Origin: a virus
Taxonomy: Duplodnaviria > Caudoviricetes
IMG/VR virus record: IMGVR_UViG_3300032219_001867
Coordinates: 28,342-92,341 of that record
Strand: one strand, 5' to 3'
DNA: 64,000 nt
Shown here: one piece after another, positions 1 through 64,000 of the stretch
Numbering within the stretch: the first letter of the stretch is position 1
Layout of the letters: each line of letters starts with the position of its first letter
Made by a program: the position numbers and the translations under genes
Notes under the pieces: model-generated
Told to the model about the DNA's origin: nothing
What the model saw: only the letters and a program-made list of their open reading frames with translations
The model's database searches: none

Positions 1-355
1 AAGCAAGCTTTCCACGGGGCTTGTCACCAACAACGGAACAAAGAGGGCAAGCCTCAGGGGTTCCCTTGTATTCTGCTTCTGTCTCAAGGCAAACAAAAGA
101 CTTCTTTCCTTCGCGCTCAATCCAGTGCTGTTGATAAACCTTAAAAGGTCCATCATCAAGAAAACGAATCAACTGTACTGATTCAGAGAACTTGAGGTCC
201 TGGGGGTAGTCGCTCGTCTTAGGCTTAAGAAGAGCGTCTGCGGCACCCCATCCAGCTTGGACGCTGGTGCCGTGCTTTGGAGTTGCATCGGGTGCATCTT
301 CTACGAGAACCGCTGGTCCGTCGTAGTCTGAGGCATCTACTGATGGTGTTTGCAT
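1..355 (-). CDS. ssDNA-binding protein (gp32-like), 3'-truncated by window edge
   Basis: ORF from ATG at 355 (MQTPSVDASDYDGP...IRFLDDGPFKVYQQHWIE...FVCL...CPLC) has the IRFLD/HW/CPLC pattern of phage gp32-like SSBs; not in the ORF track. Confidence 0.6.
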   Translation of the reverse strand, partial: MQTPSVDASDYDGPAVLVEDAPDATPKHGTSVQAGWGAADALLKPKTSDYPQDLKFSESVQLIRFLDDGPFKVYQQHWIEREGKKSFVCLETEAEYKGTPEACPLCSVVGDKPRGKLA

Positions 356-405
356 ATTGGTTTCTTTCGGTAATGAGGCTTTCGCACTCTGTTGGATGTG
401 AGGTC

Positions 406-915
406 TTACGACTCTCGTTTGATAGCTTCTTGCCATCTACGAACTAGCGTATCAGTCAAGTCACTAAGCTGATTCCACTCGACACGCGCGGAACCAAGCA
501 GTTTACGGCGGTCAAACTCTTCTACTGCAATTTCAATAAGTTCTCGCGTGTAAACACGATTACCGTTTACTTTATTGCCGTTGAGTTGTTTGGACCGTAA
601 CCTGTAAGGAGCCATTGGGATGTACCCCTTTTTCTCCCACAAACGTATAGTAACAACTTTTTTCTCTAGGGCGTGGGCCAACGCACCAACAGTAAAAAGC
701 TCTTGCTCTTCACCTTTAAGGATTTTAATAATGGGAGTAGAATCCCACCCGTTAGTTTCCCCAAAAGCTTTTGCGCGTTTCCGGTCTGCTTCTGGCGTAG
801 TGGACTTTCGTTGGCGTTTAGACCCAGGGGCAGTTGTTAGCCCTTCAAACGCTTTGAGAATTTCTTCATCACTACGTAGACCAGCCATTACTTCTTCCGG
901 GTCATAAGTGCCCAA
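406..915 (-). CDS. MerR-type HTH DNA-binding protein
   Basis: FTVGALAHALEKKVVTIRLWEKKGYIP...RVYT matches the MerR HTH pattern. Confidence 0.65.
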   Translation of the reverse strand: MGTYDPEEVMAGLRSDEEILKAFEGLTTAPGSKRQRKSTTPEADRKRAKAFGETNGWDSTPIIKILKGEEQELFTVGALAHALEKKVVTIRLWEKKGYIPMAPYRLRSKQLNGNKVNGNRVYTRELIEIAVEEFDRRKLLGSARVEWNQLSDLTDTLVRRWQEAIKRES

Positions 916-1331
916 ACGATTTTTGCTGGGAACATCTCATCAAGTTGCTCTTCTGTAATCTTGTCCTGATAAAGGCAAGCCATGAGGGCGTCTTCATCAA
1001 TGACGCGTACCGTTTTGTACACGTCATCTCCAATGCCTGTTTCTTCAATAATTCGTTCTGCGGTAAGTTCGTCAAGTTTGCGCTGAACACGACGGGATTT
1101 CTCTATTCGAGCAACGCCTTCAATTCCAGCGCCTAACTCAAGAGTGAGGTTACCCTTGTCGTCTTCAAAACCGTGCTCTTCAATTTGAGCAAAAAGTTTT
1201 TCTCGAAGCTCACTCTTGCGAGTCTCCATAAACTCAAGACTGGCTTTTAGCTTCATGTACTCACGCAGTTGTGTTTCTAGTGAATCTGGGTCTGCAAAAC
1301 GAACTCCCTCTTCAGGAATAACTTCAGCCAT
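888..1331 (-). CDS. hypothetical phage protein (coiled-coil, Gam/Gp157-like)
   Basis: 147-aa ORF with SD (GGAGG), N-terminal coiled coil, in the replication operon. Confidence 0.5.
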   Translation of the reverse strand: MAEVIPEEGVRFADPDSLETQLREYMKLKASLEFMETRKSELREKLFAQIEEHGFEDDKGNLTLELGAGIEGVARIEKSRRVQRKLDELTAERIIEETGIGDDVYKTVRVIDEDALMACLYQDKITEEQLDEMFPAKIVWALMTRKK

Positions 1332-1333
1332 GA

Positions 1334-1546
1334 TTACCGCCTTCCGTATAAAATTTGGTCAAGTTGTTCGTCAGTGTAACGCTCGGGGTTCTGCATGATG
1401 CCGTACATTTCTTCAGCAGATGTCCCATAAAGACCTTTGAGGTCCTCCAACGTTTCTTTCTCAAAAGAAAGATACCGAGCCCTAATCTCCGCTCCTGATG
1501 GGCGAACATAAGGTTTTTGAACGTCAGTTAACTTTTTCTTACCCAT
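1334..1546 (-). CDS. hypothetical protein
   Basis: 70-aa ORF with AAAGGA SD, tightly packed. Confidence 0.5.
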   Translation of the reverse strand: MGKKKLTDVQKPYVRPSGAEIRARYLSFEKETLEDLKGLYGTSAEEMYGIMQNPERYTDEQLDQILYGRR

Positions 1547-1557
1547 AATAATCCTTT

Positions 1558-3126
1558 CTAACTATTAGTGAGAAATCCTATCAGGCTACCTACTGTGAGG
1601 TCAATACCGCCACGAGAGTTAATGCCCTGACCATCCAGTACGGCATCTGCTATAGCGTTCTTTTGTTTCAGCATGTCGTATTGCCGTTGTTCAATTGAGT
1701 CTTTAACCAAAATGTCTTGGATAGTTATTGTGGGCCAAGTCGAGGAGGTTCGGTTGATTCTTCCGTTTCTTTGTACGGAAAGACCTGCCGACCAAGGCTG
1801 GTCGTAATTGACAAGAAGATTGGCTTGCGGTAAATCGACTCCATAACCCCCTGCGTCCGAAGATACAAGAACGCGTACTTCTGGCTCAGTCTGAAACTTG
1901 ACTTTTGCTTTTTCTTTTTCTTTGGCATTCATTTCTCCGGTATAAGGAACTGCGTTTATTTTCTTTTCAGCAAGTTTCTTCACCAGTGAGTCAACGGAAC
2001 CCAGGTAGGAAGCAAAAACAACGGCTTTGTAAGAAGAGTCAATGCTCAAGTGTTCGGACAGGTAAGCCATTGTGGCATCTTGTTTGGGTGACTTATACAG
2101 GTCATCCAAGAGTCCTGCGTCTCCTAAGGAGTGAATATAAGCACTTCCTTTTCCTGTGTGGTTCTCAAAGTTACGGTAACTGTCCCACAAAAGGTTGGGG
2201 TGAGAGCACAGCATCCTTAGCGCTGTAATCCTGGACATAATTTGACCGCGCAGCTCATTTGCCGGGTCGTTAGGTGCTTGAGTCTGACCGTAATGTGCCG
2301 CAAGGCTAAACCCTGCTCCAAACATCTGGCTGGCTTCGGTCAACAAGTTGACTAAGTCTTGCGCAATAAACTCATAAACAGCTTTGTTTTTGCTGTCTAA
2401 AGAAACCAACAAAGGCTCTCGATAAACCGCGTCTGGTAGGAAAGGTTTTACGTCTTCATCGGTTTGCGATTTACGAACGGTGTGTTCTATGAGGGAGGTA
2501 TTTAGAACAGGAAGATTTCGGTAACGTTGAACACCGCCGAAATGATTGCGAACAATAAATGTTTTATCAAAAAGGTCAAACCTTCCCAAAACGTCTTTAT
2601 TGACAAATTGCATAATAGAGAAGATTTCTTCTGGGCGTCCATTCTCAATGGGAGTCCCTGTCAAAGCAAACCTGATGGAAACATTCTTTGCTAGGTCTTT
2701 TACTTTACGAGACCGTTTTGACCGGAACCCTTTGATGGCAGTTGCTTCGTCACAAATGATGGCGTCAAAATCCATTTTGCTAATGGTTTCCCAATCATTG
2801 ACCACTTGTTCGTAGTTCATGATGATGTAGTCATACTTTTGGTATACCTCGTACAAAGCAAGTCGCTGTTTAGGTGTGCCGTCAATAACTACAGCCGTTG
2901 AATCGCTGAACTTAGTAATCTCTTTTTGCCATTGATATTTAAGGCTTGCAAGACAGAGGACAAGGACGGTTTTGGTTACCGTTCCCTTATCTCTCAAGTT
3001 CTCAATTGCGGAGATTGTCATGGGAGTTTTACCCAGACCCATTTCATACGCAACAAGTACCGCTTGCAGGTCCACCATTTTATCAACGGCTTCTACCTGG
3101 TAAGGCTTGAGGGTACCTTTAAACAT
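1558..3126 (-). CDS. SNF2-family DNA helicase
   Basis: LKPYQ, EMGLGKT, DEAT, ALTGTPIEN, GYGVDL and QRNGRINR motifs; likely start MFKGT at 3126. Confidence 0.9.
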   Translation of the reverse strand: MFKGTLKPYQVEAVDKMVDLQAVLVAYEMGLGKTPMTISAIENLRDKGTVTKTVLVLCLASLKYQWQKEITKFSDSTAVVIDGTPKQRLALYEVYQKYDYIIMNYEQVVNDWETISKMDFDAIICDEATAIKGFRSKRSRKVKDLAKNVSIRFALTGTPIENGRPEEIFSIMQFVNKDVLGRFDLFDKTFIVRNHFGGVQRYRNLPVLNTSLIEHTVRKSQTDEDVKPFLPDAVYREPLLVSLDSKNKAVYEFIAQDLVNLLTEASQMFGAGFSLAAHYGQTQAPNDPANELRGQIMSRITALRMLCSHPNLLWDSYRNFENHTGKGSAYIHSLGDAGLLDDLYKSPKQDATMAYLSEHLSIDSSYKAVVFASYLGSVDSLVKKLAEKKINAVPYTGEMNAKEKEKAKVKFQTEPEVRVLVSSDAGGYGVDLPQANLLVNYDQPWSAGLSVQRNGRINRTSSTWPTITIQDILVKDSIEQRQYDMLKQKNAIADAVLDGQGINSRGGIDLTVGSLIGFLTNS

Positions 3127-4096
3127 ATGCGCTTTCTCCGTACAACGATGATACCGCATGTTCTAATCCCCAAGCGATTTCGTCGTCCGTCATGTCTCCT
3201 GGGTCTTTTTTACCTGAGTCTCCGTAATTGAAGAAAGAAAGATTTAACCCGTAACGACTGCTAAGGGAAATCAAGTCTGCCGAACCTTTACGCCCCGCAT
3301 CGTCTACCTTCGGATTATCTAAAGCAGAAATTACGCGGTCTGAATTACGTATCAGTTTTACCTGGGCGTCGCTGATGATAGAGCCACACACTGCAACGGC
3401 TCCATGAAATCCGGCAGAGTAAATTCGTGCGCAGTCCAAAGGAGATTCCACAAGTATGGTCAGTTCATCCGGCATAATATCCACGCCAAATAGTGTTTTA
3501 GACTTGGCTAGGCCTGGGGGACGGTTCATGAAACGCCTGTTCAGAGTACCTTTTTCTTGCCAACCGAGAAGCTTACCCGTGTGTGGGTCACGAAGCGGAA
3601 GAACCCAAGAGTCGGTCTTGGTGTCCCAAAGGATTCCGTAAACCTGAGCAGATTCAAGAGTAATGTTTTTAGCAAGCAACTGTTCTAGTGGAGGGTCGGA
3701 GTAAACCGCAAGACGGGCGTCAGACATCTCGATTGGCTTATCGTATGACTGAGCAAAGCGAGGCATGTCGGTCAGTGCTTGGGCCAGACGCTCAGGGGAA
3801 ATCTGGGCAACATTAGCCAACCACACCTTTGCGGAAGTGTAATCTGGGTCGTGTAAATCTCCCCAAGATTCTATGAAAAAACCCTTGACATCGCAGACTA
3901 AATGTAGTAAGCCTCCGCTGTAGTGACAAGAGAAACAAATGTGTTGACCGGTCTCAAGGTTTATCCACCATGATGGCGAGTTGTCTTTCCTACCAACACG
4001 CTCGTAGTGCATAGGGCATAGCCCGTTGGCTTCATTGCCACGAACATCAAAGTCAATGCCCAGCTCAATAAGGACGCTCTCAATATCTACGTTCAT
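3119..4096 (-). CDS. DNA primase (CHC2 Zn finger + TOPRIM)
   Basis: CPMH...CFSC zinc-binding domain, LVESPLDC, LDN..DDAG and KDPGD TOPRIM motifs. Confidence 0.9.
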   Translation of the reverse strand: MNVDIESVLIELGIDFDVRGNEANGLCPMHYERVGRKDNSPSWWINLETGQHICFSCHYSGGLLHLVCDVKGFFIESWGDLHDPDYTSAKVWLANVAQISPERLAQALTDMPRFAQSYDKPIEMSDARLAVYSDPPLEQLLAKNITLESAQVYGILWDTKTDSWVLPLRDPHTGKLLGWQEKGTLNRRFMNRPPGLAKSKTLFGVDIMPDELTILVESPLDCARIYSAGFHGAVAVCGSIISDAQVKLIRNSDRVISALDNPKVDDAGRKGSADLISLSSRYGLNLSFFNYGDSGKKDPGDMTDDEIAWGLEHAVSSLYGESAYV

Positions 4097-5343
4097 TAGA
4101 TTGTCCAGGGAACGCAGAACTTACAAGAGCCCCTTGACTCCTCATCGTGGAAACAGCCCGTCTCCCATCCCCACATAATAGAAGTTTCTTCTTGTGGGCA
4201 GTTACGAGACTGGACAATCTTTAAAAGACGAGTTGACTCATCATTCTCTATAGGCTCCAAACCAAGAATTACGTCGGAGTCTTGAAAGAACGAAGATGAA
4301 TAACCAATAGAGTCTGCGGTAACTTTGTTGCCCCGCATCTTCCACAGGAGTGTTTGAGTGGTTATTACAACGGGAATGTCTAGGCGCTGAGCAACCCGCT
4401 TAAGCCCTCGGGTGATATTGGTGAGTGCTTGTGGCGTATTAGAGTCACCGGTAACCTGGTCCAGCATCAGGTAAACACCGTCAATAAAAAGAATGTCTGG
4501 CTGTAGTTGGTCAGCCTTAGCCATCAAAGAATCTATGGTAAGTCCGTTAACGGCATCCACTAAATGGAACGGGTGCATATCGTTCATAGAACCCAAAGTA
4601 GCTGTATAACGAGAAAACTCTTCCTCATTCAGAATTCCTCGGCGCAATCGGGAATGCGAGATGTGAGAACGCATGGCATCGTGACGTTGAACTTGTTCCA
4701 TGTTGTTCATCTCAAAACTTTGGAACATAGGTGTCTTGCCATCTAAATGGGTGTTGATTGCGATTTGCAAAGCAATCTGTGACTTACCAGTCTTAGGTGG
4801 AGCGATAACGGTAATGAGTTGTCCGCCCTGAAGACCAGCGGTTGCCTCGTCAATGAGACGGTACCCAGTTGGGATGCCTAGAAGTTTAGAGTCTTTAATT
4901 TTTTCGTAGTCCAGCAAACGGGAGCTGGGGTCTTGAGTAACGTCAATGTGGTGAGTACCTACTTGGCCTTGCTCATTAACGATAGTTACCGTGCGGGACA
5001 TCTCTTCGATAGCCGCGTCATTTTCGTTACGCTGGAGTTTTGCTACAACGCTGGCTGTTCCTTCAAGAGCCAAAGAACGGCGACGGAAAGCCACCATCTG
5101 GTCAATAAGGTAATCAATCGTGTCTTCAACATTTAGGATGTCGAAGTTAGGAAAGTTATCTTTAACCGTGGTGTAAGTAGGAACTTCACGGTACTTGACG
5201 TAGTGCTCACGAGTGAACTTCCAGACGCGACGAAGGTCGTCATCAATAACCCAATCATCCTGGATTCCTTGTTCAAGAACCGGGATGATGTTTCGGTCAG
5301 TGATGACTTTGCTTAGAAGTCGGTATTCGTTATCGTTCGCCAT
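4096..5343 (-). CDS. dnaB: DnaB-like replicative helicase
   Basis: GIPTGY, Walker A APPKTGKS, SFEM, FIDGVYLM and QDSDVIL motifs. Confidence 0.9.
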   Translation of the reverse strand: MANDNEYRLLSKVITDRNIIPVLEQGIQDDWVIDDDLRRVWKFTREHYVKYREVPTYTTVKDNFPNFDILNVEDTIDYLIDQMVAFRRRSLALEGTASVVAKLQRNENDAAIEEMSRTVTIVNEQGQVGTHHIDVTQDPSSRLLDYEKIKDSKLLGIPTGYRLIDEATAGLQGGQLITVIAPPKTGKSQIALQIAINTHLDGKTPMFQSFEMNNMEQVQRHDAMRSHISHSRLRRGILNEEEFSRYTATLGSMNDMHPFHLVDAVNGLTIDSLMAKADQLQPDILFIDGVYLMLDQVTGDSNTPQALTNITRGLKRVAQRLDIPVVITTQTLLWKMRGNKVTADSIGYSSSFFQDSDVILGLEPIENDESTRLLKIVQSRNCPQEETSIMWGWETGCFHDEESRGSCKFCVPWTI

Positions 5344-5359
5344 TTTCCCTCGTTATTAG

Positions 5360-5779
5360 TTACAAGCTGTTAAGTTCTATACCCCACGAACCATACCGCG
5401 CAACTCGCTCATCAATATCTACCACACCTTTGAGGTTTGCACGGTAAGGCAACTCGCTAATGAAGTCAGAAATGTTTGCATAAAGTTCTGCGTAATTAAA
5501 TGGATTACCGCCTCGGTTATCAAGTCGAGACATAAGTTTATCTAAATGTTCTTGCGTCCAGAGCTCGTCTGAAAACGCAGCTAGTTCTATGGCTAAGCCA
5601 TACTGGTAAGACTTGTTCCACAAAAGTGAAAGCTCAGCGTTATTCAACCCTAAGACACGTCGGTCTAGCTTATTACCCAAAAGCAGTCGGCGTTGCTCGT
5701 CTATGTCCGAACGAACAACCACATCAATGTTTACGATTATTCGGGGCGGGGTCTCGTTTGAGATGTCCCCACCAATCAC
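5360..5779 (-). CDS. hypothetical protein
   Basis: 139-aa ORF coupled to its neighbours. Confidence 0.55.
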   Translation of the reverse strand: MIGGDISNETPPRIIVNIDVVVRSDIDEQRRLLLGNKLDRRVLGLNNAELSLLWNKSYQYGLAIELAAFSDELWTQEHLDKLMSRLDNRGGNPFNYAELYANISDFISELPYRANLKGVVDIDERVARYGSWGIELNSL

Positions 5780-6084
5780 GGGAGGACTTCGATGTGTGAG
5801 TGGTGAATAAGCAACTCGCGAAAACTCTCTGGACTCAGTAGAGCTTCGTGAAGGTCTTCGTCAGACAAGTACTCAGGAATTTTTATGGAGTAATCTCCAC
5901 CGTTCCTGTCAATCTGTGCGCGGATGTGTCGGATGTGCTTGCAACGTTTTCCTGTTTTGTAATACGAACAGGTGCAACGCATCTTGCGGTAATCGTCTAC
6001 CACAATCTCAACTTCATGAACGCCGTCGTCAGAAAGAAACAGCTGAATAGTTCGCCAGTCCATGTTTACACTTGCGCCTTTCAC
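5776..6084 (-). CDS. SWIM zinc-finger protein
   Basis: CTC-x8-CKH SWIM motif. Confidence 0.7.
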   Translation of the reverse strand: MKGASVNMDWRTIQLFLSDDGVHEVEIVVDDYRKMRCTCSYYKTGKRCKHIRHIRAQIDRNGGDYSIKIPEYLSDEDLHEALLSPESFRELLIHHSHIEVLP

Positions 6085-6800
6085 TGTCCCCTCCTGAGGT
6101 CTTCTCCTTCTAGTTTAACCCTTAAAAAAGCTTCATGGGCGAAACTACCCATTGCTTCAGAGTACATTTTGTCCCACTTCTCCATCTCTACGTTAGTAGT
6201 GATAATCGTGGGAAGACCCTTGTCGTATCGAGTGCGCAAAATATCGTCAAAAGAATAGTCGTCGTATTTAGAGCCGTACTCTTTACCCAAATCATCAAGG
6301 ACAAGCAAGCGAACGTTGTAAGCGTCATCACGGCAACGACCGTGGAACCCATCCATTTCATCCTGAAGGCTTGCACGAACGTCTGAGTCGGCATCAAAGA
6401 TAGCCTTCTTGCGGTACAGGAAATCCGTGTAGGTCATGTAATAGATGGGGCGAAACTTGTGCCCGTAGGAAGACGGGTGTACGTGCATTAGGGCAGAAGC
6501 GCGGTCGTCTTCGGGAAGCGCCCGGATAAACTCGTTGAGAATGGCTACAGCGTGCGTAGTCTTTCCTCGTCCCGGAGAACCGTCAAACAAAATTCCCAAA
6601 CCGGTCTTCCCTAAGTTGCCAGCCTTCATGATGATTTCCCCAGAAAGAAGGTCGTTCATCCAGTCGGTCAAATCGGTAGGGATTGTCCCCATGTCTTTTT
6701 CGATGTCCTCAAAATCCCATTGAAGGTAGCGCACTGGAATGTTTGAGTTCTTCGCCAACCAGTAACGCTTTACTGGGGGAAGAGATTCAATCTTGAACAC
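6081..6800 (-). CDS. DnaC/IstB-like helicase-loader ATPase
   Basis: Walker A GSPGRGKT, Walker B LLVLDDLGKE, PTIITTN; lies directly after the initiator. Confidence 0.85.
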   Translation of the reverse strand: MFKIESLPPVKRYWLAKNSNIPVRYLQWDFEDIEKDMGTIPTDLTDWMNDLLSGEIIMKAGNLGKTGLGILFDGSPGRGKTTHAVAILNEFIRALPEDDRASALMHVHPSSYGHKFRPIYYMTYTDFLYRKKAIFDADSDVRASLQDEMDGFHGRCRDDAYNVRLLVLDDLGKEYGSKYDDYSFDDILRTRYDKGLPTIITTNVEMEKWDKMYSEAMGSFAHEAFLRVKLEGEDLRRGQ

Positions 6801-7847
6801 CTAGTGTCCCTTCTGGGTCAACTTTGATTCGTACTCAGCCATCCTCTTTCGGCCCAAGAGAGAATTTACAAACTGCTTACCGTCAGAAGCATACACATGC
6901 TGAACTGGTTCTGCTTGGTCTTGTTTAAAAACCGGCGAGTCTAGGCCCAGTCGTTCATACGCCCGCGTCATGTGAGTCTTGAACATGCTGAGGTAACGAG
7001 TGTGGATTGTGCTTGCTTGCTCATCAGCGTTGCGCAGATTACGCTCGTCCTCAAAAAACATCCGCATAATTTCCATCTCGATATCCCCAGTGGTTTTAAC
7101 CTTGAATCGATAACCGCGCAACGCACCGGCAACGGCACGGGTGTTTACCAAACCTGGAATGTACGGAAAACGGCGACCAAGTTGAAACTGAAACTCGACG
7201 GCAACGTCAAACGGGGTCCACTCAGATTCTGGGCGGCGACCCCGAGTCTTGGGGTCTTTCTTGTTCATGCTGAGCTTGGGCTTCTGCATAGCCGGGACCT
7301 CATCATCGAAAAGACCAAAGCCTCCAATGTCATCATCGCCGGTCGTATCTTCACCGAGAGGTTTCCATTTTTCCACATTCACACCCTTCATTAGCGGAAC
7401 ACTTTCGGTGTTCCGTAAAGAATACGAAGTATTCTTTATCACACTAGTTTTGTAGTTATTATAGTTAATAGCTGGGGCAGGTAGCCATGTAGTACCACGT
7501 GTTGACCCCACAGATTTGTGGGATGGTGGCTCTGACCACCCCACAGATACGAGGGATGGTTCCGGCTTCAAATCCACAGTATTGTGGGATGGTAAAACCA
7601 ACTGGTAACGGTTCTTAGACCACTTGCCAAAGTTGCGCTTGGTACGGACCGTGTCCAACAGACCTGCCTTCTCCAGCCCCCTGAAGGCGCGTCGCAGACT
7701 TTCAGCGCTATAACCAGTCAGCACCCCAAGTTCATCTGTTGTCGCTTCTACGAGCCACTCAGGGCCGGATAGATGGTACAGCGAAACAACGACTTTAAAT
7801 TCCGTTGCCGTAAGTTCCGTCGCAAAAAATTCAGGAGGTAGATTCAT
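6801..7847 (-). CDS. phage replication initiator (N-terminal winged HTH)
   Basis: N-terminal wHTH (ELGVLTGYSAESLRRAFRGLEKAGLL...NRYQL), internal iterons, upstream of the DnaC-like gene. Confidence 0.7.
   Translation of the reverse strand: MNLPPEFFATELTATEFKVVVSLYHLSGPEWLVEATTDELGVLTGYSAESLRRAFRGLEKAGLLDTVRTKRNFGKWSKNRYQLVLPSHNTVDLKPEPSLVSVGWSEPPSHKSVGSTRGTTWLPAPAINYNNYKTSVIKNTSYSLRNTESVPLMKGVNVEKWKPLGEDTTGDDDIGGFGLFDDEVPAMQKPKLSMNKKDPKTRGRRPESEWTPFDVAVEFQFQLGRRFPYIPGLVNTRAVAGALRGYRFKVKTTGDIEMEIMRMFFEDERNLRNADEQASTIHTRYLSMFKTHMTRAYERLGLDSPVFKQDQAEPVQHVYASDGKQFVNSLLGRKRMAEYESKLTQKGH
7506..7593. repeat. three 22-bp iterons at 33-bp period (putative origin inside initiator gene)
   Basis: ccccacagatttgtgggatggt (7506), ccccacagatacgagggatggt (7539), atccacagtattgtgggatggt (7572); AT-rich tract at ~7425-7470. 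Confidence 0.65.
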
Positions 7848-7864
7848 GCCCTCGACTATACACC

Positions 7865-8143
7865 TTATGGAAGGCGACGTGACATGACTTGCTGAATCTG
7901 CACAGGACGATTAATCCAATACATAATAATCAAAGCAAAAAATCCTGAAGCAAGGGAGAACACCAGAAGCTCCCACCCAGACACCCCGAGCAGCCAACAG
8001 TACAAAGCGCCGAAAGGGGCCGATAATACTTGCTTGATAACTGGTGAAGAGAACGCGGTAAAACGCTCCACAAGAGTGCCTATAAGTTCCGTGGAAAAAC
8101 CTACAGCCATACCCGCAATAACTACTACAAAAAAATTATCCAT
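7865..8143 (-). CDS. small multi-pass membrane protein (holin-like)
   Basis: 92 aa, about 3 hydrophobic segments, basic C-terminus. Confidence 0.5.
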   Translation of the reverse strand: MDNFFVVVIAGMAVGFSTELIGTLVERFTAFSSPVIKQVLSAPFGALYCWLLGVSGWELLVFSLASGFFALIIMYWINRPVQIQQVMSRRLP

Positions 8144-8152
8144 AAGGGTATT

Positions 8153-10579
8153 CTACGCCGAAAAATTGGCAAACCTAGAACCCTGAACAGTTTCAATTCC
8201 CGTAGAAGACCGAACAATGTACGGCGTGTTATTTGGCAAGTACTTTGTTAGTTCAACAAAAAGGCGCGAAAGACGCTCAGCCTTATTGTAGAAAAGAATA
8301 GATTCTCCATTAGAAGCAACGCTTGCTCCAAGCTCTGTCATACTTCCGTCAAAGTAATCTCTAGCCACGTAAGCTTGTTCCACTTGAACTGCGTCTATAT
8401 CAATTTGGACACTAGTAGTCACGCTTGCTTTAAAAGATATGTTCGTGTAACTTAGCGGAACAAAAGCGGTTACTTCAAACCTTTGCCAGGAAGTTGACAG
8501 TACAACGGCCTTACTGGCGGCAGTTCCGAGGGTCCCATTATCTATTGGGGTTAAGGATACGGTTACCGTAGGGGTACCCGCGTTCGCTCTAAGGTAGACG
8601 GACAGCGTGTAGTGCCTACCAGCAATGCTGGTTCCTGCATTGGTTGTCGTAGAAACAACCGAAGATACACTAGTTACTACTTGAAGGCACTTTGACCCCG
8701 CAGCAAGGCCCGGTGGAAAACGCGACTCCCGAGTAAGTGTTCCCGCTGTCGTTGACCACCCAGTGGTGTTGGTTTCAAAGGACGGGTTAAGAATGTAATT
8801 TGTTTTACTCGGCGCTAAGGTAGCCGTGATTCCCCTGGCCTCATTAAAACTTGTAACCGAAGAGACAGCAAATTGCATACTGTCTAGCAACACGTAATAA
8901 TCTGGGTATCCAGTCTGGGCAACGGCTGCATCATAACTAACCGACCCTGTAACCACATTGTTAAACGTAAGTTGTACACCAGCAAATGCAGCCGCTTCCC
9001 TAGAAGCGTTTCCAACAGTCGCTGCGCCGGTTCCAACCGTAACGTTGCCGTCAGTAGTAGTAAAGGTAAGGGTGGTGCCAGAAGCTACTGTTACTGTAAC
9101 TTTTTTTGAAAAACCGGCATAAGCGCCCGATTGTGGAATGTTAATCAAAACAGGGTCATTAGTAGTAAACGCAGATGTACTAGCCATAGTTACAGTTGCT
9201 GTTCCAGAACTTATCTGAAACTGGGTTATGTTGGCTGTAGCCGCTGGGGGCGCAGTTGCTGTAACACTTTGTTTGGCCCAAGAAGTGGTTACTGTGTAAT
9301 TACTACCCGTTACTTGCCGAATTTTGTTTCCGTAAATGTCAAACCAAAAAACACTGGGCGTAGAGGTCACTGTTGGTGCACCTGTGTTCTTTTGTTGATA
9401 ATAACTAAAGGTGTACTCGGTGTTAGGAGAAACTTTGATGCCTTCAGTAACAGGGCGAGTTACTCCGTTTGACATCCACGCACCGGCTGTTTTAATAGCC
9501 ACTTGTCCCGTATACCTTAGGTCAATGGTGTTTGCTTCTGTAGCAATGGGAACTGGCGTAAAAAAGTTTCTTGCATAAACGGCGCATCCGTTGTACGTTT
9601 TCCAAAGTCCAACGCCGCGTCTGAAAGTGCTGTCCTGGTTAGAAGTCATTAGGTTTGGGGAGGAAGTTAAAGCAACATCAAAACCCGTCATGGCTTCAAT
9701 CAAAGTAGTTACGCTTTTTGGAGTTCCCTTAGAACCATAAATATAACGGGCTTCTCTTACCAACTGCCTTTGGTATTTTGTGGATGCACGGTTGTCTTGA
9801 GTAAGCCCTAAGTCGTATGCCTTTGCATCTAAGATACTCGTAGAAAAATTAGCCGCAGTGTAATCCGGTAGCAAAAAATCCGCTAGAGTCATTAGCTCAT
9901 CAAGGGTGTACGAAAGACCGCCAAGAAACTTATACAAATCTGAGTTTTGTTTAATTTCATCTAATGGTGATTGAGTTTCTGACGTAAACGTTCTTGGCAA
10001 AAGGTCCAAAAACTTTTCGTGCGTAGTCCGTGTTCGAGTTCTATTTGAATCCGGTTTTGTTCCTGTAACTGTGCCGGTACCTACCACGTCATCGGTATTA
10101 GCAAGTATGGTCGCATGGTCTGTTGCCAATAGAATTTCCAAAGACCCCACGTTAGTCCAGACCAACGCCGTTGCTGCTTCATTGAGGCTAAGCACCCAGA
10201 TTGTGTAGTAAACGTTTTTGCCCGAAGGTAGGGCCTGAACTCCTGGAAAATACGTAGCATCTTGCACACCTGTGGTTAGGTAAACAGAACGAGATGTTTC
10301 TCCAATAGGAGCGGCACCATCCAACTTGTACTGTTGTTGTTCTGGTGAAATTGACGTCTCGTCATAAACAATGATTCCGTCTTCTTGAGATTCAGAAAAG
10401 TTATCGGAATTACGAACAACCCTAATACGCACAATGTCTGTGGCTGGTTGTTTCCAACTCAAAAAAATGTTGTCATAGTTTATTGCGATGCCATAAAAGG
10501 GCGCAATAGACAACGTGCTAGTAGCGGAAGTTCCGTAATATGCACCAGAGTTGTAATTAAAAGTAGTATACCGAGGCAT
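8153..10579 (-). CDS. baseplate wedge/tail protein with carbohydrate-binding-like domains
   Basis: P2 gpI-like segment (ARYIYGSKGT...IEAMTG), repeated NPSFE/CBM4-9-like beta domains; in baseplate operon. Confidence 0.65.
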   Translation of the reverse strand: MPRYTTFNYNSGAYYGTSATSTLSIAPFYGIAINYDNIFLSWKQPATDIVRIRVVRNSDNFSESQEDGIIVYDETSISPEQQQYKLDGAAPIGETSRSVYLTTGVQDATYFPGVQALPSGKNVYYTIWVLSLNEAATALVWTNVGSLEILLATDHATILANTDDVVGTGTVTGTKPDSNRTRTRTTHEKFLDLLPRTFTSETQSPLDEIKQNSDLYKFLGGLSYTLDELMTLADFLLPDYTAANFSTSILDAKAYDLGLTQDNRASTKYQRQLVREARYIYGSKGTPKSVTTLIEAMTGFDVALTSSPNLMTSNQDSTFRRGVGLWKTYNGCAVYARNFFTPVPIATEANTIDLRYTGQVAIKTAGAWMSNGVTRPVTEGIKVSPNTEYTFSYYQQKNTGAPTVTSTPSVFWFDIYGNKIRQVTGSNYTVTTSWAKQSVTATAPPAATANITQFQISSGTATVTMASTSAFTTNDPVLINIPQSGAYAGFSKKVTVTVASGTTLTFTTTDGNVTVGTGAATVGNASREAAAFAGVQLTFNNVVTGSVSYDAAVAQTGYPDYYVLLDSMQFAVSSVTSFNEARGITATLAPSKTNYILNPSFETNTTGWSTTAGTLTRESRFPPGLAAGSKCLQVVTSVSSVVSTTTNAGTSIAGRHYTLSVYLRANAGTPTVTVSLTPIDNGTLGTAASKAVVLSTSWQRFEVTAFVPLSYTNISFKASVTTSVQIDIDAVQVEQAYVARDYFDGSMTELGASVASNGESILFYNKAERLSRLFVELTKYLPNNTPYIVRSSTGIETVQGSRFANFSA

Positions 10580-10588
10580 TTATGCTCC

Positions 10589-11050
10589 TTAAGCGCCGCC
10601 ACCATCAAAGTCGTTGGCTACCAACGTCCCAGCAGGTGTGACATAAGTTACGGCTGTGGCGCTACCCGGCGCAGAAAACTCAATAAGGTTGGCTGTCTGA
10701 CTTGTAATAGCAGCAAGCTTAAGGCCAACTACCGTTGTGCCCGAAGGGGTAATGGTAGAACCACCAAATTTGTTTACCAAATTATTGGTAGCAATTCTTA
10801 CTCCAAGCTCAATGTTGTCAAGCCGAAGTTTTACGGTAGCAGGAGTAGCTCCAACAGGGTCCGTCCAAGCGGAACTAGAGGTAATTGCGCCCCAAGCACC
10901 AGCGGTACGAATTCTAGGGCTAAGACCCAGCTCATCCCCTATAGCTTTTATTTCGTCGTATGCTGAGTTAACGTCCGCTGCAACAACCGTGTCTGTACCG
11001 TCTGTTTTAGCCGGTAAAGAGATTGTATTTCCAGGGTAATTAGCCGCCAC
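10589..11050 (-). CDS. minor tail/virion protein
   Basis: 153-aa ORF in tail module, SD AGGAG. Confidence 0.5.
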   Translation of the reverse strand: MAANYPGNTISLPAKTDGTDTVVAADVNSAYDEIKAIGDELGLSPRIRTAGAWGAITSSSAWTDPVGATPATVKLRLDNIELGVRIATNNLVNKFGGSTITPSGTTVVGLKLAAITSQTANLIEFSAPGSATAVTYVTPAGTLVANDFDGGGA

Positions 11051-11105
11051 GGCGTCTCCTTAAAGTCTTACTTCTATTTTGCCCGTTTATATGGGGACTT
11101 ATTGC

Positions 11106-11306
11106 CTATAACCCAATGACAGCGCGTGCTTCTTCTTCAGTAAGCCCCAGTTCGGCAAGTTTTACTAGGGCAGTTTCTTTGAGTGCCACTTGCTCCAACT
11201 CGCGTTCTTTATTCTCTTTCGCTTGGGCAACTAGCGCTGCGTTAGCGGCGAGTTCCTCTGCCGAAGGCACATACTCGCTACCCATAATTTCTTCACTCAT
11301 TATCAC
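11106..11306 (-). CDS. putative tail-fibre assembly chaperone
   Basis: short helical protein ending KLAELGLTEEEARAVIG, directly after a fibre-like gene. Confidence 0.45.
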   Translation of the reverse strand: MIMSEEIMGSEYVPSAEELAANAALVAQAKENKERELEQVALKETALVKLAELGLTEEEARAVIGL

Positions 11307-13066
11307 TCCCTATACCCGTAAACCATTATTGTTGCTGCAAACGTTCCACTTGGAACAAACAACTGAAAACCGGCTGTTGTAGCAGTTGAGTTCATGGAAC
11401 CAGCAAATGTCCAAGCCGTCGGCGCGCCCGAAGCGCCCCAACGTCCATTCCCCGCTATCGAGGTTCGCGTTGACGAGCTAAAAGGAGCGTAAACGTCAAA
11501 AGACCGAGCAGAAAAATTGGCGTCCATAGCCGACATTTGAAAGCGCGAATCTAAACTAGCGAAAAAGCCTGAACCGTAATATATGTTTCCCGCCTGTGCG
11601 CCGATATTTTGCCAGTTGTACGCGGTTGACGTTGTGTTTACAGTCCCGGAGGAATTTACGCTTCTGAAAGACATATAGTCACCGCCCGCCGTATCGTTTA
11701 TGACAATGCGGTAATTTGTATATGTTGACGAAAAAACGCCGTTTACAACAATTGCCGTGTTATTGCCGGTAGCGGTTATTTTGCCTGTTGAACTACTAAA
11801 CGAAACACTTCCGCCAGTAGAAGAAACGCTGGTGGGAATGATGGGAACCAAGCCCGCACCGGTCGAAACACCAGTTCCGCCCCGAGCAATCAACAACGTG
11901 CCAGAAGTAATGTCGTCACTCGAATGAACGTGAGCTGTGGGTGTACGAGCGTCACTTAATCGTGAGTCAGTTGTTATTACAGCAGTTCCCGTAACGGCAC
12001 TTGGTGCAATCTCAATTGTCGTATTGCTTGCGGCGGTTAAGCGCCCCTTAGCGTCTACTGTAAAAGCTGCAACAGCAGAAGCCGAGCCATAACTTCCCAA
12101 CGTAACACCTGAGGTTGCAAGTGTTGGGTTAGGATACGTGCCAGTAAGGTCGCCACCAGCTGACGTAGACGACGTAAGCAGTGTTGCACTTGATGGGATT
12201 GTAGTTGAGTTAATAGTCACACCGGCAATGTTGCTAATGGTGCTACCTAGAGCTTGAGACGTAGAACCAAAAGTAATAGAAGAATTTGAAAGCTTACTGT
12301 TCGCAATTGACCCAGCCAACATTGTGTTGGTTACAGTGCCTGTGTCGGCTAACGTAACAGCCGTACCCGATATTTTTGACGCGGCAATTGCAGCGGAGGC
12401 ATTGATGTCTGCGTTAACGACGGTTCCGTCAAGAAGCATTGTTGAAGTAACCGAACCTGTATCGCTGGTGGTAACAAGCGTTGAACTGGCAGGAATAGTG
12501 GTGCTATTTACTGAGGTAACGTTTGGCAAGGAAGTTGTCGCTGAAGTGATAAACGACCCGCTTGTAGGAAGCGTGACCCCGTTAATTGACGTGACACCCG
12601 TTGGTGTTGCGCTCAGAGCAATCGTTCCCGCGGACGTTATGGTTCCGCCCGTAAGGTTGGTGCCCGCTGTGATGCTGGTTACCGACCCGCCCGCCCCGGG
12701 AATCCAAGAGCTGGTTGAAGACTGATACTTAATTACCTGACCGTTAGTAACCCCAGCGGTGTCAACATCGGAAAGACCATCCAAAGACAGGTTTAGTAAG
12801 TTTTGGTTTACACCAAACGTTCCGGACAGTACTGGGAAAGAAGGGTCTCCACCCTCAAACTGAATCCAAACTCCCTGACCAATTTTAGGCGGGTTAACAC
12901 GCACACCATTAGCGTCTTTTACCCAAGCCCAATCCGTAATCTCTTTTGCAAGAATCTGCGGTATCTGAACTTTAACGCGCCCTTTGTTAAGGGGGTCAGC
13001 GTTACTAACGACAATCCCCCTATAGATACCGTAAAATCTACGGTTTCCATAAGAGTCTAGAATCAT
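11303..13066 (-). CDS. baseplate spike (gp5/gpV OB-fold) fused to a fibre-like extension
   Basis: YRGIVVSNADPLNKGRVKVQIP...PKIGQGVWIQFEGGDPSFPV OB-fold, then ~490 aa S/T/G-rich fibre and a tip domain. Confidence 0.8.
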   Translation of the reverse strand: MILDSYGNRRFYGIYRGIVVSNADPLNKGRVKVQIPQILAKEITDWAWVKDANGVRVNPPKIGQGVWIQFEGGDPSFPVLSGTFGVNQNLLNLSLDGLSDVDTAGVTNGQVIKYQSSTSSWIPGAGGSVTSITAGTNLTGGTITSAGTIALSATPTGVTSINGVTLPTSGSFITSATTSLPNVTSVNSTTIPASSTLVTTSDTGSVTSTMLLDGTVVNADINASAAIAASKISGTAVTLADTGTVTNTMLAGSIANSKLSNSSITFGSTSQALGSTISNIAGVTINSTTIPSSATLLTSSTSAGGDLTGTYPNPTLATSGVTLGSYGSASAVAAFTVDAKGRLTAASNTTIEIAPSAVTGTAVITTDSRLSDARTPTAHVHSSDDITSGTLLIARGGTGVSTGAGLVPIIPTSVSSTGGSVSFSSSTGKITATGNNTAIVVNGVFSSTYTNYRIVINDTAGGDYMSFRSVNSSGTVNTTSTAYNWQNIGAQAGNIYYGSGFFASLDSRFQMSAMDANFSARSFDVYAPFSSSTRTSIAGNGRWGASGAPTAWTFAGSMNSTATTAGFQLFVPSGTFAATIMVYGYRE

Positions 13067-14967
13067 CAGCTAATCCGAACAGCCGTCAATGTGTACGTCT
13101 TAGAAGTAGTGCCGTCTTCAGCAACGACCAGGATTGTAATCTCAGTCACTCCTACTGGAGTAGTAACTGTTTTAGGAGTGCTAGTTCCGCCCGAGTAAGC
13201 AACCGTGCCATTAATGTACGTTTTTGCGTCAGTGTCTGTGGGGACAGCCGTCACTACGATGTTTGCACTGCCCGCAGTCACTGTAGTGGTGTAGTCACCA
13301 AACGTGTTTCCAGAAGACCAAGCAGGGCTGAACGCACCGCTGTTTGTTGCTGAGAAAGTATCCAACGTAGCAACTGTGCCCAATGCCGTAATAACAAGGT
13401 TTGTCGGTTTAAAGACGAAGATTTCTCCCGCAGTTGCCGCAAGGCTGTTTCTAATAGCGGCTTCTCCAGTGCGATACAACGTAGTAACTTTTACATTGTT
13501 AATTCCGGGAGCGTAACGCAAGAGAAATTCAATTTCTTCAGGGTGAATAACTTGCCCAAACGTATTCGTTGAAAAAGAGTAATACGTTGCAATGTACTCT
13601 TGTATGTAAGATTCAACAACGGAGGATGTAAACTGAGGAAATTTACTGTACGTAATAGCCAAAGAAACGTTGCTGTACGTAGGGGGCGAAATAGTGAGTT
13701 GTACTCCAATTTGCGTTTTACCCTCAAAAGAAGCCAACAATGAAGTTTGCAGGTCAGTCCACTCAGCTGTTACCGCCGTGTTTGCTTCGTCTTTTCCTGG
13801 GTAATAATCTGTAGAGTTTGCTTCTCTTCGAGGAGCTGCATACACCGTTACGTTTGACCAGATTGTAGAAATTGCGTTTGCTTTCCCTACTAAAGTGTTC
13901 TGCTGCGCAAGACTACTATAATCCGAAAGTGAAACAGCTCGGTTAAGAGCAGTTGTTGCTAACGGAGCGTTGGCCTTAATTGAATCGATTGATTCTGGGT
14001 CAACTCCTCCCGTACCTACCGTAGTGTTGGTTACTGTGTAAGTTGCGTTGTACGCGCTAACGTTAGGGTCACCCGGAACGTAAGAGATATAAGACAGTGC
14101 CCCAATAGGAATGTTACCTATTGTTCCGCCACCGTAAAGATAATCTGCTTTTATATCGGAGTGGTTTACCGGAATGGCTCCTGAAACACCATCACCAAAA
14201 GTAATGTAAACGGTATTGTTTGCGTTTGTGTTGAGTCTGTAAACACTATCTACTGGAGAGTAGTCGATAAGGTGGTCAACTTTATTCCAGACGCCGTATA
14301 CGTCACCGGTTTTTACGTACACAGTTGTAGTACCGTCTACAACTTGTGACTCTCTGAAAGCATAGCTTTGAAAAGCAGTTCCATCTGACCGACCAATAAG
14401 TTCTCCAGCAATATCTCCAGCACCACTTGCAGCGTTGGCAGTACGAGTAGAGACATACTCACCGTGCGTTCCAGAAACCGTGATTACTGTCACACCGATT
14501 GCAAAAACTGCTGCTTCTGTAGTCGTAAACGTAAGGCGTACAGTTGTGTCGTTGACTGTAACTGTTCCAGTAACTTGTGTGCCCGCAGGAATTGTAGCCG
14601 CCGAGCCGCTTGCAGTTCTAGTAAAACGGATTGAACAGGTTGCGCTTTTATACCCTGAGGGGGTATACCCCAACCCAATTGCCAGGTTGTAAATGCTTTC
14701 TCGTTGAGTTGCCGTAAAAATACTAGACTCGTTAGCAATACGGTCAATGTAGTAACTTACAACGTCTCCCATGTATGAGAACGCTTCAATAAGGGCAACA
14801 CCAAAGTCCGCCGGGTCGTTTCCGTACCATTTGCTAGTCGAGTTTGTGTTTACACGGTCTTTGACGCGAGTAATTAGCGCATCTCGCAAAGAGTAGTAAT
14901 CCCTACCGGTGTAATCAATTGTTACCGGAGCGGGGCTTACTGGGGTGGTTTCTGGCTCGATACTCAC
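13066..14967 (-). CDS. baseplate wedge subunit (gp6/baseplate J-like)
   Basis: IDYTGRDY, DFGVALIEAFSY, FGDGVSG, GGVDPES and RAVSLSDY motifs. Confidence 0.85.
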   Translation of the reverse strand: MSIEPETTPVSPAPVTIDYTGRDYYSLRDALITRVKDRVNTNSTSKWYGNDPADFGVALIEAFSYMGDVVSYYIDRIANESSIFTATQRESIYNLAIGLGYTPSGYKSATCSIRFTRTASGSAATIPAGTQVTGTVTVNDTTVRLTFTTTEAAVFAIGVTVITVSGTHGEYVSTRTANAASGAGDIAGELIGRSDGTAFQSYAFRESQVVDGTTTVYVKTGDVYGVWNKVDHLIDYSPVDSVYRLNTNANNTVYITFGDGVSGAIPVNHSDIKADYLYGGGTIGNIPIGALSYISYVPGDPNVSAYNATYTVTNTTVGTGGVDPESIDSIKANAPLATTALNRAVSLSDYSSLAQQNTLVGKANAISTIWSNVTVYAAPRREANSTDYYPGKDEANTAVTAEWTDLQTSLLASFEGKTQIGVQLTISPPTYSNVSLAITYSKFPQFTSSVVESYIQEYIATYYSFSTNTFGQVIHPEEIEFLLRYAPGINNVKVTTLYRTGEAAIRNSLAATAGEIFVFKPTNLVITALGTVATLDTFSATNSGAFSPAWSSGNTFGDYTTTVTAGSANIVVTAVPTDTDAKTYINGTVAYSGGTSTPKTVTTPVGVTEITILVVAEDGTTSKTYTLTAVRIS

Positions 14968-15404
14968 GAGTTCTCCTCATACAACGGTTGCGTACCAGAA
15001 AGGGTAGCTATACCGACTTGGGTTCTTACTTCATCTTGATTAGGAAGCAGATATTCAACAGAAACAACGAGTTCCTCTGAAGAAACGTTGTACTCTGCAA
15101 GAATATCCTTTACTTCTAGTGTAGGGAATGTTGAAGAAAATAACGCGGATACATTTTCTTCAATAGTTCTTTGAATTTCCCCAACCGTGTCAAATTGAGA
15201 AAACGAGACATCTGACCCAAAATTAGAGCGCATGACACGTTCGCCAAGAATGGTGCCAACCGCAGACCTAACTTTATCTTGCCAAATTTTACTTTGGTCA
15301 ACAGTCTTTGCAATGTTCCCCGTGGAGTCAAACGTGAAAGGCAGGGAGATTGCTTTTTCTGCAATAACAGGTACGGTCATGGTTTCCTCGTTACGGTTTG
15401 CCAC
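14964..15404 (-). CDS. gp25-like baseplate wedge/sheath initiator
   Basis: T-GERVMRSNFGS motif; start may be at 15380. Confidence 0.85.
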   Translation of the reverse strand: MANRNEETMTVPVIAEKAISLPFTFDSTGNIAKTVDQSKIWQDKVRSAVGTILGERVMRSNFGSDVSFSQFDTVGEIQRTIEENVSALFSSTFPTLEVKDILAEYNVSSEELVVSVEYLLPNQDEVRTQVGIATLSGTQPLYEENS

Positions 15405-16669
15405 AGAGCAGGAGTTCTTTTGAATCCTTGTTCCCCAGGCAAAAAGCCCGGTGCTGAAGTTACTAGTTTAATGTCTTTAGTCAGTTGGTGCATAGGAAAG
15501 GCTAATCTTTCAGGTATGTTGACTGTGCTAACATCCCTATTTTCATTTCCTCGAAAGTTTGTAACGTTGTTTGCCCCAGTACCGTCTGTAACAATTTTCA
15601 TTGTTACGTTGTAATCGCCAAACTTTTGAAAAATGTGGTGCGCTTCTTTGATTACCCAGTAGCCATCTGTAAGGTTTCCTGTTCCCAGTACGCGAACCGG
15701 GTAATACGGGCGAAAACGAGGGTCTCCCGCACACTTAACTCTGGCGGGCAAGTTAAACCGCGCCATAGAAGCCGCGCCCTTAGAAGCGGACTCGGCGTCT
15801 TTATTGGAGAGGACAACTTGGTCTGTGCGGTATTCCGAAAATAAAACGTCACTAACGTTTGACCTCAATTTATCCCCCGAATCTCCGGGAGAAGATACAG
15901 AAGAAACCATCTCACCAGTAAAGGGATTGACGCCAGACAAGTTCTTTTCGGTCCTTAAATGGTCAGAGTTTTCCGCGTATTCGCTTTTCATTACCTCAAA
16001 CTCGTCTAGAGTCCTATCAAAATATTGTCCTCGGTAAGTGCTGCTTGAATTGTCTGAATAGAGCGTTGGAATAGAAGTTACATTTTGATTGATAATTGAA
16101 TCAAAATCTCTAAAGTACAGGGTGTTTTCACTTACAAACATTGCAAACCCAATGCGTTTTGCTTGCTCCTGGAGCCACTCCCAGTACGAATGCCCCGCAA
16201 TAACTAGTTGTGGAAACCTTCGAGAGTCTTTATCCCCAACAAACCCCAAACCATTTTCTTGAGCAATAATAGCCGCTACTTCAGAAACTGTTACATCCGT
16301 AAAAGTTTTTGTTGCCCGTTCTTTCAATGGAAACGAAGACCCAATGCAGTGAACTTCCATAAGACGTTCTCGTTGTGAGGGGGCAACCGTCTTAGAAATA
16401 GAAGAAACATACCCATACCAGGTTCTCTCTAGACTTCCCTGGTTCCAGTGAAATTGAACAGGAACACCCGTTTGAATTGTGTCAAACCACGTCTGTCCGG
16501 TAGTGGTAAAGGTTACAACCAGGACATCGTGGTTGCCTTGTTTTTCATACAAGTCAACTTTTCGGGGTTCTTTCAACAAAGAAGGAATAGTAGGAAAACT
16601 AAGCTTAAACTTTGTTATGCGCCGAGGCTTTGATTTGGGATTGTTTAAGTGGCTTAAATTAGTTGACAT
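15377..16669 (-). CDS. baseplate hub (gp27/gpD-like)
   Basis: SEVAAIIAQENGL, SYWEWLQEQAKRIGF, GDPRFRP...GYWVIKEAHH; position in operon. Confidence 0.75.
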   Translation of the reverse strand: MSTNLSHLNNPKSKPRRITKFKLSFPTIPSLLKEPRKVDLYEKQGNHDVLVVTFTTTGQTWFDTIQTGVPVQFHWNQGSLERTWYGYVSSISKTVAPSQRERLMEVHCIGSSFPLKERATKTFTDVTVSEVAAIIAQENGLGFVGDKDSRRFPQLVIAGHSYWEWLQEQAKRIGFAMFVSENTLYFRDFDSIINQNVTSIPTLYSDNSSSTYRGQYFDRTLDEFEVMKSEYAENSDHLRTEKNLSGVNPFTGEMVSSVSSPGDSGDKLRSNVSDVLFSEYRTDQVVLSNKDAESASKGAASMARFNLPARVKCAGDPRFRPYYPVRVLGTGNLTDGYWVIKEAHHIFQKFGDYNVTMKIVTDGTGANNVTNFRGNENRDVSTVNIPERLAFPMHQLTKDIKLVTSAPGFLPGEQGFKRTPALWQTVTRKP

Positions 16670-16937
16670 TAGGAATCCTAATCGTCGCACCTACGGGAAT
16701 AGTGTGTGGGTTAAGAACTTCTGGGTTGTAGTCCATGACTCTCCACCACAAAGCCGCTGTACCTAAAAACCCTTTAGACACCAAATCAATGCGGTCCCCT
16801 TCTGCCCAAACGTACAAAAAGTAATCCGTGCGTTCTGTTGGAAAGTTCCTAAACACAGTAACTTCATAGTTTTCAGACCTACTATTGTAGGCCCTAAAAA
16901 TGTCTCCGTTTGCATAGCGGCTATCTGTGTATATCAT
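16659..16937 (-). CDS. LysM/tail-X-like baseplate protein
   Basis: EGDRIDLVS...LWWRVMDYNP...IPVGATIRIP. Confidence 0.8.
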   Translation of the reverse strand: MIYTDSRYANGDIFRAYNSRSENYEVTVFRNFPTERTDYFLYVWAEGDRIDLVSKGFLGTAALWWRVMDYNPEVLNPHTIPVGATIRIPNVN

Positions 16938-16939
16938 GA

Positions 16940-17980
16940 TTACATTCCGTTGTAGTCTGGGATACGGTTGAAGCTCAAGCTTGCAATCGAGAAGATAGGA
17001 GTCATTCTTTCATTAAACATTTTGTGGGTAAGACTAAAGCTATTGATGAAGCCCACGTATTTAAGAGAACGTCCTAAGTAAAGTTCTACAGGGCGACCAC
17101 TAAGCCAACCTACGTCAGCGGTAACACCACGAAGTTTTGTGTTGAGTTTGAATCCTAGAACCGTAGATAGCAGGAACTCAACGTCGTACATTGTTCCCTT
17201 GTTAAAAATTTCTTTCTCTTCAATTTCATCTTTTGGCATTCTTGGAGAATAAAGATTAATGCCATCTTTCTTTTTAAAGTCTGACTTAATAGTCCCGTCG
17301 AGTCTGTAATAATTCATATCAAACACACGGTTAAAAACCATGTCGAAAGAAATAGTACTTTGAGTTACTTGGGAACCTACAAGGTTAAACTTTTCTTGAC
17401 CGGAAATTTCCATTGCCGCGTCGGTGTTAGGCGCACCGGCAAAGTTCATGGTTATTTCCGTAGGATTGTAGTGAAATTGAAATCCATAACGACGGTGTTC
17501 TGCGGGCTGAAGTTTTGTTTGCGCTAAATCAGGAACTATAGCTCCATCTGCTCCAGGGTCAGAACCAGCAGGAACAAAAAGAGTAATCATGCCTTTATTA
17601 GTACCAACATTTTGCCACAGCTGATTGGGGTTAGTAACCGTAGTTACTCTGTCGCTAACCCTACCTTCAGGAGTAGGAGACATTGTTTTAAAGAATCCAC
17701 GAGAGTCTCTAAAGTAAGCGTCTTTAACACAACCAACATTGTAAAGTAGCTCGTTAGCGTTATACGTAAGAGCAGGACCCCTAGTTTCTGGCGGGGTAGG
17801 TTCCGCACCGCCAAGCCTGGGGATAGGAACAATAGGGACCCGACCAGTAGACCTATAATATGCGCTCAGCGACCTGGCGCTTGTTGCAACCATATTTGGG
17901 TCCCGAACGGGTCGTCTGGGTTTTGCAATAGCTGGCGGAACACTACTTTTCTGAACCTTAAAAGGACTATAAAAAGACAT
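16940..17980 (-). CDS. tail tube initiator-like protein
   Basis: FQFHYNPTEI...YVGFINSFSLTHKMFN..P pattern; between tape measure and LysM genes. Confidence 0.6.
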   Translation of the reverse strand: MSFYSPFKVQKSSVPPAIAKPRRPVRDPNMVATSARSLSAYYRSTGRVPIVPIPRLGGAEPTPPETRGPALTYNANELLYNVGCVKDAYFRDSRGFFKTMSPTPEGRVSDRVTTVTNPNQLWQNVGTNKGMITLFVPAGSDPGADGAIVPDLAQTKLQPAEHRRYGFQFHYNPTEITMNFAGAPNTDAAMEISGQEKFNLVGSQVTQSTISFDMVFNRVFDMNYYRLDGTIKSDFKKKDGINLYSPRMPKDEIEEKEIFNKGTMYDVEFLLSTVLGFKLNTKLRGVTADVGWLSGRPVELYLGRSLKYVGFINSFSLTHKMFNERMTPIFSIASLSFNRIPDYNGM

Positions 17981-20640
17981 TATTTACTTCCCATTCGGTT
18001 AATCATGTCGTCTTGGTCAATGTACTGTTTAATCATTGTGGCAAAACGACGGGCTTCTGATTCACTTGCTTGTGCAACACTTACGTTGATAGTCACGTTG
18101 CTTCCGCCTCCCCTATTACCTCCAGCTTTGGACCTGCGCCAACTAGCGGCTTCGTCCGCGTTGAGGATAGCCTCACCAGCGTGAACGTTTACGGGGCCAT
18201 CTTGAGCAACGTAGGAGTCTCCCGTTTTAGCGCTTGGTGCGCCAGGGAGAGAAATGCTCATACGGTTATTGGTCAGGTTGTTGTTGCCTGAGCTAGTATT
18301 AGAGCCTTTCATAGCGCCCTTTAGGCTGCTAATTTTTGCCCCAAAAGTATCCGAGCCGTTACCCCGGCTTCCACCGGCTCCCATGCCACCCAAAGCAGCG
18401 GGTACTTCTGCCTTTTGCTTAGCGCGTTGGTCAATGATTGAGTCTAAGTCAACTGCTCCAGCGCTCCCGCCCCAGCCACTAGTCTGTGCTTCCGCGCTAC
18501 CGCCAACCATGTTGAATGCGCCACCGATAACCTTCATTGGGTCAATGGGAGCTCCTCCAGCATTTCTAATTTCAAAGTGAAGGTGGGGGCCAGTGGAATC
18601 TCCCGTGGTACCCACAGCGCCAATACGTTCACCTTGTCGTACATTCTGACCCATACGGACTCCAATGCGAGACTGGTGAGCATAAACCGTGGTGTAGCCG
18701 TTGGGGTGCTTAATTCGCGTCACGTTACCGTATGAACCATCCGGGCCACAAGAAATGACTTGGCCCTCAGCAGAAGCAACGATAGGCGAACCTTCAGAAG
18801 CAGCAACGTCGATACCTTTGTGGTAAGACGAAGACGTTGGAGTAGGAGGTGTACGCGGTCCAAAACCATCCGTAATTTTACCTTGAACAGGCATAATGAA
18901 AGTAATGTTGCCTTTTTTATCCGCTGAACCAGTAATACCGTTGGCGTTAATACTGGACGATTGTCCACCCTTAGAGTCTTTTTGAAATATTTGTGCCCAA
19001 ATGTCTGGTTTATCTCCCGGATGAGCTTTAGCCCATTTAGGGTTTTCTTGTAGCCATTTTTTAGTTCCAGCATCAAACCCAAATAAATCCCCGGCCTTTC
19101 CATCTGCCGTGGGCATTCCGAAGCCGCCACCAGTTGAAGCCGCCGCTTGAGTTGTTGACAAATAAGAAGACCAAGAAGCTGCGCTTTTTTCAACACCAAT
19201 GCCTGGGGCAGTAGAGAGTTGTTGCCCAACAGCATCGTTTACCAGCTTTGAACCTACCTGAGTAGCCGCAACAACGGCAACTGTACCAGCCACAGCTGCT
19301 CCAGTAGCAGCCGTACCAGCCACAGCTGCTCCAGTAGCAGCCGCACCACCAGCAGCCCCAGCGCCAATGCCAAACGTACCTAAAAGTGACATGAGGCCAC
19401 CAAAAGCGCCTACTAGTCCGCTGACAACTTCAGTAAGGCCCTCCATAGCCATCTTAAGAGCGCCAATTACTGCGCCACCTTCACGACTACCTGCTACTGT
19501 TTCAATGGCGGCTTTAGCTTCACCAAACTGTTCCGCTAAAATACCCGAAGCATCGGTAAGAGCTTGCATAGCAGGTACGGCTGCTTGCATACCTTTGATG
19601 TACGGCTCTGCCGCTTTATTCATAGCACCGGTCTGCATACCGGTAATCGTCATACCCGATTGATTTGGGTTTACCCCAGCCATCTCAGAAAGCTTTGCCA
19701 TGTCCTCATCACTCGACAAGTCCATGTTATTGCCCTTGGCCTTTTCAACCAAAAATTGACGCATAATTTGTTGCTGGTCTTCTGACAGTCCCAAGCCAGC
19801 CAATGAAGCACCCAAGTTACCTCTACGGAAAGACTCGTTTACTTGGTCGGCGGTGGCGGTTCCTCGACCAGCACTAAGCCGGTCTCCAATCTCACTCATT
19901 ATTTGACCTTGGGTTTTTGCTTTACCCGTTTTTAAATCAGAGGTATAAATGCCCAAATTCTGAAGCATACTACGAGAGGTCGTTCCGCTAGTAAGACCTT
20001 CTACCGCTACAGCAGCTCGGTCATTACTCATGTTTAAGTATTTAGCGGCGTTGCTAACACTTCGCACCGTTTGCATGTAAGTACTACCACGGGTGGAATC
20101 CGTGACCATACCACGGCTGGCAAGAAACTCTCCAACCATTCCATCAGAGCCGACACTGGTCATGCCGCCTTTCATGGCGTTAAAAGTAGCTTGTCTGAGT
20201 CCTTGGCGAGACATACCGCCACCGCCCGATACCGAGGCGTTGTAGAATTGAGCCTCACGGTTAACCGTAGCCTGTACTTCGGGCATCAAGTTAGAAACGC
20301 CCGTAACTGCTGCCATGCCCACTTTGGCAAAGCCGCCAACGGCCCCCAGCGCACCAGCCAGGAGGTTCATGCCGCCTTCCATACGGCTTGCGCCAGTAGA
20401 GGGGTACGACGGAACGGATGCCAAAGACCCGCTCATCATTGTGCCGCCCTGGTTTCCCGTAGGCGACCCAGCTGGAGCACCCGGCATTCGAGGGCCACCA
20501 CCACCGCCTCCACCGCCCTTAGTTTTAGTGGCAGTGGTCAGGCTTTCTAAGGCTTTAGTGTTTCTTTCGGTAGCAGCGATTTCTTTGGCAGCGCTAGTAG
20601 CCATGGTGCGAGCTACACTACTCGCGTCTTTGTCTTCCAT
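17980..20640 (-). CDS. tape measure protein with C-terminal M23 peptidase
   Basis: 886 aa, A/G-rich helical; HKGID...YAH...STGPHLHFEI M23 motif; VHAGEAILN. Confidence 0.85.
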   Translation of the reverse strand: MEDKDASSVARTMATSAAKEIAATERNTKALESLTTATKTKGGGGGGGGPRMPGAPAGSPTGNQGGTMMSGSLASVPSYPSTGASRMEGGMNLLAGALGAVGGFAKVGMAAVTGVSNLMPEVQATVNREAQFYNASVSGGGGMSRQGLRQATFNAMKGGMTSVGSDGMVGEFLASRGMVTDSTRGSTYMQTVRSVSNAAKYLNMSNDRAAVAVEGLTSGTTSRSMLQNLGIYTSDLKTGKAKTQGQIMSEIGDRLSAGRGTATADQVNESFRRGNLGASLAGLGLSEDQQQIMRQFLVEKAKGNNMDLSSDEDMAKLSEMAGVNPNQSGMTITGMQTGAMNKAAEPYIKGMQAAVPAMQALTDASGILAEQFGEAKAAIETVAGSREGGAVIGALKMAMEGLTEVVSGLVGAFGGLMSLLGTFGIGAGAAGGAAATGAAVAGTAATGAAVAGTVAVVAATQVGSKLVNDAVGQQLSTAPGIGVEKSAASWSSYLSTTQAAASTGGGFGMPTADGKAGDLFGFDAGTKKWLQENPKWAKAHPGDKPDIWAQIFQKDSKGGQSSSINANGITGSADKKGNITFIMPVQGKITDGFGPRTPPTPTSSSYHKGIDVAASEGSPIVASAEGQVISCGPDGSYGNVTRIKHPNGYTTVYAHQSRIGVRMGQNVRQGERIGAVGTTGDSTGPHLHFEIRNAGGAPIDPMKVIGGAFNMVGGSAEAQTSGWGGSAGAVDLDSIIDQRAKQKAEVPAALGGMGAGGSRGNGSDTFGAKISSLKGAMKGSNTSSGNNNLTNNRMSISLPGAPSAKTGDSYVAQDGPVNVHAGEAILNADEAASWRRSKAGGNRGGGSNVTINVSVAQASESEARRFATMIKQYIDQDDMINRMGSK

Positions 20641-20641
20641 G

Positions 20642-20800
20642 CTACTCCTTAGCTAAGTTTCCGTACCCCTTAGCTATTTCTAGCCAGTTGTACCGTTCTC
20701 TTACTGAGAGGTCTTTTATCTCAGAAAGAGTCCAACCGTTAAAACTTCTTGTTAGTGCTGTCCACTCCGTAAATAGCTCGGCGTAGGTTTTGGCGCTAAA
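20642..20800 (-). CDS. tail assembly chaperone C-terminal extension (probably reached by +1 frameshift)
   Basis: open frame FSAKTYAELF...GWTLSEIKDLSVRERYNWLE with no in-frame ATG/GTG/TTG; fills the gap to the tape measure. Confidence 0.6.
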   Translation of the reverse strand, partial: FSAKTYAELFTEWTALTRSFNGWTLSEIKDLSVRERYNWLEIAKGYGNLAKE

Positions 20801-21617
20801 ATTGAAACAACCCTCCGAGGCTAATCGGAACCACCACCTCAGTGTTACACTCTGGGCAAGTGACTTTGATGTCCTCAAACTTTGGCCCAGGACTGCGCTG
20901 CGAAATTTCTTCGCCAATCTTTCGACGGTCTAAGATACCCAGACTAAGAATCTGTTCCTTGTTGTAAACAACTTGCCCATCGATTGCAACAACTGTGCTC
21001 TGCAAAAGAATTGAGCCAAGTTCCGACAACGTCTTCTCTGGGTTATTGTTAAGCTCCTTTTGAGTGATTCCAGTAGGAAGCATTACGGTGTACTCGTGCT
21101 TTTTACCTTTTACCGTAAACTCACGGTTTTCCACCGGGTCTACAAGAATCTTTGTTTTAATATCCGAAAGAAGGTCTACGGATACGTCCTTGTAGTCATC
21201 GCAACCACCACAGTAAGCACGAAGCTCAGCGGGGTTTCCAAATGTTACGCGGTAAATTCCAAGAAGAAGAGCCTCACGGTCTCCGGTAAACAAAGAGTCA
21301 AGCATTGATTCCGTTGCTTTTTCTCCACCGATAGAGACCACACCGCGAGAAAGAATCGTACCAAGCATTCTTCCTACCGTAGTGCTCTTGACGATAACCT
21401 CTTCATCCCGTCCAGTAAGCTCACGAACTTCAGCGGTCTTGATAACCTCCCCAGTGGGCGAAATATACCCACCAGGGAGGTCAACGACAGTATCCGAAGG
21501 AAGTTTGATTACTGCTTCTTTTGGGGCGTCTTGTTCTACGTCTACAGCAAGGGCTTCCTGGGCAAGCTTGTTAGCAAGGCCGGGGTTCTTTGCGGCTTCA
21601 ATTGTATTGTTTTCCAT
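20796..21617 (-). CDS. tail assembly chaperone / T4 gp26-like hub assembly protein
   Basis: VRELTGRDEE, GDREALLLGI, two CxxC pairs; lies between tube and tape measure. Confidence 0.7.
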   Translation of the reverse strand: MENNTIEAAKNPGLANKLAQEALAVDVEQDAPKEAVIKLPSDTVVDLPGGYISPTGEVIKTAEVRELTGRDEEVIVKSTTVGRMLGTILSRGVVSIGGEKATESMLDSLFTGDREALLLGIYRVTFGNPAELRAYCGGCDDYKDVSVDLLSDIKTKILVDPVENREFTVKGKKHEYTVMLPTGITQKELNNNPEKTLSELGSILLQSTVVAIDGQVVYNKEQILSLGILDRRKIGEEISQRSPGPKFEDIKVTCPECNTEVVVPISLGGLFQF

Positions 21618-21637
21618 TGTTTATTCCTTATTAATAG

Positions 21638-22246
21638 TTAGTCGAAGTTAGGAGCACCGTTGTTGTAATCGGCAGCCCAGTTGACATCAAAGCCCTCGTG
21701 GACCAGAGTCATCTGCTCAACGAAGATGGCATTGTCACCAGCGTTAAGGTCAGAATACGCGACGGAGGTAATCCACGCGTTGTAAACCTGGAACCGCAGA
21801 GCAACGTGGTCCCCACCCTTGGTTGCGGTTGGGTCATCGGGGTTAGCGCCCGCAATGGGGTGGCTAAGAACCTGAATCTCAACATCGCAACGGAAGTTGG
21901 TGAGAGTGGTGGAGCTTCCCGAAGCCTGAACGGTGCGGAAGAGCTTACGCATCCACTCCCAGTTCTGGTTTGAGCCAAGCGTTACACCACGCTGGAATGA
22001 GATGGGAGCAAACGTCGTCTGACCAGGAATCTGGTGAACCGTCGTGTTATACCCACCTTCACGGTAAGGGATGCTGTCAGTAGTAACTGACAGACCCGAT
22101 ACCGAGGTGAAACCGATAGGAACACCAGAGGTGCTACTGGTCAAATTCAAGTTGTTCGGGTCGAACGGCTTGAAGATGACCAGGAACCTAAAGTTCCTAA
22201 TCGGGTCGGTCGCAAGATTCGACCGGTTGTTAATAATGGTTGCCAT
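21638..22246 (-). CDS. tail tube protein (T4 gp19-like)
   Basis: DPIRNFRF, GFTSVSGL, YREGG, PGQTTF, NAW...DLNA...EQMTLVHEG. Confidence 0.9.
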   Translation of the reverse strand: MATIINNRSNLATDPIRNFRFLVIFKPFDPNNLNLTSSTSGVPIGFTSVSGLSVTTDSIPYREGGYNTTVHQIPGQTTFAPISFQRGVTLGSNQNWEWMRKLFRTVQASGSSTTLTNFRCDVEIQVLSHPIAGANPDDPTATKGGDHVALRFQVYNAWITSVAYSDLNAGDNAIFVEQMTLVHEGFDVNWAADYNNGAPNFD

Positions 22247-22265
22247 TATTTATTTTCTCCTTCGA

Positions 22266-23765
22266 TTACGCCGCAGTCTTTTGACTGAGGGTCAAGACAA
22301 CAAACTCTGCCGGGTACTCAAGGGCCACACCAACTTCGATGTGCACCTCTCCGTTAGCGACCGTATCGGTGCTGTTGTTTTCACGGTCACACTTCACGAA
22401 GAAGGCTTCCGTAGGGCCAGCACCGGCAAGACCACCCTGGTTCAGGTAGCCCGTCAGGAACACGCCGATAGACGTGCGGAGGCGTGCCCACAGGTCTGCG
22501 TCGTTGTTCTCAAACAGAGCAAACTGCGTAAGGCCCTGAAGTTCTTTCTTCAAGTAGATGAGAGAACGACGCATCGAGACGTAACGGTTAGCCGTTCCAT
22601 CCTGCTTCAGAGTACGAGCACCCATAACAACAACACCAGCGCCCGGAATGCTACGAATAGCGTTTACCGGAGTCAGGCTAGAGTTAAGGGTGTCCAGCTC
22701 AGTAGAGGTAAAGACCCGTTCCGTGGCAACTACTCCGCCAAGCGCGGTCCGAAGACCGGCTGGGGCTTTGTAAGGACCAAACTGGCGGTCAGTAGAAAGG
22801 TAGAGACCGGCAACAGCACCAGCAGGACCAACCTTGCGGATGGCAGCTGAATTACGACCAAGAGGGTCAGCCATGAACATGTGGGGGTAGTAAACCGCCG
22901 CGTTACTTGACACGCCATAACTAGCCGCCGCAGTAACCGCGTTAGCAACAGTAACGTTGGCGTCCGTGTCTACAACAGCAAAGCCGTCGTTTGCGTTAGC
23001 CCACGTAACTAGTCCGGTTACTACGGTAGCTGCCGTTCCTGTAGAAAGCGTTGTACGGTAAATCTCAGGCGCAAAGATAACCAAGGGACGCCCTACAGTG
23101 TTAAAGTCCGCCAACGCATCGGTGAAGTTTGTTGCGGTAGGAGCAACGTCTGGCGTAGTAGCTCCTGCAAGCGGAAGAACGGTGCCCAGAGGAACACCGC
23201 TGGCAGCTGCTCCAATAGTCATCGTCAGGTACTGCGAAGAGTTGTTTACGAGAGGGACAATGTAATCAGGTGAGTTGACATCGTTGAACACAACGTTCAG
23301 GTACTGCTCAACAATAATGTCATCCGTGGTTCCTGCATCAGAACCGTTTTCACGGTAGACAACAACGTCGTAGTAAGAGGTTGACCCACGACGGGTAGCC
23401 TCAACGCGAAGTTTGTTGCCATCAGCACCGGGAGTACGAGCGGTAAATGCAGCTACTACGGTAGCCGTGGATGTAACAAGGTTGGCGGTAGCAAAGCTGC
23501 TGCTGTTCAACACACGGCGAACATACAGTTCAGTTCCACCATTCTGGAAGAACATTCCTACACCAAAAGTTGCAGGGTGGGCAATGTCATAGCCGCCAAA
23601 AATACTTGAGAACTCATACCAAGATGAGACGCGAGTAACGGTTATGGGTCCCCGTGAAAACGTACCGACACAAGCACCAGCAGCGCTGGTTGTAGCCGTA
23701 GAGGTAAGTGGCGCGGGGAGAAGACGTTCAGTAATGTAAACGCCCGGACGACCATATGCGGTCAT
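22266..23765 (-). CDS. tail sheath protein
   Basis: RPGVYITE, FFQNGG..LYVRRV, KAPAG, GARTL, RYVSMRR, FENND, PAEFV. Confidence 0.95.
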   Translation of the reverse strand: MTAYGRPGVYITERLLPAPLTSTATTSAAGACVGTFSRGPITVTRVSSWYEFSSIFGGYDIAHPATFGVGMFFQNGGTELYVRRVLNSSSFATANLVTSTATVVAAFTARTPGADGNKLRVEATRRGSTSYYDVVVYRENGSDAGTTDDIIVEQYLNVVFNDVNSPDYIVPLVNNSSQYLTMTIGAAASGVPLGTVLPLAGATTPDVAPTATNFTDALADFNTVGRPLVIFAPEIYRTTLSTGTAATVVTGLVTWANANDGFAVVDTDANVTVANAVTAAASYGVSSNAAVYYPHMFMADPLGRNSAAIRKVGPAGAVAGLYLSTDRQFGPYKAPAGLRTALGGVVATERVFTSTELDTLNSSLTPVNAIRSIPGAGVVVMGARTLKQDGTANRYVSMRRSLIYLKKELQGLTQFALFENNDADLWARLRTSIGVFLTGYLNQGGLAGAGPTEAFFVKCDRENNSTDTVANGEVHIEVGVALEYPAEFVVLTLSQKTAA

Positions 23766-23808
23766 TTTTTCTCCTTAGGGTTGGGTTTATTCTGGGGGTT
23801 CCGAATTG

Positions 23809-24459
23809 TCACGTTATGTTAACTTCCCCATCAAAAACACCGTATTTAAGAGGTTCACCGGGGCGACCAACGATGCTTACGAGAGTGGGGTCTTCCAGAG
23901 TAATGTTCGTAACCTGGTAAAGGTTCTTTAGTGTGCCTAGCGGAACCTCACTGGAGACCCGCACTGTTATAGCGTTTACAAACAAGCGTTTTGCTTGTTC
24001 GGTGATGTCGCGTTTTGCAACATCTTGAACATCTAAACGTCGGATGGTTCCATCATCCAACTCTAGATATCCAAATCTAATAGGAAACTTTGTATACAAA
24101 AGTTGCCCAATAATCATTCGGTCATGGCGAGGGTGCCGTGCATACGTAGTGATTTGATAGTCAATCATTACGGGAATCGGCAAGTGCAATTCCGCGCCGT
24201 CTACGTTAGCGGGAAAGGTTTCTGGCATGAGATAAGACGGGGAGACAATGCCGCGCATTTCGCGCTCTGTGTCACGAGTAATTCCCAGCATGTCAATTGT
24301 GATGTATGGATAAGACTGGTTACGAATTTCCTGGTCAGGCTGTCCAAACCACACACCAACAGTACGTGGCTTACCATCCGCTATTGACTTCTGGTCCTCA
24401 ACCTGCATCCCCTGGAGTTTCTCACGAAGGGCCTTGTCTTCACTAAGCAAGAAAGTCAT
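23809..24459 (-). CDS. tail terminator/neck protein
   Basis: YPYITID...PVMIDYQIT pattern; directly upstream of sheath. Confidence 0.55.
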   Translation of the reverse strand: MTFLLSEDKALREKLQGMQVEDQKSIADGKPRTVGVWFGQPDQEIRNQSYPYITIDMLGITRDTEREMRGIVSPSYLMPETFPANVDGAELHLPIPVMIDYQITTYARHPRHDRMIIGQLLYTKFPIRFGYLELDDGTIRRLDVQDVAKRDITEQAKRLFVNAITVRVSSEVPLGTLKNLYQVTNITLEDPTLVSIVGRPGEPLKYGVFDGEVNIT

Positions 24460-24722
24460 TAGAATCCCCCAAAGCTTTCTTTGCCATACTTGCGAAGAGC
24501 AGCCGTAGGCGGGTGCTCTGGCGAACCGTACTCATGCACCCACGCACGTTCTGCGTAATCTGGGTGGATACGGAAATTGAACTTGTCGCCCTCAAAGTGC
24601 ACTGAGACGTTGTCAGCAACGTCGGCGTCCCACCCGTGCTTTTTGAGATGACTCTTGACCTCATCAGACATGAGGTGTGCAGTCAGGTGCGCTTTAGCAG
24701 TGGCGCGAGCTACTCCTGCCAT
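24459..24722 (-). CDS. hypothetical neck-region protein
   Basis: HEYGS motif; likely start MAGVAR at 24722. Confidence 0.45.
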   Translation of the reverse strand: MAGVARATAKAHLTAHLMSDEVKSHLKKHGWDADVADNVSVHFEGDKFNFRIHPDYAERAWVHEYGSPEHPPTAALRKYGKESFGGF

Positions 24723-24889
24723 TATGACCTGACCATTCCTGAGAGCAAAACGACTGAACCTGGCACGCACGTTTTAGGCATGGCACGTAAACCGAAATCA
24801 ATCATTTCGCAAAATCCCCTAAAAGAGGCGGCAGGTCCAGCAAGCTGGATGAGTATTCGCACGAATACCCACACTTTAAGGATAGAGAA

Positions 24890-24912
24890 ATACCCCGCAC
24901 TTGGCGGGGTAT
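24890..24912 (-). terminator. intrinsic terminator
   Basis: ataccccgc-caagt-gcggggtat hairpin followed by TTCTCT. Confidence 0.6.
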
Positions 24913-24929
24913 ACTCTTTTTACTTAGAA

Positions 24930-25181
24930 CTACTTCTTGCCAGCCTTAATCTTCTTGGCTAGAGCATTGTCCTTCTTAGTGTCTTGCGCCTTGGTGAGCT
25001 TGGTGTTCTTGTCCATCTTGGCGTCCTCTTTGTTGAACTTTGCCTTCTGGGCAGGGGTCATGCCCCTCATCGTCTTGGCATCCTGCTTCTTATCAGCAGA
25101 TGAACCGATATAGGGCTTGTTCTTCTTATCGGCTGCACGCTTCTTACAAGCCGCGCACGTACCACATTTGCACATTGCCAT
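24930..25181 (-). CDS. small Lys-rich protein with N-terminal CxCxxCxxC
   Basis: MAMCKCGTCAACKK..., highly basic. Confidence 0.65.
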   Translation of the reverse strand: MAMCKCGTCAACKKRAADKKNKPYIGSSADKKQDAKTMRGMTPAQKAKFNKEDAKMDKNTKLTKAQDTKKDNALAKKIKAGKK

Positions 25182-25348
25182 TATTTACCTTTTTTCTTGT
25201 TCATCTTGGCAGCAGTAATAACGTCGCCACGGGTGATTTTACTCTTGTCTCCGTACATCGAAGCAAGTTTGGCGTCTTTTCCCTTAGGAGCGGTCTTCTT
25301 TGCACGAGTCTTACAGGTTCCGCACTTACCGCACTTACACATTGCCAT
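25181..25348 (-). CDS. small Lys-rich protein with N-terminal CxCxxCxxC (55 aa)
   Basis: MAMCKCGKCGTCK...KITRGDVITAAKMNKKKGK; TAATG overlaps on both sides. Confidence 0.65.
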   Translation of the reverse strand: MAMCKCGKCGTCKTRAKKTAPKGKDAKLASMYGDKSKITRGDVITAAKMNKKKGK

Positions 25349-25662
25349 TATTTCTTGCCTTTCTTAGCGTCAAGACGCTTGCTCATTGCTGCCGCTTTAC
25401 TCTTGGCGTCAGCTTTACTGGATGCTCCCCATGCCTGAAGTGACAAGAGAAGACGTGTAGGTTCCCCGTTGGGTTTGCGCTCTGGACCAGGCATGTTACC
25501 CATACGAGCCAAGAACGATGCACGACGAGGGTTGTCGCCAGACTTTACTGGGGCTTTAAGGTCAGAGCCGGGGTTAGCCCGTTCGTAGGACTTACGGCCC
25601 TTTTCGTTTAGCCCTCCTTTAGAGTTCTTGCCCTCTTTACGCTGCCACGCCTCACTTGCCAT
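25348..25662 (-). CDS. small basic protein
   Basis: MASEAWQRKEGKNSKGGLNEKGR...RRASFLARM...LSLQAWG. Confidence 0.65.
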   Translation of the reverse strand: MASEAWQRKEGKNSKGGLNEKGRKSYERANPGSDLKAPVKSGDNPRRASFLARMGNMPGPERKPNGEPTRLLLSLQAWGASSKADAKSKAAAMSKRLDAKKGKK

Positions 25663-25822
25663 TTGTTTTTTTCTTCTTTCGTGCAATTGCCATATTATCT
25701 ACCAGATTGGGGTAAGGACGACCAGCGGCAGTGGCGCGAGCTCGTGCTGCTGACTCTTGCTTGGTCGTCAGGTTTTTGTGCTTTTTCTTAGGGTTTGGTT
25801 TATCCCATACTTCTTTTGCCAT
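25652..25822 (-). CDS. small basic protein (56 aa)
   Basis: MAKEVWDKPNPKK...AGRPYPNLVNNM; coupled to neighbours; below the ORF-track cutoff. Confidence 0.6.
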   Translation of the reverse strand: MAKEVWDKPNPKKKHKNLTTKQESAARARATAAGRPYPNLVDNMAIARKKKKTNGK

Positions 25823-26037
25823 TATTTAACTCCGGGGTTCTCTTTGTGGAACTTCTTAGTATCTTTGACGCCCTGTTTGACCGTCTTTGCTCCTGACAAC
25901 TTTGTCAGATTCATGCGCTCTTTTTTACCTGAAGGGCTATTCTGTTCGACAATAATGTCGCCCTTTTTGCCCGTTCCTTTATTAGTTGTTTTTTGGGTAA
26001 CGGTATGCTTTCTACCGCCAGCAGTTACTTTTGCCAT
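25822..26037 (-). CDS. small basic protein
   Basis: 71-aa Lys-rich ORF. Confidence 0.6.
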   Translation of the reverse strand: MAKVTAGGRKHTVTQKTTNKGTGKKGDIIVEQNSPSGKKERMNLTKLSGAKTVKQGVKDTKKFHKENPGVK

Positions 26038-26078
26038 TTACTTCTTGCCTTTACCGCAAGTGCAGTTTCCATCACACA

Positions 26079-26381
26079 TTAGTGCTTCTCCTTATAGTGA
26101 CGGCCTTTACGACCATGGTTCTCTTTAGCTACATTCTTACTATGACTCATCGCCTGTAGGTTGCTAAGCCCGTCATGACCTTTACGACCACCGTTGTCTC
26201 TGTGGTCAACGTCCGTTTTTCGGTCAAGCGTCTCATGGTGGGCATCTTCATAGTCCACACGAGCTTTATTAGAAGACGTGGTTTCCCATTTACCGTTTAC
26301 TTTCTTCTTGTAAACGTAGATAGGACGCCCTCCGTTTTGCTTAGACCCTTTGTAGGGGCCAAAACGTTTGGTCTCAGCCAT
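26079..26381 (-). CDS. HNH-motif protein
   Basis: DVDHRDN...NLQAMSHSKN. Confidence 0.65.
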   Translation of the reverse strand: MAETKRFGPYKGSKQNGGRPIYVYKKKVNGKWETTSSNKARVDYEDAHHETLDRKTDVDHRDNGGRKGHDGLSNLQAMSHSKNVAKENHGRKGRHYKEKH

Positions 26382-26425
26382 TATGTTTTCTCAGTTTTCT
26401 TTAAAAGTTACGACTAAGTAGTCAA

Positions 26426-26818
26426 TTAGTTTTGCGCCATGATTACCCAGTTAGTTCCGTTACTAACTAGAGTTGTCCATTTACCGGCTGTGTTGGCGGA
26501 GAAAAGAGTAGCCGCAGCCGTAGTGGTTGCCAACGGAATTACGTTAGAAGCAGCCGAGGTCACTGCACCTGTATTGATAGTCTTCAAACCCAGCGTTCGA
26601 CCGGGGTATAGTGAAGCTGTTGGCAAAGTCACGGCGATAGCTGAAGCAGAGTTAAACGTAATAAACCGGCTAGTTTGTGGGACGGTAAAAGTTGCTGCTG
26701 TAACTGGGGTAGTGACGTTGGCTACAGCCAAAACAGTCTCTTCATCTAGAAAGTCAAGAGCAGTGTTAAGGGTGGTACCCCATCCCGCTTGACCAATAGT
26801 GGGTTTTACAAGTGGCAT
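26426..26818 (-). CDS. virion decoration/fibre-like protein
   Basis: GWGTTLNTALD; VTLPTA...SNGTNWVI beta-rich tip. Confidence 0.5.
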   Translation of the reverse strand: MPLVKPTIGQAGWGTTLNTALDFLDEETVLAVANVTTPVTAATFTVPQTSRFITFNSASAIAVTLPTASLYPGRTLGLKTINTGAVTSAASNVIPLATTTAAATLFSANTAGKWTTLVSNGTNWVIMAQN

Positions 26819-26820
26819 GA

Positions 26821-27435
26821 TTAATCTCCGTAATTTCCAGAGCCGTATTCTCCGGCTCCATAAGTAGATAGGCGGGACTCGGTTACAGTAGGCAAAGCTT
26901 GAGGCAAGAACTGCGGGTCGTTGACCAGCTCTTCTGGGTTAACCTGGTTGCAGTCAATGGTGACTACGGCGTAACGGTATCCGAACGCTCCGCGTGGGAG
27001 AACTCGGGTGGGAACAAAAACCTGACCTTTATACATGATACGGTCTTTGATGTGCAGGTTGGGGTTATCCATAAGTTGAGGGATAAGCCGTTCAACATCT
27101 CCCACGTTTACAACGAGGCGCAAAGTATCTGACACGTAAAAACCGCGCTCATTCATGACGTTAGTAGAACGAATAAGTTGCGCCATAATGGTTGGCAATT
27201 TAAACGGCTCTGTCCAACGACGCCCGTTGCTCACTCCATTGGTATCGGTGTACCCAGAAACGTCATAAATGTCATCGACAACAAGATGGTAGTTTTCTGT
27301 CAAGTAATCTTCAGACCACTGATACCAGTCAACTTCTTGACCAATAGTTCCACCAAGCTCTTCAGCGATACCTTCGTACATAGACTTAGCTTCGTAGTCA
27401 ATGTCAAAGCGACCTTGTAGTTTAGACCCACGCAT
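26821..27435 (-). CDS. head-tail joining (stopper-like) protein
   Basis: 204 aa, in the neck region, DRIMYKGQVF. Confidence 0.45.
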   Translation of the reverse strand: MRGSKLQGRFDIDYEAKSMYEGIAEELGGTIGQEVDWYQWSEDYLTENYHLVVDDIYDVSGYTDTNGVSNGRRWTEPFKLPTIMAQLIRSTNVMNERGFYVSDTLRLVVNVGDVERLIPQLMDNPNLHIKDRIMYKGQVFVPTRVLPRGAFGYRYAVVTIDCNQVNPEELVNDPQFLPQALPTVTESRLSTYGAGEYGSGNYGD

Positions 27436-27447
27436 AAAGTATCCTTA

Positions 27448-29280
27448 TTAGTTAGAGAAAGAAGACCAACTACCGCTGAACTTTTGAGCAATAGTAATGG
27501 GTGTCCAGGTTGGGTTAGAAGGCGTCGGACCCACTGTGTATGCCCCGCTAATTGTCAAAGCTCCGTCCTCAATGTTGAGCCCTAAATCAAAATACGTAGT
27601 GTCTACAAGGGTAATTGCTACGGAAGTTTGATTTAGGGACGTGTATGGAGCGGAAATTCCGGTTATGGTAACGACGTCACCTATAGCAAGCCCGTGCCCA
27701 GACGCAACCGTGTACCTAGCAATGTTGTTATTTGTGTTGCCGTTAAAGCCGGTTATTGCCCCCGATTTTGTAGGTGTAATGGACGCTACGCGTTTACCGG
27801 TCAACATACGCGCCCAACCAGAAGCAGTACCCGTTGAGTTGGAATAAGTTCCTTGGGCAGTGCTTGTAATTACAAAAGAACTAGCAGTCGCTGATTTAAT
27901 TGTTGCGTTGGTCAAGTTGTACGCGCCCGGATTTACTCCCGTAATAGTTACCGTATCGTTGGCTGAAAAGCTATTTGAAGCGGTGTAGGTGGCGTCTCCA
28001 GTAACGGTAGCTGTACCACTAATAGAGACAGTTCCTAGTCCGTCATTATTTGCATCCGTGCTAAACGAATTAACGCCAAAAACGCTAATATTTGTGTACG
28101 TTTGATTTAGGTACGCATAGGGGGCTGCAATTCCAGAGACGATTACGGTCTGTCCAGTAGAAAACCCGTGAGCAGCGCTAGTTGTAAAATCAGTATTAAA
28201 CTCCCCTCCAAAAACGCTAGTTATTGTTTTGACGTTTGTAGTGGTTGTAACGTTAGTAATTGAGCCAGAGGTAGCGTAACGGCGTCCATAAGCGGCAATA
28301 AATGTCGAAGCACTGGCGCTGTAAGGGGAAGTGACAGACGCGGAGTTTACGTACTTTGCCCTAAAGTAGTACGTATTACCAGGAAGTAGTCCTGTAATAG
28401 AGTTGCTTCCGACACCAGCAGACGACTTAGTTGAGAAGGTAGCAAAAGCAGAGTCTGTACTGTAGTCAATGGCGTAGCCAGTTGTAGCGTTAATGGTAGA
28501 GCCACCATTACTTGCGGGAGCCGCAAGAACAACGGTTGCAGTTGTTCCCACAGATGTCGCGGAGGTAATAGAAGGAGCAGCGTAAGCAACCGCGCTTGGA
28601 GAAAACGGTCCTGTTCCCTCTGAGTTGATAGCTCTAGTTTGGAAGTAGTAAACCAATGCAGGATTTGTGCCAGTAAAATTGGGAAAACTAGCGCTGCTTG
28701 TTCCTGTTACGGTTGTCCACGATGCCCCATTATCGTTATTCCATCGGTAGTCATACTGGGTAGTAGCTGTCGTTGCAACGGCGTAACTAGCAGCAGCTTG
28801 TGACGTAATAGATATTGTTCCGCCAGTACCGGTTCGTCCAAGGGTAGGTCCAGAAGCGGGAGCTAATGGAGGACGGCTAAAGTCGTCGAGTGTGGCAGTA
28901 ATGGTGTATGAAACATTTTTTGGTAGGAAAGACTCGGTATTATCGGTATCGTCAAAAGTAGCGTTAATTGAAATGGCTTTACTACCATTAGTAGTGTGGG
29001 TAACCACCGTGCTTCCAGTGGCAAACTGGCGGTCAACGCCGTCAGTAATCCAATCAAAAAGTTTTGCACTACCGCTAACAAGTAGAACTCCGTTAACGGT
29101 AAGAGTCCACGCACAGGTATACCCGCTAAAGCCTCCCGCGCCATTGGACCTCAAGTACGCCGTGGCAGTAACCGTGCTGGTATTGTTGCTTATGTTATGA
29201 CTTGACGTGCTCCAAATAATTCTTATATCGTAGTAGCTATTCCCCGCAGAGGTATAGCCAACAACATCGCCACTAGCCAT
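27448..29280 (-). CDS. fibronectin type III-containing structural protein
   Basis: two FN3-like repeats (YYFQTRAINSEG; GLLPGNTYYFRA), repeated HG-x-x-G..V.I.G beta modules. Confidence 0.65.
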   Translation of the reverse strand: MASGDVVGYTSAGNSYYDIRIIWSTSSHNISNNTSTVTATAYLRSNGAGGFSGYTCAWTLTVNGVLLVSGSAKLFDWITDGVDRQFATGSTVVTHTTNGSKAISINATFDDTDNTESFLPKNVSYTITATLDDFSRPPLAPASGPTLGRTGTGGTISITSQAAASYAVATTATTQYDYRWNNDNGASWTTVTGTSSASFPNFTGTNPALVYYFQTRAINSEGTGPFSPSAVAYAAPSITSATSVGTTATVVLAAPASNGGSTINATTGYAIDYSTDSAFATFSTKSSAGVGSNSITGLLPGNTYYFRAKYVNSASVTSPYSASASTFIAAYGRRYATSGSITNVTTTTNVKTITSVFGGEFNTDFTTSAAHGFSTGQTVIVSGIAAPYAYLNQTYTNISVFGVNSFSTDANNDGLGTVSISGTATVTGDATYTASNSFSANDTVTITGVNPGAYNLTNATIKSATASSFVITSTAQGTYSNSTGTASGWARMLTGKRVASITPTKSGAITGFNGNTNNNIARYTVASGHGLAIGDVVTITGISAPYTSLNQTSVAITLVDTTYFDLGLNIEDGALTISGAYTVGPTPSNPTWTPITIAQKFSGSWSSFSN

Positions 29281-29285
29281 TTAGC

Positions 29286-30296
29286 TCACCAGAACCAAAC
29301 GTCGCCTACCGCAGGGGTATACCCAGAGATAAAGCCGTTACCTGCTGTGCCCGTAGGTTGGTATTGCTGGACAAATACGCGAAGAGTAGAACGCGCCCCC
29401 GCAAGCCCAGACCCAAGAGTTCCTGAACCGGGGTCAGCACCAAGACCACCGTTTGTAGCGGTTAGGAGCCCACTAACATCCGTAGCTGCGGCAAGGTCTA
29501 CCTTACCGGAGCTCAGTGCCCCCGTAGACGCGTTAATCTTGACGATGACACTACCGGCAGAAGTAATACCTGAGAGCTTCACAGTGGCGCTAGAGGCGTC
29601 TAACGACCCTGAAACAACCGTCGTACCGCTGAGAGTCTTATTGCCCGTAACTGTTTGAGTACCGGCGATACCCACGTAGGTGCTCGCCGCAGTTGCAGCA
29701 GTAAGCAGTGATGTACCAGACTCGTTGGGCAAAGCAAGAGTGTAGCTTCCGCTTCCAGAACCAGCGGTCACAGTTACTGTGCCACTACCCGAAGTATTAA
29801 AAATTGCGCTTGTATTGATTACTGGGGAAGTTAGGCTTGGACCAGTAGAAAACACCAGTTTGTTCGTTCCCGTTGCGTCACTAACTACCCCAAGGACGTC
29901 AGCAGAAGCAGTTGTTGCGTCAATGAATGTGGAGCTAAGTTTTGGTCGCCCCCACGTAGGAACGCCACCAGAAAGCAAAACCGTAGAACCAGTAGTGGCT
30001 ACACCTACAGCCAAGAAGGTTGTAGTTCCAGCAGAACTCTGGTAAGGGATAGAGCCAGTACCACCGCTGGCGAGGTTTGTTGCCGTAGTTGCCGCAGTGG
30101 CGCTATCGGCTTGAATAACCGCAACATTTTTAGCGTCCGCCCATGCCTGGACACTACCACTGCTATTTCCAAACTTTAGCTTGCCAGTAGTGACATCAAT
30201 GCCAATTTCACCGTATGCAAGGTTCTTGGTTCCGGTAGTCCAGTTTGTCGTAGTGTCACGACGCAACCGAATGGTGCTAAAGCCTGAGTTAGCCAT
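29286..30296 (-). CDS. fibre protein with Mtd_N-like N-terminus
   Basis: IRLRRDT...LAYGEIGIDVTTGKLKFG. Confidence 0.6.
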   Translation of the reverse strand: MANSGFSTIRLRRDTTTNWTTGTKNLAYGEIGIDVTTGKLKFGNSSGSVQAWADAKNVAVIQADSATAATTATNLASGGTGSIPYQSSAGTTTFLAVGVATTGSTVLLSGGVPTWGRPKLSSTFIDATTASADVLGVVSDATGTNKLVFSTGPSLTSPVINTSAIFNTSGSGTVTVTAGSGSGSYTLALPNESGTSLLTAATAASTYVGIAGTQTVTGNKTLSGTTVVSGSLDASSATVKLSGITSAGSVIVKINASTGALSSGKVDLAAATDVSGLLTATNGGLGADPGSGTLGSGLAGARSTLRVFVQQYQPTGTAGNGFISGYTPAVGDVWFW

Positions 30297-30493
30297 AAAA
30301 ACTCCTAAGTATCATTTCTATTTTGACTGGTTATGTGCCTTCTAGAGGCCCAAGTGTCCATCGTTATCAGGAAAAGAACTATCAATAACGTCAAGGTCTA
30401 CGTAAGCATCCGCAACCCAAGTATTTCCTGGCCTAGGAATGAGGAGTGCGACATCTTTTTCCATGAGGGGCTTACCAGCTGGCACGACAAAGG

Positions 30494-31834
30494 TCACAGG
30501 ATTACCTCGCTTGACCTAACTGTGAATAGGTGGCTTTCGTAAATGACGAGGCTTTCATCGGTAAAGGGGTCAATGGTACGGATTTCCCACCATGTACGGT
30601 TTGCAAGGTAACGTGTTTGGTCCGCCGTTAGAGAAAGCGTAAATGTGTAGTTCTGGTTGGCATTTACGTCTACCGTTCCGGTGAGAGCACTCAACGCCAA
30701 TACCGTAGTTGCGGTTCCCGTTACCGTAAACGTTGTAGCGGTAACTGCTGTAATCGTTCGTGTTCCGTTTACGGTTTCATGCACGTCAGTGATTACTACG
30801 GAAGTACCGACTGTAAGGTTGTGCGTTATGTTGGTAGTCAGCGTAATGGTTGTACTAGCTGCTGTTCGAGCCGCGTTTGTAATAGCAAAGTTGGGAAGGC
30901 TAGAGTTAACGTTAAGCTCAAAGCCCTGCACAATTTGCAAGGAGCCTCGTTGCAGCACAACGTTTGCAACGAACGTCTTTCCTGCGTAATTTTTGGCTGT
31001 GAGTGTACGGTCAACAGTAAAGGCGCGTCCTTGGTAAGCCGTAAACTCTCCGTCTTCTGTGGGGAAAACCGTAGGTTCGTTGCCGTAAGTAGGTAGTGCC
31101 ATACGTGCTCGTTGCGGGAACGAACGGTCGTCCACCTCTTGAGGCTTGTACACAGGTACATACCGATTCGTGGTTTTAGAAATTCTACGGAACGTAAATA
31201 CGTCGATGCTGTACAGACCGACGCCCAGCATTACGCACAACTCGCGGTACTGCTGTTGGCGAGTCTGAATCATTTCCATAAGCTGGCGATAACGCTCAGA
31301 ACGAGGAATGCTTACGCCGTCAGGAGCAGCGATGTCAATATCAAAAGACGCGTCGGTAGCAAGCGTGTAGAGCGCAAGGGTAGTTGCGTACACAGCCACG
31401 GGGTATTCATCCAACGTGGGTAAGTTTTCTACAGTAAATTTACGCCCAATAACGTCAATTTGTTTTGCCGTGTGCTGCTCCACAGCGGTGCTCACAAGAG
31501 TGCTAAGTTCATTAGCCGTAAAATACCGGTAGTAAGTTCCGCTAACAGTAAAGGCTACGCCGCTTTTTGGTACTACGGTGCCACTGTTTACCAAGCTCGG
31601 AAACTCTGCATAAGTCAAATCAACCACAAGAGTTCCTGTTGATTCTTCTACTGAAGACTTAGACGTAATGTTAGTACCGTTGGCGTACACAGTAACGCCA
31701 GCCGCATCAAGCGGCGCGTAGTGCAAGCGGAAGCGGTTGGTGGTTCCATCAGAAACAAACTGAGTAACAAAGGATTTTCCCAAGTCACCGAGTTCGATGC
31801 GAACCTTAGCTACCAAGCTGTTGATGTCAGCCAC
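30494..31834 (-). CDS. head-tail adaptor/neck protein with extra beta domains
   Basis: KVRIELGD, DGVSIPRSERYRQL; directly downstream of capsid genes. Confidence 0.55.
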   Translation of the reverse strand: MADINSLVAKVRIELGDLGKSFVTQFVSDGTTNRFRLHYAPLDAAGVTVYANGTNITSKSSVEESTGTLVVDLTYAEFPSLVNSGTVVPKSGVAFTVSGTYYRYFTANELSTLVSTAVEQHTAKQIDVIGRKFTVENLPTLDEYPVAVYATTLALYTLATDASFDIDIAAPDGVSIPRSERYRQLMEMIQTRQQQYRELCVMLGVGLYSIDVFTFRRISKTTNRYVPVYKPQEVDDRSFPQRARMALPTYGNEPTVFPTEDGEFTAYQGRAFTVDRTLTAKNYAGKTFVANVVLQRGSLQIVQGFELNVNSSLPNFAITNAARTAASTTITLTTNITHNLTVGTSVVITDVHETVNGTRTITAVTATTFTVTGTATTVLALSALTGTVDVNANQNYTFTLSLTADQTRYLANRTWWEIRTIDPFTDESLVIYESHLFTVRSSEVIL

Positions 31835-31896
31835 AAAGCCTCCGTAAAGTCTATAGTTCTATGTTCCCCGATTACGGGCGGAATTACAGCGCAAAT

Positions 31897-31940
31897 AAGT
31901 CCGCCCTGCTGGGAGGAGGGCGAGAACCAGCAGGGCGGAC
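31897..31940 (-). terminator. hairpin terminator
   Basis: gtccgccctgctgg...ccagcagggcggac followed by TTATTT. Confidence 0.6.
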
Positions 31941-31955
31941 AGTACAGGGCTGACG

Positions 31956-32324
31956 TTACTGACGCCAGATGTAACCCAGCGACTCAAGGTACTGAGCGAG
32001 GTCACGAGAAACGGAATACTTTACACCTTGCTTGAAAGTGTACGAGTTTCCGATGCCATAAGTCATGTCTTCAATGTCGGCAATGGTGCGAATAATGACC
32101 TTGTCATTATTTACCGATACGCCAACTTCCTCAATCTCGTCAATGAGGATGGGCTGGTCGGGCTTCTTTGGGTCAAAGACTTGCGTCTCCAACTCGATGG
32201 CCTCTTGAGCACGTACAGTCGAAATCTCGTCTGCCCGCTCACGGAGAGCCTTTGCATTAGCTTTTGCTGCTTTTTCGGCAGCTGCCCCAGTTGCATCCTG
32301 AGGACTAGTTGGAAGGTTTGCCAC
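31956..32324 (-). CDS. hypothetical capsid-associated protein
   Basis: SD AAGGAG, follows the major capsid gene. Confidence 0.55.
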   Translation of the reverse strand: MANLPTSPQDATGAAAEKAAKANAKALRERADEISTVRAQEAIELETQVFDPKKPDQPILIDEIEEVGVSVNNDKVIIRTIADIEDMTYGIGNSYTFKQGVKYSVSRDLAQYLESLGYIWRQ

Positions 32325-32395
32325 GGTGTTTTTCTCCTTGTGTTGTAGTTTGTGTTGGGAGGGGGCCCGAAGACCCCCTCCCTAAATAGCAGTCG

Positions 32396-33529
32396 TTAGT
32401 TGGTGTAAGCCTTAACGATAGCCTGGTCGGTGATGATACCGAGACCCCAGATGGAGTACCATGCGAGGGCGTGCTCACGACCGAAGTCGAGAACGCCACC
32501 GTCACGGAGCTCAACCGGAAGGCTGATGGCGTGACCGAATGCGTTGTCACCAATCATGATGGACTCGTACACGTCAGCCGAGTTACCGGTAGCCGAGGTA
32601 AGGTAACCAGCATCAGCCGTGTAGTCAGCCGACGCAGGGTTTCCACCCTGACCGGGGGCGGTGTTCGCCTTGACCGGAACGACAGCAGCGTTAGCAGGAA
32701 CGCCAACGTTGGTCGAGGTGGTGTACGTGCCAGACGCAGCGAGCAACTTGACCTGAGTGGTCTCGATGAACACAACGTCGTAGAGGCGACCAATCTCACC
32801 AAGCATGAAGTTACCGGGGGCGGCGTACTTCGTGACTTCAATGAACTCCGGGTTTGAGCGGAGGTCACGAGACTGCTTGGGGTGAATGAACATGACGTAG
32901 GTCTCACCAATGCGGGGGATGTTCTTACCGGCGAGGGCAAGAGCAGCATCCTTGATGGTTCCCGTGGTCAGCTTGTGGTTACCGTCGAGGCTTGAGATAG
33001 CCGTACCAACCGTACCTTCAGCGTAGGTGTTGAAGGTGGTCGATGCCGAGAATCCCGAACGGTCGTAACCGAAGACAGCCGAGGTGGCAGCCGACAGGGT
33101 GTTACGAGCCTGTACGTCGAGGTACTGAGCCATGTGGCGACCGAGAAGACGCGAAGCCGAAGCCATGATGTCGTCGAACGAGGCGTTCAGCAGCAGTTCG
33201 GAAACAGCAACTGCGTAGCCGTGCTCAGCAACGGTGATGGCAATCTGCTCAGCCGTCAGTGCGTTCGTAGTCATACGAACACCTTCGGTGAGGGGGGTCG
33301 GGTCAACCGAGAAGTTCTTGTAACGCAGGAAGTTCACGCGGAGACCGGGGGCAACACCAAGTTCCGTCTTCTTTACAGCGAACTGCTCGAAGCGGAGGAT
33401 GGGCATTGCCTGGAACAGGATTTCCTTGGACCAAATGGTCTGGATTGCCTGTGAGAGCTGGCTATTGGAGCCAGAGTAAGCGGTAGGAGCAGAAGCAAGC
33501 TGCCCAGAACCGGTAATGGCAGAAGCCAT
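32396..33529 (-). CDS. major capsid protein (N4-gp56-like family)
   Basis: WSKEILFQAMP, LTEGV, EHGYAV, IHPKQ..DL, GEIGRL..V.FIET, DFGR..AWY; strong codon bias. Confidence 0.9.
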   Translation of the reverse strand: MASAITGSGQLASAPTAYSGSNSQLSQAIQTIWSKEILFQAMPILRFEQFAVKKTELGVAPGLRVNFLRYKNFSVDPTPLTEGVRMTTNALTAEQIAITVAEHGYAVAVSELLLNASFDDIMASASRLLGRHMAQYLDVQARNTLSAATSAVFGYDRSGFSASTTFNTYAEGTVGTAISSLDGNHKLTTGTIKDAALALAGKNIPRIGETYVMFIHPKQSRDLRSNPEFIEVTKYAAPGNFMLGEIGRLYDVVFIETTQVKLLAASGTYTTSTNVGVPANAAVVPVKANTAPGQGGNPASADYTADAGYLTSATGNSADVYESIMIGDNAFGHAISLPVELRDGGVLDFGREHALAWYSIWGLGIITDQAIVKAYTN

Positions 33530-33565
33530 AATTTTCTCCTTAAAAGAGGGTTAGGGGGTTATGAA

Positions 33566-34333
33566 CTAACCGAACAATCCCTGACCGCGATTGGTACCTG
33601 CTGAACCGAGCAACTTGGCGCGGTTCTTTGCGTAATCAGATAGTGACATGTTCCTGAGGTCATCAGGAGATACCGAAATTTGGTCCGAATCATTATCGAG
33701 GGGTCCGTTTGCCGGAGACGTAATACGTGCTCCGACCATTTCCTTGCGAGTCTGCTGTGTTGCTTGAGTAGCAGACTCAAAAATTCGAGTTGACTTGTCC
33801 TTAAGCTGAGAAACACTCTGCTCAATTTCTTCAGGGGTGTTACCCTGAATAAGGTCAATCAGCTCTGGAAGAATATTTTCGCGTTCCTGTTCTACACGCT
33901 GTTGGCGGTAAGCCGTCAGCTCCTGGTATTCGCGCTCACGCTCAAGAAGGGCAAAAGCAGACTCACGCTCAGCACGCTCACGTTCGAGCTGTGCATTAAA
34001 CTCGTCTTCCTTAACCTTCAAAAGCTCTTTGAAGGACATTTCTTGCTCAGCTTCTTCGGCTTTCTTCTTAGCCGCTTCAGCTTCTCGTGCAGCACGCTGT
34101 GCCTTACGTTCGTTTTCCTTTGCAATTTGCTCTTCGCGCTCTTTCTTGAGAACGTTGAGCTCCTCTTTCATCTTCTCCATAGAAGAGTAGAGCTTATCCT
34201 TTTCCTGTGCACGCGCCTTCTGAATATCTTCGGCGGTATACTGGGGGGTAGGCAATACGTCCTCGGCAAGCTGAACGGGGGGTGCTGTGATGGGGTCGGC
34301 TGCTTCTGCAACCTCTGTGTTGATTTCCGACAT
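33566..34333 (-). CDS. scaffolding protein
   Basis: acidic coiled coil between portal and capsid genes; C-terminal MSLSDYAKNR; SD AAAGGAG before ATG 34333. Confidence 0.8.
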   Translation of the reverse strand: MSEINTEVAEAADPITAPPVQLAEDVLPTPQYTAEDIQKARAQEKDKLYSSMEKMKEELNVLKKEREEQIAKENERKAQRAAREAEAAKKKAEEAEQEMSFKELLKVKEDEFNAQLERERAERESAFALLEREREYQELTAYRQQRVEQERENILPELIDLIQGNTPEEIEQSVSQLKDKSTRIFESATQATQQTRKEMVGARITSPANGPLDNDSDQISVSPDDLRNMSLSDYAKNRAKLLGSAGTNRGQGLFG

Positions 34334-34455
34334 GAAGTCTCCTTTTGTTCTCTTGGTCGTTTTCCGAATTAATGACACATGACCTTGTCTGTATAGAGCC
34401 AAACTACCTACTGAGTAGATAACTGTCTCTATAAACTATGATTTCAGGTAATTAT

Positions 34456-36189
34456 TTAGTTGTCCCTGTCAACTGCTCTACGAGATGGAAGCTTTGTTCC
34501 ATACGCGTCAGTGACAAGCTTGTTTCGGATGGCTTGCTCGCCCTGCAACTCCGCCGTATTGGCGTTCAAGTTGGGGTCGCCATTGGCTTCTTCACCGGGA
34601 GGGCCAAGAACACCATCTCCTAAGACATCTCCATTGCCTGTTAGCATGGGGTCCATAGGAGTAGCAGAGCCATCAGGACCGACCATCATTCCGGTCATGT
34701 CCATGATTTCTTTCTGTATTTGAACCTTAATGAGGTTCATCGCACCCTCAGCTTGAGCGTCATCGACAAGCTCGGAGCGGATTTCTTGCAGTTTTTCCTC
34801 GGGGAATTCTTCGCCCAAGGCACGGAGTGCGCCCTCCTTTGACTCCAGTCCCATTCCCATCTTCTGCTGAATCTCGTTGAGCAAGACTAGCTTGTCGAGC
34901 GGGAGAGGCTGGGGAAAGTGTGCATAAGTCTGGTACGTAAGCGGGTCATTGGGGTCCAACTGGTCAAGCTGGTCAGGCTTAATTGGGCCATCTGTATCTG
35001 CATTGTAGATAAATGTTTCAGGCTCTTTGATAGCCAGGTTGAGCATAATAATTTCATTAATCTTCTCCAGTCCAGCGCCATACTGAGCTGTTTTCTGTGC
35101 CCAGCGGTTCATCAAAGGCTGGTACTGAATAGAGAGGGCCACACCAGAGGTGTTTGAAATAGGCTGAACTTGACCCAGAGCGGTTTCAGGGATGTTCATT
35201 AGTTCGTGCATAGAAGTCTTCAGCATCGCCATGTACTGCATAGCGCCAGCAAGACCGGCAGAACCGCCTTCAAGGTTGAATACCTGCGAGTCCTTGGGCA
35301 AACCACCCCAGACCTTCTTAGCACCTTTTTCAAGGTTAGAAGCTTTAGCCCCAACAATTACCGTGACTGGAGCAGCGTGATAGTTGATGATGTCGGCAAC
35401 GTCAGTGGCTATTTCGTTGTACGACCGATTAAGCGTGATAATGTCGTGGGCGTCGGAGAGTCCCCACGGTGAGCCAGAAACAGGGATATTCGGGATGTGT
35501 ACGACGGGAATTTCACCGAGCGGGTTAGGCCGCGAATCAATGAGCTCGTCGTTAATGTACTCTTCAATGATGTCATCAGTCAGAATCTCCGTGTAAGTAA
35601 AAACTTGACGGGTTCCCTCAAGTGAGGTTCCCCAAAAACGATACTTTTGCTTAAATCGTAATAGGCGGCTTCGGTCGTGGGGGTGAAACTCAGGGAAACA
35701 AAAAGCACTGTTCAATGGTAGGATGCGAACGCGGCCTGGATGTGCGCGACCAATAGAGTCGGTCCACGGCTCTTCATAAGCAATCTTTACAAAGCAGTCG
35801 CCTGTAATAGCGCCAATCTGAGACATCTCGAATAAGACGCGAATCTTATCGTTGTCAATTTCCCAAACGCGCTCAAGACGGTCAGGAATAATGGCTTCTG
35901 TGGCCTTTGGGCTACGAAACTGGACGCCCTTACCAAATACAAAGCGAGTCAAGAAGTCAATAAAGGCACGGTAGTAATTAAAAGAGACTTGAGTCTCACC
36001 CTGCTCACGTCGGTAGCCCCAGTGGTGTCCGAGGTACATAGCCCAGTTGAGCGAGTAACGGTTTAGACGAGGCCCGTGAACCTCAAACTCTTCATCAGCA
36101 AGTTCTACAAGCCCCAGAGGCGAGATGCTGATAGTTAGGTCAGAAGACGCCGCCCTATAACTGGGTGGTGAAAAATCTGCAAATGACAT
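34456..36189 (-). CDS. portal protein (SPP1 gp6-like)
   Basis: NYYRAFID, NPLGEIPVVHIPN, GLSD, NTSGVAL. Confidence 0.9.
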   Translation of the reverse strand: MSFADFSPPSYRAASSDLTISISPLGLVELADEEFEVHGPRLNRYSLNWAMYLGHHWGYRREQGETQVSFNYYRAFIDFLTRFVFGKGVQFRSPKATEAIIPDRLERVWEIDNDKIRVLFEMSQIGAITGDCFVKIAYEEPWTDSIGRAHPGRVRILPLNSAFCFPEFHPHDRSRLLRFKQKYRFWGTSLEGTRQVFTYTEILTDDIIEEYINDELIDSRPNPLGEIPVVHIPNIPVSGSPWGLSDAHDIITLNRSYNEIATDVADIINYHAAPVTVIVGAKASNLEKGAKKVWGGLPKDSQVFNLEGGSAGLAGAMQYMAMLKTSMHELMNIPETALGQVQPISNTSGVALSIQYQPLMNRWAQKTAQYGAGLEKINEIIMLNLAIKEPETFIYNADTDGPIKPDQLDQLDPNDPLTYQTYAHFPQPLPLDKLVLLNEIQQKMGMGLESKEGALRALGEEFPEEKLQEIRSELVDDAQAEGAMNLIKVQIQKEIMDMTGMMVGPDGSATPMDPMLTGNGDVLGDGVLGPPGEEANGDPNLNANTAELQGEQAIRNKLVTDAYGTKLPSRRAVDRDN

Positions 36190-36458
36190 TACTTATCGCC
36201 CTTTTTGTCTTTATCGTGGTGCTTGCCCTTAGAACGCCTAGCTAGAAGCTTTTCGTGACGCTCACGAAGGTACTTTCTACGCATAATTTCTGCTGTACGA
36301 GTCTCTTCGCTTACCTCTTTAAACTGCCCGCCCTTGCGTTCGTACTCTGCGTGTACCCAGTGGCTTGCTCCCGGTGAAGGGTACGTAGAAAACCGAGCCT
36401 TGGCTTGGATGATAACCATATTCCAAAGACTAGTGTTTACAGGTATCTGATGTGGCAT
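36189..36458 (-). CDS. hypothetical protein
   Basis: LWN...AKARF..YPS...WV..EY..KGG. Confidence 0.55.
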   Translation of the reverse strand: MPHQIPVNTSLWNMVIIQAKARFSTYPSPGASHWVHAEYERKGGQFKEVSEETRTAEIMRRKYLRERHEKLLARRSKGKHHDKDKKGDK

Positions 36459-36528
36459 CCCTACTCCTCAATCAACCAAGGGGTTCCGCCCCTACCTTAG
36501 TAGAGAAACGGAACCCCGACAGGTTGAA

Positions 36529-36924
36529 CTAGTCGTTTACGACGGTCGGGTTGAGGCGCTGAGTGCGAGCACCCGAGCGAGCAACGACCTCTACGGTCTG
36601 CTCTGCGTAGTTCGAGAACGAACCATGAGCAAACTCAGCGAGGAACGTCGGAGCCTCAATCCAGGAGCAAGAACCAACGTGTGCACGCTCCATGAGCGTC
36701 TCAGCAGCGGGCTTCTGCCACACAGGGGCGTTGCGGTTCGGACGACCAGGAGCAGCAGCAAAGCCGCTCATGATGCCCTTCTGGAAGTCGTTGGGGACAT
36801 CCGTGTCCGTGGCAATTCCCTCTTCAAAACGGAGGGGTCCACGACGCTCGGCGTTGTCTGCAAGCTTACGCTCGTAGACGTTGGGCGAACGCTCAGGGAA
36901 AGCGGGGGCGGGTCCAATACCCAT
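36529..36924 (-). CDS. hypothetical protein (capsid-like codon bias)
   Basis: GPLRFEEGIATDTDVPNDF; SD AAGGAG. Confidence 0.6.
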   Translation of the reverse strand: MGIGPAPAFPERSPNVYERKLADNAERRGPLRFEEGIATDTDVPNDFQKGIMSGFAAAPGRPNRNAPVWQKPAAETLMERAHVGSCSWIEAPTFLAEFAHGSFSNYAEQTVEVVARSGARTQRLNPTVVND

Positions 36925-37009
36925 AAGTAACTCCTTAGTATGTTGAAATGCGCATTTCATTACTAGTTTCTCGCGTTTTCTATACTAAGTATTGCCAAAC
37001 TCAAAATAC

Positions 37010-38596
37010 CTAGAAGAATGACGAACTAGAGACTTCCACTTCCGGCATTACCAAGTCAACTGTCATTGAGCAACAAATAGCTAAAGAGTCCACATAGTCG
37101 TCGTGTGCGTAGGCTTCGTCAGGAGCTGAGACCATAAAATTAGCGCCCTTGTAAACAATTTCCGCATCCGTCATTTGTTGGACAAATCTCTTCCACACAC
37201 GAAGTCGGCGGGTTTTGGCATGGGCAGGAAACCCTAACATACGTCTTTGGATGAGAGCTTGTAGATGTTTAAACCGTTTGGACTGCTCAGTAGGACTAGA
37301 GGTAAGAGGGATTACCTCGGCACGAGGCATAAGAATCTTCAAACGTTGGGCTACTGCGTCACCAACACCGTTAGCATCTACACCAATGGCAAGGACATCG
37401 TAGTTACTCAAGAAGTTGACGATTTGGAAGTACTGTTCCTCCCAATCGTCTCCTTGAATTTCTAGCCAGTTTAAGACTCTGTGTTCAAAATAACCGAACT
37501 CATCTGGCCTATCCCAGTCAACCCAGACGACGGTAACAATAGTGGAGTCCATCTTACGGGCGGGGTCAATCCCCACAACCACGGGCGTCTTGTGCCATAC
37601 CTTGACGATTTCCTGGCTTGTATCTCCAAGTTCATCCATGACAGACTGCGTGACGAACATTCCTCTTTCAAGGAGCCACTTGCAGTTGTAAGACATCTGG
37701 AACTCATCAGAGTCTTCGCCAATGCGAAGCTTCTCTTTGCTAATGAACTTAGCGTAATTGTCATTGACTTTAGCAACGTCTCTCCAATCCCACTGGTAAT
37801 GGTTTTGTCTTGCTCCGCGCCCCGTCGCCCGTCTTTTATTCAACTGAATTGACCTATAAAAGTTGTTCTTGCTAGTTGTAGGTGTACCCGTTTTAATCAT
37901 GGTACCTGCGTAATAAGCAAGCATTGGAGAGATAGACTTTGCCACCATGAAGTCATCCGCTTCTTGGCACTCATCGATAACTGCAACGTGAAACGACTTA
38001 GACTCAATCTTGGCTTTGGGGTTAGCCGTCATCATGGTCAGTGTAGACCCTGACCGCTTTAGGCGAATCATTTTGGTAACGCCACCCACACGGGCAGCAC
38101 TGTCGTCAATCTCTGGGTCTCCCAAAACCTCAAGAGCACGTTCTGAGGTGAGTCTTGTGACTGTACGACTGAACAAGGTTTCGGCCTGGGATTCTGTGGG
38201 AGCAAACATGCCTACCCATAATCCGTCTTTAAACTTGCTCAACAATTCGGGGTAAATCTTTGCCAGCAGGGGCAAGATGACCATAAGAGTAGCAAGAGTG
38301 TCGGAAACAGTCTCGGTCTTTCCAGACTGACGAGACGCGAGTGCAGTAACCTCTTCACCATCGTTAATGATGATGGACTCAATGATTCTTCGAGCCAATG
38401 GTTTCTGGTAGACGTGCAGGTCGTGTCCAACCAACACAACCATAAAACTCATGATTTTTTCTACCAAGCTATTTACGAAGTCCTGGCTAAGTTCGTCTAG
38501 TTCCTCAAACCCTTCTTCAAGGTTTTCGGGCTCATGGTCTTCTTGGTAAAACTCAGGAGTTATCTCTTCAAATTTGTTCTCAGTATCAAAGGCCAC
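37010..38596 (-). CDS. terL: terminase large subunit
   Basis: SRQSGKT Walker A, IDECQ Walker B, TGTP, VGIDPAR RNase-H motif, HDDYVDS. Confidence 0.92.
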   Translation of the reverse strand: MAFDTENKFEEITPEFYQEDHEPENLEEGFEELDELSQDFVNSLVEKIMSFMVVLVGHDLHVYQKPLARRIIESIIINDGEEVTALASRQSGKTETVSDTLATLMVILPLLAKIYPELLSKFKDGLWVGMFAPTESQAETLFSRTVTRLTSERALEVLGDPEIDDSAARVGGVTKMIRLKRSGSTLTMMTANPKAKIESKSFHVAVIDECQEADDFMVAKSISPMLAYYAGTMIKTGTPTTSKNNFYRSIQLNKRRATGRGARQNHYQWDWRDVAKVNDNYAKFISKEKLRIGEDSDEFQMSYNCKWLLERGMFVTQSVMDELGDTSQEIVKVWHKTPVVVGIDPARKMDSTIVTVVWVDWDRPDEFGYFEHRVLNWLEIQGDDWEEQYFQIVNFLSNYDVLAIGVDANGVGDAVAQRLKILMPRAEVIPLTSSPTEQSKRFKHLQALIQRRMLGFPAHAKTRRLRVWKRFVQQMTDAEIVYKGANFMVSAPDEAYAHDDYVDSLAICCSMTVDLVMPEVEVSSSSFF

Positions 38597-38831
38597 TGGC
38601 AGCCCGTCTCTTTAATTCTTGAGTGATGGCGTACAGCGCTTCTGCGCCCAAGTCGGCTTCATCTAACAAGAAGGCTTCGCGCGTGCGCTGCCAGCCGGTA
38701 ATCTCTTTGCCAATAACAAACAGGGAGTTCTCAGCCCAAGTCACCAGTTCTGGAGTAGATATCGTACCAACCCTCTTCTGAATCTTGGTCTGGGGCTGGT
38801 ATCCATCCTTTTTCTTCTTGAAAATCGTCAT
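38586..38831 (-). CDS. hypothetical protein
   Basis: ORF overlapping the terL start. Confidence 0.5.
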   Translation of the reverse strand: MTIFKKKKDGYQPQTKIQKRVGTISTPELVTWAENSLFVIGKEITGWQRTREAFLLDEADLGAEALYAITQELKRRAASGL

Positions 38832-39075
38832 CTGTAAGTACCCGTCCTTGTATTGCGGTTTCTAATGCGGACTCTTCGTCTAGAGTCCCTGTCCACTTAC
38901 CGTATACTAACGCCTTATTTCCTGGAAGACGCAGTATAACCGGTGCGGCAGTCCTAAACGGCGGCTCAATCTCTTGCGTCCAACCACGAACGACAAACTT
39001 CCAGCCCCATTCAACACGATAGTTTTTTAGTAATTGAGTGAACCGAGTTTTTCCGATGTTGTGTACCTCTGGCAT
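38731..39075 (-). CDS. hypothetical protein
   Basis: 114-aa ORF in operon. Confidence 0.5.
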   Translation of the reverse strand: MPEVHNIGKTRFTQLLKNYRVEWGWKFVVRGWTQEIEPPFRTAAPVILRLPGNKALVYGKWTGTLDEESALETAIQGRVLTDDDFQEEKGWIPAPDQDSEEGWYDIYSRTGDLG

Positions 39076-39732
39076 TTATCGCTTTCGTTTTTTGTCTGCC
39101 GGATTCCCAGCTTGTGGGTTTGCCTTTGTCTGCCGACGCGCAACCATTTCTGGATTGCCACGTTGTGGCTTAGGCTGACGATACAGCTGTTGTGCGCGAG
39201 ATACGCGGTAAAGCTGTTCTTGAATAGCGGGAGGGATGTCCTCAGGAGACGCTACCCCTCGGGGTTTTCCAATAAACAAGCCATCCATTTTTTGTTTTCC
39301 ATTTCTAAACCCACGGTTTAGCCAAGGCTTTCCCTTGGAGAATGACGCTGAAAAAGCTTCCCACTCTCCCGGATTAACCTGGTAATAGTTATAGAACGTT
39401 CCATCACGAAAAACTACCGTCATAGTTTTTGACTGTGGGTCATACCCAGCAGCTACTGTCCTAGGACGAGCGTAGTCAGTAGAGGATGTAGGAACATCCG
39501 TCAGAATAACTGAAGCAGTAGGCTCTGACACTTGCTCATTTTGATTGAGCACATAGGGGTCAGTTTGAGGGTCGTAGTAAGGAGCCTCTTGATAGTTGGC
39601 GCTTAGTTGGTTGTACTTGTCGTAACCTCTGTTAGCTCCAATGGACCTAACATCTTTTACAAATGGCGAAAGAGGTCCCATCTCACTGCGAGCAGGAAAC
39701 TGCCCACCGAGAGGGACCCCTTCGTTAGCCAT
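39076..39732 (-). CDS. KTSC-domain protein
   Basis: AGYDP...VVFRDGTFYNYYQV...F..S.SKG. Confidence 0.75.
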   Translation of the reverse strand: MANEGVPLGGQFPARSEMGPLSPFVKDVRSIGANRGYDKYNQLSANYQEAPYYDPQTDPYVLNQNEQVSEPTASVILTDVPTSSTDYARPRTVAAGYDPQSKTMTVVFRDGTFYNYYQVNPGEWEAFSASFSKGKPWLNRGFRNGKQKMDGLFIGKPRGVASPEDIPPAIQEQLYRVSRAQQLYRQPKPQRGNPEMVARRQTKANPQAGNPADKKRKR

Positions 39733-39744
39733 ATTACTAGGAGA

Positions 39745-40401
39745 CTAAGCAGCCCAAGGCGTGATGGTGATAGCTGCGCCGACTGCAATTGAGTCTGCAC
39801 CAGCAGCGACCGACTGAGCCTTGATGGTTGCAGCAGCACCCTTAAGCTGAGTTCCGGGCGTGATAGCTCCCGTGTTAGCAACGGTCCAGCCAGTACCCGA
39901 GATAACGAGAGTGCTTCCTGAGCCGCCAGTAACTGTCCAAGTACCAACGAGTGCTGCGGGGATACCCGTACCAGCCGTAATGGTGACCTTGGTGCCAACC
40001 GCCCACGTACTCGTTCCACCAGCAACGGTGACCGTTGCAGCAGTAGTCGTCGTGACGTTAATCTGGGTGGGCTGCGTAGCGGTGTTAGTTGCACCAGCAG
40101 CTGTGGTAACCGTAAGTCCATCATCCGTAAGGATGCGGCTTGCAAGTGCTGTAGCCACGCCAAGAACGCTAGGAACTACGATGTAGCCAGCACCTTCAGC
40201 ACCGGCAGTGTTCTCGGTGTACAGCGGGTAGCCATTCCAGCCTTGGTAGGCAATTTCGTGGCTGTCGAGAGTGGCGTCAAGAAGTGCGCCGCCATTTTCA
40301 AGTCGTTCGTCGTTCGGTGCGAGCGGAAGGTTGCCCCACACGAAGTCTACGGCTACGTTACCTGCGTCATCGAGCAGGTTTCCGTTTTCATTTACTGCCA
40401 T
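39745..40401 (-). CDS. PASTA-like putative virion decoration protein
   Basis: VVPSVLG...QSVAAG...GAAITIT split PASTA-like fold; capsid-like codon bias. Confidence 0.5.
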   Translation of the reverse strand: MAVNENGNLLDDAGNVAVDFVWGNLPLAPNDERLENGGALLDATLDSHEIAYQGWNGYPLYTENTAGAEGAGYIVVPSVLGVATALASRILTDDGLTVTTAAGATNTATQPTQINVTTTTAATVTVAGGTSTWAVGTKVTITAGTGIPAALVGTWTVTGGSGSTLVISGTGWTVANTGAITPGTQLKGAAATIKAQSVAAGADSIAVGAAITITPWAA

Positions 40402-40435
40402 GGTTTATATCTTTCTCTAGAGAGTGGATTGTCCC

Positions 40436-40690
40436 CTACGCGTCGGGGAGAAGCTCGTCTTCCTCATCACAGTTGTGGTCAGAAAGCTCTGCCTCATATA
40501 AAATCGTCCCACAATCCTTGCAACGAAACAGCCTAACGTCGTCAAGAGCTTCGTGAAGAGAGTCCCCTTGAGAGTCATCATTGTAAACTTTTGGTTGCGC
40601 CAGTACTTCTGGGGGGAAAGGACCCCTCGGGGCATGGGCAGTCTTAGGAATAGCGTGCCCCTGGATGGCAAACTTACGGATAACAGGCAT
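40436..40690 (-). CDS. small Zn-finger protein
   Basis: FRCKDC...HNC. Confidence 0.55.
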   Translation of the reverse strand: MPVIRKFAIQGHAIPKTAHAPRGPFPPEVLAQPKVYNDDSQGDSLHEALDDVRLFRCKDCGTILYEAELSDHNCDEEDELLPDA

Positions 40691-40706
40691 ACCCTCATAT
40701 AAGCAC

Positions 40707-40729
40707 AAAGCCCTCCAAAAGGAGGGCTA
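40707..40729 (-). terminator. hairpin terminator
   Basis: agccctcc-tttt-ggagggct-tt downstream of the 26-aa minigene. Confidence 0.55.
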
Positions 40730-40747
40730 AGGCGTGATGAGACTAAC

Positions 40748-40828
40748 TTACTGGCAACTATCGCACTGAAGGAGGTCCATCGGGTCAATCGCAACGGAAT
40801 AACCGTTTACGTTGTCTGTTTCGTTCAT
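40748..40828 (-). CDS. 26-aa minigene resembling the RNR alpha C-terminal CxxC tail
   Basis: MNETDNVNGYSVAIDPMDLLQCDSCQ*; SD TAAGGAG upstream, hairpin downstream. Confidence 0.7.
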   Translation of the reverse strand: MNETDNVNGYSVAIDPMDLLQCDSCQ

Positions 40829-40843
40829 TTGATGGATATCTCC

Positions 40844-41104
40844 TTAGGGTGTGGGCTCCTCTGCGGGAGCAGTTGCCTCTTCAGCGGTCGCGTCAGAGGT
40901 GGTCTTTTTCTTTGATGATTTAGCTGTAGGAGCCTCGACATCGGGCTCAACGACAGAGGCTACATCCTGGGCTGGAATAAGTGTGTGCTTGTAGTCTGGA
41001 CGCATCAAAAATCCCGGAAGGTGCGCGTTGCAATACAAGATAGGAACCCCAGCACCTACGTAGGCAATATCTGCATCGGTTTCACAGTTAGAACATTTTT
41101 GCAT
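40844..41104 (-). CDS. small Zn-binding protein
   Basis: CSNC...C..H; SD AAAGGAG. Confidence 0.55.
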   Translation of the reverse strand: MQKCSNCETDADIAYVGAGVPILYCNAHLPGFLMRPDYKHTLIPAQDVASVVEPDVEAPTAKSSKKKTTSDATAEEATAPAEEPTP

Positions 41105-41165
41105 GGGGGTCTCCTTTAGAGTCGTTTAGACACTACTGCAATTACGCAGTAATAGTGGGGTAAAG

Positions 41166-41807
41166 TTACCTGGCGGTAGGGGGCTTGCGGGGAGTTGGGG
41201 GCTTTTTAGCCGTAGTTTTTTGAGCAGCGGTAGCGGTAGGAGCTGCCCTACGAGTAGTCGCTTTTGGTGTCGGCGCAGGTTTGCGCAGCATACCGCTTCC
41301 AGTAGCGTTACCAGTAGTTATCGCAGCATTTTTACCGGGTTCAAACTTCTCAGCTACCTTAGTGAAATTGCGAACATCGGCTCTACCTTTAGACAAAGTA
41401 TTTTTGTGCTCAGTGTTCATTTCATTAATCCGCAAACCACTACCCGCTGCCTCAGTTTTACGGGTTTGTTTGGCAACGGTCTTTGCTGTCTTTCGCTCTT
41501 GTTGTCCACCAACTTTAATTTCGCCAGTTCTTAGACGGGACTGAAGTTTTGATAGGTTTGCACTGCTTTCATAACGGATACCCTCACGCCATGCAAAGTC
41601 TACGTTATTCCGCTCACGGTCTGCTTGACGCCCTTTTCTTTCAGCGATGTCTCGAATTGCGCCCGCAATACCGCCACCGCCACCGCCCCTAGGCATAGCG
41701 CCACGCATGTTGGCGCTTGCTGCTCCCTCATTAACCTGGAACCCTCCCTGACCGCCAGCGTTCATTGGGTTACCACTACCTAGAGGGTTGCTACCTGCGT
41801 CAGCCAT
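41166..41807 (-). CDS. basic Gly/Lys-rich hypothetical protein
   Basis: 213 aa, low-complexity basic C-terminus. Confidence 0.5.
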   Translation of the reverse strand: MADAGSNPLGSGNPMNAGGQGGFQVNEGAASANMRGAMPRGGGGGGIAGAIRDIAERKGRQADRERNNVDFAWREGIRYESSANLSKLQSRLRTGEIKVGGQQERKTAKTVAKQTRKTEAAGSGLRINEMNTEHKNTLSKGRADVRNFTKVAEKFEPGKNAAITTGNATGSGMLRKPAPTPKATTRRAAPTATAAQKTTAKKPPTPRKPPTAR

Positions 41808-42193
41808 TAGTTATCCTTTGGTTTTTCATTAAGCTTGCTTTCGATGCGCGTCATGCGTTCGTCGCCTTTTTTAAGTCGGTCTTCAATTCGACTCATTTGC
41901 TCATCGCTCTCCTCAAGTTTACCCTCGATACGGGCAATTGCGTCCTTCAAAGTAGAGCCAGAATTCTTTTTAAACTCGCCATCAATATCGTTCAAGCGCT
42001 CCATAACACCAGGGGCATGGTCACGCCCCGGCTCAGCATCTTCGCCCTTCCAATCCCGCATGAAGTCATCCCATCCATCACTAAACTTCTTAAATTTTCG
42101 AGCCATAGGAAATACCACCGCCGAAAGAACCGCTATCACACAGCTCGTAATAACTGCAATAGAAGTGAGTATGCTTAAGTCGATTGATATCAT
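41807..42193 (-). CDS. single-TM coiled-coil membrane protein
   Basis: N-terminal TM, N(S)GSTLKD motif, heptad repeats. Confidence 0.6.
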   Translation of the reverse strand: MISIDLSILTSIAVITSCVIAVLSAVVFPMARKFKKFSDGWDDFMRDWKGEDAEPGRDHAPGVMERLNDIDGEFKKNSGSTLKDAIARIEGKLEESDEQMSRIEDRLKKGDERMTRIESKLNEKPKDN

Positions 42194-42232
42194 GACTAAG
42201 TCTTCCCAATGGTAGTCGTTAAAAGGGGATGT

Positions 42233-42463
42233 TTAACGCATTCCGTATTTACGGCGTGCGTACAAAGAGCGCCACAGTTCAATAGAGCCTGTGCGACCAT
42301 TGTCGTGTTCACCGTTCATGCCGCGACCCGGAGTGTTGTACGTCATAACAGAAGGCTTTTCAATTGCCTTTGGGTACACATATGAGAATGCTTGTTGGCT
42401 AAGAACGCGGTTTGGAGACCCGTTATTAGGAGCCAAAGGCTTCCTAGGAGTCATGTAAACCAT
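42233..42463 (-). CDS. hypothetical protein
   Basis: leaderless-type start TGT-CATCAT-N6-ATG at 42463. Confidence 0.5.
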   Translation of the reverse strand: MVYMTPRKPLAPNNGSPNRVLSQQAFSYVYPKAIEKPSVMTYNTPGRGMNGEHDNGRTGSIELWRSLYARRKYGMR

Positions 42464-42500
42464 AGTTCTATGATGACAAAGAAACGGTAAATAAACCGGC

Positions 42501-42788
42501 TCAGTTAGCGCCAATTCCTGAAGCACCCGAGTTTACCCCTGACGTATCAGCCCCCGCCTCAGAGATAGCTCCAGCCATCTTTGAGTCGGCGTCAGGCTGA
42601 GCTTGCTCACTCCACTGCGCAGCGGTAGTAACTCCGTTAAACATTGCCGTGCTGCCCATGTACGTGGGGTATCCGTACCACCAGTAACCGGCACCACTAA
42701 ATCCGCGCTCAGGAATTTGATTTCCGTACTTCCGCATTTCCTGCTCTAATGCAAGATTAAACTGGTTGACAGAAATAGGTGCCGTCAC
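42501..42788 (-). CDS. hypothetical protein
   Basis: GTG start overlapping the upstream stop. Confidence 0.5.
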   Translation of the reverse strand: MTAPISVNQFNLALEQEMRKYGNQIPERGFSGAGYWWYGYPTYMGSTAMFNGVTTAAQWSEQAQPDADSKMAGAISEAGADTSGVNSGASGIGAN

Positions 42789-42910
42789 TCGGAGTCCTCA
42801 ATCTCTAGGTCTTCATCGTCCCAGATATCGCTATCCCAGTACTCGTCCTCATCCCACTCGTCGTCGCCAATGACGTCGTCAAGTTCCTCAGGAAGTTCTT
42901 TCTCCGTCAC
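42785..42910 (-). CDS. very acidic Trp-containing 41-aa protein
   Basis: MTEKELPEELDDVIGDDEWDEDEYWDSDIWDDEDLEIEDSE*; overlaps both neighbours. Confidence 0.55.
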   Translation of the reverse strand: MTEKELPEELDDVIGDDEWDEDEYWDSDIWDDEDLEIEDSE

Positions 42911-43122
42911 TAGCCGCTCATTCCGCTACTAGCCGGAGCTCCTGCCGTGTGTCCAGCAAACTGATTTTGAGAGTCTGAGATGTCCAAAGCTTTTGGTCCT
43001 TCCCAGTGGGAAGTTTCTTCCATAGCCCCAGAGTTAGCTCTTGCAGTCTCGTTGCCGTCGTAAAAGTTTTCGTTGTGCCCTTGGGACATGAACATGCCAT
43101 CGGGACCAGTAATAGTTGCCAT
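42910..43122 (-). CDS. hypothetical protein
   Basis: leaderless-type start TGT-CACAAT-N6-ATG at 43122. Confidence 0.5.
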   Translation of the reverse strand: MATITGPDGMFMSQGHNENFYDGNETARANSGAMEETSHWEGPKALDISDSQNQFAGHTAGAPASSGMSG

Positions 43123-43159
43123 GTATTTATTGTGACAGAAACAAAAAAGAAAAGACCTC

Positions 43160-43402
43160 CTAAGAGGTCTCTTCTCCATACTCATCCCACCGACTCATAA
43201 GAGTGGCAATGATGTCTTGGACTTGTTTTGGTGGGCTCTTGATTTGCTTTAGCAACATTAGAACGTCGTATAGCTCATCTTTGCGCCCACGCATTGCGGC
43301 GTCCTGCATCATAGAGTCAAGGCTAATTACGTTAGGATTGCGTTCTTTATCTACAGAAACTTCGTGAAAGTCTTGCCAAATTTCAGGGAAAAAACTACTC
43401 AT
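43160..43402 (-). CDS. hypothetical protein
   Basis: 80-aa ORF with SD. Confidence 0.5.
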   Translation of the reverse strand: MSSFFPEIWQDFHEVSVDKERNPNVISLDSMMQDAAMRGRKDELYDVLMLLKQIKSPPKQVQDIIATLMSRWDEYGEETS

Positions 43403-43413
43403 AAGATACCCTC

Positions 43414-43680
43414 CTATTTAGAATACTTCGCCATCTTAGCGACAAAATTGTCCCGTGCTGTTAGAACGTACTGTTCGAGTTCAGAATACCTTTTCTTGGC
43501 TTCTGTCTCAACAAGGGCAAACTGCTCTTCTGTCAACTCTTCTTTCTTATCCCGAATGAGTTCCAGTGCGGAATCTATAGAAGTTTTTGCTTGAGCCGCT
43601 TGAATTTGAACTTTAGTCCATACTTTCTCTGCGTGCTCAATATTCTTTAGACGACGCTTCTCTTGGTTTTTACCAGACAT
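43414..43680 (-). CDS. hypothetical helical protein
   Basis: likely start MSGKN. Confidence 0.5.
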   Translation of the reverse strand: MSGKNQEKRRLKNIEHAEKVWTKVQIQAAQAKTSIDSALELIRDKKEELTEEQFALVETEAKKRYSELEQYVLTARDNFVAKMAKYSK

Positions 43681-43682
43681 AA

Positions 43683-44180
43683 TTAACCCACCAATACTGA
43701 AAACGAACTTGGGCAGTTCCACTCATAGAACGCTTGCGTAGATAGGCTATCAGAAGGTTCGATAAGAACGCTATCACCTTGAGGCGTTACGTTCAGAACA
43801 ATCATTCCGCTATAACTATTTGCAGCAACTTCCCAATAGCCTAACCCCTGGACTGCATTTGGGTCCCACAACTGCCAGTTTGATTTAGCGGTAACACTTG
43901 AGTGTGCTTGGCAATAGGTCGTAATGCCCGTAACTACAGCGTCCAGTACCGTACTGGCTGTTGGCATAGGAATATCTGGCTCAACAGGGGTTTCGATAGG
44001 GGTAGGGGTAGGAACGGGCGTTTCTGTCGGCACAGGGGTCGGCTCTTCAGTTGCCGTGGGTATGGGAGTTTCTGTTTGTGTAGGGAGCTCTGCGTTAGCC
44101 GTAGTAAACGTTGATGCAAAAAAGAACCCTGCGCTAATAAAAACCGTTGTCCCTAAAGCAAATGCCGTTGACTTTTTCAT
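43683..44180 (-). CDS. secreted protein with Pro/Thr-rich linker
   Basis: signal peptide MKK...ANA, PT/PE linker, two-Cys C-terminal domain. Confidence 0.65.
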   Translation of the reverse strand: MKKSTAFALGTTVFISAGFFFASTFTTANAELPTQTETPIPTATEEPTPVPTETPVPTPTPIETPVEPDIPMPTASTVLDAVVTGITTYCQAHSSVTAKSNWQLWDPNAVQGLGYWEVAANSYSGMIVLNVTPQGDSVLIEPSDSLSTQAFYEWNCPSSFSVLVG

Positions 44181-44221
44181 GTTGCATAGACTAGCACAGC
44201 GTTTGCTGATAATGTCAAACT

Positions 44222-44323
44222 ATGGACGCAACCACACTTCTTGGGGTCATTGGTTCTCTGTTTATTGGTATTGCTATCGGTGTTTCTGTTTGGAAACACA
44301 AACACGATAATCACGATAAGTAA
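44222..44323 (+). CDS. 33-aa single-TM protein
   Basis: MDATTLLGVIGSLFIGIAIGVSVWKHKHDNHDK*; TAATGT-N6-ATG. Confidence 0.5.
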   Translation: MDATTLLGVIGSLFIGIAIGVSVWKHKHDNHDK

Positions 44324-44379
44324 GTAATCTCTGCTATCCTTTTGATGGCAATACCAACCATCTACCAAAAGGAATAAAC

Positions 44380-44508
44380 ATGTCTGAAATTGACGAGACC
44401 GTAGAGGTCGAAGCAGAAGAGGTCGAGGCTGAAGAGGTCGAGGCTGAAGAGGTCGAGGCTGAAGAGGTCGAAGCTGACGAAGACGCCGACGAGGCTGACT
44501 CGGAGTAA
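44380..44508 (+). CDS. 42-aa poly-acidic protein with EEVEA repeats
   Basis: MSEIDETVEVEAEEVEAEEVEAEEVEAEEVEADEDADEADSE*; SD AAAGGA; 15-bp tandem repeats. Confidence 0.65.
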   Translation: MSEIDETVEVEAEEVEAEEVEAEEVEAEEVEADEDADEADSE

Positions 44509-44519
44509 CTACTTCAAGA

Positions 44520-44553
44520 ATAAGGGAGACTTAATTGTCTCCCTTATTTTTTT
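44520..44553 (+). terminator. intrinsic terminator
   Basis: ataagggagac-ttaatt-gtctcccttat followed by a T-run. Confidence 0.8.
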
Positions 44554-44554
44554 G

Positions 44555-44627
44555 CTCCCCGACCTAGACTCGAACTAGGAACTTCGAAGTTAACAGCTTC
44601 GCACTCTGCCAATTGAGTTATCGAGGA
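44555..44627 (-). tRNA. trnN: tRNA-Asn(GTT)
   Basis: TCCTCGA acceptor, D-arm TAACTCAATTGGCAGAGT, anticodon arm GAAG-CTGTTAA-CTTC, T-loop TTCGAGT; CCA not encoded. Confidence 0.92.
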
Positions 44628-44726
44628 ATAACCCATCCTATCCGTAGCTCACGTCCCAATTTGCTACGGCAGGTGCTCTAACCACTCTAGGAACGAGTTG
44701 TTGGTCAACACTTTTCGGCGGGTTAT
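44628..44726 (-). ncRNA. candidate 99-nt structured RNA co-transcribed with tRNA-Asn
   Basis: begins 6 nt after TAGGCT -10; 5' ATAACCCG pairs with 3' TGGGTTAT abutting the tRNA; two internal stems. Confidence 0.45.
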
Positions 44727-44745
44727 ACGTCTAGCCTACAGGTTA

Positions 44746-45036
44746 TTAATTGGTTTTTTCTGCCCACGACGCGCCGCTCTCAGTGCGCACACCGCTGTGG
44801 CGCGGAGGAGTAACCCCTAAAGTTTTGGCGTGATTCCACAAGCCTGTGGCAATTCCCTTACGACGATGTTCTTTGTCAACGCTTACGTCTTCTACTCGCC
44901 CACTTTTTCTGTGCCATCGCAGATAGCCAACAACATCTCCCACAGTAGGGTCAAAAGCCTCTAGTTCATGGGATGTAGGGTGCGTATCCGTAAACTTGTA
45001 CGAGATGCCGTTGAAGTCACCGTTATTGCGCCCCAT
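44746..45036 (-). CDS. GNAT-family acetyltransferase (MGRNNGDF tag)
   Basis: VSVDKEHRRKGIAT acetyl-CoA-binding motif. Confidence 0.8.
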   Translation of the reverse strand: MGRNNGDFNGISYKFTDTHPTSHELEAFDPTVGDVVGYLRWHRKSGRVEDVSVDKEHRRKGIATGLWNHAKTLGVTPPRHSGVRTESGASWAEKTN

Positions 45037-45338
45037 TATTTACCAACCTTGGCTGCCCAAGCTTTACCCTCGTTTGTTTGTGTTGTGGGCTCAGAGTGCT
45101 CTGGGTTTAACCCTTGTTCTTTGGCGTATGCCCACATTCCGGAGGCAATACCTTTGCGCTGGTGCTCAGGGTTGACCATGACGTTGCGGACATTACGGCC
45201 CCGCCCTTTGCGCTCAAACCCAAGAAGCATGTGCCCCACAATTCCTTCTTCGGGGTGATTGGCGTGGATAAGAGCGCTCAACTTGTCAGCAGTGTGGCTG
45301 TACGTAACCCCGTGAAAGTCCGAGTTACTTCTACCCAT
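45036..45338 (-). CDS. GNAT-family acetyltransferase (MGRSNSDF tag)
   Basis: VMVNPEHQRKGIAS motif; paralogue of neighbour. Confidence 0.8.
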   Translation of the reverse strand: MGRSNSDFHGVTYSHTADKLSALIHANHPEEGIVGHMLLGFERKGRGRNVRNVMVNPEHQRKGIASGMWAYAKEQGLNPEHSEPTTQTNEGKAWAAKVGK

Positions 45339-45910
45339 TAGCGGGCACCCTCAAACTCTTGAAAATTACCGGGGTGTAGTTGAGACGGGAAGTAACCGCC
45401 CTCACCGGGCTCAACAAGACGAGTATCAAGGTGTAGGGGAGCGCCCTTTCCTTGCGCTTTATCTTGGGCTACTTCATCCCAGCCCCGTACAATCTTTACG
45501 GGAAGGTGGGTGACCCCGGCTCGAAGGGCGGCAGCAAGTCGGTGATGCCCTTCGCCTAATGTTGCCCACTTTTCTTTGTGGTTGTACATGAGGTATAGCG
45601 GCTCACGGATTGCCCCCACCCCGTCTGTACGCAAGTCCTCACTGATATTAGAGATGTTTTTTTCACTAGTACTACGCGCGTCTCTGCCCTCTCGGTCAAG
45701 GGTTCGGAACCTAGTCAACTGATGTACTGGAAGTAGCGCAACATCGCGCCCGTAACGATGCCCCGGCTCTTGTTCAAGCTCTGGAGAAGCCTGACGTTCC
45801 GTGAGCGCATGGTCAGACCAACGTGCTCCTTTATTGTAGTCAGCTAGTCCGTCTCCGTGGTATACCGGATAAGAACTGCCCCCAGCAAAGTCACCGTTAT
45901 TGCGCCCCAT
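45338..45910 (-). CDS. ParB/Srx-like domain protein (MGRNNGDF tag)
   Basis: IREPL...EGHHRLAAA...G.THLPV. Confidence 0.75.
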   Translation of the reverse strand: MGRNNGDFAGGSSYPVYHGDGLADYNKGARWSDHALTERQASPELEQEPGHRYGRDVALLPVHQLTRFRTLDREGRDARSTSEKNISNISEDLRTDGVGAIREPLYLMYNHKEKWATLGEGHHRLAAALRAGVTHLPVKIVRGWDEVAQDKAQGKGAPLHLDTRLVEPGEGGYFPSQLHPGNFQEFEGAR

Positions 45911-46026
45911 TACACCCTCACAAGACGGCGCTTGATAGGGTCAAAAATCTTGGGACGCTTCTTGAAACCTTTACCGCAATTGCGGTTGTCGTTGCGTACC
46001 CCTGAGCCTTTGGATTTACGTGCCAT
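45910..46026 (-). CDS. 38-aa basic protein
   Basis: MARKSKGSGVRNDNRNCGKGFKKRPKIFDPIKRRLVRV*; CACAAT-N6-ATG; TAATG overlap. Confidence 0.55.
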   Translation of the reverse strand: MARKSKGSGVRNDNRNCGKGFKKRPKIFDPIKRRLVRV

Positions 46027-46040
46027 AAGTCAATTGTGAC

Positions 46041-47027
46041 TTATTTTGTGACCGCAGATGCGTTGGACTCATACGAGGTATTGGTGGCCTCAAAGAAGTT
46101 AACCAGCTGCAAAGTGTCGTTGGCAGCAGCCATCCACTTGGCAGGATTGCTGACGTTGTAGTGCGAACCAAAGCCCAGCTCCTCAAGACGACGGTCTGCC
46201 AAGTACTTGGTGTACTGGCTGGCGTAGTCAGCGTTGAGCCCAAGAATGCCGTGGGGGAATTGGTCGCGGTTGTACTCAATTTCCATGTCAACGGCGTCGA
46301 GAATCATCTGCTTAATTTCATCCGCAAACTCAGGCGTAACAATGTCGGGGTTCTCTTCCAGAATGGTCACAACAAGGTTGACACCAAACTTCAAGTGCAG
46401 GGACTCGTCACGGACAATCCAGTCAACGAGTGAGCCAAAGTTGCGCAGCAGGTTGCGCTGACGGAACGACAGGGCCACCATGAAGCCACTGTAGAACCAG
46501 ATGCCCTCCATGATTACCGAGTAAGCCACCAAGTTGCGAACAAAATCCTGCTTGCCCTCTACGGTGTCAATGTCAAGCTTCTCTTCCGTCATGCGCGTGA
46601 TGAACTTGACCTCAAAGTCTTCTTTTGCCTTAATTGAGGGAACAGCCACGTGCTGGGCGTAAATTGCCTCACGGTCTACAGGGAAGGTCTCCAACACGTA
46701 CTCGAACGACATGCAGTGGTTGGCTTCTTCCCACATCTGCTTGGCGAGGTAGAGGTGGCACTCTGGGGCGCTCAAATAGGGGTAAACACCAAAGGCCAGA
46801 GCCTTGTTCACAATCAGCTCAGAAGGGTTAAAGAAGCTCATTAAGAAGGTAATGGCGTGCTGCTCGTCCTCAGACATGGTTTTGAAATCAGCGATGTCTT
46901 CGCCAAGCTGAATCTCATTCGGGAACCAAGTATTAGCTACTGCCTGGTCGTAAAGGTCCATCGCCCATTGATACTTGACAGGCTTCAAAAGCAGACCTTC
47001 TTGAATACCTTGACCTAGAATTCCCAT
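46041..47027 (-). CDS. nrdB: ribonucleotide reductase beta subunit, class Ic (R2c)-type signature
   Basis: ferritin-like ligands NPSE, EEANH, EGIWFYSGF, RDESLH; Phe at radical-Tyr site (HCMSF); C-terminal NFFE...SY. Confidence 0.9.
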   Translation of the reverse strand: MGILGQGIQEGLLLKPVKYQWAMDLYDQAVANTWFPNEIQLGEDIADFKTMSEDEQHAITFLMSFFNPSELIVNKALAFGVYPYLSAPECHLYLAKQMWEEANHCMSFEYVLETFPVDREAIYAQHVAVPSIKAKEDFEVKFITRMTEEKLDIDTVEGKQDFVRNLVAYSVIMEGIWFYSGFMVALSFRQRNLLRNFGSLVDWIVRDESLHLKFGVNLVVTILEENPDIVTPEFADEIKQMILDAVDMEIEYNRDQFPHGILGLNADYASQYTKYLADRRLEELGFGSHYNVSNPAKWMAAANDTLQLVNFFEATNTSYESNASAVTK

Positions 47028-47138
47028 TAAAATCTCTCCCTGTAGACATAGAAACCGCCCAAGAGCGGGCGGTTCCTCTAGTCTACCAAAAGCAGAAAGC
47101 CCCCCGGTCATAAACCGAGGGGCTTCCTTAATATTTTG

Positions 47139-48344
47139 CTACTTTTTGTTTCCCGCGTTGGCAATTGCCAAGGTTGTGAAGGGGACAGCAAGGTTTCCGA
47201 CCACGGCACTGGCAACAATGAGCCAGATTGGGGCCTGGGTACCACTTGCCATTACAGCAACACCAAGGTTGCTAATGACGAGAGCAGCAAGACCGTACAG
47301 GGCGTAAGCAAGCTTGCGGCCCTTAGGGTTTGGGATGAGGATGCCGAGAGCGTCGGTTCCTGCGGTATTAGCGTCGGTGGGAAGAGGGGCGATGGTGGTC
47401 ACGATAGGTTCCTTTACAGGGGTAGTTGGTTTTACGGGCTTTGGCTTTGTGGGGGTTGCTGGAGTAACTGGCTTTGCTGCCTGTTCCTTTGCAATTCTTT
47501 CAGATTCTGCTTTTGCGTCTGCTGCGGCTTTTGCATCTGCTGCTGCCTTATCTGCTGCTGCTTTTGCTTCTGCCTTGGCTTTTGCTTCCGCTTTAGCCTT
47601 GGCTTCGGCTTCGGCTGCTGCTTTGGCTGCTGCTGCTTTTGCGTTATTCATAGCGTTAATATCTTCGATTAGAGTTTGATAAAATCCAGCCCACGATAGT
47701 GGTCCAAGAACTCCATCAATCACACCGGGAGGAGCATAGTTGCCGTTTTTCTGACCATACTGTTGCATTCCACGGTAGGTCATCGGTCCTGGAACACCAT
47801 CAACGGCACCAGAATAAAGATAGTTTTGCTGAAGAAGTGTTTGGATTCCTCGCCAAGTTTTTGGTCCAGTAACGCCGTCTACTGCGCCGTCATAAAGTCC
47901 AAGGTTGGCTAGATTCTGTTGCACTCCACGAATAGAGTCTGTAGTAGAAGAAGAAGCACTTCCACCGCTCCCGCCTTGAACATAGTCAAGAGGGTTTACG
48001 CGGACTCCGTCTGGAGCAATTAGGTGCCAGTGTACGTGGGGTCCGGTGCTATCTCCGGTGTTACCCGTGTAGCCGATGACCTGACCCTGAGAGTAGTTGC
48101 CCTCAGCCACAAAAGAGTTTAGGTGCAGGTACTCGTCAACAAACCCGTTTCCGTGGTGGAAACGAATCCAATTACCGCGTCCGTTGCCGGTGTCACCGCG
48201 GTTCTCTAGGCGACCAGCAATGGGGGCAAGGATGGGGGTGTTCATGCCGGTTGCATAGTCAACTCCGCCGCGCGAGCCGCGCGCGAGGTGGTCGTTCCAC
48301 CCATCGCTGATGCGATACTGAGCAAGAGTGTTGATATAGCTCAT
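47139..48344 (-). CDS. endolysin: M23 peptidase + PG-binding repeats + C-terminal 2-TM segment
   Basis: GVDY...YLH...STGPHVHW; three DG..GP repeats; Ala/Lys/Pro linker; hydrophobic C-terminus. Confidence 0.85.
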   Translation of the reverse strand: MSYINTLAQYRISDGWNDHLARGSRGGVDYATGMNTPILAPIAGRLENRGDTGNGRGNWIRFHHGNGFVDEYLHLNSFVAEGNYSQGQVIGYTGNTGDSTGPHVHWHLIAPDGVRVNPLDYVQGGSGGSASSSTTDSIRGVQQNLANLGLYDGAVDGVTGPKTWRGIQTLLQQNYLYSGAVDGVPGPMTYRGMQQYGQKNGNYAPPGVIDGVLGPLSWAGFYQTLIEDINAMNNAKAAAAKAAAEAEAKAKAEAKAKAEAKAAADKAAADAKAAADAKAESERIAKEQAAKPVTPATPTKPKPVKPTTPVKEPIVTTIAPLPTDANTAGTDALGILIPNPKGRKLAYALYGLAALVISNLGVAVMASGTQAPIWLIVASAVVGNLAVPFTTLAIANAGNKK

Positions 48345-48409
48345 ACATCTCCAAAGTTAAAGAGCCCAAAATATTTGGACTCTTTAATTTTACCTGGGAT
48401 AGCAGAGAA

Positions 48410-49660
48410 CTACAGGATATCTTGGTATTTCCACCGTTTGTTAATGAAACTTACTGCCAACATTCCCGAAGTAGCGCGTTCTCCACGGCTATTGGAGAAC
48501 CAAGACGAGCCGTTATCTGAGGCAGGTCCAACAAATACTGGGCGTCCATCACCCGACTCGTATACGCGGTAAGAGTGCCAATGCCCAGAAAAGAGCACAT
48601 CAGCATCCCACGTAGGCATACGACCGTGGTCTTGACGTGCCCACCACTCACCGAGCTTGTCAGGACCAGAAGACTGGTGACCGTGAACAAGACCCACGTT
48701 AAGAGTGTCTAAATGAACGGTCATTGACTCCATGTGCGGTTCAGGCCACAAAACCGTCACATTGGGGAAGTTTCCAAACTCTTCAAGGGTGTGCGCAAGG
48801 GTCTTAGCGTTAGCAATGCCAAAATCGGCGTGAGAGTCCCCACCATCGGATTTGAGCCCTACCCTCCACCTGGAGTGGTTTGAGGGCACGTGGGCCACTA
48901 CAAGGCTCTCTACGAGGGGTGCAATCATGGTGATGCCCTTTAAGTCAGACTTGTACATGGCAAGAATCTGATGGGGCAGGTCAAGGTCGTTGGTATCCCG
49001 CTGGCTGGACGTATTGCAGAAGTTTTCTACACCATCACCAGTCTTTGCAAACAGCACCTGACGAGGGCGATATTCCTTGACGTATTCGACAAATCCGCCA
49101 TAAGAGGTCATGATTCGCTCTAGCGTCTGCTCGCTACCGCCATTGAAGTCTGTTTTACCCCACTGCTCGTCTGTAGGCTGAAGAACGCTGACATCGACAA
49201 GAAAGTCTTTTTTGGCAGGAATAAACGTAAAGTTCTCAATGAACTTGCTGGCCTTTTCGTAGTCAACTTTGTCGGCAAGTTTAATTACCTTGCCAAACTT
49301 AGGGGTTGCTGACATCTTGTTAGAAAACATGTCCAAGCCATAGGCAATGGACTTGATGCTGATGGTGTAGTCCGCAGGGTCATCCCCGCTTGCGCGAATC
49401 CACTCTCTAGCGTCATCAAGGGTAACAGGGCGGTCACGAATGGCCTCCACGGTGCGACTACCGTCAGAAGACTCGCTAGTGATTTCACGTGCGGTTCCTG
49501 CGGGAGACAGTGAGGCTGTTGGGTCTTCTTTGACGATGTTCAACTTTGCCCGGTGTTCTGTTACTGTAGTCTTACCAGTGCTCCATTTAGAAGCAACTTC
49601 ACGGCTACTCAGGTTGGACTGTAGGTCGGCCCGGTAGTTCTCGTTGTCTAGCAATGACAT
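48410..49660 (-). CDS. calcineurin-like metallophosphoesterase
   Basis: D-x-Q, GDGVE, SNH, HGH and GHWH motifs; N-terminal HTH-like part. Confidence 0.75.
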   Translation of the reverse strand: MSLLDNENYRADLQSNLSSREVASKWSTGKTTVTEHRAKLNIVKEDPTASLSPAGTAREITSESSDGSRTVEAIRDRPVTLDDAREWIRASGDDPADYTISIKSIAYGLDMFSNKMSATPKFGKVIKLADKVDYEKASKFIENFTFIPAKKDFLVDVSVLQPTDEQWGKTDFNGGSEQTLERIMTSYGGFVEYVKEYRPRQVLFAKTGDGVENFCNTSSQRDTNDLDLPHQILAMYKSDLKGITMIAPLVESLVVAHVPSNHSRWRVGLKSDGGDSHADFGIANAKTLAHTLEEFGNFPNVTVLWPEPHMESMTVHLDTLNVGLVHGHQSSGPDKLGEWWARQDHGRMPTWDADVLFSGHWHSYRVYESGDGRPVFVGPASDNGSSWFSNSRGERATSGMLAVSFINKRWKYQDIL

Positions 49661-49748
49661 GGGGAAGTTCCCTCCGTATTGGACACTCCAGTCAGGCTAT
49701 CACGCTGAATTACATTCATGTGACTAACCTTCTACGGCGTGTTGAAAC

Positions 49749-50219
49749 TCACGCTTCCTTTACGGGAACGTTATTTCTTCGGTATGCCGCAATCAAATTA
49801 CGCCCAGACTCTGGGGCAACGATACCAAAAGCGCTACGCGCGTGCGTGCGCGCGAATACCGCGTTGTGCCCCTCTACTTCAGGAACTTTGAGGAATTGAC
49901 GCCCCAACCGCTCCACAAGGTGGGATGCTTCGTGCGTAACAGTACCCACGTTCAGACGGTCACGACGGAAGTGCAAGATGCCTTCTGTGTCCATCCCGGC
50001 ATGTAGATGCTCAGGCATGTCTACCTTGCGGGGGTTATACGCCCGAACTCCCTTACGTGCAGAGAACTGTGCTCTCAAGTCCTCGATTCCAGGCACGTTG
50101 TTGTGCATAGGGTGGTTGACAACTTCCTCTGTCAAGTCCCTTGCACCCGAAAGAGAAATCAGCTTTCCTGCGTGGGGGTCAGACGCTCGCCATTCTGATT
50201 CGGCTTTGTAAAGGCTCAC
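49749..50219 (-). CDS. zincin-like metallopeptidase
   Basis: HEASH...GHNAVF (SprT-like HExxH...H). Confidence 0.65.
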   Translation of the reverse strand: MSLYKAESEWRASDPHAGKLISLSGARDLTEEVVNHPMHNNVPGIEDLRAQFSARKGVRAYNPRKVDMPEHLHAGMDTEGILHFRRDRLNVGTVTHEASHLVERLGRQFLKVPEVEGHNAVFARTHARSAFGIVAPESGRNLIAAYRRNNVPVKEA

Positions 50220-50220
50220 G

Positions 50221-50748
50221 TTATCGGCTCATTCGTAAGGTAGAAGCGGTAGCAATTCGTGGGGTGAAATTGACTACGGGCTTTTCTTCGTACTCTGTTT
50301 CCCCGTATTCGTTATTAGTAACGTCTCTAATTTTAGACATTCCGGTCAGTCTAATCGGTGCTCCATGGCGTACCGTTTTTTCTTTCTCCGAATGGTCGTG
50401 TGTGTAGATACCTTTACCGCCATAAATAAGCTTATCTTTGCCGTTGTTTTGCAAATCGGCTACATCATTTGGGTGGACGTATCCTTCTACCACGTAACCA
50501 AAGTTATTTTTGGTAGGACTGCCAAACTTTGTTGCAAAAGATTGAGCAACATACTTTTCTGTAGTCCAATGGTGCCCAATATCGTTGAAGTCTATATCGG
50601 AAGAAGACTTTAATCTATAAGGCCATCCTGTATGAATTCCTCGGTATACCTTGGTGTACCCCAGAGCGTCAAGGTCGTCTTGCTCCGGGGCCATTCCAGG
50701 TAAGTAATTATGCAGCTGTTTGCTACTCAAGTCGTAGGCGCTACTCAC
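50221..50748 (-). CDS. ADP-ribosyltransferase-like protein
   Basis: VYRGI...HWTT...A.SF...EKE pattern (R-S/T-ExE clade). Confidence 0.6.
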   Translation of the reverse strand: MSSAYDLSSKQLHNYLPGMAPEQDDLDALGYTKVYRGIHTGWPYRLKSSSDIDFNDIGHHWTTEKYVAQSFATKFGSPTKNNFGYVVEGYVHPNDVADLQNNGKDKLIYGGKGIYTHDHSEKEKTVRHGAPIRLTGMSKIRDVTNNEYGETEYEEKPVVNFTPRIATASTLRMSR

Positions 50749-51872
50749 GTTAGGTCAAACCTCTGCTGTTTCCAGTAACCGTCTCTGGGAAAATCTACGT
50801 TAGCTCTAGTGTTATACTTATTCAAACGGGTGAGGTAGACATCTCTGGCTTCTTTAGCTGCATCGCGCTCCAAGTTACCTCTTTGGTCTAGCAATTCGCG
50901 AACGTGAGGGTGTGTGTGGTACATCTCCCCCAACACCAGCTGGTCAGACAAGTGTGCGTGCTCTTGTTTTGACAGCGTTTCTTCCTCGGTAGAAGATATA
51001 AGTGCCCTACCAAGATGAGACTCTGCTCTTTCAGGTATTCCTACGCCGGGAGTGTCATGCAACGAAGCTTGAAGCCTAGTAGCCGCATACAGTGCTCGTT
51101 GAGTACCCCCGTAAAAATGTTGTGGAGTATACCCGGCACCACTGGCGTGATTACTTGCTATCTCCCTTCTTCGGGACTCACTTACCTCATGCAGGGCGGA
51201 CTCTAACCTGGGGCGCTCAAACCTATCCGCAAAGCCTTCAGCAACCCCCTCTTGAATGGGGTCCGCAGCGTTGGTATTCCGGTGCCGTCCGTAAGCATTT
51301 TCGTCACTAACTTCTAATCCATGACCCATCTCATGGATTAAAGTTCGTTTAAGTTTTGGTGTTCCGGTTACAAAGTCGTCTTTACGGAAAGCCCCCGTGT
51401 TTAACGTCAAATCTCCGCCCAGGTAATTGGGAGTTTTCCCCTCGGGAGTTTCCTGGTCAATAACTCCACGAGGTTTTCTTTTCAATGCTCCCGTTACTCG
51501 ATAATCTTCTTTAGAATTTGCGCTTACGTCAAACGAAGCTTTATTCAGAACATGAATAGGAATAGTAGTTTTTTTAAGCGCCTCAGTCAGTCCGTGCGTA
51601 ATAGACTTTCGTGTTTCTGGGTCGTCCCAATACTCGGGAACAGAAGTTAGACGCAAAGTTCTGGCAGCAGCCTCCTCGTACTCCCCTTTAGCAAGAGAGG
51701 GGTCTTTAGACGTTCCTGTTCCCCAGTGAGGGTCAAACAGCATTCCTTGGTAAGAAACTCCAGGCGAATGCTCGCCTGTTCCCTCGGGTCTAAAGTTGTC
51801 CTTAGTATGAAACTTTAGTTCCCCATTCTCATCCTCATGAAAAGTATTCTCAAACTGTTTTCCATAAGGCAT
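50745..51872 (-). CDS. gluzincin-like metallopeptidase domain protein
   Basis: LIHEMGH...EGVAE. Confidence 0.65.
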   Translation of the reverse strand: MPYGKQFENTFHEDENGELKFHTKDNFRPEGTGEHSPGVSYQGMLFDPHWGTGTSKDPSLAKGEYEEAAARTLRLTSVPEYWDDPETRKSITHGLTEALKKTTIPIHVLNKASFDVSANSKEDYRVTGALKRKPRGVIDQETPEGKTPNYLGGDLTLNTGAFRKDDFVTGTPKLKRTLIHEMGHGLEVSDENAYGRHRNTNAADPIQEGVAEGFADRFERPRLESALHEVSESRRREIASNHASGAGYTPQHFYGGTQRALYAATRLQASLHDTPGVGIPERAESHLGRALISSTEEETLSKQEHAHLSDQLVLGEMYHTHPHVRELLDQRGNLERDAAKEARDVYLTRLNKYNTRANVDFPRDGYWKQQRFDLT

Positions 51873-52034
51873 TATCGTTCACCAGGCATTCTGTAGTCGT
51901 TTTGCCATTCATCATTCTGACTTTGACGCAATGGAGACGCGCTGTGACGGAAGTCAATATAAGGCATAGAAGCAAGAGACTCAGCACTACCAGAGTATTG
52001 GGGAATCCGACTATTTATGTAGCCGTTTATTAAT

Positions 52035-52328
52035 TCAGTTTGGCGGGTCATTGTTGGGGTTTCTTTTATCTTGGTGCTCCAAATTGTGGTGCATATCTAA
52101 CGTTTCACTTTCGTGAAACTTAGCGCGGCAAAACGTGCACTTAAATCCTGGCTGACGGTCAATGTAGGTATCGCCGTTACCATCGGGGTCAGCCACACGT
52201 TTGGGGCCTTCTCCTACCTTGAGGATGTAGCGCCGTTTAGCGCTTTCTTCCCAACGCCTACGCTCGTAGTCCGTTTTAATGTAGCGCGGGGCACTGAATT
52301 GCCCGCCCTGGTGTTCCTTGGATACCAC
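52035..52328 (-). CDS. C2H2 zinc-finger protein
   Basis: FKCTFCRAKF...LDMHHNLEH. Confidence 0.6.
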   Translation of the reverse strand: MVSKEHQGGQFSAPRYIKTDYERRRWEESAKRRYILKVGEGPKRVADPDGNGDTYIDRQPGFKCTFCRAKFHESETLDMHHNLEHQDKRNPNNDPPN

Positions 52329-52407
52329 GAAAACTCCTCAAAGACTTTGTACCAGTTTACGCGACACGCAACCCCCACGTCTTTGCAACTTGTGCTACCC
52401 TAACCTC

Positions 52408-52641
52408 ATGGATATGTACATTGGAACTAGCCAAGATTACGCCATAGGCGCGAAAGTGCCTTCTCAGTCGGTAGTATTTTACGATATGCAACTGGCACGA
52501 GAATACGCCCATGCAAAAGCAGAGGAACGGGGCGCTTTGTTTGGGAATGTTTATCGGATAGCATACGAACTTGATGAAAACCAGCTCTTTGTCGAGCGTC
52601 GCCCCACGCGTATCGAAGAGCATGTCGCCTGGTCCATTTAG
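52408..52641 (+). CDS. hypothetical protein
   Basis: TGC-TACCCT-N6-ATG start at 52408. Confidence 0.5.
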   Translation: MDMYIGTSQDYAIGAKVPSQSVVFYDMQLAREYAHAKAEERGALFGNVYRIAYELDENQLFVERRPTRIEEHVAWSI

Positions 52642-53265
52642 GTGTTCCGGCACGACGACCCTGTTTACAAAGGGTTTCCTGATTTAAACTACAGAGATGT
52701 AAGGATTTCTATGAAGGAGGACACGTTGTCTAATTTTGTTCCGTCTGGGGCTACTCCAGCTCCTAAAAAGCCCATCGTTAGCCCAAAGAAAGGTCAACCT
52801 GTGACAAGAACTCGTAAATCAAATACGGGAGCGCAATCGCGCATTAACGCCGATAACATTTGGCTGTACCGTTTTATTGCTCTTGGCGTTATTGCTGGAG
52901 CTCTCGCCGCCTTTGCAACGTCATGGGCAGGTCTGCTTTACGTTGCCGAATGGCAAGCGCTTGCTCCTGAGTGGCAGTGGCTCACTCCCGTAATGATTGA
53001 CATTCCCATTGTTGTTCTAAGCCTTGGCGCACTTGCAAAGCGTAGCCGTGGAGAGAACCAGTGGTGGTTCCTTGCTTTTGCCATTTTCCTAACTCTGCTC
53101 TCGTCGGTCGCAAACTTTGTCCACACGGTGGCAGTTCGTGGCCTTAATGACTACACTGATTGGACTGGAGCACTGTTGAACGCTCTTGCTCCCGCATTCG
53201 TGCTTTTGACTACAGAAGTTCTTGGAAGTTTGGTAACACGTCCAGTAAAGAAGGCTAAAAAGTAG
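52642..53265 (+). CDS. 4-TM membrane protein (DUF2637/SpdA-like)
   Basis: AFATSW..L...PVMID...ANFVH...AP pattern; true start probably ~52711-52726. Confidence 0.6.
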   Translation: MFRHDDPVYKGFPDLNYRDVRISMKEDTLSNFVPSGATPAPKKPIVSPKKGQPVTRTRKSNTGAQSRINADNIWLYRFIALGVIAGALAAFATSWAGLLYVAEWQALAPEWQWLTPVMIDIPIVVLSLGALAKRSRGENQWWFLAFAIFLTLLSSVANFVHTVAVRGLNDYTDWTGALLNALAPAFVLLTTEVLGSLVTRPVKKAKK

Positions 53266-53290
53266 CACTAGTTATCAAGAGGGGTAACGC

Positions 53291-54043
53291 ATGAGTGATA
53301 AACCGACTATACGAATGCAATTGTTTTACTACCGCAACAGGTGGCAGTGGTTTTGGAAACCAGCTATTAAAAAGCAAGTTTCTAAAGCCACGCCCCGGTT
53401 GCCCAAGATGCCTAAAGTATCTGTGCACCCATCTGTAAGGTATTTCTTTAGTGATGTCTATTGTTACCGCCAAAAAATAACGGCGTTTATTTGGGCAACC
53501 GCGCTTATGTGTATTCCAGGAACTGTTTTAGCTCCTTTTGGTCCAGCAAACGCTGGGGACTACTCTGCGTCAAACCAAGAGGTTACAGCTAATTCGTGGG
53601 AAGCAACAATTCACCGTGATGGGTTGTACAAACCGCAACTTATCTATCCCGTTGGTAATGTCAAGATTGCCAGTCCGTATGGTTGGCGTACCGCTCCCTG
53701 CGCCAACTGCTCAAGCGACCATACCGGGACAGACTTTGAGGTACCCGCTGGAACTCCTGTTCGAGCTGCTATGTCCGGTACAGTTGTGTTTGCAGGTTGG
53801 AAGGGGAGCTACGGTTACCTTATGATGATTGATGCCGGTTATGGCTACGTTACGTACTACGCGCACATGATTGACGGGTCTATTCCTTCTAAGTTTGTGT
53901 TGGGAAGCCGTGTCAACATGGGAGACGTAATTGGGCTTGTGGGTTGTACCGGAGCGTGTACAGGGGCACATTTGCACTTTGGAATACAAGAAGAAGGGGT
54001 CTATGTAGACCCAATGCCACTACTTCAGAAGTACGCCTCCTGA
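53291..54043 (+). CDS. membrane-anchored M23 peptidase
   Basis: TM segment, then HTGTDF...YAH...TGAHLHF. Confidence 0.8.
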   Translation: MSDKPTIRMQLFYYRNRWQWFWKPAIKKQVSKATPRLPKMPKVSVHPSVRYFFSDVYCYRQKITAFIWATALMCIPGTVLAPFGPANAGDYSASNQEVTANSWEATIHRDGLYKPQLIYPVGNVKIASPYGWRTAPCANCSSDHTGTDFEVPAGTPVRAAMSGTVVFAGWKGSYGYLMMIDAGYGYVTYYAHMIDGSIPSKFVLGSRVNMGDVIGLVGCTGACTGAHLHFGIQEEGVYVDPMPLLQKYAS

Positions 54044-54064
54044 ATTGTTTGTCACACTAAAGGT

Positions 54065-54274
54065 ATGAAACCTAACGACCACTTTAACCAAGGTGTGTCT
54101 GAGGCATTGCGCGAAGCGCAGAAACGGGCAAACACAGAGAAGCGGTCTATTAAAGTTGGCAACGTATGGGTAAACCCGTCCGTATCCGCTTTAGCTAAAA
54201 GGACTAAGGTGACAGAACGATTACCAGAAGTGTTTGACGATTTCCCCCGACGTATTGCACCTAGGAACGACTAG
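54065..54274 (+). CDS. hypothetical protein
   Basis: TGT-CACACT-N6-ATG start. Confidence 0.5.
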   Translation: MKPNDHFNQGVSEALREAQKRANTEKRSIKVGNVWVNPSVSALAKRTKVTERLPEVFDDFPRRIAPRND

Positions 54275-54391
54275 TCGTCTTCAGAGAGCTTATGCCCCAG
54301 GTCGTTCCAACATTCGCGGCATTTCCCCAGCCACAGTTCTCCTACGTCATCCTTGCAAGCGCTACAGGCTAACACTGTTCTCCAAATGGTT

Positions 54392-54958
54392 TTATACGGA
54401 ATCTTTATACCGGGGGTGTGAATACCCATGATAACGCAAAGGCAAGAATTCGTCAGGTCGGTCTCTCGCCATTACGGCAACTCGGTGATGACCGTCTGTA
54501 AGGAATGAGCTCTGCAAGTCCATGCGGATAGGCTCTTCCCAGTTGTACCCCTTCTCAGCAATGTCTTTGGTCAAACCGCCAAATTCACCGTTCTTCCACT
54601 TAAAGCTCTCGGGTACATCAACCTCGTTGTCTGACTCAGCTGCTTTGCGAGCCATAAGAGCCTCGTCGCTCTCGTAAACGGGCTCTTTTCCTACCCAAGC
54701 TTTTTTACGACTATTCCACACCTTTGGTTTACCACCAACAATCCTGTGGTCCATCAATTTTGCATGACCCAAGATTTCGGGCGCTGTGGCAAAGAACGGG
54801 GGCGTAATAGACCCGTCTGAGTTCCTAGCAAAAAGTTGCTGAGAAACATTGGGGTTTAATTCTGGCTCAGGTGCGGGAGTAGGCTTAGCCTTCTTATCTT
54901 CGTACTTAGACCAGTTAATACCACCGAGAGCATTGGGGTCTTTTTTCTTACGAGCCAT
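54392..54958 (-). CDS. ParB/Srx-like domain protein
   Basis: DGHHRVAV; paralogue of 56330..56761. Confidence 0.7.
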   Translation of the reverse strand: MARKKKDPNALGGINWSKYEDKKAKPTPAPEPELNPNVSQQLFARNSDGSITPPFFATAPEILGHAKLMDHRIVGGKPKVWNSRKKAWVGKEPVYESDEALMARKAAESDNEVDVPESFKWKNGEFGGLTKDIAEKGYNWEEPIRMDLQSSFLTDGHHRVAVMARDRPDEFLPLRYHGYSHPRYKDSV

Positions 54959-54976
54959 AAACTAAGTCTGACAGAA

Positions 54977-55174
54977 TTAGTCGTCGTCTTCTTCGCTAAA
55001 TTCCGAGACTACCCAGCCTGGGATGTCCATAATGCTCATGAGGACCGCTTCTGCCGCCTCTTGACTAAGACCGGCTTCTTCCAAGTGCGCCATTGCACCC
55101 TTCATCATCGCGGCATAGTCTGCAATCTCTTCGAGTGCTTCCATGAGCCGTGCGCGAGTCTCTTCACTGGACAT
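54977..55174 (-). CDS. acidic hypothetical protein
   Basis: likely start MSSEE. Confidence 0.5.
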   Translation of the reverse strand: MSSEETRARLMEALEEIADYAAMMKGAMAHLEEAGLSQEAAEAVLMSIMDIPGWVVSEFSEEDDD

Positions 55175-55860
55175 CAGTAATCTCCGTAAGGGTACTTCTC
55201 TCCCCAACCTTTTTCATAAAGGTTTTTTTCGTGCTGGTGAATAGCTTGCGATTCAGAGTCGTCCTTGTGCGTCATGCCACTTTGCGTCATACGATTTAGG
55301 TGGTGCATGTGACTCATGCCTTCTTCAAGGTGGTGCATAGGGTCATCTACTGATGAACCATGAGAAACCCCGTGTGCAAACTGTGTTAAGTGAACATGGG
55401 CTAAGTCAGAGACTTCCCGAACCGCATCGTGCCGGTGCTCAGGCTCTGTAGCCAAAGCACGGGCTCTTAAAGTATTGAGGTGAGAAAGCGCGGCAACAAG
55501 AGGGCGATATACGGGGTGTACCTTTAGTTCATTCTCGCCCTCAGCCTGTTTACGAGAGACCTTTTCAATACGTGCTTGACGTTCCTGCTGCCACTCCAGC
55601 TCTCGAACGTTCTGCGGAGCATGTACCTCTTCTTGAGTCATACCCATTGCCTCAGCAAGCTCAGGGCGAATACGCGCCATCTGAACCATATCGGGGCTAG
55701 GACCGCTGTTCTCGTGCGGGTGCATCATCTCAATGTGCGCCTTACGACGGTCAGCCCTAGTAAAGGTAGCCTGACAGCCTGGGCTAACGCAACCAAAGCC
55801 ATTCATGAATCCGGGCTTAGCTTTTTCGCCGCCCCATTCATCCATCTCAAAGTTTTCCAT
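55174..55860 (-). CDS. C2H2 Zn-finger, His-rich protein
   Basis: CVSPGCQATF...H...H. Confidence 0.55.
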   Translation of the reverse strand: MENFEMDEWGGEKAKPGFMNGFGCVSPGCQATFTRADRRKAHIEMMHPHENSGPSPDMVQMARIRPELAEAMGMTQEEVHAPQNVRELEWQQERQARIEKVSRKQAEGENELKVHPVYRPLVAALSHLNTLRARALATEPEHRHDAVREVSDLAHVHLTQFAHGVSHGSSVDDPMHHLEEGMSHMHHLNRMTQSGMTHKDDSESQAIHQHEKNLYEKGWGEKYPYGDY

Positions 55861-55880
55861 AAGTCAAGTATTCCTTAGTT

Positions 55881-56330
55881 TCAATTCTCATACCGGTCAA
55901 TAACATCGCCCTTGGGATTGCCCCCCGTAATCCGCGTGGTTTTAGGAATAAGGCGAGAAGCCATCCTATGTGCCATAGGAGACATGCTTCCCCCCTCATA
56001 AGGCGGTGCCCAGCCACGTTGCTCGGCAGCGTTAGTCGCTTCAACCAAAAGCGCGGGAAGAGCAGCCCGGTGCTTCTTTTCTACGTACAAGTGCCCAACA
56101 TGTCCGTCATCGTTGTGTTCGATGCTCCCGGCCCATTCCCCTTCAGGAGAGTGCATCACAATATGGCTTGTGCTATAGAACTTTCCCTCAGGGTTATGGT
56201 GGTGCCCAAAAGAAAAAGTGTAGCCTTGACCGTGTTGTCCAGCCAAGAACTCTACCTTGCGCCTAGCCTTTAGATACTCTTCTTTATCAGGCAGCTCATC
56301 GAGCGTAAACGGCTCGTCTTCCATACTCAT
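55881..56330 (-). CDS. degenerate GNAT-like protein
   Basis: GSIEH..GHVGHLYVEKKHR; similar segment in 56764..57837. Confidence 0.5.
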   Translation of the reverse strand: MSMEDEPFTLDELPDKEEYLKARRKVEFLAGQHGQGYTFSFGHHHNPEGKFYSTSHIVMHSPEGEWAGSIEHNDDGHVGHLYVEKKHRAALPALLVEATNAAEQRGWAPPYEGGSMSPMAHRMASRLIPKTTRITGGNPKGDVIDRYEN

Positions 56331-56761
56331 TAGTAAACCGTACTAATAGGGAGAAACTCGTCAGGGCGGTCACGGCGCATAACGGCTACGCGGTGGTGTC
56401 CGTTATAGAGCGTGGAGGCTTCGCCGTGCGCACGTACCTGGACAGGCTTAGACCAATCGTAACCGCCCTCTTTAATACGTTGGGTTAGTCCGCCAAACTG
56501 ACCTGACTGTCTTTCGTCTGCGGGTCCTTCGTCAACGCCGTCAACATCGTGGTAGTTCATTCCGGGGAAAGCGTCTGCGTTTTCGAGCTTCTCGTGAATC
56601 AGCTCTCGCTTGGTGCTTTGCTCATCCATGTCACCAAGATGATGCGTCTTAATAATCTCTTTGGCAGTAGCAAACATCGCTGGGGGATGGTCGCCAGTAG
56701 AGACTAGGTCGTGGTAGTCGTAAGACCCAAACTGTGGGCTAAGGTTATCTGCACCGCTCAT
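56330..56761 (-). CDS. ParB/Srx-like domain protein
   Basis: NGHHRVAVMRRDRPDEFLP. Confidence 0.7.
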   Translation of the reverse strand: MSGADNLSPQFGSYDYHDLVSTGDHPPAMFATAKEIIKTHHLGDMDEQSTKRELIHEKLENADAFPGMNYHDVDGVDEGPADERQSGQFGGLTQRIKEGGYDWSKPVQVRAHGEASTLYNGHHRVAVMRRDRPDEFLPISTVY

Positions 56762-56763
56762 GA

Positions 56764-57837
56764 CTAATGTCCGTATAGTTCGTCGTAAAAGTCGTTACCG
56801 ACTATTTTACCTATGTGGCCTCCAGAAGCAGCTAACGCTTCTGCTACTTGTCTGGGATGTGTCTCAGGAAACGCTCTGTACAACAAATGCGCATTGCTTT
56901 TTCCTACATCCTCCGCATGTCCTTGAGCTGACAATAGTCGCCCCTGCTTTGTAAGGCTTTCTAATTGGCGCATTAGTTTTTCGTGTTCGGTTACCCTAAC
57001 CCTAGCCAGGGGATTGTTAGTTGAAGCATTTAACAAGTGAGGTTTTGCAATGTTCCATTGTGCCCTGGCTTCTTGTACGGCGTTTTGGTGAGCGTAAGTA
57101 GCGTGCTCGTAAACGTGCTCGTCTTCACCCTCTACCCGTGCATCCTCAGGAATGAATGAGTGAGCGTATTTTCTCATCAGTTTGTAACTGTACGCACTCA
57201 AAGAATCTGCCTGTGTAGGACCGGTATGCCCATTGTCATGAGAAACTTTATGAGCTACATCCAGTAGGTGTGCTAACATGGGGCGGTGCTTTTCCTCGGG
57301 AATAGTCAGGTTGTGGACGTAGCCGGTGCCCCCATTCCAAGAAACGCGCCCAATCCGTTGGGTTGAGTCGTGTAGACTAACAGTGTAATTTTGTGAGTCT
57401 TCTTTAGTAACGTGTAACCTGTAGCCTTCAGGAAGTGGACGTTGAGAAGCGATTTTGTTAATTCTGTCTAGTCCTGCTTGTTCTTCTTCAGCCATGCCTT
57501 TGTTGTAGAGCCAACGGTCACTTCTCATTAGTTTTAGGGGTTCATAAGCAGGGTGGTTATCCCAACGAGGGTAGGTGTCAGACAACAGCCCGCGCAGATG
57601 ATTGAGGTGTGGAGTTCTAGGGTCGTTTTCCATGCGAGAGTAGATTTCCCCAATGCTCCTGTTAGAATTTTGGATATCATCCCAATGCTCATTGTAAATC
57701 TTGTCTGATTCTTGAGTGATATGAGTGCGCCACTCTAAAGCGACGTTCTTCTCAGGTTCAGCGGGGGGCTTAGGATTGCGCTCAGGGCCTTCTCGCTTAT
57801 AGCTGCCCCAGTTAATTCCAGGTAGTTCGTTACTCAT
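56764..57837 (-). CDS. protein with degenerate GNAT-like central domain
   Basis: IGRVSW..GYVHNLTIPEEKHR. Confidence 0.5.
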   Translation of the reverse strand: MSNELPGINWGSYKREGPERNPKPPAEPEKNVALEWRTHITQESDKIYNEHWDDIQNSNRSIGEIYSRMENDPRTPHLNHLRGLLSDTYPRWDNHPAYEPLKLMRSDRWLYNKGMAEEEQAGLDRINKIASQRPLPEGYRLHVTKEDSQNYTVSLHDSTQRIGRVSWNGGTGYVHNLTIPEEKHRPMLAHLLDVAHKVSHDNGHTGPTQADSLSAYSYKLMRKYAHSFIPEDARVEGEDEHVYEHATYAHQNAVQEARAQWNIAKPHLLNASTNNPLARVRVTEHEKLMRQLESLTKQGRLLSAQGHAEDVGKSNAHLLYRAFPETHPRQVAEALAASGGHIGKIVGNDFYDELYGH

Positions 57838-57854
57838 AAGTCAAGTGTGACAGA

Positions 57855-58259
57855 TTATTTAGGGGGTGGCGGGATAACCAACCCGGAAGAATCGCGCGTA
57901 GACTCCCGCGTGTACTTCAAAGTATTGCCCAAAGGGTCTTTTTCCGTAGGAGTGGCTTTTCCTGTAACACGGAAGCCTTTTTTACTGCGGGAAATCATCA
58001 TGCCCCCAAGGCCCTCCTCTGTCTTATACGTGTCGTCATCCTCTAAGGGCTCGACGTTAAACAAGCGAGGTGGCAAGTCATGCTTCATTGCTTTAGCAGC
58101 CGCAAACACAGACGCTGCTCTAGGGTCTTCGGCAGCAAACGCCAAAGGCACTCTAAAACCACCTGGACGTTGTCGTGGCTCAATGATGTCACCTATCTCA
58201 AAGGGATGGGTGGTCCCATGATAAAGAGCACTCTTACGAAACTCTTCACTTCTACTCAT
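57855..58259 (-). CDS. ADP-ribosyltransferase-like (Arr-type fold) protein
   Basis: LYHGT..F.IGD.I.P...AFA...VEP...S..GFRV.G pattern. Confidence 0.65.
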   Translation of the reverse strand: MSRSEEFRKSALYHGTTHPFEIGDIIEPRQRPGGFRVPLAFAAEDPRAASVFAAAKAMKHDLPPRLFNVEPLEDDDTYKTEEGLGGMMISRSKKGFRVTGKATPTEKDPLGNTLKYTRESTRDSSGLVIPPPPK

Positions 58260-58349
58260 ATATCAAGTGTGCCAGAAGGCTCTGCCTCAGTCCGGCGAAG
58301 TGATATTTTTGCCCCTTACGCGCCCCGGTCTTTTTTACTAAAAATTAAC

Positions 58350-58532
58350 CTAAGAACGCCCACGCTTGTACTGCTTGTTAGCTTTCCTAACTACCTTCTT
58401 GCTAACAGGCGTGGAAGAGGCATAGCCCCGGTTCTCAAGGTTCTTCTGAGCTGCCTTATCCATTACCGACTTGACCATCTTAATCCGCTGGTCTCTAGTC
58501 CGGTCTTCTCTACGGTCATTGAATTCAATCAT
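58350..58532 (-). CDS. small basic protein
   Basis: 60-aa ORF. Confidence 0.45.
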   Translation of the reverse strand: MIEFNDRREDRTRDQRIKMVKSVMDKAAQKNLENRGYASSTPVSKKVVRKANKQYKRGRS

Positions 58533-58536
58533 TTGA

Positions 58537-58890
58537 TTAGTCTCTTCCTAGTGTTTCGTTAAACTGACGACTAAGCTTGAAGCCCTCTTCCATGGTGCCC
58601 AGACGACCTTCTCGCTGAATACGCTCTGCGTCGTCATCGTGGGTACGCGGAGTGGCTGGTTCTGCTACGTGGTTGATGTCTGTATTATTAGCTCGGTGGT
58701 ACTCGTAGAGAGCCTCTCCCTCAAGCGTGTTGGGAATGTAGTGTTCCCAGTTGTGAGGCTCTACATTACGTCCGTAGATAGGCTGATTCAGCTTATTGTA
58801 GTAAACATTGACCGAACTAGTCTTTATCGGAATACCACAAGTCTTACAAACACCGTGTGACAGAGTGGGGTCATCTAGAGGAGAAGTCAT
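58537..58890 (-). CDS. Zn-binding hypothetical protein
   Basis: CKTC...WEH...H; TGC-CACAAT-N6-ATG. Confidence 0.55.
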   Translation of the reverse strand: MTSPLDDPTLSHGVCKTCGIPIKTSSVNVYYNKLNQPIYGRNVEPHNWEHYIPNTLEGEALYEYHRANNTDINHVAEPATPRTHDDDAERIQREGRLGTMEEGFKLSRQFNETLGRD

Positions 58891-59133
58891 ATAACCATTG
58901 TGGCAGACCTACCGGGGCGTTCTATGGATAAAAAAGTGTTTCTGCCTTGGGGCCGAGTGACACTTTTCCGCTATTTTCCGCCATTTTACTCCATGTGACT
59001 GGCTGGCTCTCTTGGGCTACTGCCTCAGATATCAGGTGACAGTCGGGTGTTTGCCCTGGCGGCTTACTCAGCAAAATCGCGCTAAAGGGTGCCCCCTCCC
59101 AGCATACACGGGTGACTGGCAGACTGTCAATAC

Positions 59134-59963
59134 CTCACAGCACATTCACAGGTTCAGTATTCACAGGTAATATTCAGGCTACTGTCAGGTGATTTGCAGG
59201 TTCGTGTGCTTACACCACCAGACTTACTGGACATTTTGTTTACTGTTATCAGGTGTTTTTCAGGTTACGTCCAGACTTCTCATAGGTGTGTCATAGATAT
59301 GTGGCTGGCTATCGTCTGGGAATATCCCGTAATCATTGGTCAAAACGGGCGTCGTTGCTCTCTAAGACGTCAGAATCTACCTACCCATACTTTTGTTTGG
59401 ATTTTGCCATTATGCCCAAAAACGCCTTGTACGCCATTCTGAGACGTTTTCATTGAGTGAAAAGAATCAGGGGATATGGCTAGTCTGTGAGTATCCTGAT
59501 AGGTGTCTGTATGTATCTTGTATGTTCTCTGTATGCTTCCTGATAGATTCCTGTGTGTTTACTGAGGGGGGAAACCCCCCTAGACCCCCCTCACAGGCAA
59601 TTCATAGGAAACTCATAGGTGTCTACTAAGTATATAGACTTAGGGTTTAGAACAATAGTTTAGGCGTTCTCAGGAAACTCATAGGTAACTCATAGTTATA
59701 TACTCAGTATTCTATTTGACTTTTAGTTTAGTGGCTCTCAGGAATCATCCAGACAACGCTCAGTCTACACTCAACAAACTCACAGGTAAAAACTCTCAGG
59801 TTGCTCTCAGGTTGGTGTGCTAATCTGGAGAGGGGAATTATGAATTATGAATTTTTCAACACAAACTAGACCATTAGTCTAGAACGCCGGTCTAGCAACC
59901 CTCACTCTTTATTCTGCCAGTCTTTGCCAGTCTGTTGACTCTGCCACTCACAGGTGTTTCTCA
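59134..59963. repeat. arrays of 11-bp-phased degenerate TCNCAGG repeats
   Basis: cores at 59164/75/86/97, 59250/61/72/83/94, inverted 59485-59562 (8 units), 59594/605/616/627, 59739/50/61/72/83, 59797/808. Confidence 0.8.
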
Positions 59964-60026
59964 GGTTAGTTTTGTATACTCGTCTTAGTGGACATAACAA
60001 GGTGTCCACAGAGAAGGGAAAATATC

Positions 60027-61016
60027 ATGGCACACGAATTAGAAGAAGTAAACGGAGAGGCTAGTTTTGTCTCCTACCGTGAAGTTGCATGGCATGGACT
60101 GGGAACAGTCATTGAACACGAAGCCTCTACCCGCGAAATGCTGGAATTGGCAAACTTACACGACTGGGATATTCAGGTAAACGACGTTCCTCTTGCTGAG
60201 GACGAGACGAGTGCAAAGACTTTCTACAAAGTCACCCGTCGCGACCCCTCAGACCACAGCAAGCGAAATGTTCTTGGTGTCGTGGGCGAACGTTACAGCG
60301 TTCTTCAGAATGAAGAATTGTTCGACTTTGGGGATATGTTGCTTGATGGCGGACGCTGGGAAACTGCTGGTTCTATCAAGAACGGAACACAGGTTTTCGG
60401 TTCTCTTGCTCTAGAGCGTGAGACGGTTCTTGACCCTACCGGCGTATCTGACAGGGTGAACAACTACCTGCTGGTTTCGACTGGACACGACGGTAGCCTT
60501 GCTGTTCAGGTATCGGTGACGCCCGTTCGTGTGGTGTGCGCCAATACTCTCGGTTTCGCTCTCAGGAACGTAAAGCAGTCATTCCGCCTACGTCACACTC
60601 AGTCATTGACTGGGCGCGTGGCACAGGCGCGTGAGGCTCTTGAATTGGCTAGTCAATACATTGACGAGTTTGACAAGGCTATGAGTCTCCTCATTCAGGC
60701 AGAGATGACGCGCGACCAATTTGACAGTCTGATTACTCTTGCTTACCCAAAGCCAGAGGCAGACGTTCGTGGCTCAATGGCAAAGTGGGAAACCAAGCGT
60801 GACGCGCTTTTCGACCTGCTGGACAGCCCGACCAACCGCGACATTTCGGACACCTACTGGGGAGGCTTGAACGCCATGAACGAACGCCTCATGTGGGGAC
60901 GACCGACGCGCGCTGGCAAGGTGGAAAGTATGCTCGCTAGTGCTAGTGGATTCGACGTGGCGACCAATACGGAGAACAACCGCTTGCTCTCGCTGGTTAT
61001 GAGTCAGGTAGCCTAA
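60027..61016 (+). CDS. DUF932 (TIGR03299-like) protein
   Basis: AWHGLG, LGVVGERYSVLQN, ETAGS, HDGS, TPVRVVCANTL, RHT. Confidence 0.85.
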   Translation: MAHELEEVNGEASFVSYREVAWHGLGTVIEHEASTREMLELANLHDWDIQVNDVPLAEDETSAKTFYKVTRRDPSDHSKRNVLGVVGERYSVLQNEELFDFGDMLLDGGRWETAGSIKNGTQVFGSLALERETVLDPTGVSDRVNNYLLVSTGHDGSLAVQVSVTPVRVVCANTLGFALRNVKQSFRLRHTQSLTGRVAQAREALELASQYIDEFDKAMSLLIQAEMTRDQFDSLITLAYPKPEADVRGSMAKWETKRDALFDLLDSPTNRDISDTYWGGLNAMNERLMWGRPTRAGKVESMLASASGFDVATNTENNRLLSLVMSQVA

Positions 61017-61020
61017 ACAG

Positions 61021-61050
61021 ACTGGGGGGATGGGAAACCATCCCCCCAGT
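61021..61050 (+). terminator. GC-rich hairpin after DUF932
   Basis: actggggggatgg-gaaa-ccatccccccagt. Confidence 0.65.
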
Positions 61051-61092
61051 TATCCACAGGCTGTGCATAAGTTATCCACAGCCTGTGGATAA
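61050..61092. promoter_or_regulatory. cluster of four DnaA boxes
   Basis: TTATCCACA 61050, TGTGCATAA 61062, TTATCCACA 61072, TGTGGATAA 61084. Confidence 0.8.
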
Positions 61093-61381
61093 CTTTCTTA
61101 ACTGCTCTATATAGAATTCACTACGTTCATTCATTTCTTTTCAACACAAACTTTTTATCTAGTCTCGCGGTCTAGACAATTCTCCTAGCCCGACCAGACT
61201 GGCAGTCTAATCTCCACAGACTAATCAAACCAACAATCTTTGCTCACAGCGTTTTCACAGGCTTATGGTGTAAGCGCGTTCACAGCCAATTCCCAGGTTC
61301 ACTCACAGGTTCTTCACAGGTTTGGCGTCTAGGCTTGAGTCACAGGCAAGAAGTCTGTCTAGATGAAGAAGGGGAAAGATT

Positions 61382-61576
61382 ATGAGTTTCAAGAGATTAC
61401 CTCAAGAGTTTTTGGGTAAGAACGGAAACTATTACACTCACCTGTGTCGTGAGTGTGATACCAAAACAGGTTACACATATTTCTATGACTCGGTAGATGC
61501 TGAGGTTATCGAATGTGATAACTGTCTAGAGACTGTTTACTCTAGCAACGGTAAAAGAATCCCAGAGCAGGTATAG
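61382..61576 (+). CDS. small Zn-ribbon protein
   Basis: CREC...CDNC. Confidence 0.6.
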   Translation: MSFKRLPQEFLGKNGNYYTHLCRECDTKTGYTYFYDSVDAEVIECDNCLETVYSSNGKRIPEQV

Positions 61577-61586
61577 GAGAAAGAGC

Positions 61587-61763
61587 ATGACAAAGATAGA
61601 CAAATCCACGAAACTCATTCAGGTGCAGGTGTATAACGACAACCATTACCACACCTACCGTTACTACGAAGGCAACCTGTCTGTTCGACCATGTTCAAAT
61701 AAAGAGTGTTACGTCTTTGCGCCAGAATACGCTGAAATTACCATTGACAAAAGAGGAGCATGA
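61587..61763 (+). CDS. 58-aa hypothetical protein
   Basis: SD AGGAG; H..H...C....C. Confidence 0.5.
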   Translation: MTKIDKSTKLIQVQVYNDNHYHTYRYYEGNLSVRPCSNKECYVFAPEYAEITIDKRGA

Positions 61764-61858
61764 CAATGAACAAAGATAAAGAGTGTAACTGCAACGCTAT
61801 GTTTCTTGATTTTACTAACCTTGAGTTTACCTGTAACTGCACGAAGGGGAAAAACTAA
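61760..61858 (+). CDS. 32-aa Cys-rich protein
   Basis: CNC...CNC; ATGA and TAATG overlaps. Confidence 0.5.
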   Translation: MTMNKDKECNCNAMFLDFTNLEFTCNCTKGKN

Positions 61859-62064
61859 TGACTAATCAACTTACTGCAAACTTTATGCAAAATTGGGTGC
61901 AAGACCTACGTCTCTCACGCGCCTACGAAACCGGAAAGAGAGAGGAGCGTAACCGTATCCTCACATTCATCGAGGCACACACTACTCAATGCGCGCTTTC
62001 ATATTGCGAAAAGTGTGTTGACCTTACCAGTCTTATCTACTTTATTACTGAGAGTGAGGACTAA
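61858..62064 (+). CDS. small Cys-containing protein
   Basis: H...C....C..C. Confidence 0.55.
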   Translation: MTNQLTANFMQNWVQDLRLSRAYETGKREERNRILTFIEAHTTQCALSYCEKCVDLTSLIYFITESED

Positions 62065-62069
62065 CAATC

Positions 62070-62252
62070 ATGAGGACAAGAAAGAGTCTTGAACCTATGG
62101 TTCTTTATTACCATTCAGGTAATCAGACTTGGTTTTATACACCAGACTGCATTGGCTGTTATTGGGTAGACGGAGAAACCCTTACCCTTATTGACGCGCT
62201 AGGCTCGGTAGACCGTGTAAGCCTTGAAGTAATCGAAGAATTAGAGGATTAG
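62070..62252 (+). CDS. small hypothetical protein
   Basis: GAGGACTAACAATCATG start. Confidence 0.55.
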   Translation: MRTRKSLEPMVLYYHSGNQTWFYTPDCIGCYWVDGETLTLIDALGSVDRVSLEVIEELED

Positions 62253-62263
62253 GAGACTAAATT

Positions 62264-62533
62264 ATGACTCACCATTTTATGACTGTAACAAGATTCCCAG
62301 AGGGTAACGTGGAGTCTCACGTCTCATGCCTCACTTGTGGAGGTATGTGGCAGGTTGCCGGTGACGGTAGAGGCTCAGGCGCGTTCGCACAGGGTCTGAC
62401 CGGCGACCTAGCCGTAGACTGTCGTGGAGTATCTACTAATCCTAATGGAGGCTGTCACCACTATGCCGGTGAGTGTGCCAGTAGTATCTGTGACATTGAC
62501 TCAGAGTGTAACTGTCTAATCTGTTACTCATGA
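62264..62533 (+). CDS. Cys-rich protein
   Basis: CLTC...CNCLIC. Confidence 0.55.
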   Translation: MTHHFMTVTRFPEGNVESHVSCLTCGGMWQVAGDGRGSGAFAQGLTGDLAVDCRGVSTNPNGGCHHYAGECASSICDIDSECNCLICYS

Positions 62534-62564
62534 GAAAGGGGGGAGAAATCCCCCCTCACCCCCC

Positions 62565-62595
62565 TGTGGATAACTTGTCCACAGGCTGTGCATAA
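62565..62595. promoter_or_regulatory. cluster of three DnaA boxes
   Basis: TGTGGATAA 62565, TTGTCCACA 62575, TGTGCATAA 62587. Confidence 0.8.
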
Positions 62596-62894
62596 CTTTT
62601 CTAAAACCTTATATTTTATGGTATTCACTTCGTTCATACTATTCTTTTCAACACAAACTTTTTATCTAGACCAGCAGTTTACAATCTGATTAGACCAGCA
62701 GTCTAGGCTCACAGGTAACTCTCAGGCTCATGGTATATGCGCCCAATGTGTTAGCCTGACCAAACTCATGTTGCCTAGCCTTAGCAACCATAGCCTTACC
62801 GACTCACAGCACTTTCTCAGGTTGCCATGAGAGGATGTTCTTAGGAATAGAGCCAGACCAAAGAGAGTCTGGACTAAGAGAAAGAGGAAAGAGT

Positions 62895-63212
62895 ATGAAA
62901 GAGTATTCGCCCGATTCGATAGCCTACAGAGAGACTCTTTATGCTCTCAATGACGCTATTGGGAAACTCAATTCAAGTCACAGTATCTACTCAGTCTTTA
63001 TGAGCGACACTATGTATCCTGACGGTAGCGAAAAGACCACAAAGGACGTTCTTGCTATGGCGGATGCCTATAACGCTATGGTTCGTGAGGTTATCACTCT
63101 CACTATGGCACTTGATATTTTCATCGCTATCGGCGCAGACAAGACCTATCGTGAAGAAACTAAAGCACGATACGAAGAAGTCATGGCTAATTCAGAGGGA
63201 GCGTTTCAATAA
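62895..63212 (+). CDS. hypothetical protein
   Basis: SD GAGGA before ATG 62895. Confidence 0.55.
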   Translation: MKEYSPDSIAYRETLYALNDAIGKLNSSHSIYSVFMSDTMYPDGSEKTTKDVLAMADAYNAMVREVITLTMALDIFIAIGADKTYREETKARYEEVMANSEGAFQ

Positions 63213-63412
63213 TGCCACTTACACCAGACCAAGTTGCAGAGTTACAAACTAAGCAGTCATCCTATGGCTGTGGAGCAAATGACTGTTCAGACTGTTATCC
63301 AATCCAGTATGCCTGTTCATGCTGTGACGAATTGTTCGCAAATCCTATCGCTAACAACGAAACCTACCAATGCCCGCTTTGTGGCTGGGTAAACAACGAG
63401 AGAGAGGACTAA
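63212..63412 (+). CDS. Cys-rich Zn-binding protein
   Basis: CSDC, CSCC, CPLC. Confidence 0.6.
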   Translation: MPLTPDQVAELQTKQSSYGCGANDCSDCYPIQYACSCCDELFANPIANNETYQCPLCGWVNNERED

Positions 63413-63417
63413 CAATC

Positions 63418-63513
63418 ATGGCATTTTGCGAACATTGTGGAAACAGACTGTCTTATGAGTCACAGCCCTGTGATTCACCAGCACATAACCGACCCATCGC
63501 TAAAGATAACTGA
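63418..63513 (+). CDS. 31-aa Zn-finger-like protein
   Basis: MAFCEHCG...C...H; conserved start motif. Confidence 0.5.
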   Translation: MAFCEHCGNRLSYESQPCDSPAHNRPIAKDN

Positions 63514-63527
63514 AAGGACTACCAATC

Positions 63528-63788
63528 ATGCCAATCCTACATAAGCCATACGCTGTAAACCGTATCGGGCGATACACCATATCCGTTTTGGACACACTCA
63601 ATGACGAAACCATGCTGTATTCCACAGACGTTCTAGAACGAGCAGAGCGTAGGGCGCAGAGCCTAGTGCGCGTAATGAAGTCTGCCAATGCAGTAATCAC
63701 TATTAGCACTACCGGTGAAGTAGTCTCATACGTCGAAAAGATAAATGACGAAGCAGTTTTGATGCACACCAATGAGGGAGAGGACTAG
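63528..63788 (+). CDS. hypothetical protein
   Basis: conserved start motif. Confidence 0.55.
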   Translation: MPILHKPYAVNRIGRYTISVLDTLNDETMLYSTDVLERAERRAQSLVRVMKSANAVITISTTGEVVSYVEKINDEAVLMHTNEGED

Positions 63789-63793
63789 TAATC

Positions 63794-63937
63794 ATGGCTA
63801 CTAAACCGTGTAACGACTTTGCGCCAGATACTCTCGCCCCTGATGAGGGAGACGGTATTGACTGGACACTCGTTTGTTCGACCTGCCTGTTTCACCGTGA
63901 CGACCACCAACTAGAGAGGACTAGTAATCATGGTTGA
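63794..63937 (+). CDS. 47-aa Zn-finger-like protein
   Basis: C..F...CSTC...H; conserved start motif. Confidence 0.5.
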   Translation: MATKPCNDFAPDTLAPDEGDGIDWTLVCSTCLFHRDDHQLERTSNHG

Positions 63938-64000
63938 TTTTACGTTGGTAGAAGAGTCTCTACAGACTGCTAAGGGTATCGCATACGATACTTGTCATAA
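63930..64000 (+). CDS. hypothetical protein, truncated at window end
   Basis: GAGGACTAGTAATCATG start. Confidence 0.45.
   Translation, partial: MVDFTLVEESLQTAKGIAYDTCH

What the first reader, a model, noticed from the sequence alone, without database searches (positions are those of the whole stretch)
40748..40828. Stand-alone minigene resembling only the redox-shuttle C-terminal tail of RNR alpha
Seen: a 26-aa ORF below the ORF-track cutoff, MNETDNVNGYSVAIDPMDLLQCDSCQ*, with a strong SD (TAAGGAG) and a downstream hairpin. Known: class I RNR alpha subunits end in a flexible acidic tail with a terminal Cys pair (often CxxC, e.g. ...CESC-like). The tail takes electrons from thioredoxin/glutaredoxin/NrdH and re-reduces the active site. 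From memory, actinobacterial alphas partnered with this beta type end ...DP-x-x-x-x-QCESCQ. Inference: this phage encodes an RNR beta (46041-47027) with no alpha in the window and may make the alpha tail as a free peptide. It could be a trans-acting redox shuttle that boosts host alpha turnover, or a decoy that hijacks host alpha/redoxins. A beta-plus-free-tail arrangement would, to my knowledge, be an undescribed way to manipulate host dNTP synthesis.
Basis: partly seen in the sequence, partly recalled or inferred. Interest (0 to 1): 0.88.

Follow-up and report, generated by a model that had tools for sequence, protein, structure and literature searches.

The report
Free-standing RNR alpha tail peptide gene
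This phage carries a real 26-codon gene for the cysteine-pair "tail" that normally ends the large subunit of ribonucleotide reductase. Its Microbacteriaceae-type hosts also encode this tail as a separate mini-protein, and hundreds of phages and plasmids have picked it up, probably to keep host DNA-precursor synthesis running.

Summary
The ORF at window 40828->40748 (minus strand) has a Shine-Dalgarno site and a terminator hairpin.

It belongs to a large, mostly unannotated family of 20-37-aa peptides that end in DPM[D/E]-x3-C-x2-C-Q-stop:
- 462 protein clusters at 50% identity;
- three cultured Clavibacter and Pontimonas phages;
- 19 Microbacteriaceae plasmids.

The same motif is the true C-terminus of full-length class I RNR alpha in three low-GC genomes, two of them labelled Saccharibacteria MAGs.

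In Microbacteriaceae, alpha is tail-less: none of the 120 closest NrdA clusters has a Cys after the TTYYLH motif. The tail is a separate ORF whose start overlaps or abuts the nrdA stop, just upstream of nrdB. A second, stand-alone copy has its own promoter. That promoter carries the same tandem NrdR-box-like operator as nrdA, and the operator is found nowhere else in three of the five genomes searched.

The phage has a class Ic-type NrdB (about 80% identical to the host type) and the tail, but no alpha. Two other phage records with terminal repeats show the same combination. In 19 of 32 related phage nrdB loci the tail lies on the same strand, often abutting nrdB.

Best reading (about 0.7): a trans-acting redox tail for host NrdA. 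Its biochemical function is not tested. I rate it a new variant of a known kind, with high interest.

The parts
40748..40828 (-). Tail minigene: 26 codons plus TAA. The C-terminal half reads [Y]-x-V-[A/P]-x-DPMD-LL-Q-C-D-S-C-Q-stop.
   Evidence: Searches give the ORF. Searches place it in the family; against relative L072 there are 6 synonymous changes (counted by codon), including an AGT->TCT Ser codon-family switch, in the conserved 16 C-terminal codons, and 3 non-synonymous codon changes, all in the N-terminal part; no differences in the ORF in three lake-metagenome strain contigs that differ in the flanks.
40840..40845 (-). Shine-Dalgarno AAGGAG, 11 nt upstream of the ATG; overlaps the stop of the upstream 86-aa ORF (40844-41104).
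   Evidence: sequence. One search finds the same SD in the close relatives L104 and L072.
40699..40728 (-). Intrinsic-terminator-like hairpin (8-bp stem, 4-nt loop) plus a T-rich tract, 20 nt after the stop codon.
   Evidence: The hairpin stem is unchanged in L104 and L072. Comparable hairpins follow the minigene in phiPsal1, CN1A, CMP1 and host locus L131.
46041..47027 (-). nrdB, class Ic-type RNR beta; the likely functional companion of the tail. It forms its own cassette, flanked by hairpins.
   Evidence: PF00268, 5e-75. NF007186; the closest solved structure is C. trachomatis R2c (1SYY), with Phe at the radical-Tyr position and Glu as first metal ligand; 78-86% identical to Microbacteriaceae NrdB; start codon and flanking hairpins.

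Best explanation
The minigene encodes a free, acidic peptide of about 26 aa. It is the detached C-terminal redox tail of a class I (class Ic-type) RNR alpha subunit.

In the host lineage (Microbacteriaceae and neighbours) alpha keeps the active-site cysteines but has lost the C-terminal Cys pair. That pair is supplied in trans by a peptide made from two genes:
- one translationally coupled to nrdA, inside the nrdA-tail-nrdB operon;
- one stand-alone gene under the same NrdR-type operator.

Inferred mechanism:
- The conserved [Y/F]-x-V-P-x-DPMD part docks on alpha.
- The C-x2-C pair reduces the active-site disulfide formed at each turnover.
- The oxidised peptide is re-reduced by a thioredoxin- or glutaredoxin-type system.

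The phage copy most resembles the host stand-alone gene. It is expressed from phage signals, without the NrdR operator. Together with the phage's own beta it would keep host alpha turning over during infection, raising dNTP supply independently of host repression.

Shown: homology, gene architecture, co-regulation signals, co-occurrence and purifying selection. Inferred: binding to alpha, disulfide exchange, and a positive effect on dNTP synthesis.
For: 1. Homology to a real alpha tail. The motif is the last 12 residues of full-length alphas (ATP-cone + lgN + lgC) in L136, L206 and L214.

2. Host alpha needs a tail it does not have.
- The active-site Cys and the Tyr dyad are invariant.
- None of the 120 closest NrdA clusters has any Cys after TTYYLH, and none is fused to a tail.
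- Each of the five genomes has only one alpha.

3. Operon architecture. Across 45 split nrdA-tail-nrdB loci:
- the nrdA stop and the minigene start overlap in 27 loci (13 by 4 nt, ATGA or GTGA; 14 by 1 nt, TAATG or TGATG);
- they lie within 10 nt of each other in 15 more.

4. Co-regulation of the stand-alone copy.
- About 49 loci carry a stand-alone copy. Most of these have a strong SD, and L131 shows its own terminator.
- A tandem NrdR-box-like operator lies upstream: 42 hits in 15 kb of upstream windows against 0 in about 500 kb elsewhere.
- The same box pair lies upstream of nrdA in 28 of 30 loci.
- Genome-wide, the composite operator occurs only at these two places in three of the five genomes. 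The other two have a single hit each, upstream of the stand-alone gene.
- NrdR is present in all 5 genomes.

5. Phage linkage.
- The tail abuts nrdB, or precedes a tail-less nrdA followed by nrdB, in other phages.
- 19 of 32 phage nrdB loci carry the tail on the same strand, and only 3 of the 32 have nrdA.
- Phage genomes G310 (100% complete, with terminal repeats) and G306 (terminal repeats, rated 68% complete) have beta and tail but no alpha.
- Cultured phages phiPsal1, CN1A and CMP1 have the tail alone. Their host genera have the split system (L147, L154, L196, L293).

6. Selection. Residues that the search pattern did not impose are conserved among 74 distinct viral peptides: P at -2 in 71, V/I at -3 in 67, Y/F at -5 in 59 and G at -6 in 62. 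All three stop codons are used. The changes against L072 follow a synonymous-only pattern in the conserved half.

7. The phage peptides score higher with the host stand-alone profile than with the operon profile in 112 of 122 cases. The window peptide scores 55.4 against 50.1 bits.
Against: - There is no direct evidence of translation, of binding to alpha or of redox activity.
- The complex predictor was unavailable, no RNA data exist for this phage, and a single-chain fold of a fused alpha was too poor to read.
- In this window the minigene lies 5.2 kb from nrdB, among small ORFs of unknown function.
- The window peptide has Ala where 71 of 74 viral peptides have Pro.
- The viral scan required the LL-Q-C-D-S-C-Q form, which biases the comparison in point 7 towards the stand-alone type.
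- Plasmids carry the gene in a leading-region-like setting (ArdC - minigene - SSB). That could point to an establishment or anti-defence role that is not simply higher dNTP flux.
Confidence: 0.7

Rival explanations
1. Decoy or inhibitor. The phage peptide occupies the tail-docking site on host alpha, or soaks up host redoxins. This would shut down or redirect host dNTP synthesis, for example in favour of complexes that contain the phage beta.
For: It is a free peptide with the same docking motif as the host tail. The window peptide carries a rare Pro->Ala change at -2. C-terminal RNR peptides are classic competitive inhibitors (own knowledge; that case concerns beta tails).
Against: - The redox Cys pair and the last 12 residues are identical to the host stand-alone peptide. 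An inhibitor would not need both cysteines to stay invariant.
- Phages that bring their own tail-less alpha plus beta also bring the peptide.
- Phages need dNTPs.
Confidence: 0.1
2. The peptide serves beta rather than alpha. It would act as a small thiol or metal chaperone or reductant for assembly or maintenance of the class Ic Mn/Fe cofactor.
For: In phages the minigene often abuts nrdB and travels with beta in the absence of alpha. NCBI names some of these peptides 'subunit beta'.
Against: - In fused forms it is the end of ALPHA, at exactly the position of the known alpha redox tail.
- In hosts it is translationally coupled to nrdA.
- Tail-only phages and plasmids lack beta.
- The NCBI name looks like a propagated label, not a finding.
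Confidence: 0.08
3. In mobile elements the peptide has an RNR-unrelated role. Examples are metal binding, or targeting another host protein or defence system, with the alpha-tail sequence co-opted for that purpose.
For: The minigene sits in structural or lysis modules in many phages. On plasmid pCM2 it lies between ardC and ssb. Most carriers have no RNR gene nearby.
Against: The sequence is virtually identical to that of the host RNR-regulon peptide, and the minigene is repeatedly linked to nrdB or nrdA in phages. No other conserved partner gene was seen across contexts.
Confidence: 0.07
4. Untranslated remnant or chance ORF, for example a decayed 3' end of an nrdA gene.
For: The ORF is very short, and annotators did not call it in the cultured phage records.
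Against: - No nrdA remnant lies upstream.
- The ORF has its own start codon and SD.
- The family comprises hundreds of independent members in unrelated contexts, all ending exactly at the stop after Q.
- Changes in the conserved half are synonymous only.
Confidence: 0.03

Closest known systems
C-terminal redox tail of class I RNR alpha (for example E. coli NrdA Cys754/Cys759; the eukaryotic R1 C-x2-C tail)
   Same: Acidic and probably disordered, with a C-x2-C pair within the last 5 residues. PMC9669993 states that most class I alphas end in C-x2-C and use it to reduce the active site. The peptide is homologous to the fused tails of L136, L206 and L214. In yeast the tail of one protomer is reported to act on the neighbouring protomer (own knowledge: Zhang et al. 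2007, PNAS).
   Different: Here the tail is not part of alpha. It is a separately translated peptide of about 25 aa with its own genes, one of them an independent transcription unit, and it moves on its own between phages, plasmids and hosts.
Split class II RNR NrdJa/NrdJb
   Same: A natural split of an RNR catalytic subunit into two polypeptides (mentioned in PMC9669993).
   Different: NrdJb is a sizeable folded part of the enzyme, not a 25-aa tail. It belongs to a different RNR class, no mobile stand-alone copies are known, and there is no sequence similarity.
Dedicated RNR redoxins: NrdH, thioredoxin, glutaredoxin, phage T4 thioredoxin NrdC, and NrdB fused to a glutaredoxin domain (Facklamia ignava)
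   Same: They supply reducing equivalents to RNR through a C-x2-C pair, and some are encoded by phages or sit inside nrd operons (own knowledge).
   Different: Those are thioredoxin-fold proteins of 75 aa or more that reduce the alpha tail. The peptide is too short to fold that way, matches no Pfam or NCBIfam family, and corresponds to the tail itself. This phage encodes no PF00085 or PF00462 protein.
Phage-encoded RNR genes as auxiliary metabolic genes (nrdA/nrdB, nrdJ, nrdD)
   Same: Phage genes that raise dNTP supply. This phage and its relatives carry a host-like nrdB.
   Different: Here phages carry only the two small 'consumable' parts (beta and tail), or the tail alone, and rely on host alpha. 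At about 80 nt, the gene lies below usual annotation cut-offs.

Membership tests
Class I RNR alpha C-terminal redox tail | Sequence homology to the extreme C-terminus of a bona fide class I alpha | tested here: met
   The fused alphas L136, L206 and L214 (PF03477 + PF00317 + PF02867) end in DPMD-x-LL-C-E-[S/G]-C-Q-stop. They align with the peptides in A1.
Class I RNR alpha C-terminal redox tail | Cys pair (usually C-x2-C) within the last few residues | tested here: met
   C22 and C25 of 26 are invariant in 77 of 77 aligned family members.
Class I RNR alpha C-terminal redox tail | Covalently part of the alpha polypeptide | tested here: not met
   The peptide is a free-standing ORF with its own start codon. 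No alpha is present in the 92-kb phage. Host alphas end before it at a stop codon.
Class I RNR alpha C-terminal redox tail | Cognate alpha has the active-site Cys pair and no other C-terminal Cys pair | tested here: met
   The Cys residues in SNCF, NLCTE and VCNL and the YY dyad are invariant. None of 120 NrdA clusters has a Cys after TTYYLH. There is one alpha per genome.
Class I RNR alpha C-terminal redox tail | Reduces the active-site disulfide and is re-reduced by a redoxin | not testable with these tools
   This needs enzyme assays. The complex predictor was unavailable.
NrdR regulon (host stand-alone copy) | Tandem NrdR boxes in the promoter, shared with the nrd operon, and NrdR present in the genome | tested here: met
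   The box consensus was recalled from Rodionov and Gelfand 2005 (own knowledge); the enrichment and the sharing with nrdA were computed here. The phage copy itself has no such box.
Thioredoxin-fold redoxins (NrdH / Grx / Trx) | Thioredoxin fold of about 75 aa or more with a C-x2-C active site | tested here: not met
   The peptide is 26 aa and has no Pfam or NCBIfam match.
RiPP precursor peptide | Adjacent maturation enzyme(s) and a leader/core organisation | tested here: not met
   The conserved neighbours are TerL and portal, lysis genes, nrdA/nrdB, or hadAB-like genes and murB. No modifying enzyme is among them.
Class Ic RNR beta (the window's nrdB) | Phe instead of the radical Tyr, and Glu instead of Asp as first metal ligand | tested here: met
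   Alignment to C. trachomatis R2c (1SYY): the E-E-A-N-H-x3-F motif and F-F-N-P-S-E. The residue numbering is recalled from own knowledge.

The most novel reading that the evidence does not exclude
A diffusible peptide of about 25 aa acts as a separately encoded third component of a class Ic RNR. It is the alpha tail turned into a free redox shuttle, and the host regulates it through NrdR. Phages and conjugative plasmids of Microbacteriaceae spread this minigene as possibly the smallest auxiliary metabolic gene known. They would use it to relieve the re-reduction bottleneck of host alpha and to escape NrdR repression, with or without their own beta.
Probability: 0.55. Interest if true: 0.88.

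Novelty: new variant of a known kind. Interest (0 to 1): 0.82.

Why it matters
The C-terminal Cys tail of class I RNR is textbook chemistry, but it has been treated as an inseparable part of alpha. Three things follow from this finding.

- **A natural test system.** A natural system in which the tail is a free, titratable peptide would let the re-reduction step be studied directly. Dose, docking motif and redoxin specificity could each be varied, and a simple synthetic peptide would serve as the tool.
- **A hidden auxiliary gene.** Mobile elements can tune an essential host enzyme with an 80-nt gene that annotation pipelines miss or mislabel. Auxiliary metabolic content of phages and plasmids is therefore probably under-counted.
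- **A shift in what limits dNTP supply.** Phages that carry 'beta plus tail' or 'tail only' imply that host alpha is not the limiting part during infection. This changes how phage manipulation of dNTP supply is viewed.

Tried and rejected
- **DNA similarity to cultured phages.** Megablast and blastn of the 1-kb region against cultured phages gave no match.
- **Neighbouring ORF.** The 86-aa upstream ORF has no relatives in viral contigs.
- **Queries too short.** The 26-aa peptide was too short for the search for related loci and the search for homologous proteins (one search was a parameter error).
- **Family libraries.** Pfam and NCBIfam hold no family for the peptide. The only hits were sub-threshold noise to DUF5816 and a zinc-finger model. 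PHROGs gave nothing useful for the neighbouring small ORFs.
- **Earlier findings of this scan.** Nothing to show.
- **Literature.** No paper contains the motif strings. Word searches, and reading of PMC9531940 and PMC9669993, found no description of a split class I tail. This is not proof that none exists.
- **Fused tails in the protein collection.** A region search with the L206 tail returned only 3 close relatives, because the search is limited to shared words. A PDB search with the tail region gave only an irrelevant repeat protein.
- **AlphaFold2 of fused alpha L206.** With a 22-sequence alignment the mean pLDDT was 50 and the tail scored about 36. The model is too poor to interpret.
- **Sequencing runs.** No RNA holder is listed. 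Small shares in lake-water metagenomes are not used for habitat claims.
- **RiPP, zinc-ribbon and redoxin-fold readings.** Considered and rejected (see the membership tests).

Full report
**1. The observation**

The ORF is on the minus strand: ATG at 40828-40826 and TAA at 40750-40748. AAGGAG lies 11 nt upstream and overlaps the stop of an 86-aa ORF. A hairpin of 8 pairs followed by a T-rich tract sits 20 nt after the stop.

The window is part of a 92,341-bp IMG/VR virus record rated 96% complete. That record has an RNR beta (46041-47027, minus strand). It has no RNR alpha, no thioredoxin and no glutaredoxin. Only one tail-like ORF exists in the genome.

**2. It is a member of a large family**

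- In every case a stop codon follows at once, and a start codon lies 20-37 codons upstream. There are 74 distinct peptides.
- Positions the pattern did not impose are conserved among those 74: P at -2 in 71, V/I at -3 in 67, Y/F at -5 in 59 and G at -6 in 62. All three stop codons are used.
- A profile of 77 members found 462 protein clusters (50% identity level) at E <= 1e-3. Nearly all of the best 150 are 24-113 aa long with the match at their C-terminal end.
- tblastn found the gene, unannotated, in Pontimonas phage phiPsal1 and in Clavibacter phages CN1A and CMP1, just after the lysis genes.
- It also found the gene on 19 Clavibacter, Leifsonia and Gryllotalpicola plasmids. On pCM2 it lies between ardC and ssb.
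- Close relatives of this phage (L104, L072) keep the gene. Against L072 the conserved 16 C-terminal codons carry only synonymous changes, including an AGT-to-TCT serine switch. The N-terminal part has three replacements.
- In lake metagenomes, strain contigs differ in the flanks but not in the ORF. Unrelated contigs match only the 39 nt that encode the motif.

**3. What it is homologous to**

Almost all were Microbacteriaceae, with a few Saccharibacteria and other Actinomycetota.

In three low-GC genomes (L136, L206, L214) the motif is the true end of a full-length class I alpha with ATP-cone, all-alpha and barrel domains.

In about 45 Microbacteriaceae-type loci the motif lies between nrdA and nrdB, in a short frame of its own:
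- NrdA ends about 60 aa after the TTYYLH motif, with a conserved [R/K][R/K]-G-F-G element and a stop codon.
- The minigene start overlaps the nrdA stop in 27 of 45 loci and lies within 10 nt in 15 more, which indicates translational coupling.
- The 120 closest NrdA clusters, called independently by NCBI, JGI and ENA, are all about 820 aa long. None has a cysteine after TTYYLH and none is fused to a tail.
- The active-site cysteines and the tyrosine dyad are invariant.
- Five genomes each hold a single alpha.

So the only aerobic RNR alpha found in these bacteria lacks the tail that class I enzymes need for turnover (PMC9669993). The tail is made as a separate peptide.

**4. A second host copy in the same regulon**

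About 49 other bacterial loci carry a stand-alone minigene. Most have a strong SD, and L131 shows its own terminator. The gene is followed by hadA/hadB-like dehydratase genes and murB.

- Upstream sits a pair of 16-bp palindromes 33 bp apart that resemble NrdR boxes. There were 42 matches at >= 12 of 16 positions in 15 kb of upstream windows, and none in about 500 kb elsewhere in the same loci.
- The same pair precedes nrdA in 28 of 30 loci.
- In five whole genomes the composite operator occurs once or twice only. Where it occurs twice (three genomes), the two sites are upstream of nrdA and upstream of the stand-alone minigene.
- In Clavibacter the single hit led to a DPME variant of the minigene that the strict pattern had missed.
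- All five genomes encode NrdR.
- Each genome has one operon copy and one stand-alone copy.

The motif is rare outside this group: it was found in 1 of 300 other Actinomycetes genomes sampled.

**5. The phage side**

The window's NrdB is 78-86% identical to NrdB of these bacteria. It is of the class Ic type: its closest solved relative is Chlamydia R2c, with Phe at the radical-tyrosine position and Glu as first ligand.

Among 32 viral loci with related nrdB:
- 19 have the tail minigene on the same strand, often ending at the nrdB start;
- only 3 have nrdA, and there the order is tail, then tail-less nrdA, then nrdB.

Two phage records with terminal repeats have beta and tail but no alpha. One of them is a close relative of this phage and is rated 100% complete. 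Three cultured phages have the tail alone, and their host genera have the split system.

Phage peptides score higher against the stand-alone host profile than against the operon profile in 112 of 122 cases, although the viral scan pattern biases this. No NrdR-type box lies near the phage gene.

**6. Mechanism**

Shown: the homology, the tail-less alpha, the coupling, the shared operator, the linkage to nrdB in phages, and purifying selection.

Inferred from the established chemistry of class I RNR:
- The peptide docks on alpha and its C-x2-C pair reduces the active-site disulfide.
- A redoxin then recycles the peptide.
- Extra peptide from a phage or plasmid, free of NrdR control, raises RNR turnover.

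I give this 0.7. The rivals are a decoy (0.1), a helper for beta (0.08), an unrelated role in mobile elements (0.07) and a remnant (0.03).

**7. Novelty**

NCBI's pipeline already calls some of these peptides, but names them 'subunit beta'. I found no paper that describes a split class I tail or this motif. The chemistry is known. What appears new is the free peptide form, its dual host genes and its spread on phages and plasmids.

**8. Limits**

- The NrdR-box consensus was recalled from memory.
- No expression, binding or activity data could be obtained.
- The complex predictor was unavailable, and the single-chain fold was uninformative.

Noticed in passing
L022:9946-13314 (viral contig IMGVR_UViG_3300010885_033832): The phage nrdA is tail-less and carries an in-frame insertion of about 930 nt near the catalytic-Cys region. 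The insertion has a sub-threshold Intein_splicing match (33.1 bits against a 35.8 cut-off), so it is a probable intein.
   Followed up: partly
L244-L248, L129 and others (NrdA C-termini); P0157-P0276: All tail-less NrdAs carry one or two [R/K][R/K]-G-F-G motifs in the stretch after TTYYLH and end just after the last one. Fused alphas have a single K-K-G-F-A-like motif before the long linker. Its function is unknown; it may be a docking or hinge element.
   Followed up: partly
P0070, P0085, P0032, P0013, P0065 (NCBI OJX69781.1, QNE48522.1, TXK20019.1, WP_402855974.1, HAA79333.1): NCBI records name these 26-34-aa tail peptides 'ribonucleotide-diphosphate reductase subunit beta'. This appears to be a mislabel.
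   Followed up: partly
L294 (pCM2, NC_009479.1 3805-3966) and 18 other plasmids: The tail minigene is carried on Clavibacter, Leifsonia and Gryllotalpicola plasmids. On conjugative pCM2 it lies between an ArdC-like gene and ssb, a setting that resembles a leading region. In C. michiganensis subsp. insidiosus two extra copies lie on a 76-kb contig; the one examined (L147) lies next to an ArdC-like gene.
   Followed up: partly
window 46990-47260: nrdB is preceded by two hairpins and an SD, so it looks like a self-contained inserted cassette. The longest ORF (start at 47111) over-extends the gene; the real start is at 47027.
   Followed up: partly
window 40844-41104(-) and 40436-40690(-): The two small ORFs that flank the minigene (86 and 84 aa) each have Cys-x2-Cys plus Cys/His motifs, which suggests small zinc-ribbon-like proteins. 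Neither matches a Pfam or PHROG family.
   Followed up: no
L134 (NZ_CP194644.1, labelled Streptomyces sp. L7, 4.27 Mb): It carries a stand-alone minigene locus and operator that match the Leifsonia loci almost exactly. The organism label may be wrong.
   Followed up: no
L136, L139, L206, L214: Low-GC genomes, two of them (L136, L139) labelled Saccharibacteria, a group known as epibionts of Actinomycetota, have the same nrdA/nrdB type. The tail is fused in L136, L206 and L214, or sits on a 71-codon ORF in L139. They may mark the ancestral state or a transfer between partners.
   Followed up: no
L002-L120, about 50 loci: In one large group of viral contigs the minigene sits between the large terminase and portal genes, 6-40 nt after the terminase stop, with no recognisable SD. 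In another group it follows an M23 peptidase or the lysis genes, with an oppositely oriented HTH gene downstream.
   Followed up: partly

Follow-up and report, generated by a model that had tools for sequence, protein, structure and literature searches.

A short peptide at the extreme N-terminus was found to be shared by a large set of small proteins of unrelated folds in uncultured freshwater actinobacterial phages, and it looks like a previously undescribed address peptide. The peptide is 7–12 residues long, ends in an aromatic residue and occurs in two types. Type A has the consensus M-[GST]-R-N-N-[AG]-[DE]-F (for example MGRNNADF, MTRNNADF, MGANNADF, MSRSEEF, MARYAEF and MSRGQEF), and type B has the consensus M-S-(A-E-D)-N-L-[SGN]-x-x-Q-[FW] (for example MSNLSPKQF, MSAEDNLGKQF, MTSPENIGQQF, MSALNPNQF and MSNLGRQW). 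It is probably a modular N-terminal address that is read by a common partner. The original prediction was made on three neighbouring genes of one genome; the finding is far more extensive than this trio and is non-random.

The window analysed here is a stretch of 64,000 nucleotides corresponding to bases 28342–92341 of a 92,341-bp virus genome with 48% GC and a CheckV completeness of 96%. The features discussed are collected in Table 1. The trio was predicted to consist of three TAATG-coupled genes with MGRNNGDF or MGRSNSDF starts, and this was borne out by coordinates and translations: the genes are consecutive on the minus strand, and each start codon overlaps the preceding stop codon as TAATG. 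A loose regular expression of the motif, run on all six reading frames of the 92,341-bp genome, matched only three times, each time at one of the trio starts. The trio lies in a unit bracketed by two terminator-like hairpins and containing the genes for the ribonucleotide reductase (RNR) beta subunit, a 38-aa basic ORF, the ParB-like protein and the two GNATs, followed by tRNA-Asn and a few small genes. No Pfam match was found for the 38-aa ORF, whose position is kept in the syntenic contig L036.

Table 1. Tagged genes and neighbouring features in the window (position 1 is its first base).
Feature	Position	Strand	Length	Remarks
KTSC-domain protein	39076..39732	-	218 aa	Starts MANEGVPLGGQF
Terminator-like hairpin	43146..43177	-	14 pairs	Downstream of the trio and tRNA-Asn
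tRNA-Asn(GTT)	44554..44627	-		Directly downstream of the trio
Predicted mini-GNAT, paralogue (gene 3)	44746..45036	-	96 aa	Start MGRNNGDFNG
Predicted mini-GNAT (gene 2)	45036..45338	-	100 aa	Start MGRSNSDFHG; type A-like peptide, differing codons
Predicted ParB/Srx-fold protein (gene 1)	45338..45910	-	190 aa	Start MGRNNGDFAG; type A tag MGRNNGDF coded at 45887-45910
Basic ORF	45910..46026	-	38 aa	TAATG-coupled upstream of the first tagged gene (ParB-like)
Terminator-like hairpin	47094..47128	-	16 pairs	Between the lysin and RNR beta genes; upstream edge of the trio's unit
Short type B bearer	50745..51872	-	375 aa	MPYGKQF; the family in relatives starts MPLG[KR]QF
Loose type B form	52035..52328	-	97 aa	MVSKEHQGGQF
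Type B bearer	56330..56761	-	143 aa	MSGADNLSPQF
Predicted Arr-like minimal ADP-ribosyltransferase	57855..58259	-	134 aa	Tag variant MSRSEEF

For the product of gene 1, no Pfam match was found at an E-value of 0.1. An AlphaFold2 (AF2) model built with an alignment of 38 homologues had a pLDDT of 91.8 and was matched by Foldseek to the ParB and Srx chains 7bm8, 7bnr and 6ky4 (probability 1.0, E-values of 1e-4 to 7e-4). Within the family alignment the motif EG[NH]HR was invariant and the C-terminus HPGNFQEFEGAR nearly invariant, and three homologues carried a precomputed PF02195 annotation. By its modelled alpha+beta ParB/Srx fold together with the conserved Arg motif, gene 1 is thus assigned to the ParB/sulfiredoxin superfamily. 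Genes 2 and 3 showed Pfam Acetyltransf_1 matches of 24.0 and 27.5 bits (cut-off 20.7) that cover only about 45 residues, and by this acetyl-CoA-binding motif A region their products are predicted to be enzymes of a truncated 'mini' GNAT type. In PHROGs only weak matches to the ParB-like protein and none to the GNATs were found. The predicted composition of the trio, one ParB-like protein and two GNATs, was therefore confirmed, by fold for the former (AF2 and Foldseek) and by Pfam for the latter. The further claim that the tag spans unrelated folds holds for ParB-like versus GNAT; the two GNATs are paralogues (40% identity), so within the trio only the sharing between ParB-like and GNAT proteins crosses folds.

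The ART-like protein encoded elsewhere in the window gave no match in Pfam or PHROGs. Its model showed a fold match to the rifampin ADP-ribosyltransferase Arr (2hw2/9iaf; E-value 4e-4, TM 0.54), and the motifs LYHG[TS], A[FYW]AT and VYxVEP were conserved in its family. On this basis the protein is predicted to fold as an Arr-like minimal ART, a class marked by an H...[ST]...E/D triad, and is a putative enzyme. It starts with MSRSEEF, and at the aligned position its orthologues in related phages carry MGRNNADF, while one ParB-like orthologue itself starts with MSRSEEF. MSRSEEF is for these reasons a real variant of the tag, and the earlier proposal to count the ART-like gene among the tag bearers was supported. 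Besides the ART-like gene, this genome contains type B bearers (Table 1), among which is the gene for a KTSC-domain protein. The start of the latter is conserved in L036, and a 114-aa ORF lies between the KTSC gene and the terminase gene. Searches with tblastn against cultured phages found no match for either the ART-like protein or the 375-aa tagged protein.

With a profile of the ParB-like family, 55 related loci were retrieved from IMG/VR, and pattern scans gave 47 further stretches, several of them on contigs already sampled. About 80 related contigs were found to contain tightly coupled tagged arrays, the largest with about 12 small genes side by side, and adjacent pairs of tagged genes were observed 70 times compared to 30.5 expected. 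BLAST clustering of about 165 distinct tagged proteins, from which the first 18 residues had been removed beforehand, divided them into at least 40 clusters. In related phages, at least 40 families thus stand behind the tag. The exact DNA pattern of type A was present in 27 stretches of IMG/VR. Exact MGRNN[AG]DF was found in 32 distinct proteins, in 30 of which no long open frame extends upstream from the ATG, and the exact type A starts were mostly preceded by TAATG or a Shine-Dalgarno sequence. On contig L036, the genes for a lysin and RNR beta and the small basic ORF are followed by four consecutive MGRNN[AE]DF genes, and the first of these belongs to the ART-like family.

Bacterial and archaeal genomes (596 Gb) were searched for the same type A DNA pattern, which gave 25 single matches and not one gene start; these matches were out of frame, internal or in tiny ORFs. 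As the number expected by chance was about 17, estimated from the information content of the pattern, matches in cellular genomes and prophages are at about chance level. The nearest cultured relatives are the Streptomyces phages Alone3, LuckySocke, GiJojo, pSt2308 and BRock, with portal proteins 55–56% identical, and a scan of Alone3 revealed no tagged genes; BRock likewise lacks tags. A string search found the motif strings in none of the papers of the library searched, and a search of the open literature gave no paper on ARTs of freshwater actinophages.

Both types of tag are largely confined to gene starts. Strict matches were located at the head of an ORF within 12 residues of the start codon in 35 of 37 cases for type A (95%) and in 86 of 104 cases for type B (83%). 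The tripeptides KQF, NLS and GRN were enriched 10- to 12-fold in the first 15 residues, and KQF alone was observed there 56 times compared to 4.5 expected. Six copies of type B were found at extreme C-termini, and since each is preceded by an in-frame Met, these look like orphan tags that have lost their body and become fused to the upstream gene. In otherwise confident models, pLDDT was below 50 for residues 1–10 of the ParB-like protein and residues 1–7 of the ART-like protein, so that the tag lies outside the fold in both, and the models show the first 7–12 residues as a separate, predicted intrinsically disordered peptide module. Between the aromatic residue of the tag and the point where conservation of the body sets in, there is a linker of variable length (0 to about 25 residues). 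Type A often continues after the F with H/N-G, and in type B the residues at this place vary.

In the subclade to which this genome belongs, the ParB-like, GNAT and ART proteins carry type A, and their orthologues in another subclade carry type B; the aromatic residues of the two types align in the ParB-like family. The swap on orthologues is largely in step within a genome, and a few genomes are mixed. The modular arrangement of tag plus payload is strongly supported on all these points: the peptide is conserved, stands on unrelated folds, is predicted to be disordered, is specific to gene starts and precedes at least 40 families.

With regard to what the address is for, capsid targeting is the leading specific reading, which we put forward tentatively on the analogy with known packaging signals and on the match of the payload domains to those of polyvalent and MuF proteins. 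The internal proteins IPI-III of phage T4 share the capsid-targeting sequence (CTS) MKTYQEFIAE (PMC8442874; PMC3012670). As in the phages described here, a short N-terminal peptide stands in T4, a lytic myovirus, on otherwise unrelated proteins, which are fast-evolving anti-host proteins. The M-x3-[QE]-E-F spacing of the CTS is also seen in a few variants of our tags (MSRGQEF and MSRSEEF); this is not homology, as the likeness in sequence is limited to three to four residues. T4 has far fewer tagged families, and two interchangeable types are found only in the phages described here. A T4-type CTS by itself carries a protein into the prohead by way of the scaffolding core and is then removed by the prohead protease at a consensus site directly behind it. 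Here, no prohead protease was detected by Pfam among the portal gene, the 278-aa gene and the capsid gene, and no conserved cleavage motif was found after the tag.

For the P1 protein DarB, the first 30 residues suffice as a head-packaging signal; the signal exceeds 9 residues in length and possibly depends on tertiary structure (PMC9024508). This signal, in the Dar system that includes DdrB, loads an anti-restriction effector and resembles our tags in its N-terminal placement. However, no consensus tag is shared by the P1 Dar proteins, whereas a consensus of 7–12 residues is common to dozens of proteins here. The tags of huge phages (MNWYK..., MNRYDIALGKKPPP) and of RB43-like phages show the same design, in which a single short peptide heads numerous accessory proteins that are clustered and unrelated to one another, although the tag sequences, phage lineages and hosts are unrelated to those described here.

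In polyvalent proteins, a single polypeptide contains at least two effector domains, drawn from a common repertoire of ParB-like, ART, GNAT and peptidase domains (Iyer, Burroughs, Anand, de Souza and Aravind, 2017, PMC5512222). The DdrB-type ParB-like, ART and GNAT domains are standard in these proteins, for which packaging and injection have been predicted, and solo versions of such domains were noted beside late genes (Iyer et al., 2017, PMC5512222). DdrB of P1 contains a ParB/Srx-type domain (Iyer et al., PMC5512222) and was detected in the P1 head. The ParB/Srx, ART and GNAT folds of the window's proteins all belong to this repertoire, and in contrast to the polyvalent proteins each domain is here encoded by a separate small tagged gene, with one domain in each of the ParB-like, GNAT and ART-like proteins. 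Fused forms are present among the homologues of the ParB-like and GNAT proteins encoded in the window. A search with tblastn located the ParB-like domain inside an 896-aa MuF head-morphogenesis protein (gp13) of Gordonia phage Jabberwocky, in mycobacteriophage Tonenili the 751-aa gp097 joins a ParB-like domain to a GNAT, and longer homologues of 1371, 1503 and 3659 aa (the last on L014) combine an ADPrib_exo_Tox ART with a ParB-like domain.

If the tag directs capsid targeting, it would be read by one common partner, most likely the assembling prohead (scaffold or portal), and a library of host-modifying enzymes would be packaged together and then injected with the DNA. The mechanism would be like that of the T4 CTS or the N-terminal signal of P1 DarB, apparently without proteolytic removal, and the tagged genes would achieve without covalent linkage what polyvalent and MuF-fused head proteins achieve by joining these domains covalently. 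In its full form, the proposal is that a two-peptide address code loads a shuffled library of single-domain effectors from at least 40 families into the capsids of lytic actinophages for injection, which we hold with somewhat more reserve than capsid targeting as such. The structural genes are arranged as portal, 278-aa gene and capsid gene. No Pfam match was obtained for the 278-aa gene; in Alone3 the corresponding gene by synteny bears the annotation 'scaffolding protein'. Among the neighbours of the arrays, no receptor gene was found that co-occurs with all of them: genes for Hsp20, a CHAP lysin, an HTH protein and a proteasome-beta-like peptidase are untagged neighbours, each in part of the clade.

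The common partner might instead be a hub outside the virion, either a host machine (RNA polymerase, ribosome, sliding clamp or nucleoid) or a phage hub or chaperone, where the tag would gather many small modifying enzymes on one substrate in the infected cell. We regard such docking as possible, if on the improbable side. A short disordered peptide with an aromatic anchor resembles known linear docking motifs, and Hsp20, itself untagged, frequently adjoins type A arrays. The genomic placement fits packaging less well and is also compatible with early or middle expression: the trio lies in the RNR beta unit, which is not obviously of the late class, and the larger arsenal of tagged genes at 49.7–58.9 kb begins at a divergent, early-type control region. 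The few copies of the tag at C-termini would likewise suit a docking motif, but with their in-frame Met they look like the orphan remnants described above. Docking outside the virion also leaves unexplained why fused forms of these domains are present in MuF and polyvalent head proteins. To our knowledge, the tag is unlike the hub motifs of bacteria in the order or position of its residues, whether the clamp motif QL[SD]LF, the SSB tail, the C-terminal ..DADF/..DWDF of RNR beta or the ParA-stimulating LG[RK]GL at the N-terminus of ParB.

It is less likely still, and in our opinion unlikely, that the tag is a recognition or processing site for a co-encoded enzyme by which the payloads would be activated, timed or destroyed; a peptidase with its cut behind the aromatic residue or a modifier of the N-terminus would be examples. 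A candidate is a peptidase resembling proteasome-beta/HslV (MTT... start; weak Pfam Proteasome match), which was found near type B arrays in 28 loci. However, neither type A loci nor this genome, which is 96% complete, contain its gene, so that the peptidase was rejected as the universal partner of the tag, and no single enzyme family accompanies all arrays.

If the tag is an address for loading into the virion, T4-like phages would no longer be the only ones with a packaging code that can be read from sequence; the code would cover dozens of effector families, and the injected effectors of abundant freshwater actinobacterial phages would become predictable from metagenomes. It would also explain the replacement of the covalent polyvalent strategy by separate tagged genes that recombine freely, and could be attached to foreign proteins as a short label to bring them into capsids. 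Should a processing enzyme or a hub of the host prove to be the partner, the presence of the peptide on at least 40 families would still mark a single key interaction of the infection.

Conservation at the DNA level only, which the original prediction had named as the alternative to a working peptide, was excluded by an analysis of 152 distinct tag DNAs, as synonymous codon usage in the tags equals that of the gene bodies. Phe was coded by TTT at a frequency of 0.66 in tags compared to 0.70 in gene bodies, and Gln by CAA at 0.58 compared to 0.62; for Leu, Ser and Arg every codon family was used in the tags, which includes switches between families. Selection thus acts on the tag peptide. A block working at the level of nucleic acid, as a re-initiation context for TAATG-coupled genes or as a microhomology by which cassettes recombine, is accordingly very improbable as the explanation of the tag, even though several observations fit it. 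The first 23 nucleotides of genes 1 and 3 are identical, nearly all tags stand behind TAATG or a Shine-Dalgarno sequence, orphan tags without a body are joined to upstream genes, and codons for the same amino acid in type A tags differed in 31% within one genome and 45% between genomes, which points to some local homogenisation. On the other hand, gene 2 codes the matching peptide with codons different from those of genes 1 and 3, and it is an aromatic amino acid that is kept throughout. Recombination at the tags is probably a by-product.

We give equally little credence to the tag being a functionless remnant, that is, the leftover linker of a split polyvalent protein or a duplicated 5' end: the start of the internal GNAT of Tonenili gp097 (NGDL..RYEY, aligned to NGDF..SYKF of the window) is a weak remnant of the tag and the two GNATs of the window are paralogues, but no tag was found at the internal domain boundaries of the other four of five fused forms (P0045, P0046, the 3659-aa protein of L014 and the Jabberwocky MuF protein). 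The same four tagless forms rule out a generic inter-domain linker of polyvalent proteins. The peptide persists over at least 40 families and in two interchangeable types while synonymous sites diverge, which argues for continuing selection.

Four proteins were found to end, rather than begin, with a complete type B tag (M-S-(A-E-D)-N-L-[SGN]-x-x-Q-[FW]), terminating in ...M..NENLGRQFD* or ...MKSNNLNPQQFS*. All C-terminal copies are preceded by an in-frame methionine and followed immediately by a stop codon, and they look like orphan tags from which the payload has been deleted. This appearance suggests that the arrays, in which neighbouring small genes carry type A or type B tags on unrelated payloads, are reshuffled through recombination at the tags. 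In the proteins with a double start (Table), an element resembling type B and another resembling type A stand in tandem.

The portal N-terminus showed a loose likeness to the type A tag (M-[GST]-R-N-N-[AG]-[DE]-F) and to the subsequent ..SY of the tagged trio, the ParB-like gene and two mini-GNAT genes. The portal begins with MSIDFSPPSY in the related loci L041 and L049, and the likeness may be due to chance.

Untagged genes were also found beside the arrays. The peptidase, which starts with MTT[IL][IV]AVQ and matches Pfam Proteasome below the cut-off (E 8e-4), was present near type B arrays in L073, L009 and 26 other loci, and was missing from the window's own genome. The Hsp20/alpha-crystallin protein, itself untagged, often adjoins type A arrays (L006 and 18 other loci).

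Features and their locations (L numbers, related IMG/VR loci; genome, the whole record)
Feature	Location	Strand	Remark
Protein ending in complete type B tag	L005:9720-10001
Protein ending in complete type B tag	L006:3995-4318
Protein ending in complete type B tag	L010:8012-8458
Protein ending in complete type B tag	L031:8013-8306
Tandem-element protein	genome 11823-12278 (16063-16518 bases before window start)	-	starts MNPEDSKQFD[DE]IMGRNF
Tandem-element protein	L003:10546-10971		starts MNPEDSKQFD[DE]IMGRNF
SPP1-type portal N-terminus	window 36157-36189		MSFADFSPPSY
Proteasome-beta/HslV-like peptidase, phage-encoded	L073:6411-6962	-	near type B arrays
Proteasome-beta/HslV-like peptidase, phage-encoded	L009:8606-9160		near type B arrays
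Hsp20/alpha-crystallin small heat-shock protein, phage-encoded	L006:6068-6598		Pfam E 9e-16
Polyvalent protein, 3659 aa	L014:4412-15391		three ADPrib_exo_Tox stretches and a ParB-like domain
C-terminus of ParB-like protein	window 45338-45376		dodecapeptide
Longest RNR beta ORF	window 46041-47111
Near-identical end copies	window 63370-63772 and genome 28-430

The match of the polyvalent protein to DUF3626 was weak and fell short of the threshold (E 3.8e-5, 23.3 bits; cut-off 27), and the protein contains part of an N-terminal region, ..PGG.GANDGYW.., common to the fused homologues P0045 and P0046. The C-terminal dodecapeptide of the ParB-like protein, HPGNFQEFEGAR, was almost unchanged in 38 homologues, whose sequences are elsewhere approximately 50% identical, and is predicted by the structural model to lie within the ParB-like fold (pLDDT approximately 90).

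The longest RNR beta ORF overlaps a strong terminator-like hairpin (47094-47128). Because RNR beta begins with MGILGQG in relatives, its true start is probably near 47030.

Both record ends contain a 47-aa zinc-ribbon-like ORF, the copies differing by two substitutions, and a 90-aa ORF on the opposite strand, likewise in near-identical copies. These copies may represent a terminal repeat or an assembly artefact of a circularly permuted genome, despite the record's classification as linear.

Follow-up and report, generated by a model that had tools for sequence, protein, structure and literature searches.

The control regions described here lie in a 64,000-nt window, the whole stretch of DNA that we analysed, drawn from the 92,341-bp (92 kb) genome of an uncultured freshwater phage that has a contractile tail and infects an actinobacterium; coordinates refer to this window unless they are labelled as genome positions. 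The host is likely a freshwater member of the Microbacteriaceae, as suggested by the phage's ribonucleotide reductase small subunit, which is 80–83% identical to those of Aurantimicrobium, Pontimonas and Rhodoglobus; no near-identical DNA was found among GenBank phages. The region of interest belongs to an early arm of 14.4 kb from which three tetranucleotides have been purged (AGCT, 0 copies against 49 expected; GTAC, 3 against 50; TTAA, 1 against 42), which is the footprint of DNA exposed before protection. The first gene of this + strand arm encodes a DUF932 protein (PF06067, Pfam E = 9e-48; PHROG 1221; 60027–61016, + strand). A second early transcription unit follows on the same strand (61382–62533), comprising six small genes, several of them Cys-x-x-Cys-rich and none with a Pfam family match. 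Two copies of a non-coding block of ~150 bp, modules B and C, sit between the first three transcription units, and each contains, in order, a putative terminator hairpin, a set of DnaA boxes, a conserved AT-rich block and TAGAC palindromes. We found no relatives for the first gene downstream of module C.

The hairpin of module B (61020–61051, + strand) consists of a 14-bp stem capped by a GAAA loop, lacks a T-run, and folds as RNA with a free energy of -30.5 kcal/mol (z = -5.9); it is probably the terminator of the DUF932 transcript, which would end here, and its last two pairs take in the first TT of the adjoining box. Its counterpart in module C (62537–62556, + strand) has an 8-bp G/C stem and the same GAAA loop, with -18 kcal/mol for the folded 41-nt stretch, a value no different from that of shuffles of this G/C-rich stretch. 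The module B array (61050–61092) consists of four DnaA boxes in alternating orientation (+ - + -), with starts 10–12 bp apart and gaps of 3, 1 and 3 bp: perfect TTATCCACA boxes at 61050 (+), 61072 (+) and 61084 (-), and a TTATGCACA box with one mismatch at 61062 (-). The module C array (62565–62595; - + -) aligns with boxes 2–4 of module B and comprises a perfect TTATCCACA at 62565 (-), the actinobacterial form TTGTCCACA with one mismatch at 62575 (+), and TTATGCACA with one mismatch at 62587 (-). A consensus of TT(A/T)TNCACA fits six of these seven boxes, the exception being the actinobacterial TTGTCCACA, and the TTAT half is constant save for one TTGT. Both arrays lie 240–290 nt from the next start codon.

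Clustering on this scale is well beyond chance. Perfect TTATCCACA boxes occur four times in the whole genome and all four fall in the two arrays, as do 7 of the 30 sites with at most one mismatch; across 500 first-order Markov genomes no 50-bp interval ever held more than two such sites, against the four and three observed. We also scored the genome with a 13-mer matrix trained solely on sequence flanking dnaA in five Microbacteriaceae genomes, representing likely hosts. Under this matrix the five best-scoring sites in the phage genome are all in the arrays (the four perfect boxes at 19.4 bits each and the box at 62587 at 15.3 bits) and the next site reaches only 12.9 bits; including the boxes at 61062 (12.4 bits) and 62575 (11.9 bits), the seven rank 1–5, 9 and 12 among ~184,000 positions. 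The host oriC regions themselves carry TTATCCACA and some TTGTCCACA, share the AG...G flanks of the phage boxes, and in places contain pairs 3 bp apart. The phage encodes no protein in which we could detect a DnaA-type DNA-binding domain (DnaA domain IV), and a canonical DnaA is present in the candidate host that we checked, Aurantimicrobium minutum. Because the host matrix places its five best sites in the arrays and the phage lacks such a domain of its own, the arrays are very probably high-affinity docking sites for host DnaA, and the seven sites pass as DnaA boxes in every respect that sequence allows to be tested.

The AT-rich blocks behind the arrays (61110–61174 in module B and 62617–62681 in module C, both + strand) form a 65-nt direct repeat that is 83% identical, with TAGAC/GTCTA palindromes next to it. 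Within the repeat, 28 nt are identical between the copies (61135–61162 and 62642–62669), and these include a 15-mer, TTTTCAACACAAACT, at 61138 and 62645. The same 15-mer recurs at 59853–59867 (+ strand) in module A, the first of the control regions, where no DnaA boxes adjoin it; a fourth copy of AACACAAACT, at genome position 1153, outside the window, likewise stands without boxes. Counting modules A and D, both free of boxes, the AT core is found in four of the spacers that separate transcription units. In terms of duplex stability, the module B block ranks 13th among the least stable 50-mers of the genome, and the 4th least stable (62592–62641) spans the end of the module C array and the start of its AT-rich block, placing the AT-rich elements beside the boxes at the 99.9th percentile of 50-bp instability. 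The AT-rich blocks do not fold as RNA, which makes a small structured RNA unlikely, and an Rfam search of 58500–64000 returned no family match. As a handle for finding relatives the 15-mer was of no use, giving 118 matches, roughly as many as chance predicts for the collection, and no close relative.

Beyond the AT-rich blocks lie TCNCAGG repeats, spaced ~11 bp apart in module B (61241–61322, + strand), where they precede a ribosome site and an ATG at 61382, and arranged in pairs in module C (62706–62823, + strand), where they precede an ATG at 62895. Their concentration here is pronounced, with 19 of the 28 forward-strand copies in the genome falling in 59146–62815. The original prediction had described precisely this succession of hairpin, packed alternating boxes, near-identical AT-rich tract and TCNCAGG repeats, and each element was recovered in its place; the above-chance box density on which that prediction depended holds up as well. 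We considered whether the TCNCAGG units are best read as weak DnaA sites and rejected this as the main reading, given that they have only CACAGG in common with the boxes. A few units score 11–13 bits on the host matrix (61308, 59155 and 60000), and the variants TCTCAGG and TCATAGG depart from the box at core positions. The 61241–61322 stretch reads instead as a promoter or activator-site region. A scan of both modules for sigma-70-type promoters returned none, and candidates found by hand, among them a TGGATA-N16-TATATA that overlaps the last box, are too weak for us to claim.

The distribution of the boxes among related phages is patchy. The five closest relatives (G011–G015, near-complete genomes with terminases 80–89% identical) carry no box clusters, only scattered single boxes at control level, and also lack the DUF932 gene. 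It is DUF932 homologues, at 44–58% identity, that mark the relatives with box clusters: these occur in 11 of 18 distinct DUF932-sharing loci examined, in phages more distant than the terminase relatives. Conservation among relatives, whose absence the original prediction would have counted against itself, is therefore mixed: it is seen in part of the DUF932-sharing loci and not in the five nearest genomes, an absence that goes some of the way to the refutation which the prediction had set for itself. The boxes of these relatives differ mainly at position 5 (the N of TTATNCACA), and vary in orientation and spacing too, a pattern that fits a monomeric, asymmetric site rather than a dimer operator. 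Their box pairs lie 15–70 nt upstream of a recurrent promoter-like motif. More widely, a single pattern search recovered the head-to-head box pair in at least 79 distinct IMG/VR viral contexts with G+C contents of 31–69%. The association with the DUF932/DUF945 gene does not extend everywhere, as the Streptomyces BE-cluster phage Wofford has such a gene and no boxes in its 14-kb left end. Nor is the hairpin a general companion of the boxes: in 77 other distinct viral contexts, hairpins flanking the clusters were no stronger than at random positions (p = 0.37), which leaves the idea that the boxes help adjacent terminators without wider support, and we reject it.

The reading that we favour, and hold just short of probable, is that DnaA docks at the arrays to gate or insulate the early transcription units. 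Host DnaA, which serves bacteria universally as replication initiator and acts as a transcription factor as well, would bind the phage DNA in the first minutes as it comes in, at a point just downstream of a terminator and ahead of the next promoter region. From there it could gate or insulate early units 2 and 3 through repression, through activation or as a block to RNA polymerase reading through from upstream. The boxes are an optional input on a control region that exists also without them, in modules A and D; the closest relatives lack the boxes. Counting against a gate of this kind are the lack of a confidently placed promoter, the distance of the boxes from the start codon, and the ready melting of the AT-rich blocks, as an origin needs. 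Among known systems, the PeSL cassettes of T4-type phages are repeated units of terminator stem-loop and promoter that bracket small early genes in a region that varies among close relatives; to our knowledge, PeSL units have not been described with sites for host regulators.

Should DnaA bind in this way, multiplication of the phage DNA would bring its boxes to a number above that of the perfect boxes of the host and DnaA would be soaked up, which under the gating reading is a side effect. That the arrays exist mainly for this purpose, as a sink or modulator that shuts off or distorts host initiation by titrating DnaA as phage DNA accumulates or by altering its nucleotide state in the manner of datA or DARS, we regard as unlikely. 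The sites are optimal and of consensus strength, and the four perfect and three near-perfect boxes of each phage genome compare with only 15–21 perfect boxes in a likely host genome, such that ~10 phage copies exceed the host total; an accessory element of patchy spread is also what would be expected of a host-takeover add-on. The small clusters of the non-coding E. coli loci DARS1, DARS2 and datA resemble the arrays in having three or four boxes that include oppositely oriented neighbours, and they act on DnaA itself, not on replication start. Opposite neighbours define the DARS core, in which boxes I and II of three are oppositely oriented and 5 bp apart (PMC6868365), whereas the gaps here are 3 and 1 bp and the DARS geometry does not apply; DARS and datA are moreover chromosomal and the present arrays viral, and DARS2 and datA have accessory IHF and Fis sites. 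Seven sites per genome are also few, blocking initiation would presumably gain the phage little within one infection cycle in a slow-growing host, and a sink has no need of exact placement between terminator and promoter or of a conserved neighbouring block.

The original prediction had cast the modules as oriC-like, with a host-DnaA-dependent first-round origin among its proposals, and in this it is not upheld. An auxiliary origin, in which DnaA at the boxes melts the AT-rich block and the phage loader places the helicase, appears quite improbable to us, and the modules are probably not a replication origin of the phage at all. The idea draws on the position of the boxes beside two of the least stable 50-mers of the genome, on a phage that encodes a DnaC-like loader and a DnaB-like helicase, and on the iteron-like direct repeats that adjoin some clusters in relatives. 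As had been predicted, the phage also has an initiator and iterons of its own, and it is these that supply an origin: the least stable 50-mer of the genome and three 23-bp iterons, 33 bp apart, form a candidate origin (7421–7593, - strand) inside the gene for a lambda-O-like initiator (6801–7847). In P1 oriR, RK2 oriV and pSC101, origins of plasmids or phage-plasmids with their own initiator, DnaA boxes stand beside an AT-rich stretch as they do here; there the boxes also adjoin the initiator's iterons and gene, unlike the present case, in which the iterons lie 54 kb from the arrays within the O-like gene. The likeness to the host oriC in the dnaA-dnaN spacer of the Microbacteriaceae extends to box consensus, flanks, 3-bp pairs and an adjoining AT-rich stretch. 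The rule for basal unwinding is at least three DnaA-trios within 0–16 nt of a box that faces them (PMC8287927). None of the seven boxes qualifies under this rule, compared with three of five host dnaA-dnaN spacers (spacers of 12–13 nt), a control that is moderate given how permissive the pattern is.

Further differences from the host oriC point the same way. The box adjoining the AT-rich block points away from it, the modules have no linkage to dnaA or dnaN, two copies of the module stand 1.5 kb apart, and none of the five closest relatives has one. That 28 nt are identical between the AT-rich blocks, and that the AT-rich core occurs without boxes in modules A and D, indicates a sequence-specific role, not mere melting. 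Arrays that are accessory do not make a core origin. Cumulative GC skew was discarded as an origin marker, for its minimum at ~58–60 kb coincides with the switch in gene strand and cannot be separated from an effect of transcription. The iterons contain CCACAG, and they share GGGATGGT with the module B hairpin; we treat this second match as chance, since the motif has 7 copies genome-wide against ~3 expected, with three of the seven in the iterons.

DnaA-box clusters in the earliest DNA of T5 have been on record since 1987 (Heusterspreute 1987, cited in 10.1101/866236), and the box pairs in the first-step-transfer or injection-stop (iss) region of T5-like phages are the closest known case (10.1101/866236; for BF23, PMC10644984). 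In T5-like phages as here, consensus or near-consensus boxes lie in non-coding, repeat-rich spacers of the earliest-expressed region of a large virulent phage, where they follow terminators and adjoin early promoters; 3 bp separate neighbouring boxes, which have GTTATCCACAG flanks; restriction sites are under-represented in the early region; and any function of the boxes is putative. By analogy, the arrays could be a pause or anchor for DNA entry, at which membrane-associated DnaA holds the entering DNA until early proteins are made, a proposal to which we give little credence. In its favour are the T5-like pairs themselves, which sit 3 bp apart in non-coding first-step-transfer repeats (10.1101/866236; we checked the T5 sequence), the purging of AGCT, GTAC and TTAA from the early arm, and the placement of a four-box cluster in G006, a relative whose 124.5-kb sequence has a terminal repeat of 8,517 bp, ~700 bp past the end of its purged stretch and within that repeat. 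The present arrays, however, are situated 2.1 and 3.6 kb into the purged arm and not at its far border, which is near genome position 9.8 kb and has no boxes, and the mechanism is unproven even in T5 (PMC10644984). The two systems differ further in that T5 has tandem pairs in two large inverted repeats, as opposed to boxes of alternating orientation ~11 bp apart, and in that entry in two steps is proven for T5, whose terminal repeat measures 10 kb. The overlap between the contig ends of the present phage amounts to only ~520 bp at 93% identity, which does not establish a terminal repeat. T5 is also a siphovirus of enterobacteria, of a lineage unrelated to this contractile-tailed phage of an actinobacterium.

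Least convincing, and in our judgement very unlikely, is that the arrays are operators of a phage DNA-binding protein with a DnaA-box-like site (the O-like initiator or a reader of TCACAGG): the boxes do form near-perfect palindromes of 21–23 bp, and the extended box ends in the CACAGG common to the TCACAGG repeats and the iterons, but the TTAT half is absent from both iterons and TCNCAGG units, the same 9-mer occurs in relatives in tandem and at other spacings, the head-to-head pair recurs across contexts so varied in G+C content that a universal host factor is indicated, and the sites are optimal under a matrix trained solely on host sequences.

Returning to DnaA as the ligand, the recurrence of such clusters in a phage unrelated to T5 and in at least 79 further contexts speaks for a general strategy of repeated evolutionary origin, and not for an oddity of T5. 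It is conceivable, if speculative, that one general DnaA dock is present in the earliest DNA of many phage lineages, reading or rewiring the state of the host initiator. Were this the case, the T5 injection-stop boxes, the arrays described here and the IMG/VR clusters would be a single host-takeover device that needs no phage protein, making early expression or DNA entry dependent on DnaA availability or serving as a viral counterpart of datA or DARS that resets DnaA. Members of the Microbacteriaceae such as Aurantimicrobium and Rhodoluna are culturable.

The DnaA-box arrays of this phage lie in modules B and C, a duplicated pair of control spacers that separate early transcription units within a genome arm purged of several 4-base palindromes, and they are accessory among its relatives. 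Module B has a hairpin at 61020-61051 (14-bp stem, GAAA loop, -30.5 kcal/mol, z = -5.9), four putative DnaA sites (boxes) at 61050 (+), 61062 (-), 61072 (+) and 61084 (-), and a 65-nt AT-rich block at 61110-61174; module C has a hairpin at 62537-62556 (8-bp G/C stem, GAAA loop), three boxes at 62565 (-), 62575 (+, TTGTCCACA) and 62587 (-), and a copy of the AT block at 62617-62681 that is 83% identical to that of module B. Pairwise alignment matches boxes 1-3 of module C with boxes 2-4 of module B and gives ~80% identity from these shared boxes to GCAGTCTA, including 28 identical bases (61135-61162 = 62642-62669); past GCAGTCTA, as far as a TCNCAGG pair and the ribosome site, the two have diverged. 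The genome has four perfect TTATCCACA boxes, every one of them in the two arrays, which also take in 7 of its 30 sites with at most one mismatch. Across 500 first-order Markov genomes the mean was 0.65 perfect boxes per genome, and none contained more than two sites per 50 bp. The modules were correctly observed in the original prediction: the feature is real and clearly non-random, with box clustering above chance.

The window covers bases 28342-92341 of an IMG/VR virus contig of 92,341 bp, 96% complete by CheckV. The phage has a contractile tail; sheath, baseplate, SPP1-type portal and large terminase were identified. Its likely host is a freshwater member of the Microbacteriaceae, an assignment made because the small subunit of the phage ribonucleotide reductase shares 80-83% identity with its counterparts in Aurantimicrobium, Pontimonas, Rhodoglobus and other Microbacteriaceae. 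In five Microbacteriaceae genomes found by way of these matches we mapped dnaA and read its flanks; TTATCCACA, close variants and occasionally TTGTCCACA occur both upstream of dnaA and in the dnaA-dnaN spacer, sometimes as pairs at 3 bp, and the boxes are flanked as AG...G. When the phage genome was scanned with a 13-position matrix built from 40 host sites only, the top five positions all lay within modules B and C (four at 19.4 bits, then one at 15.3; the next scored 12.9), and all seven boxes ranked in the top twelve of ~184,000 positions. DnaA of Aurantimicrobium minutum, the one candidate host checked, is ordinary, with a domain IV that matches the DNA-binding domains solved for M. tuberculosis and E. 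coli, and a six-frame search of the phage gave no match to Bac_DnaA_C at E <= 1. Judged by this matrix, the boxes of modules B and C are DnaA sites of the host type at optimal strength. Their clustering far exceeds chance, and reading them as DnaA sites is well supported.

The two contig ends overlap, bases 1-521 repeating the final 657 bases (window 63344-64000) at 93% identity with one 116-bp insertion/deletion, which adds or removes one small gene. This overlap probably represents two strain variants merged at the circular join and is no reliable evidence on a terminal repeat; it means that the + strand gene array leaving the window resumes at position 1 of the whole contig (genome position 1). 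The + strand genes extend from window 59988 across the join to genome position ~9757, and nearly all others lie on the - strand, where a gene-free gap contains, at window 44403-44477, a 15-bp unit (AGAGGTCGAGGCTGA) in five exact-phase copies. Counts of 4-base palindromes against a second-order Markov expectation delimit a purged + strand arm of 14.4 kb, from window ~58790-58800 to genome position ~9990, whose edges are the two strand switches. The arm contains no AGCT (49 expected), three GTAC (50 expected) and one TTAA (42 expected), as against 70-77% of expectation for these words in the rest of the genome; GATC is missing from all 92 kb of the genome. The arm's one TTAA (61098) directly adjoins the module B box array. 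Such a purge is the footprint expected for DNA exposed ahead of protective functions.

Directly 5' of module B is a gene of the DUF932 family, whose homologues (44-58% identity) led us to 19 viral loci, 18 of them distinct since two are copies of one terminal repeat. Box clusters occur in 11 of the 18, either as tandem pairs at 3 bp, 15-70 nt 5' of a recurrent motif (CGGCGTGTCGG...), or as four- or five-box arrays adjoining iteron-like direct repeats, in gene-free stretches of 0.5-0.9 kb that close the + strand early array. Across the 57 boxes of these relatives there is hardly any variation at positions 1-4 and 6-9; position 5 is C in 36, A in 13, G in 4 and T in 4, and the flanking bases are A at -2 and G at both -1 and +10. 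The clusters do not extend to the five closest relatives by large terminase (80-89% identity; four complete genomes of 91-96 kb and one 87% complete), in which there are no box clusters, only scattered single boxes at or below the reversed-pattern control, and no DUF932 gene was found. These five have no DNA in common with 58800-63400 except two stretches of ~45 bp, and the early arm of G011, the one read in detail, differs in its genes and has neither TCNCAGG runs nor the AT core. Because the five lack box clusters and DUF932 and the G011 arm genes differ, the arrays appear to belong to a variable, exchangeable early arm and not to the conserved phage core. The G011 arm, the one read among these five, is likewise without AGCT and TTAA over ~13.8 kb; it appears that the early arm is exchanged as a module and that the purge is kept.

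The 10-mer AACACAAACT, core of the AT block, occurs on the + strand at window 59857, 61142 and 62649 and at genome position 1153, in four spacers dividing the transcription units of the early arm, 160-240 nt 5' of the next start codon. Boxes accompany it in two of the four and are absent from module A and the spacer at genome position 1153. AACACAAACT is probably a regulator site or promoter element, and a sequence-specific role for the AT block is suggested because the core also stands in box-free spacers and 28 nt of the block are identical where the boxes have drifted. In modules B and C we were unable to place a promoter. TCNCAGG units ~11 bp apart occupy window 59132-59967, 61241-61340 and 62706-62823; they have CACAGG in common with the DnaA box in its extended form (TTATC-CACAGG), and with the host-oriC matrix a few reach 11-13 bits (61308, 59155). 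The iterons of the phage's O-like initiator also have CCACAG, and this sharing may be chance or a common recognition theme.

Since the boxes would be an add-on to a control region that works box-free elsewhere in the arm, and are placed between a terminator and the next promoter region, we tentatively favour a role as a gate or insulator, a reading we hold at somewhat under even odds. Host DnaA would dock at the arrays soon after DNA entry and would gate or insulate early units 2 and 3, the transcription units after modules B and C, with titration of DnaA as a side effect once phage DNA multiplies; perfect boxes number only 15-21 per likely host genome. Adjacency of boxes to a terminator is not general in other viral contexts. 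Titration as the main purpose, in a dedicated DnaA sink or modulator akin to the originally predicted sponge, is rather unlikely.

DnaA-box arrays as a class are widespread across viruses. In IMG/VR at least 120 stretches contain the head-to-head pair TTATCCACAGNCTGTGNATAA, against ~0.4 expected by a rough estimate, and removal of near-duplicates leaves at least 79-80 distinct viral contexts with G+C of 31-69%. Of the 79 distinct contexts listed, 59 have at least three boxes within 100 nt, 41% lie outside any long open frame (10% background), about 12 have genes in common with the window phage, and some adjoin obvious iterons, as in plasmid-type origins (L249, L358, L285, L321, L343). One family of 51% G+C (L244, L250, L263 and others) combines TTATCCACA with tandem TTGTCCACA. 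E. coli DARS loci are three-box clusters with two boxes facing each other at 5 bp (PMC6868365). In T5-like phages, DnaA boxes invariably occur as pairs with 3 bp between them in untranslated repeats of the first-step-transfer DNA (10.1101/866236); in the T5 sequence we found TGGGGATAAgtcTGTTGATAA and TGTTGATAAgtcTGTGGATAA at 9358-9442, past annotated terminators, and a second box set at 6045-6126 in a divergent-promoter hub. The arrays are a variant of the kind already known from T5-like phages.

Davison proposed that membrane-bound DnaA halts DNA injection at these boxes (10.1101/866236), an idea for which experimental tests were lacking according to the 2023 phage BF23 genome paper (PMC10644984). 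A comparable entry pause seems improbable for the window phage, whose arrays sit 2.1 and 3.6 kb within the purged arm, with no boxes at its far border. The complete 124.5-kb relative G006 comes closer: its left repeat, with 5.3 kb purged and then a four-box cluster at 6.0 kb, resembles T5 first-step-transfer DNA. In G006, 12 of the 15 TTATNCACA boxes form three clusters, each of which lies within or close to the early arm and the terminal repeat, an exact one of 8,517 bp; TTAA and ATAT are depleted in the arm (111.3-121.3 kb), and clusters lie at 112.2 kb and at 122.05 kb, 0.7 kb past its far end and inside the repeat. CCGG, CGCG and GCGC are absent throughout the G006 genome.

An oriC-like origin is the least likely of the three roles originally predicted, and we consider even an auxiliary origin doubtful. 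Ranked by instability, the 4th and 13th 50-mers of the genome fall within the AT blocks or overlap them, as an origin would favour, but the least stable (7421-7470) lies inside the gene for a lambda-O-like initiator (6801-7847, - strand), adjoining three 23-bp repeats (ACCCCACAGATTTGTGGGATGGT and variants) spaced at 33 bp (7505-7593). This O-like gene with internal iterons and an unstable 50-mer has the layout of the lambda origin, making 7421-7593 a candidate lambda-type origin, so that the phage would already own one; its replication set also includes a DnaC-like loader (window 6081-6800), a DnaB-like helicase (window 4096-5343), a family-A DNA polymerase and a UvsX-like recombinase. None of the seven boxes follows the published bacterial unwinding rule (a box, a 0-16 nt spacer, then three or more trios whose central base is A on the strand that is bound; PMC8287927), as against three of five host spacers (spacer 12-13 nt), a permissive pattern of supporting weight only. 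The box nearest each AT block also points away from it, the block's core recurs in box-free spacers and 28 nt of the block are identical where the boxes have drifted, and the arrays are missing from the closest relatives.

An operator for a phage protein is very improbable, a symmetric site for a dimer being disfavoured because box orientation and spacing change between relatives. Just 5' of the DUF932 gene's ribosome site there is an inverted repeat, GTGGACA-N8-TGTCCAC (59988-60010), whose right arm, AGGTGTCCACAGA, is a moderate DnaA-like site of 11.0 bits.
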